From Ewingella americana (lineage in GTDB: Bacteria; Pseudomonadota; Gammaproteobacteria; Enterobacterales; Enterobacteriaceae), in contig NZ_RCZD01000016.1 in assembly GCF_006438725.1 (NCBI RefSeq), positions 4,719-28,718 on the forward strand: a stretch of 24,000 nucleotides of DNA, given 5' to 3'. A program made the position numbers and the translations under genes. Shown piece by piece: positions 1-24,000 of the stretch (positions are counted from its first letter, which is position 1; each line of letters opens with the position of its first letter). The notes beneath the pieces were generated by a model. It was given only the letters and a program-made list of their open reading frames with translations, made no database searches and had not been told where the DNA came from.

Positions 1-179
1 AGCTTTAAAGACTACAACACCCCGGAGAGTGGGCGCCGAAGGCGCCGCCCTCACTCTCCGGCAGGCGAAGCCTGGAAGGGGTTTCACGCATTTTAAACTG
101 TCGCACCGGTGCCGATGTTGTACCTTCAGTCTTCGCGGGTCAGTAACAAGGCCCCCGCAGAGGCCATGTTGTTCCGACA

Positions 180-404
180 TCAGTCCCGGAAGGCGTGGTC
201 AAGTTCGTTAACCTGTTTATAGATTTCCAGCATCTGCGCGCTGAGCTGGTTGATCACCTGACCGGCAAGGCGCTGCGTTAACTCTTCGCTGCCCCAGAAG
301 TATTTTTTCTCGAACGCCCGGAACTGCTCGCGAAGTTCAAACGTTGCGTTTGCCAGCGCGGCGACGTCCACCCGCAGGTCGATATTGTCTGAATAGTTGC
401 TCAT
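180..404 (-). CDS. hypothetical small protein (74 aa), translationally coupled to the methyltransferase
   Basis: The ATG at 402-404 (MSNYSDNIDL...) shares an ATGA overlap (tcat, 401-404) with the methylase stop. The 167-aa ORF in the track is an upstream extension into the methylase gene and is not credible. No family recognised. Confidence 0.5.
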   Translation of the reverse strand: MSNYSDNIDLRVDVAALANATFELREQFRAFEKKYFWGSEELTQRLAGQVINQLSAQMLEIYKQVNELDHAFRD

Positions 405-1087
405 GCCATGCTCCGGTGTTGCTGTGATGAAGCTGAGGCCGTTGCCACAGGGCGCACGCGCTGAAATTCGGCCAGACGGCGCACACCCGCCGCGTGATAC
501 TCCTCCATCAGCTCGATGCCAATCCAGCGGCGCCCGCACTGCGCGGCCGCCACGCAGGTAGATCCACTTCCACCAAACGGGTCGAGCACAATATCGCCCG
601 GCTGCGTGAAGCATTCGATCAGCGGCCGCAGGGAAGACACCGGCTTTTCGGTCGGATGGTGCCGGTTCCCGGAATACGCCCACGGCATCACGTCCGGCAG
701 CGGGTTTTCAGGCAGCGGCGGGCGGCCTTTGGCCAGCACGTAGGCACATTCATGCCGGTAGCCCACAAACGCCGATTTTGACGAATAGGCTTTGGTGAAC
801 ACGAGGTGCCCGACAACCCGGAACCCGGCGGCTTTCCACGCGGCCATAAACTGGTCGATGCGGTTCCAGCCGTAAAAACTGACCGCCAGACTGTCATTTT
901 TAAGCACCCGGAACATCTCGCGGCTGACCGGCAACAGCCAGTCACCCTGCTTATCGTTGGCAATGGAACGCCCGGAGCGGTCGGTAAACCCCACAAGGTA
1001 AGGCGGATCCGTCAGGATAAAATCGACGGAACGGGACGGAAAAGTTGACATAACCTGCTGACAATCACCCAACACAAAACGGGACAT
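401..1087 (-). CDS. orphan DNA methyltransferase, N6-adenine/N4-cytosine type (beta-class motif order)
   Basis: Track ORF 401-1213 trimmed to the ATG at 1085-1087 (MSRFVLGDC...). ILTDPPY (motif IV) precedes LDPFGGSGSTCVAA (motif I). No restriction partner is visible nearby. Confidence 0.85.
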   Translation of the reverse strand: MSRFVLGDCQQVMSTFPSRSVDFILTDPPYLVGFTDRSGRSIANDKQGDWLLPVSREMFRVLKNDSLAVSFYGWNRIDQFMAAWKAAGFRVVGHLVFTKAYSSKSAFVGYRHECAYVLAKGRPPLPENPLPDVMPWAYSGNRHHPTEKPVSSLRPLIECFTQPGDIVLDPFGGSGSTCVAAAQCGRRWIGIELMEEYHAAGVRRLAEFQRVRPVATASASSQQHRSMA

Positions 1088-1625
1088 AGCGTCACTCCAC
1101 ATACAGAGAACCGGAACCGGCCGGCGCCGTGCCCCCACGACAGTCGGGCACAAAGCGGAGCTGGAAGGGCTGACGCGGAAGCCGCAGCGCCGACAGGAAC
1201 GGGCTGAATGCACCGTGACTGGCGGTGACCGGGTGAGCAGGCAGGTTTACGCACCCTTACAGGCGAAGCGGCCCGGCTACAGTGCGGGCACGGGGTTGGC
1301 GCTAACATGAGGGAACATAAGGGATGACGCAGGAGGTGTTGAAACGCAGCGGCACCGCGAGGTGCCATGAATGTGGAGCAACGCGACACCCTTGGGCGGC
1401 AGGAGCCTCGCACAGGGTCGTCGCAGAACGGCCAGGCGACTTATCCCCCGCGAATACCGGAGTTACTCAGTGAAACTGTGGATAACCGAATGCGGTTTGA
1501 AAATGTGGCGGGAGTCTGCGACGACCGGCGCGGTATCAGGAATGAGTGGGAGCAGGACACCGGCCAGGCCGGCCCCCTGAGATCAGACGATTAGTGAGGA
1601 TGATATTCTGTTCGTAGCCGGCAGA

Positions 1626-1859
1626 TCAGCGGTGGCCACGATGCTCTTCCAGCAGATCAATCGCCTGCTGCATTACGCCGGCCGTATAGCTGTCTTCAAT
1701 GATTTTCGCGTAAGTCAGCCGGTCGGCCAGGCATTCCACCAGGGTATCGTGACAGATTTCTTTACCTGTCAGAAAAATACGGGTCGCCGCGTCAGCGACG
1801 GCATCTTTGACGTCAGAGAAGAAAATCAGCTCTTTGGGAAAGCGGGGATTAATGACCAT
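1626..1859 (-). CDS. hypothetical protein (77 aa)
   Basis: Clean ORF with GGAGG 6 nt upstream of the ATG. No family recognised. Confidence 0.5.
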   Translation of the reverse strand: MVINPRFPKELIFFSDVKDAVADAATRIFLTGKEICHDTLVECLADRLTYAKIIEDSYTAGVMQQAIDLLEEHRGHR

Positions 1860-2113
1860 TTCATGCCTCCGGCGGGGTTAAATACCCCCCTTATCATGCG
1901 TCCGGGTTCCGATGCCGTCCAGCACGACCGGCCGTCGTCTTGAGAATGTCGAAAAGCGGTAAAAAAGTCCACCCTGTAAAAACCCGCAACGCTCGCCGCA
2001 GGCTCGGCTGAGGCGTACCGCAGCACCGCGAGGAACGAACAGCCGCGACGAGGAAGCGTCATATCGTCCGCAGCTGATGTGAAAACCGCACACTCCCGGC
2101 CTGATGTAGCCAT

Positions 2114-2138
2114 AAAAAAACCGGCACGCAGGCCGGCG
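2114..2138 (-). terminator. candidate rho-independent terminator
   Basis: Minus strand reads CCGGC-CTGCGT-GCCGG followed by TTTTTTT, about 19 nt below the stop of the 2156 ORF. The stem is only 5 bp. Confidence 0.45.
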
Positions 2139-2155
2139 GAAAACGATGATCGGTT

Positions 2156-2389
2156 TTACTTACGGTTTTTCTTCCAGGTTTCAGAGGCCAGAAAGGCGGC
2201 GCGTACTACCACGATCGCCCAGCACAACTGCAAGAGTATCTTCAGGGGCACACTAAATCCGTCAAATATCAGCAACGGCACAATAAACAGGCAACTGATG
2301 AGAAAACACCACTCCGCCGCGCTTTTGCGCGCCCTGCCCGTCAGCGTCTCCAGTCCGATTATCCCTTTGCACAACAGCATCAATGACAT
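2156..2389 (-). CDS. hypothetical small hydrophobic protein (77-81 aa)
   Basis: Last gene of the parM-parR transcription unit. Two hydrophobic stretches (CFLISCLFIVPLLIF, LLQLCWAIVVVRAAFL). The internal ATG (MSLMLL...) has GGAG 6 nt upstream; the alternative start is at 2401. Confidence 0.4.
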   Translation of the reverse strand: MSLMLLCKGIIGLETLTGRARKSAAEWCFLISCLFIVPLLIFDGFSVPLKILLQLCWAIVVVRAAFLASETWKKNRK

Positions 2390-2426
2390 TGTTCTCTCCA
2401 TAAATCATCCGGCACGCCGGAGGGCT

Positions 2427-2822
2427 TCAGTCTTTTTTTAGCATGCGTTTGAAATTATTGCGGGCCTGCCCTTCCCCGTCCGCACTGCCGACGGGTTCCG
2501 GGAGCACGGAGGGCGCAGGCACCTGGCCAGCGCAGGCGGCAATGACGTCCTGAATGCTGGCCGTCGAGGGTTGCCATCCCGTCGTCTGCTGAATAATGCC
2601 CACCAGTTGGTCGGCGGTCAGCTGGCCATCGAACAGCATGGCCAGCAGATACGGCAGACGCTTATCCAGCTGGTATAACGCGCTTCCGCCCACGATCGCC
2701 GCCCGGAAGAATTCACCTCGTGTTCTCAGAGGTACTGACTCGATAATCTCCATCGCCCTGGCATCCTGACTATCATCTTCGGGATGCAAATAGACAGTCA
2801 GTCTCTTACGTTTGTCGGTCAC
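2427..2822 (-). CDS. parR: ParR-like centromere-binding adaptor (type II partition)
   Basis: 131 aa, 18 nt downstream of parM, GTG start preceded by AAGGAG. The N-terminal KRKRLTVYLHPEDD...VPLRTRGEFFRAAIVGGSALY is collinear with the RHH N-domain of R1 ParR as I recall it. Confidence 0.7.
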   Translation of the reverse strand: MTDKRKRLTVYLHPEDDSQDARAMEIIESVPLRTRGEFFRAAIVGGSALYQLDKRLPYLLAMLFDGQLTADQLVGIIQQTTGWQPSTASIQDVIAACAGQVPAPSVLPEPVGSADGEGQARNNFKRMLKKD

Positions 2823-2840
2823 GGATAGCGCTCCTTGGAA

Positions 2841-3806
2841 TTAAAGTAAAACAAGTTCGCGAACCAACGCCGTCTGGGGTTCATTGACCACCACAATACG
2901 GTCGGGGGCCAGTTTCCAGGCACGGCGCACGGCAGCTTCAATCAGCGACGCCCCGCCACCCACCAACCAAACCCGATTCGCCTGGCGGTACGCCGACAGC
3001 TCATTGACCACCCGTTCCCCGAGTCGCTCGATGGACGAACTTATCATGTCCAGCACATAGTCCACTTTTGACTCATCGTTGACAACTGTGGCGGCAAACT
3101 CGCGGTCATGCCGTCGCTGTATCAGTTGATCAGCCACAAAGGCGCTGGTGTCGCTATTGGCCATACGCAGTGCCGTGAGTGTGGCCTGTGTCACCATCGA
3201 TACGCCGATCGTAGAATTGCCCTGAATGGCACTGACATCTTCAAACTGCCCCACCAGGACACCGGCATCGAGCGTCGTTCCCCCCAGATCAATCACCAGT
3301 GAGGTTTCCAACGGCCCCACCCCGGCACGCTCCAGCGACGATATTACGGCAGGCAACGATTCCGGCATGACGTCAACGTGCTCGATGGTGAAGGTTTCGC
3401 GCTTGTTCAGCGTTACCGGCCGCAGCAGGTTGTCGATTTTCCGCTGTATGTTGGCCTCGTTATGCTGACAGTCGCTGGTATAGAACTCACTGATCGGCAA
3501 GGTTACTGTCAGACTCACCGGCTGTGGCGGCAAACCGCAGGTGAGCAGCGCATGGTGTACGGCCAACAGATTCGTGTCGCCATACTGGTATTCAATGTTG
3601 GTGGTACTGATCGCCTGATGGCTGACGCTGTCAAATGAGTACTTCAGCCCGTCAATTTCATAGTTGTACGTTTCACTGCTGCCGATCCCGGCAACTTTCC
3701 ACCCGGCTTTAAACGAATTCGGGGAGACCGATGTAAAAATTTCATCGCCATCCCGCCATGCCAGCTTAACGTTTGTCGAACCGTCGTCACAACCCATTTT
3801 TCTCAT
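2841..3806 (-). CDS. parM: ParM/StbA actin-like plasmid segregation ATPase
   Basis: 321 aa. Actin-fold motifs DDGSTNVKL, VIDLGGTTLD and WLVGGGA. Collinear with R1 ParM as recalled. Confidence 0.9.
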   Translation of the reverse strand: MRKMGCDDGSTNVKLAWRDGDEIFTSVSPNSFKAGWKVAGIGSSETYNYEIDGLKYSFDSVSHQAISTTNIEYQYGDTNLLAVHHALLTCGLPPQPVSLTVTLPISEFYTSDCQHNEANIQRKIDNLLRPVTLNKRETFTIEHVDVMPESLPAVISSLERAGVGPLETSLVIDLGGTTLDAGVLVGQFEDVSAIQGNSTIGVSMVTQATLTALRMANSDTSAFVADQLIQRRHDREFAATVVNDESKVDYVLDMISSSIERLGERVVNELSAYRQANRVWLVGGGASLIEAAVRRAWKLAPDRIVVVNEPQTALVRELVLL

Positions 3807-3974
3807 AATGCACCCAATATATTCTCAATTTGAGAAATTATTTTAACGCAAAAAAGGCAATTAGCAATTACATTTCTCATATTGAGAATTTTAAAATTCT
3901 CAAAATATCACCAAATTGGTCTAACTTGAGTTTCCTGCCAAATAATCAGTACAGAAATTTTTTCCGCCTGAGAA
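3800..3974. promoter_or_regulatory. parC-like centromere/operator region
   Basis: Two 15-bp inverted repeats TTCTCA-N3-TGAGAA (3822-3836, 3874-3888; centres 52 bp apart). Half-sites TTCTCA at 3800-3805 and 3897-3902 and TGAGAA at 3969-3974. All lie directly upstream of parM. Confidence 0.6.
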
Positions 3975-4036
3975 AACAGAGAGCTAGTTAAAAGAGGCAA
4001 TGCGGGGCTTGCAAGTCGGAATTTTCACAACAATAA

Positions 4037-4056
4037 TACTGTAATTATATACAGTA
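4037..4056 (+). promoter_or_regulatory. LexA (SOS) box overlapping the umuD promoter
   Basis: TACTGTAATTATATACAGTA is a perfect CTGT-N8-ACAG palindrome 18 nt upstream of the umuD ATG. Candidate -35 TTGCAA (4009-4014) and -10 AATAAT (4032-4037) with a 17-bp spacer. Confidence 0.85.
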
Positions 4057-4074
4057 TTATTAAAAGGAGTTGCC

Positions 4075-4497
4075 ATGCTACACATCACTCCCGTCGCCAT
4101 TGACCCGGTGAAGGTTTCGTTGCCTCTGTTTATTGAACGATGCCCCGCCGGATTTCCCAGCCCTTGTGCCGACTACGCCGACGCGGAACTGGATCTGAAC
4201 GATTACTGTATAAAGAAAAAATCCTCCACGTTCTTCATCCGGGCGATTGGAAACTCTATGAACGATATCGGCTTGCACAGCGGTGACCTTATGGTCGTGG
4301 ATAAGTCAGAAGAACCGCATCACGGGGATATTGTGATCGCGGAGATTGACGGCGAGTTTACGGTAAAACGCCTTCTACTGACGCCCCGCCCTGCGCTCCA
4401 GGCTATGAATCCGGACTATCCGACACTCTATCCGGAGAACCTGCAAATTTTTGGGGTTGTTATGGCTTTTGTGCACAAAACCCGTGGAGGTGAATGA
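4075..4497 (+). CDS. umuD: UmuD/MucA-family SOS mutagenesis protein (S24 LexA-like peptidase)
   Basis: 140 aa with an AGGAG RBS. Cleavage-site region CPAGFPSP, catalytic Ser in GNSMND, Lys in EFTVKRL. The stop TGA overlaps the umuC ATG (TGATG). Confidence 0.9.
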   Translation: MLHITPVAIDPVKVSLPLFIERCPAGFPSPCADYADAELDLNDYCIKKKSSTFFIRAIGNSMNDIGLHSGDLMVVDKSEEPHHGDIVIAEIDGEFTVKRLLLTPRPALQAMNPDYPTLYPENLQIFGVVMAFVHKTRGGE

Positions 4498-5770
4498 TGT
4501 TTGCCCTGGCGGATGTGAATTCTTTTATGCAAGCTGCGAAGCGGTTCTTAACCCAACACTTCGCGGCAAGCCATTGATAATATTGAGCAATAATGATGGG
4601 TGCTGTGTGGCGCGATCCGCAGCAGCCAAAAAATTAGGCATAAAAATGGGCATGCCGTGGTTTCAGATCCAGCAGATGTCATTCCCTGAAAAGGTGTACG
4701 CATTCTCCAGCAATTATTCCTTATACCACTCATTTTCCCAACGAGTCATGAGTCATATTGAGGAACTTTCGCCACGCGTGGAACAATACAGCGTGGACGA
4801 AATGTTTATTGATATCAGTAACATCGATAACTGCATGGATTTTGAAGCCTTTGGCCACCAGTTGCGCGCGCACGTTCTGAAGGGGACTGGCCTGACAATC
4901 GGTGTAGGGATGGGACCTGGCAAAGTTTTGGCAAAAGCAGCTCAGTGGGCCTCGAAGGAATGGCCACAATTTAAGGGAGTGCTGGCTCTCACGCCTGGTA
5001 ATCCCCGGCGTACAGAAAAATTGTTATCGTTGATGCCCGTTCAGGAAGTCTGGGGCTGCGGAAGCCGGATTTCGAAAAAGCTGAACCTGATGGGGATTCA
5101 AACCGCCCTGCAGCTCGCTCGCGCGAATCCCACTTTTATCAGGAAGAATTTTAGCGTTGTCCTGGAAAGGATATGCAGGGAACTGAACGGCGAAAGCTGT
5201 ATCAGCCTGGAGGAAGCCCCTCCCGCCAAACAGCAAATTGTCTGTAGCCGCTCTTTCGGCGAGAGGATCACAACCTATGAGGCCATGCGTCAGGCCGTCT
5301 GCCAGTATGCCGAACGGGCAGCAGAAAAGCTCAGAGGTGAAAATCAGTACTGCCGGCATATTTCCGTTTTCGTGAAAACATCACCTTTCGCAGTCAACGA
5401 AATCTATTACAGCAACGTGGCCACTGAAAAACTCACCACACCTACACGAGACACCCGCGATATTATAGCGGCCGCAATGAAGGCGCTCGATCGCACCTGG
5501 GACCATGGCCGCCGGTACGCAAAGGCCGGAATAATGCTCAATGATTTTACACCAAACAGTGTGTCACAGTTGGATTTGTTTGATGAAGTTCAGCCCCGCC
5601 CTGCCAGTGACTCGTTGATGCACGTTCTCGATGGCATCAATAATTCTGGCCTGGGAAAGGTATGGTTTGCGGGGCGAGGGATTGCGCCCGAATGGCAGAT
5701 GAAACGTGACATGCTCTCCCCTTCTTACACAACAAGATGGTCGGATTTACCGGTTGCCTCGATTCGTTGA
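4497..5770 (+). pseudogene. umuC: UmuC/MucB-family Y-family DNA polymerase V subunit, 1-nt frameshift at codon 10
   Basis: The ATG at 4497 gives MFALADVNSF (E. coli UmuC starts MFALCDVNAF). That frame then runs into a stop at 4575-4577. The rest of the homology (FYASCEAV..LSNNDGC..VWGCGSRISKKL..) continues in the frame of track ORF 4451-5770. The T-run 4523-4526 has four Ts where five are needed. Confidence 0.8.
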
Positions 5771-5808
5771 CCCTTCTCTATCTGCGTGTAAATCTTATCG
5801 ACATAACG

Positions 5809-6254
5809 ATATTAAATAAAAATCAATATGATTGTAAAATCATACATTTTTAATGTTGTAATGATATTAAAATAACTTACATACCATTAATCCATCTCAA
5901 CATTTAAAATCTGGATGGTACTTTTGCTCTGCCCACCCCCTTCCCACAGCATGGTCTGACGGGAGTTTTACGCTTGGCCTAATTTTAAATAGTACTTTAA
6001 ACACTAGGGCTATCAAAGAGACACATAAGTAGAGAAAGAGCGACTCTAGTGCAATAGCAATTGCATCTAGCTCAGTTAACCCATGCAAGAAATTTCTCTT
6101 TAAGTAGCCACCAATCACTTATACATCAAAAACAAATCATATTCATATTAAAATGATATCATTTTATGAAAATTATCAGAAAAAAAGCTGGTTTAAAAGG
6201 ATATTTTACTGCTAGTATAAAAACATCATAAGCACAGCATTTTAATATTAAAAT
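5809..6254. repeat. dispersed ATATTAAA(A)T motif copies upstream of parA (candidate centromere/operator)
   Basis: Copies start at 5809 (ATATTAAAT), 5864, 6145 and 6245 (ATATTAAAAT). The copy at 6145 runs into a 16-bp perfect palindrome AAAATGATATCATTTT (6150-6165). The copy at 6245 lies between a weak promoter-like TTAAAA-N17-TATAAA (6193-6221) and the parA RBS. Confidence 0.4.
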
Positions 6255-6266
6255 GAGGGTAAAAAC

Positions 6267-6917
6267 ATGATTCTTACAGTTGGAAATACTAAAGGTGGTG
6301 TAGGGAAAACAACACTTGCAGTGAATATTGCTGCCGCCAGAGCCATGCAAGGCCGTGATGTCCTACTTATTGATGCTGACCGGCAGGAGACAGCACAGAC
6401 GGCGATCAGCATAAGAGCACAAAACGATATCCAACCAGGTATCGCATGCTCGGCTTATGCCGATGGCCCGATTCTGCGCTCACAACTTATGCAGCAAAAA
6501 GCAAAGTATGATGATGTGATCATTGATGCCGGCGGCAGAGACTCAACAGCATTGCGTGCAGCACTCGTTTTAACAGATGTCCTTTTAGTTCCCTACCGCC
6601 CAGGCAGTTTTGATGTATGGGCTTTGCAGGACATTTCGGACCTAATTACAGAGGCACGTAGTGTGCGGGACGGGTTGAAAGCTTACTCAATCATTAACGT
6701 TGCCGATGCAAATCGTAACTCAATAGACAACAGAGAAGCTGCAGCCATCTTTACCGATTACCCGGAGCTTGAATTTATCCCTGATCATATAGTTGGACGT
6801 AAAGCATTCTCTAATGCTGCGGGTTCAGGCCAATGCGTCTTTGAATACAAGCCACAAGATGCTAAAGCAAATCTGGAACTTACCACCCTCATAAACATCC
6901 TATTTAACAATCAATAA
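6267..6917 (+). CDS. parA: small ParA/ParF-type partition ATPase (type Ib)
   Basis: 216 aa. Deviant Walker A GNTKGGVGKTT. GAGGG RBS. Confidence 0.9.
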   Translation: MILTVGNTKGGVGKTTLAVNIAAARAMQGRDVLLIDADRQETAQTAISIRAQNDIQPGIACSAYADGPILRSQLMQQKAKYDDVIIDAGGRDSTALRAALVLTDVLLVPYRPGSFDVWALQDISDLITEARSVRDGLKAYSIINVADANRNSIDNREAAAIFTDYPELEFIPDHIVGRKAFSNAAGSGQCVFEYKPQDAKANLELTTLINILFNNQ

Positions 6918-6947
6918 AATATTATATTAATATTAAGGTGATATGAA

Positions 6948-7217
6948 ATGGCAATTACCAAACCACCAAAAAAAACATATGAAGCCAATGCTAAACTCGA
7001 TGCTTTCATCGAAGGTGCTCCAGATGGCCAGTCAGCCAAAAAGAAAGGTGTAATCAAAGGAAAAAAACAACAAATCACACTGACTATTACCCCTGACATA
7101 CTGAGTCAGTTAGATCAAAAAGCTGAAGATTTAGGTCTATCGCGCGCGGCCCTGATCAACATAGGGATCCGGCATGTACTTAATGAAGGCGCAATGATTG
7201 GTGGTAAGAAAGACTAG
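6948..7217 (+). CDS. ParG-like ribbon-helix-helix centromere-binding protein
   Basis: 89 aa, 30 nt downstream of parA, AAGGTG RBS. Lys-rich N-terminal tail and a C-terminal RHH-like segment KQQITLTITPDILSQLDQKAEDLGLSRAALINIGIRHVL. Confidence 0.7.
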   Translation: MAITKPPKKTYEANAKLDAFIEGAPDGQSAKKKGVIKGKKQQITLTITPDILSQLDQKAEDLGLSRAALINIGIRHVLNEGAMIGGKKD

Positions 7218-7278
7218 AGGATGGTTCTCTATCGTTTCTTTTAACACCTAAAATACTATCATTATGATATTAAATTGA

Positions 7279-7710
7279 TTGTTTTTTAAACTCGTAATAA
7301 TTGTTAAACAAGTGCATAAAACTCAGACTGTGTTCTTTCGTGAAATATACACCCCCAATAAATTTAGCCAGATTTTGGAAATTATTGATGACCATTCGGG
7401 TGACAGACGAAGTGTATACATGTTGAGAGGGCAGGGTGATGTGAGTTGGGCAATACATAGTTCAGCATATCGCCGTTTATTGAAAGAAAGACGCTGGGAA
7501 GAGGCACCTTCTGAGGTGACGATACGTGATTATGAAAGAGATCTGTTACTTAACGCTTAGCATCAGGGTTATGGCTATGAAAATGGCAGGAAGTTGGCTG
7601 ATTTTGAGTTACTGGCAAAGCTTCAACACCATGGTGCTGCAACAAGGTTGATCGATGTATCAAGAAATATGTTAAGGCATTCCTGGCGATTGGTCTTACG
7701 TCTGAAATGA
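7279..7710 (+). pseudogene. FRG-domain protein remnant with an in-frame TAG and 3' truncation
   Basis: YMLRGQGDVSWAIHSSAYRRL matches the FRG-domain N-terminal motif. The in-frame TAG at 7558-7560 is followed in the same frame by ELLAKLQHHGAATRLIDVSRN, the second conserved FRG-domain block. The frame then ends at 7708-7710. Confidence 0.55.
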
Positions 7711-7903
7711 AAAGCGTTTGTTTAAGAGTAGCTTTGATGTACGCCAGTTAACTTTGTTTCCTTGTATCAACGGTTTAGTTTACGCCAATAGTGAAAATTT
7801 TGGACGTTACAGCCACGAAAGATGGTGAATGAAATGGATAAGAACCCTTTAACCCGTATCGCACTGAAGAAAGGATCTAGTCAGAGTCTTCAGGATCAAT
7901 AAG

Positions 7904-8155
7904 TTATCCACATATGCACCTGGTATTACAATTCTTAAGATCATAATAAGATCATATTAAATTAAAACAGATTACCAGCCTCGTATTCTATTGAAAACAT
8001 TAATTAAATCGGTACATTGAGCGGTTACTTTCATAAAAAAAGCGGTTACTTTCATAAATTTAGCGTTTACTTTCATAATAAAGGCGGTTATTTTCATAAC
8101 CTTTAGGCGGTTACTTTCATAAATAGTTCTCAAATTTCAAATATGGTGTGGATAA
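7904..8155 (+). promoter_or_regulatory. iteron-type replication origin (oriV)
   Basis: Perfect DnaA boxes TTATCCACA at 7904-7912 and, inverted, at 8147-8155, the latter abutting the repA ATG. Tandem TAAGATCATA x2 (7936-7945, 7947-7956) and other GATC sites in an AT-rich stretch. Five iterons at 8021-8122. Confidence 0.8.
8021..8122 (+). repeat. five direct iterons, core GCGGTTACTTTCATAA
   Basis: Cores at 8021-8036, 8042-8057, 8063-8078 (1 mismatch), 8084-8099 (1 mismatch) and 8107-8122. Start-to-start spacing is 21, 21, 21, 23 bp. Confidence 0.95.
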
Positions 8156-9037
8156 ATGGAAAACTCTAATGATATCAATCCACCAGAAAGCCCATTTGCG
8201 ATAATCAAGAAAGATTCAGGCACAGCTTATGAACTGATTCCGAATAGCAGCAAAACAGTCCAGCCTGTAGCACTGCTTAGACTAAGCGTGTTTACCCCTG
8301 TTTCACCAAAGGAAAAGGGGAAGCGGGAATTCCTCATAGATGCCTCAGAGGAACTTTCCAGCTTAGAAGTTGCAAGGCAGGAAGGGTATACAAATATCAA
8401 GATTCAGGGCGCAAAGCTTGGTATGTCCACAGATTTTAAAACGTGGATAGGGATCATCTCAGCCTTTTCAAAGTACGGTTATTCTAGTGAAAAGATAAGC
8501 TTACCGTTCTCAGAGTTTGCACGGATGTGTGGTTTAAAGCCCACAGACATCAATGGACGTGCCAGAACGCGTCTCAGCGACTCTCTGTTCAACTTATCAA
8601 GCGTGACGCTGGCATTTCGCAGCAAAGATGGCAAACGCTCCCTGGTGACGCATCTGGTACAACGTGCGGTACTAGATATGGACGCTGATTTGGTTGAAAT
8701 TGTTGGGGACCCTAGTCTGTGGGAACTCTACAGATATGATCACAAGGTTTTGCTTGGTCTAAAAGCCCTTTCAGAGTTATCCCGTAAAGAAGCAGCTCAG
8801 TCCCTATATGTGTACTTTGAAAGTATGCCCCCATCTACATTGTTTGTTTCAATGAAACGCCTCCGGGAGCGTCTGGCGATGGAATCGCAAGTAAAAGACC
8901 AAAACGCGACCATCCGCAGGGCAATGACTGATTTGAAGAAAATCGGCTACATAGACTACACAGAGACGAAAAAGGGGAGGGAGATCATGTTCATCATCCA
9001 TACCCGCTCTCCAAAGCTTGGGCTCGCTTCTTCATAA
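8156..9037 (+). CDS. repA: Rep_3-family iteron-binding replication initiator (RepE/RepA, IncFIB-like)
   Basis: 293 aa flanked by its iterons. Collinear with F RepE as recalled (TVQPVALLRLSVFTP.., DFKTWIGIISAF.., THLVQ.., LWELYRYDHKVLL.., IGYIDYTE). Confidence 0.9.
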   Translation: MENSNDINPPESPFAIIKKDSGTAYELIPNSSKTVQPVALLRLSVFTPVSPKEKGKREFLIDASEELSSLEVARQEGYTNIKIQGAKLGMSTDFKTWIGIISAFSKYGYSSEKISLPFSEFARMCGLKPTDINGRARTRLSDSLFNLSSVTLAFRSKDGKRSLVTHLVQRAVLDMDADLVEIVGDPSLWELYRYDHKVLLGLKALSELSRKEAAQSLYVYFESMPPSTLFVSMKRLRERLAMESQVKDQNATIRRAMTDLKKIGYIDYTETKKGREIMFIIHTRSPKLGLASS

Positions 9038-9039
9038 AA

Positions 9040-9116
9040 GCGGTTACTTTCATAATACACTGCAAAAAAGGCGGTTACTTTCATAAATGGCATACGTTAA
9101 GCGGTCACTTTCATAA
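9040..9116 (+). repeat. three direct iterons downstream of repA (inc/copy-control-like)
   Basis: Cores at 9040-9055, 9071-9086 and 9101-9116 (1 mismatch). Spacing is 31 and 30 bp. Confidence 0.9.
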
Positions 9117-9183
9117 TTTACAGCGCAATTTGCGCTGGGCACCGACATTTATGTATGAATTATGTACTGGCCATGATGTATTC

Positions 9184-9251
9184 TTATGAAAGCAGCATCT
9201 CTTTTCAGAGGGATTATGAAAGTAACCGCTTTCCATTATGAAAGTAGTCAC
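9184..9251 (-). repeat. three inverted-orientation iteron copies
   Basis: TTATGAAAGTAACCGC at 9214-9229 is the exact reverse complement of the core. 9236-9251 matches 13/16. 9184-9196 is partial (TTATGAAAG half). Confidence 0.8.
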
Positions 9252-9656
9252 CTTATACGTATGGAATGAAATTAACATTAGATTCAAATGATTTTTAATT
9301 AATATTAAAATAATATCATATTGATAGTTTTCAATTTAGATTATGCATCTCTTCACTATCGCGTTAATGATTTGAAAGTAGGGGATTTTCTTTCAGATGG
9401 CGGGTAATAGGATCACTTCAACAAACCTCGAACAGTCGAGCCTTATAAAAACAGAACCCATTATCTTGTGATGTAGTGTATAAAAAGCTAAAAAGCATTT
9501 TCCTAGTAGCGTTCACATTATTAATTGAGGTCTTGTAATGTCAGATGATGATGTTTCCAAACATGAGACAGCCGTAATCCTAATGACCTGCATCCAGGAT
9601 TCGATACAACGCTCAGTTAGTAATGTCGGATCCTGACCCGCTCCCTTAAAGCAGGC

Positions 9657-9681
9657 ATAAAAAAGCCCGGTATAACCGGGC
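9657..9681 (-). terminator. rho-independent terminator of the toxin-antitoxin operon
   Basis: Minus strand reads GCCCGG-TTATA-CCGGGC followed by TTTTTTAT, 9 nt below the toxin stop. Confidence 0.65.
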
Positions 9682-9689
9682 ATTGAGCA

Positions 9690-10028
9690 TCATTTCAGAA
9701 TGTTATAACGGTAAAGCAACTTCCCAAAATCTTGTTTCATACTAACAAAAAGCAGTATCTCAATATTCGTGCCGTCAAAATCGTAGAGCACTCGATACTC
9801 ACCTTCTACATCAAGCCTTTCACGCAACATCAAACCGCGATCTGAAAGGTATGCGTTGAAGCGATACCTCTGAGGATCTTCAGTAATGTTAGCAACAGAT
9901 TCTGTCAGTAGGTTATCGACGAAACTCGCAGCCTGATGCTGCCCGATCGTTCCACTTTTATATGATTCAATATCTTCCAGGCACTGCTGCGCCATTGGCG
10001 CGACTACAACTGAAAACTGATTTGACAC
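9690..10028 (-). CDS. RelE/ParE-superfamily type II toxin
   Basis: 112 aa. The C-terminal EYRVLYDFDGTNIEILLFVSMKQD pattern is typical of ParE/RelE. It is the second gene of a two-gene cassette, 14 nt after the antitoxin. Confidence 0.7.
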   Translation of the reverse strand: MSNQFSVVVAPMAQQCLEDIESYKSGTIGQHQAASFVDNLLTESVANITEDPQRYRFNAYLSDRGLMLRERLDVEGEYRVLYDFDGTNIEILLFVSMKQDFGKLLYRYNILK

Positions 10029-10042
10029 TCAATACCTCACTA

Positions 10043-10324
10043 TTATTTTCTTGCGGCACGTAGCCTCCCTAAGACATCTTCGGGGGTCATGCCTTTGCCA
10101 TCTGCTATTTCCTTTTTAGCCATCATTGCCAGCTTAAAAAGGGCATTTATATTTCTTTCCTGCTCAATTTCTCTCAGTTCTACCTGACGTTCTGCAGCGG
10201 TCTGAATGAAAAGCTCTGCGACACCATTTTTTGTTACATACATACCCCCCTCAAAAATTTGTGCATTTCCAAGACTGTCTCTGGCAAGTTTCTGTGACAT
10301 GGTCTGAGTCATATTTTTTTCCAC
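10043..10324 (-). CDS. putative cognate antitoxin (Phd/YefM- or ParD-like)
   Basis: About 85-93 aa and upstream of the toxin. GMYVTKNGVAELFIQ resembles the Phd/YefM beta-strand core. The start is uncertain: GTG at 10324, ATG at 10312 or ATG at 10300. Confidence 0.55.
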   Translation of the reverse strand: MEKNMTQTMSQKLARDSLGNAQIFEGGMYVTKNGVAELFIQTAAERQVELREIEQERNINALFKLAMMAKKEIADGKGMTPEDVLGRLRAARK

Positions 10325-10539
10325 TTAAAGTGAGATCTACTGGCGAGAACAGTAATCTCGTTGCTCCTCGGATAGGGCTTTGCAGAATTGCTAAGCTGGT
10401 TTCTCGCTCGCGCGACTTGTGCGCATTGTAAGATTATAACACCTCGGGGTAATATCGTGTACATATTTGTACACTCCAGGTCTCGACATGAGCAGATACG
10501 GTAAAACGCCCATCGCGACAAATGGCTTTCGGCACACAC

Positions 10540-10809
10540 TCACGCCGTATAGGTAGGTGGGGAGAATAGGCAATAGAGAGTGGAATAAGCGCTCCGTAAT
10601 ATGAACGGGTGGATTGCGCGCCTAACGGAGCTGATGGATGATGTCTGGAATGCTAACAGAAATAAAGTATTGGCAAGACCATAAAGGACATATCTGAAAG
10701 TTATTAATCCTGCATCATTTGGTTCATGGCGGATAAGCGACTCCGCCACCGGCTGAAGAGCAGGGCGTGGTGACCGGGTGGTAATAAAAAACTTTCCGGC
10801 CAAGGGCAT
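10540..10809 (-). CDS. doubtful 89-aa ORF overlapping the KAP NTPase stop (TAATG)
   Basis: The only support is the 1-nt stop/start overlap. Composition differs from the upstream operon and no family is recognised. Confidence 0.2.
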   Translation of the reverse strand: MPLAGKFFITTRSPRPALQPVAESLIRHEPNDAGLITFRYVLYGLANTLFLLAFQTSSISSVRRAIHPFILRSAYSTLYCLFSPPTYTA

Positions 10810-13049
10810 TAAAATCGAGCGTGCGCCTGGGAAGTCCTGATTTCCGTTATGACTTCTGGATATTGCCCCCCAGCCTCTATGCGAGCAAGCCGTTGTTCAA
10901 TTACCTCCTCGTCGCCGAGAAATTCACTCAGGCCGGAGAGGTCAAGACTCAGATAACGACCTGTGGCACTGCTTATACCACGACCTCTTAAGCGCAAAAG
11001 CAGTTGCACCAGCCCCTCATCGGTTTGAATGACCTCTTCAGCCCACGTCCTGACGCGTTCGACGTTATCGATATCTCTCCAGGCATAAAGATACGACAGT
11101 AGGTCGTTCGTTTCTAAAAGAAGGGTCAAAATTTCATCCTGGTTCAGCCGTTCAGCAAGCCTTGGCAATACTGCTCCCAGTTCTTCGTTTAACAACACCC
11201 GATCATCCATCGACGCTGGCCGGTCGCCGACCAGCCCGTTTTGCCACATAAGATGCCGCACATACATTGCAATCCATGACCAGGCGGTCCCCTCGACACA
11301 AATATCCTGAAGGAAGGTGATTGTGGCTGCCCTGTTTACCTCACACATTCTTTGTATTAACCGGTCTACAACGCCGTCTATATTGAGGTCATACGCCGCA
11401 AACCAGACGTTGAGTTGCTGAAAGCGCTGTATAACCGTATCGCCGTAGTTAAAGAAAAATCTGACCAAACCTTCACAGGCTGCCGCACTTTGCGCGGCCA
11501 CCATCGCCGGAGAAAGCTGGCTAAGAATGTGTTCGAACCAGGTGCGGGAGGACACATTGTTGCTGTTAATTCTTCCCAGTAGCAATTCCGACATAGCCCC
11601 CTGGCGTGTAGGATCCTCTGCCTGACGGAACAGGTCATCAAAAAACGCCGGAGGTAGCACATTCTGAGGGGAGGAAAAGGAGAAGTAGTAACGCCAGTAG
11701 GCACCGCTGCCAAGGCGCTTACCCGCCGTCATCTCGGCGCGCTCCTGATCCCCTATGGGAGAAAAAAGCGTCATGTTTTCGACGTTAGAGCCTAAAATTC
11801 CGGGCACCCAGCCATTTAGATAAAAAGGCTTGCGCGCCGTTGAAGGTGGGAAATGGCTCAGGTGTTCTATCAGCTTCGTTTTCAACTCCGTCTTCTCTTC
11901 ATCACCGACGCTACCGTCGCGTGATTCCACAACAGCACGCTCCGTCAGATACTGCTCTATCCAGTCATACAGGCCAGCGTTACTGATACGAATAAGCTGC
12001 AGCAGACACAAATCGGGCAGGTAGACGTAATCGCGCACTCCGCCGTAGCGAAATCTCAGTATATTCAGAACCAGTTTCACCTCTCGCGGCGTGGACAACG
12101 CGCCGCCGTAGACATCCGTCACGCGCGTAAGGTCGCCCAGCAAGTCCTGTTCGGGACCGTGACCATTAACGTCCTGATAGAGGTCAGTCACGCCGCTGAT
12201 GAATTCCCGCCGCAGGCTAAAGGCCTCCGGACGAGGCAGGCTGATTGAAATCTGCACGATTTTTTGCAGGTAGGCGGCGCCGTCCGTCACCCCCAGACCG
12301 GTCTGAATGGCATGGGCCAGCACCGCTTTGTCGTAAGACAGGACGTAGCGAAAGCGGGGAAAATCTGCCACGGATTTCACCAGGCGAACGATCTCCACCG
12401 CCTGAGCGGGTTCCAGCCGATCCAGGTCGTCCATTACGACGATAAAACTCAGGTCCAGGTCAGTAATTTTCTCGCCAATCTCGGCGCGCAACTCGGCGGT
12501 TGTCTTTCTGTTGGTCAGAAACTCCGCGTCTGAGTAAGCCTTCAGTGCCCCGCTGGCGTTGGGCATGCCGGGTACCAGCGCGGCCATCTCGGCCACGGGT
12601 CCCAGGTGGCGGGCGGTCGACTGGCTGTAGCGTAATACTTTGCACGCCGTATCTGTCAGCGTTTTTTTTCGCTTCAGGCGTTTGAGCGCTGGGGCCGATA
12701 ACGCGCGCTTCTCTTCTTCCGCAATAATGGCCGCGACCGGCAACAGCAGGGATTCTACGGGGCTCATACTCCCACCATCGAGCCAGGGTGACACGGACAG
12801 CACAAAGGTTCGCTCAGGTAGCCCGGCCTCGAGTTCGAAACGCAATAAGTTGAGTAGACTGGTTTTACCTGAGCCCCAGGCGCCCTCAATGCCGATCACG
12901 GCGCTGCCGTCCCGGCCTAACCCCTCGATGGCATGTGCCAGCTGCTTCGCGACGTGGGTAAACCCATACCGGTCTTCGCCGGGACTCTGCACGGCGGCAT
13001 CGAGGCCTGCGCTGAAACGTTCGCCGTCTCCTGTCTGCTCATCTGTCAT
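10809..13049 (-). CDS. KAP-family P-loop NTPase (746 aa, no obvious TM insertion)
   Basis: N-terminal DRYGFTHVAKQLAHAI then IGIEGAWGSGKTS (Walker A, nt 12861-12884) and FIVVMDDLDRLEP (Walker B). Long helical C-terminal half. Confidence 0.85.
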   Translation of the reverse strand: MTDEQTGDGERFSAGLDAAVQSPGEDRYGFTHVAKQLAHAIEGLGRDGSAVIGIEGAWGSGKTSLLNLLRFELEAGLPERTFVLSVSPWLDGGSMSPVESLLLPVAAIIAEEEKRALSAPALKRLKRKKTLTDTACKVLRYSQSTARHLGPVAEMAALVPGMPNASGALKAYSDAEFLTNRKTTAELRAEIGEKITDLDLSFIVVMDDLDRLEPAQAVEIVRLVKSVADFPRFRYVLSYDKAVLAHAIQTGLGVTDGAAYLQKIVQISISLPRPEAFSLRREFISGVTDLYQDVNGHGPEQDLLGDLTRVTDVYGGALSTPREVKLVLNILRFRYGGVRDYVYLPDLCLLQLIRISNAGLYDWIEQYLTERAVVESRDGSVGDEEKTELKTKLIEHLSHFPPSTARKPFYLNGWVPGILGSNVENMTLFSPIGDQERAEMTAGKRLGSGAYWRYYFSFSSPQNVLPPAFFDDLFRQAEDPTRQGAMSELLLGRINSNNVSSRTWFEHILSQLSPAMVAAQSAAACEGLVRFFFNYGDTVIQRFQQLNVWFAAYDLNIDGVVDRLIQRMCEVNRAATITFLQDICVEGTAWSWIAMYVRHLMWQNGLVGDRPASMDDRVLLNEELGAVLPRLAERLNQDEILTLLLETNDLLSYLYAWRDIDNVERVRTWAEEVIQTDEGLVQLLLRLRGRGISSATGRYLSLDLSGLSEFLGDEEVIEQRLARIEAGGQYPEVITEIRTSQAHARF

Positions 13050-13050
13050 G

Positions 13051-14145
13051 TTATAAATCTCCGTACAGCGAGCGTAAAGCCTCCACGGCGCTGGCCAGGG
13101 CGCCCGTATCCACCCGCTCCGTCAGCTCCCGGACCAGTTCGCCGAACGCCTCGGCTGGCACAAACACCCGCAGCGCATCAAAACCCAGGATCGCGTCCTG
13201 ATGCGCAGTCCCCGGCAGGGCCAGGCTGATATGGGCACCTTCGCTGTAGCGGCGCACCGCCTCCGGCGTGGTGCGATAGACGTTCAGCAGGCGGTAAAGT
13301 TCCGCGAACTCCCTCCAGCCGAACGGCATAACAAAGTTGCTGCCGGTCAGAACCAGATACAGGCGCGGCACCTCATCACCAACGGCGGCGGGCAAGTCAC
13401 CGCGCTGGCCGTCGACCCGGATGTCGAACCGCAGGTCACCGGCGGAGAAGGTGTCATTCATTTCCCGCACCGACGGGCGCACCTCCCGGATAAAGGTTTC
13501 GCGCTGCCCGAAGGTCCACTGCCGGGTGCGCATCACCAGCGGAAAGATCTGCTGCAGGCGCGCCGGCGTGAAGACGCGGGCCAGCACGTCGTCAGGATAA
13601 TCATTCAGCGAAAAGCAGCCAGACGCCAGCGGCCGCATCAGATATTCCGCATAGCCGGGATCGACGGCGCGGCTCATTTCACGCATAAAGCGCGCGGCCT
13701 CTTCCTGCCAGTTCTCGGTCGCAAACTCAAAGGTGCGCTTAATGTAGTGGCTGTCCACCGGCAGCCCGTGCTCTGCCTGCCAGACCAGCAGCTCAAAGCT
13801 GATGTTCAGCAGCGTTTCCAATACTGGCCACCTGACAAATTCCTTTGCGCTGGCGTCGCGGTAGGCCTGATGGGCAAGATCCGTCATAAAGCGCAGCTCG
13901 GCGCGGCGCAGCGCCTGGCGGCCAAAGGTTTCTCCGAGGACAACTTTGCGGTACAGCTGCTGCACCGCCTCGTCCGGTCGGGTAACCAGCTGTAGCCAGT
14001 CGTCATCCGGCGCGCTGGTTTGCAGGGAGACGTCAAGAAAACGCTCGGCCAGGGCGTTGACCGAGGTCTTTTCCGTGACAGCACGGTTTTTCAGCGATTC
14101 GATGAGTTTTTTAGGAAAGCGGAGTGTTAACTGGCTGAGCATCAT
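13051..14145 (-). CDS. RHH-domain protein with a large uncharacterised C-terminal region (364 aa)
   Basis: The N-terminus LTLRFPKKLIESLKNRAVTEKTSVNALAERFL fits a CopG/Arc-type ribbon-helix-helix. The stop is 1 nt from the KAP ATG. No motif recognised in the remaining ~300 aa. Confidence 0.7.
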   Translation of the reverse strand: MMLSQLTLRFPKKLIESLKNRAVTEKTSVNALAERFLDVSLQTSAPDDDWLQLVTRPDEAVQQLYRKVVLGETFGRQALRRAELRFMTDLAHQAYRDASAKEFVRWPVLETLLNISFELLVWQAEHGLPVDSHYIKRTFEFATENWQEEAARFMREMSRAVDPGYAEYLMRPLASGCFSLNDYPDDVLARVFTPARLQQIFPLVMRTRQWTFGQRETFIREVRPSVREMNDTFSAGDLRFDIRVDGQRGDLPAAVGDEVPRLYLVLTGSNFVMPFGWREFAELYRLLNVYRTTPEAVRRYSEGAHISLALPGTAHQDAILGFDALRVFVPAEAFGELVRELTERVDTGALASAVEALRSLYGDL

Positions 14146-14186
14146 TTTTTTCCTGTCATTGACGTAGCTATTTTAGCCTCACGATC

Positions 14187-14216
14187 ATTAAGCGCCTTCA
14201 TTGCAAATAGTGTCAA
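14187..14216 (-). promoter_or_regulatory. candidate sigma70 promoter of the RHH-KAP operon
   Basis: Minus strand has TTGACA (14211-14216), an 18-bp spacer and CTTAAT (14187-14192), about 40 nt upstream of the ATG. Confidence 0.4.
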
Positions 14217-14288
14217 CTATTGAAAATGAAATCATTCCATAAAATGACATCATGTCATTTAAATGAAGGTTCATCACATTCCTTTCAT
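14197..14288. promoter_or_regulatory. operator-like array of ATGA(A/C)/TTCAT palindromes
   Basis: AATGA-AA-TCATT (14225-14236), AAATGACAT-C-ATGTCATTT (14242-14260) and ATGAA-GG-TTCAT (14263-14274). Half-sites at 14197-14202 and 14284-14288. Confidence 0.45.
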
Positions 14289-14710
14289 TTTTTCTTGTGA
14301 GATCCGCTTTCTGGCATTACCGGATCTCGCCTTTCAGCCCGGCTGCCGTTTCCCCGAAAAACACATCATGGAGTATCTCTGGTGATACTAACTCCCGTAC
14401 ATGTTGTGTTTTTTGCTTGCACTGTGACGGGGATATCGACCCCGAAAAGGGCGGCTTTGCTTATTTCCTCGCCGTGGTACACTTCCGGAAAGTGTGAATA
14501 TGCCAGTAAATCGGATCACGCAGGAATGGCGAAACGGTAATTGTGCGACGTGATTATATGTCTGCTTATTATCAGATTGGTGACATTCCCGACAGTAAAA
14601 AATAAGCCTGAGAATATTCAGGCAGGGTGACTGACTCAGGATTGTGCGCAGTTAGATCTCCCGCAGATAGTAATTACTCTTAGTGACTATTTTTATGGGG
14701 ATCACTTTTG

Positions 14711-15040
14711 ATGGACGGTAAGAAAATAGTTGATATGACCAACATGTATAGATCGCTGACGAAACTAGGTCACCAGCGTATCTGGTTGCGAATCATCATC
14801 TCAGGCGATCTATTCATAGTTACTTTCGAAAGCAGACGTCTTGCTCGTTTTGATCGTAGTTTGGGTACATGGCGTTTCGTGAAAAATGCTGATTTGGTGG
14901 ACGACTACCCTCTGGGCAGCGTGCCAGATGGAGAAGGGTTAACAGAACTGCATGAAAAGGATGAGCTGCTTTTCAACCTGACGATTTGTGAGGAGGATGT
15001 TGTTTGTCTGCGTTCATACCTAGCGACGCTTAATGGTTGA
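14711..15040 (+). CDS. hypothetical protein (109 aa)
   Basis: ORF with GGGG about 10 nt upstream of the ATG at 14711. It lies 77 nt upstream of the preferred ATG (15118) of the next gene. No family recognised. Confidence 0.45.
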   Translation: MDGKKIVDMTNMYRSLTKLGHQRIWLRIIISGDLFIVTFESRRLARFDRSLGTWRFVKNADLVDDYPLGSVPDGEGLTELHEKDELLFNLTICEEDVVCLRSYLATLNG

Positions 15041-15117
15041 TATTGTCAGTTGCATACCATCAATAACTGTTGGTGGGATTTCCCGTTTATAGAGTCACAC
15101 AGAGAGGTACTTGTGTT

Positions 15118-15942
15118 ATGGCAAGCATGAAAGACTCGATGTTTGATATTGAAGCTGAACGCTTTGATAAATGGCTTGAGGAAAATTATCCGGATGTTGT
15201 ACCTGACTCTGAAGAGTGGGAGCAGGCTACGAATCTATATTACTGGGAGCAGGATGCGCTTGCAGATCAGGCTCAGTGGGATCATGAACACGGTCTGTTT
15301 GTGGCTTCCCTGAGCAATGTTCATCAACGTTACCTGCACGCAAACCAGGAACTGAAGAAGTTGTGGGCCTTACTTGATAATCCACAGCCGGAACTTGTAT
15401 ACCGGATGTCCTTCGTCCATGCCGTGACGGTCATGGAGGCGTACCTGATGTACTGTGCCAGGGCGCTGCTGGAGTACGACCGGCCGCTCAGACGCTTTCA
15501 GGATGAGTATTACCTGAAGTCGAATACCAAACGTATTAAAAATACAGACAAGCAGGCTGCCCGCGAGATGTCGCTTTCCCTTTTCCGGCCTGCTGCGAGA
15601 AATTACGTCTCCGGCATGACGTTTCACAACGTCAAAAAAATTGAGCGCTATTTTGGCACTGTGCTGCATGTGCCGCCCGTCTGGCCTCTCACGCCTCTTG
15701 GCATCATCACGCAGTGGCGCAACGACCTGGTCCACCGGAATGGTGTGGATGAGCAGGATGTGCCGCTCGCTTTATCACCGCTGCAGCTACAAAACGCCCT
15801 GCAGAAGGTTTATGAACTGATATCTGCGGCTAACATTTCAATGCGGCAGGAAGTGGATTTATTCGGTGACGGCCGTACGGAAGAAAACAGAGAAATTATT
15901 GCTTCAGCGCTTAACATATCTTCAACCAGAGACGCATCCTGA
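15118..15942 (+). CDS. hypothetical protein with a C-terminal HEPN-like R-x4-H motif (274 aa)
   Basis: ATG at 15118 preferred (GAGAGG 10 nt upstream) over the TTG at 15070. All-helical-looking sequence with WRNDLVHRNG (nt 15718-15735). The stop overlaps the recombinase ATG (TGATG). Confidence 0.55.
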   Translation: MASMKDSMFDIEAERFDKWLEENYPDVVPDSEEWEQATNLYYWEQDALADQAQWDHEHGLFVASLSNVHQRYLHANQELKKLWALLDNPQPELVYRMSFVHAVTVMEAYLMYCARALLEYDRPLRRFQDEYYLKSNTKRIKNTDKQAAREMSLSLFRPAARNYVSGMTFHNVKKIERYFGTVLHVPPVWPLTPLGIITQWRNDLVHRNGVDEQDVPLALSPLQLQNALQKVYELISAANISMRQEVDLFGDGRTEENREIIASALNISSTRDAS

Positions 15943-16718
15943 TGACTGGACTCATTACCCTGGGGCAGCAGTCTTTCCCTGTCGCTCAGTTACCCGTGGC
16001 CATCGACTATCCCGCCGCGCTGGGACTTCGCAAGATGGCCCTAGTCCAGGACGACCTGCCGAAATACCTGCTGGCCCCGGAGGTGAGCGCGCTGCTCCAC
16101 TACGTGCCGGACCTGCACCGCAAGATGCTGCTGGCGACGCTCTGGAATACGGGTGCGCGCATTAACGAAGCGCTGGCCCTGACCCGGGGGGATTTTTCCC
16201 TGGCACCGCCTTATCCGTTCGTGCAGTTGGCGACGCTCAAGCAACGCGCAGAGAAAGCGGCGAGAACGGCCGGGCGGGCACCCGCCGGCAGCCAGGCACT
16301 TCGCCTGATCCCCCTCTCTGATCACCTGTACGTCAGCCAGCTACAGATGATGGTGGCCACGCTGAAAATTCCGCTGGAGCGACGCAATAAGCGAACCGGT
16401 AAGACCGAAAAGGCGCGCATCTGGGAGATCACCGACCGCACGGTGCGCAGCTGGATTAATGAGGCGGTAGACGCGGCCGCCGCCGACGGCGTGACGTTCT
16501 CGGTGCCGGTGACACCGCACACCTTCCGGCACAGCTACGCCATGCACATGCTGTACGCCGGTATTCCGCTCAAGGTGCTGCAGAGCCTGATGGGTCACAA
16601 GTCGGTCAGCTCGACAGAGGTGTATACGAAGGTATTTGCGCTGGACGTGGCGGCCCGCCATCGGGTGCAGTTCTCCATGCCCGGAGCCGACGCTGTAGCT
16701 ATGCTGAAGCATCGGTGA
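15942..16718 (+). CDS. tyrosine site-specific recombinase (plasmid resolvase/integrase-type)
   Basis: 258 aa. TGARINEAL (Arg), HTFRHSYAMHML (His-x-x-Arg), LMGHKSVSSTEVYT (His and the nucleophile Tyr). Confidence 0.9.
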   Translation: MTGLITLGQQSFPVAQLPVAIDYPAALGLRKMALVQDDLPKYLLAPEVSALLHYVPDLHRKMLLATLWNTGARINEALALTRGDFSLAPPYPFVQLATLKQRAEKAARTAGRAPAGSQALRLIPLSDHLYVSQLQMMVATLKIPLERRNKRTGKTEKARIWEITDRTVRSWINEAVDAAAADGVTFSVPVTPHTFRHSYAMHMLYAGIPLKVLQSLMGHKSVSSTEVYTKVFALDVAARHRVQFSMPGADAVAMLKHR

Positions 16719-16946
16719 TGAAGATAAACCCATCTTCCACGAAGGTATCTCATTACTTTTTAGAAAATGGAAAACGTATATCATTGCGTAAAAGCGCAGG
16801 GGAATTTCTGTGTCTGTGACGCATAATCATCTTTGAGCAGAATGAGTATCCCTATCCAACTGTTTAATAAAGATAATATTTAATTCTGTTTTTACTGCCT
16901 AACGTTCATATTCTTGTAATTATTATATACGCAGTGTGACATCCTC

Positions 16947-17334
16947 ATGAAAATGACTTTGTTGGAACTTTTAAAGATTACTGGCCCATGCCCAAGCTCA
17001 CAACTAGTTGAAGAACTAGTTGCAAGAAATGGTCTCACCAAAGTAGCAGCACGCCAGCAAATTTCTCGGGCGGTAAGGGCCGGTGGAATACTGAGTCTTG
17101 ATAAGGTGCTTCCTAAAAATGAGCGGTTTATTTATTTGCGTAAACACTATGGGTCGGAAGACTATTGGTCTAATTTAGCAGAGTCACTCCAAGCTTCAGG
17201 CTCGGCACATGGATTAGCTTTAGGGGCTACCATCGCTCGAGGTGGCATTATTCCGGTCGGCCACTTTCCTAGTGCGAGTGGCTCCCCCGTAGCCATGAAG
17301 GGAAGGTTGTCTCATTTTTCTGTGTTAGAGAGTT
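16947..17334 (+). pseudogene. wHTH-like hypothetical gene, 3' end replaced by the IS end
   Basis: The N-terminus LLELLKITGPCPSSQLVEELVARNGLTKVAARQQISRAVRAGGI looks like a winged helix. The reading frame runs straight into the IS inverted repeat at 17335, and its last 19 codons are IS sequence. Confidence 0.45.
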
Positions 17335-17982
17335 TGATCTTACCCAGCAATAGTGGACACGCGACTAAGGGCGAAAGCCGCCCGGAAGTTTAGCCCGGTC
17401 AGCTACCGTGAACATAGTCTGCCGGTATCGAATAATCTGTTGGAGCAGGACTTCAGCGCTGACGGCCCGAACCAGAAGTGGGCGGGTGACATCACATATC
17501 TGCGCACGGACGAAGGCTGGCTGTACCTGGCGGTGGTCATCGATCTGTGGTCACGTTCCGTCATTGGCTGGTCGATGTCGTCGCGCATGACAGCCCAACT
17601 GGCCTGCGATGCGCTGCAAATGGCGCTCTGGCGGCGTAAACGCCCGAAAAATGTCATCGTTCACACGGAACGTGGTGGGCAGTACTGTTCATCGGACTAT
17701 CAGACCTTGCTGAAACGCCATAATCTACGTGGAAGCATGAGCGCAAAAGGTTGTTGTTATGACAATGCCTGCGTGGAAAGCTTCTTTCACTCGCTGAAAG
17801 TGGAATGTATCCACGGAGAGCGCTTTAGCAGCCGTGAAATGATGCGGATGACGGTGTTTAACTATATTGAGTGCGATTACAATCGCTGGCGTCGCCACAG
17901 TGCCTGCGGCGGTCTCAGCCCGGAACAATTTGAAAACTAGAACCTCGCTTAGAGCCGTGTCCACATTACGTGGGTAAGATCA
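17335..17982 (+). mobile_element. internally deleted IS3-family element retaining both terminal inverted repeats
   Basis: IRL TGATCTTACCCAGCAATAGTGGACACG (17335-17361) matches the reverse complement of 17956-17982 at 22/27 positions, with TG...CA termini. At 648 bp it is too short for an IS3-family IS. There is no orfA and only the 3' part of orfB. Confidence 0.8.
17353..17940 (+). pseudogene. IS3-family transposase OrfB fragment (DDE domain, N-terminally truncated)
   Basis: [49 protein letters not shown]. Recognisable homology starts near 17400. Glu sits where the second catalytic Asp is expected. Confidence 0.8.
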
Positions 17983-18127
17983 ATGAGTGTCAATCGAGTC
18001 TAGGGATCATTAATTGAAGGTGCAGATAAAACTCATGGAATCTAGGCAGCGCTTGCGGCAAATTCTGGGCTGATAGGGAACACAATTAGAGTCATCTTTG
18101 TGAGTACTCCGCTACCATAAAGATATA

Positions 18128-18153
18128 ATAAAAACCGCCTATTTGGCGGTTTG
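18128..18153 (-). terminator. rho-independent terminator of the six-gene operon
   Basis: Minus strand reads AAACCGCC-AAATA-GGCGGTTT followed by TTATTATAT, about 85 nt below the ATP-grasp stop. Confidence 0.6.
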
Positions 18154-18237
18154 GATACAGTGAAATAACAATGAATTACTGCAAATAAAAACTATCTAAC
18201 AGAAAATTTTAAGAATCTAATGTTTCATTTTTTATTT

Positions 18238-19497
18238 TCACTTCATGCTTATGAGCACACCCGCTTTTTCTAAATCGGTAACACGCTGTGCGTCGGCAAT
18301 CAGCATCTTCCTATCAGAATTGAAAAGGACTACACGTCCATAAGAAGTGACTAAGTCGGTTGTTTTTTCGAGATAGTCTCCGACTTCATATTTGCACACT
18401 GTAAAACCATAGCTATTCAGGGATGAGCATTGCGATTCAATGTTCACCGATTTCAGAGTGCCTGATTGAGGTGAACTGAGAAAGTACTCTAAAGCGTAAC
18501 TCTTCAGTAGGGGCTTAGTCTTTGTTCTATCTGCAAACTCGCTTGGCGAAATGCGGGCGATCAGGCTTAAATCAATGAGTGAGTGAGAATTACACTCTTC
18601 TACAAGACGAGGGCCAAGTCCGCCGTGCATTCGAGCACCTGTTTCAACCAGAACAGGGCCTGTAACAGACATTATGATTTCGTTATGGGAAGTACCGTTG
18701 CGAACACCTAGTGAGGTAAGAACTGTTTTAACGTAGTCGACAAGCGTCGTGTGTTCATCGACTGGTTCGATAATCATCTGACGATAAATAGGGACACCGT
18801 TAATTTCCTGCTTTACGTACCTGAAGATATTCACAACGTAATGTTCACCATCACTGCTGACAGCATCTACAACATACTCTGTACCCTCGATTTTTTGCTC
18901 AATCAGGAGTTCTTCATTTCTGCTTCCTGAATAGTCAAATGTATTAATTAGTTCACAGAAAGCTCGCTCAACCTCTGATGTGCTCTTACAGAATAAAACA
19001 CCTTCAGTTCCGAATGAACGGACCGGTTTAATTACGTATTCTCTGAATGGATTATCCGTGCACCATTTCAAAATCTCTTGAAGATTACCCGATTTATAAT
19101 GTGGAATGTGGCGAATACCATCCTGTTTTAGCTGGTACTGCATGAGATATTTATCACGCCGTGCCTGGCTAAGTTCAAATATATTAGGCAGTAACTCCCA
19201 CTCTTTACAGAGTCTGTCAAAGACGTTAACACCTGGCTCTGAACCACAGACAATGAAATCAGGTGCATGACCGATTTCAGACTCGATCTGTTGTAAGGTT
19301 TCCGTATGAGACTGATAGTAAAAAACCTTCGAATATTCATCATGCTTGAAGGTGGCCATTACGGCAGACGGTAGGCGGTCATTTGTAATAAGTGCCATAA
19401 CATCGTAGCCAAAGAGAGATTTTATTCTATTGGAAAAAGCAGCACCGCTGGAGAAGGGGTCAACGACCAAAACACATTTATTATTTCTCATTTTCAT
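18238..19497 (-). CDS. ATP-grasp family ligase (carboxylate-amine / L-amino-acid-ligase-like)
   Basis: 419 aa. ATP-grasp-type blocks EYVIKPVRSFGTEGV, LIEQKIEGTEYVVD and SHNEIIMSVTGPVLVETGARMHGG. Confidence 0.8.
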   Translation of the reverse strand: MKMRNNKCVLVVDPFSSGAAFSNRIKSLFGYDVMALITNDRLPSAVMATFKHDEYSKVFYYQSHTETLQQIESEIGHAPDFIVCGSEPGVNVFDRLCKEWELLPNIFELSQARRDKYLMQYQLKQDGIRHIPHYKSGNLQEILKWCTDNPFREYVIKPVRSFGTEGVLFCKSTSEVERAFCELINTFDYSGSRNEELLIEQKIEGTEYVVDAVSSDGEHYVVNIFRYVKQEINGVPIYRQMIIEPVDEHTTLVDYVKTVLTSLGVRNGTSHNEIIMSVTGPVLVETGARMHGGLGPRLVEECNSHSLIDLSLIARISPSEFADRTKTKPLLKSYALEYFLSSPQSGTLKSVNIESQCSSLNSYGFTVCKYEVGDYLEKTTDLVTSYGRVVLFNSDRKMLIADAQRVTDLEKAGVLISMK

Positions 19498-19514
19498 TCC
19501 TTAAGTTAATGAAT

Positions 19515-20543
19515 TCAGATTATTTCAATGACTACGTTTTTATCAGGGAATGAGCAGCACGCAAGATGAATATTTTCTGCTTTATCTTTTGCAGACAGAC
19601 AGAAGTCAGGCTCACTTCGAACACTGCCGCTTTCTAATCTAAACTTGCAACTTCCGCAGATGCCAGCGCGGCAAATATTTCTGATAGAAATATCGTGCTG
19701 TATCAGGTTATCAAGGACCGTTTTTTCGGTATCGACTGATATTTCACGTTTCTGATTTATAACCGTCAGGCTTCCTGATGAGTTAACGAGACTTGTGGTT
19801 CCGGTCGCTGCCTTTTGAATGGAGCTGAATGCCTCGACAGCAACGGCAGAATGCGGAAAACGCTTTTGGAAAGCTGACACCATTGTCTCTGCAAACCCCG
19901 CACTGCCACATATAATAGCCATTTCAGGGGAGGGGGTTATTTCGGCTGACGTCATATCTATTCTACCGGGTCTGATAAAATCAGTATTTTTATCGAGTAC
20001 GGCTCGAGTCACATTAATGCGCAGATTAAACCAGTCGCATCGTGAATGGAGGTCAAGCAATTCATTCAAGTATGGGACGGAACCTAAGTCGTTACAACTC
20101 AACATCAGCATGACTATTTTTCCGGGTGCACTGTATCCATAATATCTGAAGCATTCGCGTATAAGTGCAAGAGGCAGGGTTATTCCGATTCCGCCTGCTA
20201 CAAGGAGAACATTATTCTTTCCTCTAATCGAGTCAAAAGTTATTTCTCCTCCTCGCGCCGATACTTCAATTTCTTTTCTATTAACAAACAGCTGACTGAT
20301 AACAGACGAAGCACTTTCTTCGCCTTTATCCTCGATGATAAAATCGTAATACCCCCCCTTTCCCACGGATACCAGTGTATAACATCGTTGGAGAGGAAAA
20401 TCATTTTCATCCCTAAAGTGAAAACTGAAATATTCACCCGGTGCGCAAGGTATGTTATTAAATTTACTGCTGTTCGTAGGTTTAAGGCGAAACATTCTTA
20501 TCCTTGTTGTTAACAAGGATGATTCATCACAAATAAGTTTCAT
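19515..20543 (-). CDS. FNR-family flavin reductase fused to a plant-type 2Fe-2S ferredoxin domain
   Basis: 342 aa. RCYTLVS (RxYS/T FAD site), LLVAGGIGITLP (NAD(P)H site), C-terminal CRAGICGSC...LACC (C-x4-C-x2-C...C). Confidence 0.85.
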   Translation of the reverse strand: MKLICDESSLLTTRIRMFRLKPTNSSKFNNIPCAPGEYFSFHFRDENDFPLQRCYTLVSVGKGGYYDFIIEDKGEESASSVISQLFVNRKEIEVSARGGEITFDSIRGKNNVLLVAGGIGITLPLALIRECFRYYGYSAPGKIVMLMLSCNDLGSVPYLNELLDLHSRCDWFNLRINVTRAVLDKNTDFIRPGRIDMTSAEITPSPEMAIICGSAGFAETMVSAFQKRFPHSAVAVEAFSSIQKAATGTTSLVNSSGSLTVINQKREISVDTEKTVLDNLIQHDISIRNICRAGICGSCKFRLESGSVRSEPDFCLSAKDKAENIHLACCSFPDKNVVIEII

Positions 20544-20558
20544 TTTATAAGTTTGCCT

Positions 20559-21464
20559 TTACAGACCAATCCTAGAAATAACCTTTTCCGCTGAATCGAG
20601 ATAAATACTTATCTCATTACAACGCTGCGTTTCTGATACTATTTCCTTTGCATAGGGCATACCAACAAGGCTGAAAATATTTTCCCACGCACCTAATTCA
20701 TTATCCGCAAAGAGATCGACCGTTTTAAGCATGATATCCCTAAGGTATTTTCTTTCGCTCAAGCTGAGGTCACGAACAATGTCGTAGGCTACATAACTGA
20801 ATACGCTTGAATGACTCCATTCATCCTCGGCATGAATACGTGTTACTTCATGACATACCTTTTGAATACTTCTGTCTTCTGCCATCACTTTTAGATAGTC
20901 AGTTATCAAAGTCTCGCTGGCACAGGCGACTGCAAAGCGGGTAAGTCGCCTCTGCCAATCGGCGCTGCAGCCCGCAAGTATCTGCCTGCGCCATGCGATG
21001 AGATTGAAATTCGTATAGTTTAACGGTTTAAGTCCACGCCGGTCGTAGATGTAATTAGACGCCATGACTGACATTCGCGTATGCAACGCTTCATCCAGTA
21101 GTGCTTCTGACATGACGTCCTGGAGTTCGACTCTATTGGGCGAATTGAGCGGTGGGCATTTTATTATGTCTTCACATGCGGGCGTGACAATATCGCATTC
21201 GATATAGATAGTTTTGAGATTATATATACCCCAGGCATAAGACAGACAACGATCCTTAACCTCTTCAGGTGCTTCTTGCCAAGCATCGTGCTGCCTGAAT
21301 GGAAGCAGAGACTCGCTGAAATCCTTTTTAGATGCGTCAAATTCAAGTTCGGAATATTCAGGGTGTCTGTTATTAACCGCTGCTCGGTTCTTCCAGAGTG
21401 CTGACAATTTTGTCAGCATGAGGGCGACATTTTCACTGTCGGGTACTACAAAATTAGCGGACAT
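20559..21464 (-). CDS. AurF-like diiron (ferritin-like) oxygenase, putative N-oxygenase
   Basis: 301 aa. Candidate metal ligands E89, E125-x2-H128, E184 and H211-x3-E215-x2-H218. Their spacing matches the AurF ligand set as I recall it. Confidence 0.7.
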   Translation of the reverse strand: MSANFVVPDSENVALMLTKLSALWKNRAAVNNRHPEYSELEFDASKKDFSESLLPFRQHDAWQEAPEEVKDRCLSYAWGIYNLKTIYIECDIVTPACEDIIKCPPLNSPNRVELQDVMSEALLDEALHTRMSVMASNYIYDRRGLKPLNYTNFNLIAWRRQILAGCSADWQRRLTRFAVACASETLITDYLKVMAEDRSIQKVCHEVTRIHAEDEWSHSSVFSYVAYDIVRDLSLSERKYLRDIMLKTVDLFADNELGAWENIFSLVGMPYAKEIVSETQRCNEISIYLDSAEKVISRIGL

Positions 21465-21494
21465 AAATTACTCCTTTAACTTTTGACTGCGAAA

Positions 21495-22679
21495 TTAATG
21501 TTCATTTTTGACACGAATTAAACTCATGAAAATTGCTCCGGCAAAAGCAAGTCCCGCAGAGATGACCAGCGTATTTTCCCAATGCCCACCATCAAGTAAA
21601 TCCCCGTAGATCATGGCTGAAAGCGCACTCCCAAGATAAAAAGAAAGCTGCCTTATGCTGGTAGACAATAGCGTTCTATCTTTAGAAAAACCGGTAATTG
21701 CCAGCGTATCCAAAAGTGGCATCAGGCAGTAGTTGAGAAGAAGTCTTATGAAATATAGAGTAATAAAAATTGCCGCAGGAACATGCAATGATTGGAAGAA
21801 TAAGCATGCAGCTGTCAGTACACCAGCAACGAGCACGGTAGGTTTCAATGAGAAGCGTTTCACTAATAGAGGGGCAAATATTGCTCCTACAATGCTGACA
21901 ATCTTATCCCCACCCATAACCAGGGAGATCTCGCTGACATTCATGCTATAGGCTAGGTTGAATACTATATTAACGAAGCGAAAAATGAGTGTTATCGAAG
22001 CTCCGAGAAGCGAAGCCGCTATAAAAAGGACAATGAAATTGCCCCATTCCATATTCTTCATGTCAGAAAGCTGGCGGTCATCACTCCCGGGCTCAATAAC
22101 ACCCTGAATAGATTTAACACGGAAATATATCATCAGCAGGGAGAAGATGAATGATGCAGCGAGAATCCCTTGATAATTTCTTAGCGGTTCGGCCTGAGAA
22201 AAATGTGTAATAAGGCTGACCGCGAAAGAACCCGTCATTGCCGCTCCCAGGTAGGAGACAAAGAAGCAACTGAACAGTGTCGTCCTGCTTTTGGCATCTA
22301 TGTTCGATCCCATAAGGGAATTCCCAAGCGACAGTTGCGCGATCATTCCGGAAAGAATGAGTCCTAATGTAATGGCACTCGCCCATACTGTCGTTAGTAC
22401 TGGCAGTAGAATAAAGGGTAGTGAATATATGAATGCAAAAATAAGAAGCAACTTTTTCTGAGACATTCGCCTACTGGCAAAAATCAGTGGGATCACCGCG
22501 GCGGCCATCATCATCATGGCTACAGCATAAATGTGCCCGGTTGCCGTTTTATCTATGCCTCGAGCCTCTAGATAAAAGTTGTAAACGGCATCAAACATGC
22601 CATTGCTCAATCCCATTAGGAATGTGGCGATTAGAAAACTGCGCGCGGATGCTCCAAAATTTTTTACTTCACAAAACAT
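21495..22679 (-). CDS. MFS-type transporter
   Basis: 394 aa, about 12 hydrophobic segments, two-fold 6+6 organisation with a central charged loop (PGSDDRQLSDMKNMEW). Confidence 0.8.
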   Translation of the reverse strand: MFCEVKNFGASARSFLIATFLMGLSNGMFDAVYNFYLEARGIDKTATGHIYAVAMMMMAAAVIPLIFASRRMSQKKLLLIFAFIYSLPFILLPVLTTVWASAITLGLILSGMIAQLSLGNSLMGSNIDAKSRTTLFSCFFVSYLGAAMTGSFAVSLITHFSQAEPLRNYQGILAASFIFSLLMIYFRVKSIQGVIEPGSDDRQLSDMKNMEWGNFIVLFIAASLLGASITLIFRFVNIVFNLAYSMNVSEISLVMGGDKIVSIVGAIFAPLLVKRFSLKPTVLVAGVLTAACLFFQSLHVPAAIFITLYFIRLLLNYCLMPLLDTLAITGFSKDRTLLSTSIRQLSFYLGSALSAMIYGDLLDGGHWENTLVISAGLAFAGAIFMSLIRVKNEH

Positions 22680-22681
22680 CT

Positions 22682-23242
22682 TCAGTCCTTTGTTATGGCG
22701 TTGATTAACGGAATACCTGTAAATGCCTGAAATAGACGCTCACCTTCAAGCCATTCACCATAGCCAGCAGCGGTGTGAAGATGGCCAGCTGCGTGGAAGA
22801 TACGAGTTTCGCAACCCCATGTATCTGCGAGCGAACGGGCACGCGCCTCGCTGAGATGTTCATCATTGTCGCTATAAATAAGCAGTGAGCTAAATCCGAG
22901 ATGTTCTAAAGGCAATGGGCGCTGCAGCCTAATAGGTACAATCGCCGTTTCAGCATCTACGTCAGCCGGAGCTACAAGGATAAGAGCCCTTACTCTGCTA
23001 CATGAATGACTCGCGGCCCACTGTGTAATAGTTACGGAGCCGCAACTATGGCCGAGCAGCACTATATCGCCGTGGGTCTCTTCTATAACCTGACTGAGTC
23101 TGTCTACCCAAACAGGTGAGGGGGTATTCCAGTCCTCCTGCTGAACACGTACAACATTGCTATATTTTCTTTCCATGAATGACTGCCAGTGCTCCGGGCC
23201 TGAGTTCGTATAACCTGGGACAAGGATGTATATGGTATTCAT
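22682..23242 (-). CDS. alpha/beta serine hydrolase, YdeN/RBBP9-like (Ser_hydrolase family)
   Basis: 186 aa. N-terminal ILVPGYTNSGPEHWQ and nucleophile elbow LLGHSCG are typical of this family. The start overlaps the NAT stop (ATGA). Confidence 0.7.
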   Translation of the reverse strand: MNTIYILVPGYTNSGPEHWQSFMERKYSNVVRVQQEDWNTPSPVWVDRLSQVIEETHGDIVLLGHSCGSVTITQWAASHSCSRVRALILVAPADVDAETAIVPIRLQRPLPLEHLGFSSLLIYSDNDEHLSEARARSLADTWGCETRIFHAAGHLHTAAGYGEWLEGERLFQAFTGIPLINAITKD

Positions 23243-24000
23243 TGAATTCCCTCTTCAGGAATATTCTCAGGTGAAAGGGCGATACCAAATCTCTCGGAAA
23301 GAAGCTGAGAAAGCGCCTGTTTATCTGCAATTTCAACGGATAAGGAAGAGAATCCATTAACTTCTGTGAAAGTATTGTTGCGTATACTTATCCTACCGTT
23401 TTCTGTCGGAAGGCTCGCAACCTGGTTCGTGTTAAGGAGACTTTGTGGAGAATGAAGGGTGTAGAAATAAGCCATATTGATATCAGGTTGAAAAGTTGCT
23501 GTGTCATGAAAGGAATAAATATCTTCCCAGACAGCATTAGGTTTACTGTTTTCTTTTACGGAGACTACCCAGCCATGTACAGAGTTTCTGGTGACTTTGG
23601 AAGAAAGGAAAATATGCTCATGGATATAACCATCAATAAGCAGCAAAGGGGCACGCGGGCCTTTTGCACCAAAACCCACATCAAAAATCCACCGTTCCTC
23701 ATTGATAGAGACTATAGATAACTGATGGGTTGCTGGCGTCATAAAAGGAATAAGCACCTTAGCCAATCGCGAACAGTGCACATAGCCTAAATGATCAAAA
23801 AGCTTTTCAAGCAACACCATAAACTCGAAACAGATCCCCCCTCTATTACTAAATATTACCTTATGGGCAATGTCATCATATGACAACTCGCCAGCTCCGT
23901 TATCCTTCATTGTAAAGTTCTCAAACGGAACTGAATAGAAATGAGCTTTGTGCAGAGCAACAAGGTAGTGTATATCTTTGGCGTATTTTTCCTTAAAATT
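23239..24000 (-). CDS. arylamine N-acetyltransferase (NAT) family, 5' end beyond the window
   Basis: Catalytic Cys in NRGGICFEF, His in PATHQLS, Asp in IFDVGFG. The frame stays open upstream of the track's Met (23910) to nt 24000 and encodes ...LVALHKAHFYSVPFENFT, the conserved NAT N-terminal PFEN motif. The gene is therefore partial. Confidence 0.8.
   Translation of the reverse strand, partial: NFKEKYAKDIHYLVALHKAHFYSVPFENFTMKDNGAGELSYDDIAHKVIFSNRGGICFEFMVLLEKLFDHLGYVHCSRLAKVLIPFMTPATHQLSIVSINEERWIFDVGFGAKGPRAPLLLIDGYIHEHIFLSSKVTRNSVHGWVVSVKENSKPNAVWEDIYSFHDTATFQPDINMAYFYTLHSPQSLLNTNQVASLPTENGRISIRNNTFTEVNGFSSLSVEIADKQALSQLLSERFGIALSPENIPEEGIQ

What the first reader, a model, noticed from the sequence alone, without database searches (positions are those of the whole stretch)
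10809..14145. Tightly coupled RHH-domain protein and soluble KAP-family NTPase: candidate uncharacterised defence/abortive-infection module
Seen:
- A 364-aa ORF opens with a ribbon-helix-helix-like segment, followed by ~300 aa in which I recognise no catalytic motif.
- Its TAA (13051-13053) is 1 nt from the ATG (13047-13049) of a 746-aa ORF.
- That ORF has KAP NTPase hallmarks: IGIEGAWGSGKTS Walker A, FIVVMDDLDRLEP Walker B and a long helical C-terminal half.
- I see no hydrophobic insertion in the P-loop domain, unlike classical membrane-embedded KAP proteins.
- The pair is visibly GC-rich relative to both flanks. It sits between a ParE-type TA cassette and a HEPN-like gene, a recombinase and an IS remnant, which is a defence-island-like neighbourhood.

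Established: the KAP NTPase family was defined by Aravind et al. 2004. As I recall it (to be verified), KAP proteins recur in defence islands. One KAP protein (Tmn, Gao et al. 2020) confers phage resistance.

Inference: the RHH protein is a DNA-binding partner, regulator or sensor, and the NTPase is the switch or effector of a two-gene immunity or plasmid-competition system. I cannot match the pair to any named system.
Basis: partly seen in the sequence, partly recalled or inferred. Interest (0 to 1): 0.78.

Follow-up and report, generated by a model that had tools for sequence, protein, structure and literature searches.

The report
Diverged F-plasmid pifC–pifA phage-exclusion operon
The two tightly coupled genes are a diverged copy of the long-known pifC–pifA operon of the F plasmid, a repressor plus the soluble KAP NTPase that aborts phage T7 infection, so the gene pair is real but is a named system rather than a new one.

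Summary
On the minus strand, a 364-aa ORF (13051-14145) ends 1 nt before a 746-aa ORF (10809-13049). The second ORF has intact Walker A and B motifs and no transmembrane segment.

The interpretation "uncharacterised, matches no named system" is wrong:
- The 746-aa protein matches PADLOC's PifA model end to end (E=1.9e-286) and is 46% identical over 96% of its length to the "phage T7 exclusion protein" of IncF plasmids.
- The 364-aa protein is 48% identical over its full length to PifC, the pif operon repressor and fertility-inhibition factor.
- F-like plasmids have the same gene order, the same 1-nt junction and the same position beside the replication gene.
- KAP stands for "Kidins220/ARMS and PifA", and PifA is the known KAP member without transmembrane helices.
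- The neighbourhood is plasmid maintenance backbone (Rep3 initiator, ParE toxin-antitoxin pair, ResD-type resolvase), not a defence island.

New here, and modest:
- A conserved palindrome (14242-14260) is the likely operator.
- A Thr/Asn switch in PifC's Arc-like β-strand tracks two operator classes across 15 loci.
- PifC's C-terminus weakly resembles a PUR/Whirly fold.

Verdict: new member of a known kind; low interest.

The parts
13051..14145 (-). pifC homologue (364 aa from the first ATG; F PifC aligns from the second ATG at 14142). Predicted autorepressor of the operon and fertility-inhibition factor.
   Evidence: 48% identity over 100% of its length to annotated 'pifC: transcriptional repressor PifC'. 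92% identical to a Rahnella victoriana plasmid 'transcriptional regulator'. The family has 68 clusters; every one that carries a source's organism name is from Enterobacterales.
14011..14145 (-). Arc/Mnt-type ribbon-helix-helix DNA-binding head of PifC (residues 1-45). The β-strand is LSQLTLRF.
   Evidence: PHROG Arc-like repressor E=4.5e-5. BLASTP against P22 Arc E=4e-4, with LSQLTLRF aligned to MPQFNLRW. This is the most conserved part of the family. The T/N residue covaries with operator class.
13063..13461 (-). PifC C-terminal domain (residues 229-361): two β-β-β-β-α repeats with a weak PUR/Whirly-like fold.
   Evidence: AF2 model with pLDDT 86.5 and pTM 0.81. Foldseek PDB best hits are PUR-alpha repeats I-II (E=0.017, TMt 0.39-0.42) and Whirly proteins. 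This is a lead only.
13047..13053 (-). pifC stop, 1 nt, pifA start (TAAcATG): a translational-coupling junction.
   Evidence: The same 1-nt gap occurs in the F-like plasmid. The gap is 0-2 nt in 11 genome loci where a full-length pifC ORF was called directly upstream.
10809..13049 (-). pifA homologue (746 aa): soluble KAP-family P-loop NTPase, predicted abortive-infection effector or switch.
   Evidence: PADLOC PifA E=1.9e-286, residues 13-743 against model positions 4-717 of 720. 46% identity over residues 15-729 to the 'phage T7 exclusion protein'. More than 525 homologous clusters.
12045..12959 (-). KAP P-loop NTPase domain (PifA residues 31-335).
   Evidence: Pfam PF07693 E=4.8e-39.
12858..12884 (-). 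Walker A GAWGSGKTS (G56-S64).
   Evidence: G56, W58, G59, G61, K62, T63 and S64 are invariant in 29 homologues.
12408..12446 (-). Walker B FIVVMDDLDRLEP (F202-P214).
   Evidence: F202, I203, D207, D208, L209, D210, R211, L212, E213 and P214 are invariant.
14242..14260 (.). Candidate PifC operator (pifO-like): perfect 9-1-9 palindrome AAATGACAT-G-ATGTCATTT, centred 109 nt upstream of the second ATG (14142), where MLSQL begins.
   Evidence: It is the only match in the window (0.03 expected by chance). The TGACAT-N-ATGTCA core is conserved at -106 to -109 in 6 other loci, including loci whose PifC is only 45-48% identical.
14151..14160 (-). Half-site-like AATGACAGGA next to the ribosome-binding site and start codon of pifC.
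   Evidence: Conserved in the Rahnella plasmid. The count of such half-sites in the window is not above chance on its own.
14280..14289 (-). Half-site-like AATGAAAGGA upstream of the palindrome.
   Evidence: It reads AATGACAGGA in the Rahnella plasmid.
14231..14258 (-). Promoter-like site overlapping the palindrome: ATGACA, 16 nt, TG-AATGAT.
   Evidence: This is a consensus match only. An alternative -35 TTGACA at 14211-14216 is conserved in the Rahnella plasmid.

Best explanation
This is a diverged orthologue of the pif (phage inhibition by F) operon, carried on a Rahnella/Yersiniaceae-type plasmid next to its replication and maintenance genes.

PifC:
- Shown by homology: the 364-aa protein is PifC.
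- Inferred: its N-terminal Arc-like ribbon-helix-helix head binds the palindrome AAATGACAT-N-ATGTCATTT in its own promoter region and represses pifC-pifA.
- Known for F PifC, inferred here: the protein also inhibits conjugation of rival plasmids by acting on their type IV coupling protein.

PifA:
- Shown by homology: the 746-aa protein is PifA, the soluble, transmembrane-less founding bacterial member of the KAP P-loop NTPases.
- It is translated by coupling to pifC through the TAAcATG junction.
- Inferred from F PifA: it stays inactive until a T7-like phage expresses trigger proteins (gp1.2 and the capsid protein gp10 in T7). NTPase-dependent action at the inner membrane then causes depolarisation and nucleotide leakage, and the infection aborts.
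- Inferred weakly from fold similarity to RADAR RdrA: it may act as an oligomeric ring.

Which phages trigger this particular 46%-identical variant is unknown.
For: Identity of the two proteins:
- PADLOC PifA E=1.9e-286, full length; Pfam KAP_NTPase E=4.8e-39.
- tblastn and BLASTP give 46% identity over 716 residues to the annotated 'phage T7 exclusion protein', and 48% over 364 residues to 'transcriptional repressor PifC'.

Operon and context:
- The F-like plasmid has the same order (pifC then pifA), the same 1-nt junction and the adjacent repE.
- Among the Enterobacterales PifA loci examined, a full-length pifC ORF sits directly upstream with a 0-2 nt gap in 11 genome loci and in both plasmid loci. 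One more locus has a full-length PifC match by tblastn, and five carry pifC remnants.
- There are no transmembrane helices in this protein or in the F-like PifA. This agrees with the literature statement that PifA lacks them (PMC13001434).

Operator:
- The palindrome is unique in the window.
- It is conserved in position and sequence in loci whose PifC is only 45-48% identical.
- The β-strand residue T or N (aligned to Arc position 11) covaries perfectly with operator class: 9 T with class 1 and 6 N with class 2. At least two switches are independent of overall relatedness. L006 (T) is 78-80% identical to L001 and L015 (N). L020 (T) is 62-64% identical to L017 and L022 (N).

Literature:
- PifA acts as an Abi system against T7, depends on gp1.2 and gp10, and causes membrane depolarisation (PMC8594841; PMC11990801; PMC10286901).
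- PifC is the pif regulatory gene and inhibits fertility through the type IV coupling protein (PMC5696584).

Structure: the best structural neighbours of the PifA model are RADAR RdrA rings (E=1.3e-6).
Against: - Identity to the characterised F proteins is only 46-48%, so trigger specificity, and even anti-phage activity, cannot simply be transferred.
- The BASEL phage-collection work found F PifA to have a very narrow phage range. Its authors suggest immunity may not be its primary function.
- PifA homologues often occur without PifC. That holds for about 8 Enterobacterales loci and for every non-Enterobacterales locus among the 80 loci kept. PifC is therefore a lineage-specific regulator or add-on rather than an obligate partner.
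- The promoter is not resolved. The -35 TTGACA lies about 38 nt from the palindrome centre, and the alternative promoter that overlaps the palindrome is only a 9-of-12 consensus match.
- RHH support from curated libraries is sub-threshold: Pfam DUF6364 is below its cutoff, and the profile hit to Mnt has E=0.27.
- No experiment was possible.
Confidence: 0.85

Rival explanations
1. The operon's main job is plasmid-versus-plasmid competition and plasmid housekeeping, not phage defence. On this view PifC is the important product, acting as a fertility inhibitor of rival IncP/IncW-type conjugation systems and possibly as a replication-region binding protein. PifA's phage exclusion would be a side effect.
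For: - PifC of F and R64 inhibits IncP and IncW transfer through the coupling protein (PMC5696584).
- The operon sits in the maintenance backbone beside the Rep initiator, a ParE toxin-antitoxin pair and the ResD-type resolvase. The resolvase is syntenic with pifC in 11 loci.
- The BASEL authors note the very narrow phage range of PifA and suggest another primary function.
- 1345 plasmid records carry a PifC-like sequence against 1110 with a PifA-like one.
Against: - pifA is kept intact, with invariant Walker motifs, and is translationally coupled to pifC across 41-93% identical lineages.
- In many Klebsiella plasmids it is pifC, not pifA, that is truncated (hits covering residues 64-364 with no annotation).
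- PifA-like proteins persist alone in many genomes.
- The closest plasmid relative is typed non-mobilizable, where competition at conjugation matters less.
Confidence: 0.2
2. This is a previously uncharacterised two-gene defence system, distinct from any named system.
For: The closest database relatives are annotated only as 'P-loop NTPase fold protein' and 'transcriptional regulator'. NCBIfam has no equivalog for either protein.
Against: - There is an end-to-end match to PADLOC PifA and to annotated PifA and PifC.
- Operon structure and junction are identical to F-like plasmids.
- Sequence identity runs continuously from 93% down to 40%, linking this protein to the F type.
Confidence: 0.02
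3. The pair behaves as an addiction or toxin-antidote-like module. PifA would be intrinsically toxic when derepressed, PifC would be the labile repressor, and plasmid loss would lead to PifA expression and post-segregational killing.
For: - The BASEL authors could not obtain a functional ectopic pifA construct.
- Autoregulation with tight coupling is built like a toxin-antitoxin operon.
- The operon is located among plasmid stability genes.
Against: - PifA occurs without PifC in many genomes, so it is not intrinsically lethal.
- PifC is 364 aa with a large conserved C-terminal domain, unlike a short antitoxin.
- Nothing in the papers read supports post-segregational killing by pif.
Confidence: 0.05

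Closest known systems
F plasmid pif operon (PifC repressor plus PifA T7 exclusion protein); listed as the single-protein system 'PifA' in PADLOC and as 'Pif' in a survey of defence systems
   Same: - Gene order, 1-nt stop/start junction and protein lengths (364/746 aa here, 362/741 aa in F).
- End-to-end homology, a KAP domain with the same Walker motifs, and no transmembrane helices.
- An Arc-like N-terminus in PifC.
- A GC-rich pifC (62% here, 63% in F-like plasmids).
- Plasmid location next to the replication initiator.

   Different: - Only 46-48% amino-acid identity.
- A different operator: TGACAT-N-ATGTCA at about -109, rather than TGCTA-N3-TAGCA at about -39. This is matched by Thr instead of Asn in the β-strand.
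- A Rep3/RepB-type initiator rather than the RepE/IncF backbone, in a Rahnella/Pectobacteriaceae-type host range.
- Phage specificity is untested.
pifC-pifA-like pair on Rahnella victoriana plasmid NZ_CP089921.1 and in Rahnella rivi / Rahnella sp. AA contigs
   Same: 85.8% nucleotide identity over the whole operon and its promoter. The proteins are 81-93% identical, with the same palindrome and the same RepB-family initiator and recombinase neighbours.
   Different: Annotated only generically. In R. victoriana, the ParE toxin-antitoxin pair of the window is replaced by Rpn, DUF2913 and a hypothetical gene between rep and pifA.
RADAR RdrA (ring-forming defence ATPase)
   Same: It is the best structural neighbour of the PifA model (Foldseek E=1.3e-6, prob 1.00). 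Both have a P-loop domain followed by a long helical region.
   Different: TM-score is only about 0.3 and sequence identity 10-12%. There is no RdrB adenosine deaminase partner, and no RADAR hit in PADLOC. This is a fold-level relative, not a family member.
P22 Arc / Mnt ribbon-helix-helix repressors
   Same: The PifC N-terminus aligns to Arc's β-strand and helix A (E=4e-4). The PHROG Arc-like repressor family matches at E=4.5e-5. The palindromic operator lies in its own promoter region.
   Different: PifC carries about 300 extra residues: a helical domain plus a PUR/Whirly-like double repeat. It also has a second activity, fertility inhibition, that Arc and Mnt lack.
Tmn and classical membrane-embedded KAP NTPases
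   Same: P-loop NTPases implicated in membrane-associated phage defence.
   Different: No transmembrane helices here and no Tmn hit in PADLOC. A 2026 preprint places Tmn in the separate YobI family.

Membership tests
PifA (F-plasmid T7 exclusion protein; PADLOC PDLC02361) | End-to-end sequence homology to F PifA and to the PifA profile | tested here: met
   PADLOC PifA E=1.9e-286, residues 13-743 against model positions 4-717 of 720. BLASTP gives 46% identity over residues 15-729 to the annotated phage T7 exclusion protein.
PifA (F-plasmid T7 exclusion protein; PADLOC PDLC02361) | KAP P-loop NTPase domain with intact Walker A and Walker B | tested here: met
   Pfam PF07693 E=4.8e-39. GAWGSGKTS and FIVVMDDLDRLEP fall on invariant columns.
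PifA (F-plasmid T7 exclusion protein; PADLOC PDLC02361) | No transmembrane helices, which sets PifA apart from typical KAP proteins | tested here: met
   The highest 19-residue hydropathy mean is 1.38, and 1.27 for the F-like PifA. The literature states that PifA lacks transmembrane helices.
PifA (F-plasmid T7 exclusion protein; PADLOC PDLC02361) | Encoded immediately downstream of pifC in one operon on a plasmid | tested here: met
   TAAcATG junction. The same arrangement is found in the F-like plasmid, and in 11 genome loci with a full-length pifC ORF 0-2 nt upstream.
PifA (F-plasmid T7 exclusion protein; PADLOC PDLC02361) | Aborts T7-type infection in response to gp1.2 and gp10, with membrane permeability lesions | not testable with these tools
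   Known for F PifA only. This needs plaque and membrane-integrity assays.
PifC (pif operon repressor and fertility-inhibition factor) | End-to-end homology to F PifC | tested here: met
   48% identity over residues 2-364 against 1-362, E=1e-117. tblastn hits are annotated 'pifC: transcriptional repressor PifC'.
PifC (pif operon repressor and fertility-inhibition factor) | N-terminal DNA-binding head (Arc/Mnt-type ribbon-helix-helix) | tested here: met
   PHROG Arc-like E=4.5e-5 and BLASTP against Arc E=4e-4. The T/N residue covaries with operator class. Caveats: Pfam DUF6364 is below its cutoff, the Mnt profile hit has E=0.27, and the monomer AF2 model has low confidence in this region.
PifC (pif operon repressor and fertility-inhibition factor) | Palindromic operator (pifO) in its own promoter region, giving autoregulation | tested here: inconclusive
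   A unique, conserved palindrome is present at 14242-14260. Binding and repression were not tested, and the promoter position is ambiguous.
PifC (pif operon repressor and fertility-inhibition factor) | Inhibits conjugation of IncP/IncW plasmids through their type IV coupling protein | not testable with these tools
   Shown for F and R64 PifC (PMC5696584).
Classical membrane-embedded KAP NTPases (Aravind et al. 2004) | Transmembrane helices associated with or inserted in the P-loop domain | tested here: not met
   No hydrophobic segment reaches a transmembrane-like score. PifA is the known exception within KAP.
Qat system (QatA) and PDC-S20 | Full-length match above the family cutoff, with the partner genes QatB, QatC and QatD | tested here: not met
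   NCBIfam QatA scores 30.4 bits against a cutoff of 600. The PADLOC QatA and PDC-S20 hits are partial (E=1e-14 to 1e-17) against 1.9e-286 for PifA. There are no Qat partner genes nearby.
RADAR (RdrA/RdrB) | RdrA ATPase paired with an RdrB adenosine deaminase | tested here: not met
   Only fold-level similarity. There is no deaminase gene and no PADLOC RADAR hit.

The most novel reading that the evidence does not exclude
PifC may be more than a repressor. Its conserved 300-residue body is a helical domain plus a double β-β-β-β-α PUR/Whirly-like module. It could bind single-stranded nucleic acid or the coupling-protein/DNA substrate complex, and so act as a sensor of incoming DNA from a phage or a rival plasmid. 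Such a sensor would both block foreign transfer and release repression of PifA. In this Rahnella-type clade (new operator class, 46% identical PifA), the system would then respond to triggers other than T7 gp1.2 and gp10.
Probability: 0.1. Interest if true: 0.55.

Novelty: new member of a known kind. Interest (0 to 1): 0.17.

Why it matters
It matters little as a discovery. The pif operon has been known since the 1970s-80s, and PifA gives the KAP family part of its name.

The work is still useful in three ways:
1. It corrects generic database labels. The closest relatives are annotated only as 'P-loop NTPase fold protein' and 'transcriptional regulator'.
2. It shows that the PifC-PifA pairing was found only in Enterobacterales among the loci examined, while PifA-like NTPases extend into Alphaproteobacteria and other Gammaproteobacteria with other partners.
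3. It gives a simple, testable rule for PifC operator recognition. Thr at the Arc-N11-equivalent position goes with TGACAT-N-ATGTCA, and Asn goes with TGCTA-N3-TAGCA.

The mechanism of PifA itself is still unsolved. A diverged natural variant could help map which parts of the protein determine trigger specificity.

Tried and rejected
- Megablast of the operon against plasmids found only one record, Rahnella victoriana at 85.8%. Protein-level searches were needed to reach the F type.
- NCBIfam gave no informative family for either protein.
- Sequence searches of PDB with the single proteins found nothing. Profile searches gave only non-significant hits: Mnt at E=0.27 and RdrA at E=0.05.
- The old primary papers could not be read. 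These include Aravind 2004 (PMC416466), Miller, Lanka & Malamy 1985 (PMC219239) and Schmitt, Kemp & Molineux 1991 (PMC208987). No held paper mentions pifO in this sense. The comparison with the published F operator sequence is therefore not made. The F-type palindrome reported here is read from an F-like plasmid (L001).
- Half-site counting (AATGACAKGA with 1 mismatch) is not above chance in the window (5 found, 3.1 expected). Only the full palindrome is significant.
- The 89-aa ORF at 10540-10809, whose ATG overlaps the pifA stop codon, has no Pfam hit. Homology with the Rahnella loci ends at about 10706-10773. It was rejected as a third operon gene.
- The 'defence island' reading was rejected. 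No PADLOC hits were found in six neighbouring ORFs, and the HEPN hit is sub-threshold.

Full report
**Observation.**
- On the minus strand, a 364-aa ORF (13051..14145) is followed by a 746-aa ORF (10809..13049).
- The junction reads TTA TAA c ATG, so the stop and the start are separated by one base.
- The large protein carries IGIEGAWGSGKTS (Walker A, G56-S64) and FIVVMDDLDRLEP (Walker B, F202-P214). It matches Pfam KAP_NTPase at E=4.8e-39 over residues 31-335.
- No 19-residue window reaches a transmembrane-like hydropathy; the maximum is 1.38.
- The pair is GC-rich relative to its flanks. pifC is 61.8% and pifA 55.4%, falling from 59.8% to 51.4% along the gene, against 42-47% on either side.

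**Identity.** The pair is not unnamed.
- Against PADLOC, the 746-aa protein matches the PifA model at E=1.9e-286 over essentially its whole length (13-743 against 4-717 of 720). The next best models, PDC-S20 and QatA, are partial and weaker by some 270 orders of magnitude.
- tblastn against 72,556 plasmids finds 1110 records with a PifA-like sequence and 1345 with a relative of the 364-aa protein. The F/IncF-type hits are annotated 'phage T7 exclusion protein' and 'pifC: transcriptional repressor PifC'.
- Direct BLASTP gives 46% identity over 716 residues for PifA and 48% over the full 364 residues for PifC.
- In an IncFIB/FIC plasmid the arrangement is repE | pifC (362 aa) | 1 nt | pifA (741 aa). 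That is the same order and the same one-base junction.
- The closest DNA relative is a Rahnella victoriana plasmid, 85.8% identical across the operon and its promoter. There the genes are annotated only as 'transcriptional regulator' and 'P-loop NTPase fold protein'.
- The window as a whole resembles Rahnella, Brenneria and Pectobacteriaceae plasmids with a RepB/Rep3-type initiator.

**What the literature says.**
- KAP stands for 'Kidins220/ARMS and PifA' (PMC13552941; PMC13001434). PifA is described as the KAP member that lacks transmembrane helices.
- PifA of F is one of the classical E. coli abortive-infection systems. It acts on T7 and a few relatives. Sensitivity depends on the phage gp1.2 allele and on the capsid protein gp10. 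The outcome is membrane depolarisation and nucleotide leakage.
- Its range is very narrow. The BASEL authors raise the possibility that immunity is not its primary role, and they could not obtain a functional ectopic pifA construct.
- PifC is the 'pif operon regulatory gene'. This wording comes from the title of Miller, Lanka & Malamy 1985, as cited in PMC5696584. PifC is also a fertility-inhibition factor that blocks IncP and IncW conjugation by acting on the type IV coupling protein.
- On Tmn, a 2023 preprint calls it a KAP NTPase, while a 2026 preprint assigns it to the distinct YobI family.

**Co-occurrence.**
- The PifC family is small: 68 clusters at 90% identity. Every cluster that carries a source's organism name is from Enterobacterales. 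Identity to this protein runs continuously from 90% down to 37%.
- The PifA family is larger, with more than 525 clusters. A genome scan confirmed 263 loci and kept 80 of them. These include full-length homologues at 26-43% identity in Rhodobacterales, Hyphomicrobiales and marine Gammaproteobacteria.
- In 11 Enterobacterales genome loci, a full-length pifC ORF lies directly upstream with a 0-2 nt gap. One more locus (L022) has a full-length PifC match by tblastn. Both plasmid loci (L001, L002) have the same arrangement.
- Five loci carry pifC remnants and about eight carry none. None of the non-Enterobacterales loci has pifC.
- PifC-linked PifAs span 41-92% identity to this one, so the window's pair lies inside the PifC-linked radiation.
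- PifC is therefore a recurrent but not obligate partner. That fits a regulator, or an added function, rather than an essential subunit.

**Operator and DNA-binding head (new here).**
- Upstream of pifC lies a perfect 9-1-9 palindrome, AAATGACAT-G-ATGTCATTT (14242-14260). It is the only such site in the window, with 0.03 expected by chance.
- Its core TGACAT-N-ATGTCA recurs, centred 106-109 nt upstream of the pifC start codon, in six other loci. It is centred at -85 in a further locus and has one mismatch in another. Some of these loci have a PifC only 45-48% identical to this one.
- F-type loci carry a different palindrome, TGCTA-N3-TAGCA, centred at about -39.
- The PifC N-terminus aligns to the β-strand and first helix of P22 Arc (E=4e-4 for the pair). 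LSQLTLRF aligns with MPQFNLRW, and the PHROG Arc-like repressor family matches at E=4.5e-5.
- The residue aligned to Arc Asn11 is, as I recall, a base-contacting residue in the Arc-operator structure. It is Thr in all nine class-1 loci and Asn in all six class-2 loci. One further Asn locus (L010) has no palindrome that I could find.
- The association does not simply follow relatedness. L006 (Thr, class 1) is 78-80% identical to L001 and L015 (Asn, class 2). L020 (Thr, class 1) is 62-64% identical to L017 and L022 (Asn, class 2) but only about 37% identical to the other class-1 proteins.
- This supports both the RHH reading and the operator assignment.
- The exact promoter is unresolved. A 9-of-12 consensus site overlaps the palindrome (14258-14231). 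A conserved TTGACA lies at 14211-14216.

**Structures.**
- The PifC model is confident (pLDDT 86.5, pTM 0.81) except for the N-terminal head, which is expected to fold only as a dimer.
- The PifA model (pLDDT 78.8, pTM 0.51) is closest to the ring-forming RADAR ATPase RdrA (E=1.3e-6, TM about 0.3). Orc/Cdc6, Apaf-1/NLR and BrxC ATPases follow. This fits a P-loop switch that oligomerises. It does not make the protein a member of any of those systems.

**Neighbourhood.** The genes around the pair are plasmid backbone.
- There is a Rep3-type initiator (8156-9037), a ParE-type toxin with an upstream small ORF (9690-10324), and a tyrosine recombinase (15942-16718).
- The recombinase is 85-94% identical to a 'site-specific integrase' present on more than 5000 enterobacterial plasmids. 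One record annotates it 'resD: resolvase'.
- This recombinase lies about 1.7 kb upstream of pifC in 11 of the related loci.
- None of six neighbouring ORFs hits PADLOC. The 'HEPN-like' gene has only a sub-threshold Pfam hit.
- The setting therefore mirrors F, where pif sits beside the replication and stability genes. It is not a defence island.

**Mechanism.**
- Shown: homology to pifC and pifA; intact NTPase motifs; the coupling junction; a conserved palindrome; the covarying recognition residue.
- Inferred from the F system: PifC dimers repress the operon at the palindrome. PifA is made at a low level, is activated by T7-type phage proteins and, in an NTPase-dependent way, compromises the inner membrane so that infection aborts. 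PifC additionally interferes with rival plasmids' coupling proteins.
- Unknown: which phages trigger this 46%-identical variant, and how PifA damages the membrane.

**Verdict.**
- This is a new, diverged member of a long-known system. Interest is low. The operator-specificity rule and the PifC C-terminal fold lead are small additions.

Noticed in passing
window 14242-14260; loci L001, L002, L004, L006, L010-L013, L015, L017, L020-L023, L052 upstream of pifC: There are two operator classes upstream of pifC: TGACAT-N-ATGTCA at about -107 and TGCTA-N3-TAGCA at about -39. They covary perfectly with Thr or Asn at the Arc-N11-equivalent β-strand residue of PifC (9 and 6 loci). At least two switches are independent of overall relatedness.
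   Followed up: yes
window 13063-13461 (PifC residues 229-361): The C-terminal domain of PifC is predicted as two β-β-β-β-α repeats. Its best PDB matches are weak ones to PUR-alpha and Whirly ssDNA/RNA-binding folds (E=0.017, TMt about 0.4). No Pfam domain covers it.
   Followed up: partly
L071:1071-5978, L073:995-6022, L076:1067-5974 (upstream of PifA-like genes starting at about 5971-6019): Distant PifA-like KAP NTPases (26-30% identity, in environmental Pseudomonadota and Vicinamibacterales MAGs) overlap by 4-8 nt a 1635-1675-aa upstream ORF. In L071, the one scanned, that ORF has Eco57I, N6_Mtase and MmeI_Mtase domains. This looks like a type IIG or BREX-PglX-like methyltransferase paired with a KAP NTPase.
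   Followed up: partly
L057:4802-5953; L029:2324-3409, L032:4874-5908, L056:4835-5956: Other alphaproteobacterial PifA-like genes have different upstream partners. One is a Fic/DOC protein with a winged HTH that overlaps the start by 4 nt. The other is a DUF4365 protein (scanned in L029) lying 20-70 nt upstream in three loci.
   Followed up: partly
window 15942-16718 (+): This tyrosine recombinase is the ResD-type plasmid multimer resolvase. It is 85-94% identical at the protein level on more than 5000 enterobacterial plasmids. It is syntenic about 1.7 kb upstream of pifC in 11 related loci, and is more conserved than pifCA itself.
   Followed up: yes
window 13051-14145 versus L001:3878-4966: pifC keeps about 62-63% GC in both this lineage and the F-like lineage, although the proteins are only 48% identical and the host plasmids are about 48% GC. 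pifA is 55% GC here, declining from 5' to 3', and 48% in the F-like plasmid. The high GC looks like a conserved property of pifC rather than a mark of recent transfer. It is unexplained.
   Followed up: partly
window 15070-15942 (+) and L022:3221-4036: The 290-aa 'HEPN-like' ORF has only a sub-threshold HEPN_RiboL-PSP hit (17.3 bits against a cutoff of 28.4). A 42%-identical homologue sits in the same position, between resD and pifC, in one other locus. Its function is unknown.
   Followed up: partly
window 14357-14413: A 14-nt inverted repeat (AAAAACACATCATG / CATGTTGTGTTTTT, 93% complementary, 29-nt spacer) lies in the 560-nt pifC-upstream intergenic region. In F, as I recall, the region next to pifC holds ori-1 and the ResD site rfsF. 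Whether this repeat is a resolution or origin-related site was not examined.
   Followed up: no
window 10540-10809 (-): An 89-aa ORF has an ATG that overlaps the pifA stop codon (TGATG). It has no family hit, and homology with the Rahnella loci ends at about 10706-10773. It is probably not a gene.
   Followed up: partly
plasmid hits H63-H79: Many Klebsiella pneumoniae plasmids match PifC only over residues 64-364, and most have nothing annotated there. They appear to be pifC pseudogenes lacking the DNA-binding head, while pifA-like genes on Klebsiella plasmids remain full length.
   Followed up: no

Follow-up and report, generated by a model that had tools for sequence, protein, structure and literature searches.

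The PNP-2 cluster of Pantoea agglomerans TX10 was reportedly described by Robinson et al. in 2020, a study known to us second-hand. According to a later survey, PNP-2 is a broad-spectrum antibiotic, genetically defined in this strain, where a screen for loss of antibiotic production led to the cluster; its expression in E. coli is also reported (PMC11350110). The published cluster comprises six genes in 5,784 bp, has a GC content of 41.89% versus 54.63%, and includes pnp2E, called a ferredoxin reductase; homologues in other genera were accepted at 66–74% nucleotide identity, and horizontal spread was inferred (PMC11350110). A literature search found neither a published structure of PNP-2 nor a paper on the combination of AurF, ATP-grasp enzyme and arylamine N-acetyltransferase (NAT).

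Other described systems share components with the locus considered here. AurF and CmlI are diiron arylamine N-oxygenases, and the aur and cml clusters are not known to have an adjacent dedicated reductase gene. ATP-grasp enzymes of the L-amino acid ligase type, among them the dapdiamide A synthase DdaF, are known from dipeptide antibiotics (bacilysin, rhizocticin and tabtoxin types). The mangotoxin mbo operon of Pseudomonas syringae has six genes for a small peptide antimetabolite, including a diiron oxidase with its dedicated NADH/flavin/[2Fe-2S] reductase and ATP-grasp ligases that act as peptide builders (PMC3355146, PMC13185094).

We analysed a 24,000-nt stretch of Ewingella americana DNA (hereafter, the window). 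Its six-gene block at 18238–24000 is very probably a diverged member of the PNP-2 antibiotic cluster family, carried on a plasmid as a low-GC cargo island beside an IS3 remnant. The novelty lies in the member, which is diverged and sits on a small plasmid; the antibiotic cluster family, and with it the kind of system, was already known.

Layout and boundaries of the operon

The block holds six intact minus-strand ORFs (Table 1), for which Pfam and NCBIfam agree with the family labels of the first-pass annotation. Recomputed intergenic spacing gave the values reported there (−4, 2, 30, 15 and 17 nt), the start of the hydrolase gene overlapping the NAT stop by 4 nt, and no frameshift or premature stop was found across 5.7 kb. 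The clear terminator noted after the last gene is equally real: on the minus strand (18152–18132) a stem of 8 bp with five G-C pairs is followed by a T-run, with a free energy of −12.7 kcal/mol (z = −4.72; 0 of 200 shuffled sequences folded as well).

Table 1. Features of the six-gene block and its left boundary (window coordinates)
Feature	Coordinates	Strand	Evidence and remarks
Gene 1 (pnp2A by position), arylamine-N-acetyltransferase fold	23239..24000	-	Pfam Acetyltransf_2, 1.2e-35
Gene 2, YdeN/RBBP9-family serine hydrolase	22682..23242	-	Pfam Ser_hydrolase, 9.5e-47
Gene 3, MFS transporter	21495..22679	-	Pfam MFS_1, 3.8e-19
Gene 4, AurF/CmlI-like ferritin-fold diiron oxygenase	20559..21464	-	Pfam AurF, 6.3e-47
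Gene 5 (pnp2E), FNR-like flavin/NAD(P)H domain fused to C-terminal plant-type [2Fe-2S] ferredoxin	19515..20543	-	Pfam Fer2, 4.4e-13; NAD_binding_6
Gene 6 (last), ATP-grasp carboxylate-amine ligase, L-amino-acid-ligase type	18238..19497	-	Pfam ATP-grasp_4, 8.5e-15
Rho-independent terminator	18132..18152	-	86 nt past ATP-grasp stop codon; AAACCGCC-AAATA-GGCGGTTT then T-run
IS3-family transposase fragment, 5'-truncated	17353..17940	+	rve, rve_2 and rve_3 domains in a 195-aa ORF

At the upstream end, the NAT frame runs from 23910 to 24000 without a stop, staying open to the end of the window, and its product aligns to the 262-aa Pantoea NAT starting at Pantoea residue 14. Thus, the gene extends about 10 codons past the window, and the ATG at 23910 lies within the coding sequence. 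The suggestion that the block runs past nt 24000 holds for the promoter and for the first NAT codons, but not for possible further genes, since the conserved unit comprises exactly six genes and its flanks differ between genera. At the opposite end the annotated IS remnant, an IS3-type transposase fragment, adjoins the operon 3' end; it is a left-boundary marker and context, outside the pathway. The rest of the window encodes a plasmid backbone (ParM/StbB, ParA, Rep3, UmuDC and a methylase), in line with a plasmid-borne block. The block had also been described as AT-rich, which is correct relative to the rest of the window (43.2% versus 50.2% GC), but the replication/partition region at 5.5–10 kb is equally low, down to 38–43%. 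The GC profile of the window is that of a mosaic plasmid.

A mosaic plasmid with an IS3 remnant next to the operon might suggest silent or decaying cargo, a passenger delivered by an IS and unexpressed in the present host. Remnant copies of the cluster do occur elsewhere, e.g. in Proteus columbae, and Pantoea antibiotic clusters are conditionally expressed. Yet the complete lack of disrupted frames, the intact catalytic motifs and the retention of the terminator all speak against this reading, and we consider it unlikely.

Relationship to the PNP-2 family

The gene combination had not been recognised as a described cluster in the first-pass annotation. This has to be revised, as the block very probably belongs to the PNP-2 family (Robinson et al. 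2020; Kirk & Stavrinides 2024, PMC11350110). Megablast matched it to Pantoea agglomerans megaplasmids only, at 73.9% nucleotide identity over 58% of the block, a value within the 66–74% range of the survey. Close homologues in PLSDB were confined to three Pantoea megaplasmids, and the E. coli genomes searched yielded no match. As a stand-in for the reference MN329808.1 we used the copy on P. agglomerans plasmid CP034475.1, listed as PNP-2 with 100% coverage and 99.36% identity to that reference (Kirk & Stavrinides 2024, PMC11350110). This locus (5,785 bp, 41.97% GC) carries all six genes, colinear with the block, and full-length protein identities amount to 59% (NAT), 73% (hydrolase), 85% (MFS), 86% (oxygenase), 61% (reductase) and 73% (ATP-grasp). 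It is this colinearity with a locus listed as PNP-2, the 59–86% identity, and the reductase in fifth position, as pnp2E, that place the block in the family.

Accordingly, the window shares with PNP-2 of TX10 (MN329808.1) the co-directional order NAT, hydrolase, MFS, diiron oxygenase, ferredoxin reductase and ATP-grasp, the approximate length, full-length homology of each protein and a GC content that is low relative to the host replicon. It differs in the host genus, Ewingella being absent from the published survey, and in the vehicle: the Ewingella cluster lies on a ParM/Rep3-type plasmid (a contig of ~103 kb) and not on the ~600-kb Pantoea megaplasmid or a chromosome. Database entries identical to the proteins of the window are assigned to Ewingella americana.

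The six-gene order was recovered not only in CP034475.1 but also in other genera. The unit recurs in Rouxiella (locus L002), Pantoea, Pectobacterium and Proteus with non-homologous flanks, and no additional upstream or downstream gene is common to these genera. The Proteus homologues have a truncated reductase in our scan, as also published (PMC11350110). For the six genes, pN is 0.08–0.26 against a saturated pS of 0.72–0.87; these values are given because saturation of synonymous sites left Ka/Ks mostly not computable. All six genes are under purifying selection. Conservation of the gene order in four other genera with unrelated flanks, together with pN far below pS, puts the block far beyond chance.

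Judging from this homology, the operon probably makes an antibiotic. Of the earlier alternative, "making or detoxifying", the first half is favoured, by homology to a cluster that came from an antibiotic-loss screen and for which expression in E. coli is reported. The other half would imply an operon for detoxification or catabolism, whose oxygenase-reductase pair, NAT and hydrolase act on an arylamine or hydroxylamine xenobiotic taken up by the cell, with the MFS protein as importer or efflux pump. This view has some appeal: both NATs and serine hydrolases are well known from xenobiotic metabolism, the reductase is similar to its counterparts in catabolic multicomponent oxygenases (BenC, PaaE, GbcB), and in Pseudomonas orthologous oxygenase-reductase pairs lie outside ligase-containing clusters, next to MOSC/YiiM-like and amidotransferase-like genes. 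However, the Pantoea orthologue is reported as an antibiotic-production determinant, an amide ligase of the ATP-grasp type is not readily placed in a catabolic pathway, and in no genus is the block accompanied by a regulator or ring-cleavage genes. Detoxification is therefore highly improbable.

The enzymes and their proposed chemistry

The gene 4 product scores 160.5 bits against the Pfam AurF cut-off of 29.6. Its best solved structures are 5hyg (2e-34; deposited as 'Uncharacterized protein'), which we take to be CmlI, and AurF 3chh (5e-21). In an alignment of 15 sequences including AurF and 5hyg, the metal ligands E89, E125, H128, E184, H211, E215 and H218 are invariant, giving the E, ExxH, E, HxxxExxH set on a ferritin-like fold. 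The protein shares with AurF/CmlI the fold family, all seven diiron ligands and AurF Tyr93, but identity is just 25–28%. It is not an orthologue of 4-aminobenzoate N-oxygenase as defined by NCBIfam NF045603 (92.5 bits versus a cut-off of 620; 25% identity to AurF). The invariant Lys84 occupies the position of AurF Arg96, the carboxylate-binding residue. This lysine and the MOSC/YiiM-like genes near the Pseudomonas orthologues are at most indirect hints that the enzyme may oxidise an aryl amine to a hydroxylamine, nitroso or nitro group. Further differences from AurF/CmlI are the lack of arylamine-precursor genes in the cluster and the dedicated reductase gene next to the oxygenase gene. Since AurF-like enzymes do not act on arylamines alone, LitN making a hydroxamate siderophore, the substrate need not be an arylamine.

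In 12 of 13 scanned related loci and in the Pantoea PNP-2 locus, that reductase gene follows the oxygenase gene on its 3' side, either directly or after one intervening gene. Its product has the motifs RCYT, GGIGIT and CRAGICGSC...C and matches weakly the NCBIfam models of the multicomponent-oxygenase reductases GbcB, BenC, PaaE and MmoC; on these grounds it is predicted to be the dedicated reductase of the oxygenase. Pseudomonas syringae loci with 58–62% identical oxygenases raised the suspicion of a mangotoxin operon, which was rejected: MboA belongs to the heme-oxygenase-like diiron enzymes and forms an alkyne by side-chain desaturation (PMC3355146, PMC13185094), unlike the AurF-fold oxygenase of the window. 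Moreover, two ligases and an arginine deiminase are encoded in mbo, which lacks NAT and serine hydrolase (PMC3355146, PMC13185094), whereas the six-gene block has a single ligase gene and none of the amidinotransferase-like type. In Pseudomonas, homologues of the oxygenase sit outside mbo, in loci that hold only the oxygenase-reductase pair, beside aldolase, DHDPS-like, TauE, amidotransferase-like or MOSC genes.

The ATP-grasp protein barely exceeds the PRK07206 cut-off (304 versus 302 bits; E-value 1.3e-90). It aligns with DdaF over residues 3–410, at 190.2 bits far under the equivalog cut-off of 840, so it is related to dapdiamide A synthase but distinct from it. The closest solved structure is an 'L-amino acid ligase' (30vh, 2.2e-45, residues 7–417). 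Among characterised proteins, L-amino acid ligases and DdaF are the closest to the ATP-grasp protein, which shares their full-length architecture, but the partner enzymes in the window are wholly unlike those of their clusters. The NAT scores 123.9 bits against the Acetyltransf_2 cut-off of 22.8 and, with GGICFE, ATHQL and FDVGFG, keeps the motifs of the Cys-His-Asp triad on the NAT fold; it is not an NhoA equivalog (N-hydroxyarylamine O-acetyltransferase, PRK15047; 87.6 bits versus 493). The hydrolase carries a GHSCG nucleophile elbow, and its exact sequence is named RBBP9/YdeN family hydrolase (Ewingella americana) at NCBI. The MFS transporter is presumed to serve as exporter and self-protection pump.

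From these families we can reasonably infer that the product would be an N-oxygenated, N-acetylated amine or amino-acid conjugate. The details of the following scheme, taken together, are doubtful. The reductase would feed NAD(P)H electrons to the oxygenase, which would N-oxygenate the amine of a small carboxylate-bearing precursor (an amino acid or 4-aminobenzoate-like). The NAT-fold enzyme might then move an acetyl group from acetyl-CoA to the amine or hydroxylamine, either building the warhead or masking it for self-protection. The ligase would couple the modified acid to an amino acid, yielding a small peptide-like antimetabolite; the hydrolase could strip a protecting acyl group or otherwise mature the product, and the MFS pump would export it.

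With just ~60% identity to their Pantoea counterparts, the NAT and the reductase leave room for a product other than that of Pantoea. This divergence, far above that of the oxygenase and MFS protein, can also be taken to indicate a homologous cluster with another congener or role than TX10 PNP-2, e.g. an iron-binding hydroxamate of the N-hydroxy-N-acetyl type: hydroxylating a nitrogen and then acetylating it is the logic of hydroxamate formation, and LitN provides an AurF-like precedent. Against this, the six genes are all colinear, full-length and under purifying selection, the oxygenase core is near-identical from genus to genus, and there are no adjacent receptor or uptake genes of the siderophore-locus type. 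Such a departure from PNP-2 is quite unlikely.

Implications for host range and spread

A PNP-2 family member in Ewingella invites a broader conjecture, possible at best: that the family, including the Ewingella variant, makes an unsolved chemotype, namely a small amino-acid or aminobenzoate conjugate that is N-oxygenated and perhaps of the N-acetoxy or hydroxamate type. It would be built by an uncharacterised two-component AurF-like subfamily always accompanied by its own FNR-[2Fe-2S] reductase; the diverged NAT and reductase would give Ewingella a congener distinct from the Pantoea product, and the ~100 kb plasmid would make the trait mobile among Yersiniaceae.

With this locus, Ewingella becomes a further host of a broad-spectrum antibiotic cluster that has been validated genetically and has a product of apparently unsolved structure; Rouxiella is likewise added through L002. 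The small ParM/Rep3-type plasmid and the IS remnant offer a plausible route for horizontal spread. The compact, diverged 5.8-kb operon may be a handy second template toward the structure of PNP-2, by heterologous expression and comparative metabolomics, and would also be useful for characterising the oxygenase-reductase pair.

Identity of the six-gene block

The six packed minus-strand genes reported in the first-pass annotation were recovered with the same coordinates and gaps (17, 15, 30, 2 and −4 nt from the ATP-grasp to the NAT end), and all six family labels were matched by Pfam and NCBIfam. The operon ends in a genuine terminator, and the IS remnant proposed as its left bound is a truncated IS3-type transposase.

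Features of the block and the adjoining plasmid DNA; identities are to the full-length Pantoea proteins of CP034475.1
Feature	Position	Strand	Evidence	Identity
Methyltransferase, type II-like N6/N4	401-1213	−	PADLOC MTase_II 5.4e-116	
umuD/umuC	4075-5770	+		
KAP-family P-loop NTPase, 746 aa	10809-13049	−	PADLOC PifA model (F plasmid phage-exclusion protein), E = 1.9e-286	
364-aa protein	13051-14145	−	no confident family	
148-aa ORF	16947-17393	+	no match in Pfam or PADLOC	
IS3-type transposase, truncated	17353-17940		ORF left of cluster	
Terminator hairpin	18152-18132	−	AAACCGCC-AAATA-GGCGGTTT, then T-run; −12.7 kcal/mol, z = −4.7	
ATP-grasp enzyme	18238-19497	−	Pfam ATP-grasp_4 8.5e-15	73%
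Reductase	19515-20543	−	Pfam Fer2 + FNR-type NAD-binding domain	61%
Oxygenase	20559-21464	−	Pfam AurF family 6.3e-47	86%
MFS transporter	21495-22679	−	Pfam MFS_1	85%
Hydrolase	22682-23242	−	Pfam Ser_hydrolase (YdeN/RBBP9) 9.5e-47	73%
NAT	23239-23910+	−	Pfam arylamine N-acetyltransferase 1.2e-35	59%

When the block was searched by Megablast against 72,556 plasmids, only three Pantoea agglomerans megaplasmids matched, at 73.9% identity. [quoted passage not shown] CP034475.1 is given as a PNP-2 carrier whose match to the TX10 reference MN329808.1 has 99.36% identity at 100% coverage (Kirk & Stavrinides 2024, PMC11350110). In the same survey PNP-2 has six genes, 5,784 bp and a GC content of 41.89%; pnp2E is predicted to encode a ferredoxin reductase, of which Proteus has a truncated form. 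The matched Pantoea locus is 5,785 bp long with 41.97% GC, its fifth gene encodes the reductase, and in our locus scan the Proteus penneri homologue keeps the ferredoxin part of the reductase alone. Because the carrier listing, size and GC content, fifth-gene reductase and Proteus truncation all agree, we regard the sequence-based assignment of the block to the PNP-2 family, made through the CP034475.1 copy of the reference, as secure. Orthology to PNP-2 also supports the original reading of small-molecule biosynthesis. PNP-2 is reported to be a broad-spectrum antibiotic with Gram-negative and Gram-positive targets; no product structure was found in the searchable literature, in which it appears to be unsolved.

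The mangotoxin mbo system is similar in that a diiron oxidase with its own reductase and ATP-grasp ligases yield a small antimetabolite. However, mbo membership was ruled out, since MboA has a different fold from the window oxygenase and the accessory genes differ. By NCBIfam cut-offs, none of the window enzymes is an equivalog of AurF, NhoA or DdaF.

Boundaries and conservation across genera

In a scan of species-representative genomes, the complete six-gene arrangement was found in Rouxiella silvae, Pantoea sp. C2G6, Pectobacterium brasiliense and Proteus penneri. Within 4 kb on each side the genera have nothing in common, shared flanks being limited to the two Pantoea loci, and therefore no more pathway genes are expected past nt 24000. 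The block does run beyond that point, as first proposed: the NAT frame has no stop between 23910 and the window end, and the window NAT aligns to Pantoea NAT from residue 14 of the latter, so that only about ten NAT codons and the promoter are missing. The reported AT-richness holds against the window average (43.2% vs 50.2% GC), but the replication/partition region is equally low or lower.

Purifying selection acts on all six genes: against both Pantoea and Rouxiella orthologues, non-synonymous differences amount to 0.08-0.26 per site and synonymous sites are saturated (0.72-0.87).

In Proteus penneri (L005 10968-11195) only the C-terminal [2Fe-2S] ferredoxin domain is left of the reductase; it aligns to residues 267-342, whereas the survey calls the retained part the 'first portion'. 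The Proteus columbae locus (L014 9233-10627), with partial matches only to MFS residues 148-393 and oxygenase residues 1-209, appears to be a remnant.

Oxygenase subfamily and putative pathway

The oxygenase, 25-28% identical to AurF and to PDB 5hyg (which we take to be CmlI), belongs to a distinct subfamily with tight conservation. It keeps the full set of seven diiron ligands present in AurF and 5hyg (E89, E125, H128, E184, H211, E215 and H218), which are invariant across a 15-sequence alignment. In every subfamily locus except the truncated L014 remnant, the oxygenase gene is followed, directly or one gene further on, by one for an FNR-[2Fe-2S] reductase; the window reductase has flavin, NAD and Cys4 motifs. 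Lys84, invariant in 13/13 subfamily members, occupies the position of AurF Arg96, which binds the 4-aminobenzoate carboxylate (5hyg has Asn there), and may help to select a substrate that carries a carboxylate. Some Pseudomonas orthologues have a neighbouring MOSC/YiiM-like gene, of a family that reduces N-hydroxylated compounds. Together with Lys84, these neighbours weakly hint at N-oxygenation of an acid. AurF-like enzymes can also act on non-aryl nitrogen, as LitN does, so the substrate here may be aryl or non-aryl.

The same subfamily (58-62% identity) is paired with a reductase in 8/8 Pseudomonas loci, all of which lack genes for a NAT, a ligase, a hydrolase and an MFS protein; this pair is a putative, uncharacterised two-component oxygenase module. 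Neighbours are class II aldolase, DHDPS-like, TauE and HTH-cupin regulator genes in the P. syringae group, and class I amidotransferase/peptidase C26-like, MOSC/YiiM-like and MocR regulator genes elsewhere.

The NAT has its Cys-His-Asp motifs and the hydrolase a GHSCG elbow. The ATP-grasp enzyme most resembles L-amino acid ligases (PDB 30vh, 2.2e-45) and DdaF; in NCBIfam it scores barely over the PRK07206 cut-off (304 bits) and well under that of DdaF (190 bits, cut-off 840). In the putative pathway, the reductase would drive N-oxygenation of a precursor that has both an amine and a carboxylate, NAT would transfer an acetyl, amide ligation would join the product to an amino acid, hydrolysis would mature it and the MFS transporter would export it.

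Plasmid setting

The plasmid-borne setting was borne out by the remaining 17 kb of the window, a backbone encoding a methylase, ParM/StbB, UmuDC, ParA, Rep3, a PifA-like KAP NTPase and a tyrosine recombinase. The methyltransferase has no obvious restriction partner within the window and is probably a plasmid-borne orphan. The region of the KAP NTPase and the following 364-aa protein has ~60% GC, unlike neighbouring DNA. The 3′ end of the 148-aa ORF overlaps the start of the transposase fragment, which suggests that an IS insertion or deletion broke a gene here. Besides the umuD/umuC genes on this plasmid, a umuC gene is found in Pantoea ~700 nt from the PNP-2 cluster (L001 5181-6443), which could be due to chance or to a junction inherited from a common ancestor.

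Four window proteins are identical to Ewingella americana TPG56770-TPG56773, carried on a 102,845-bp contig. Neither Ewingella nor Rouxiella is in the 2024 survey (Kirk & Stavrinides, PMC11350110), and among PLSDB plasmids a close homologue is confined to non-mobilizable Pantoea megaplasmids of ~600 kb. Judged by sequence, the block belongs to a known family of antibiotic clusters as a new and diverged member carried on a plasmid, and the ~100-kb plasmid is a new vehicle for a PNP-2-type cluster.
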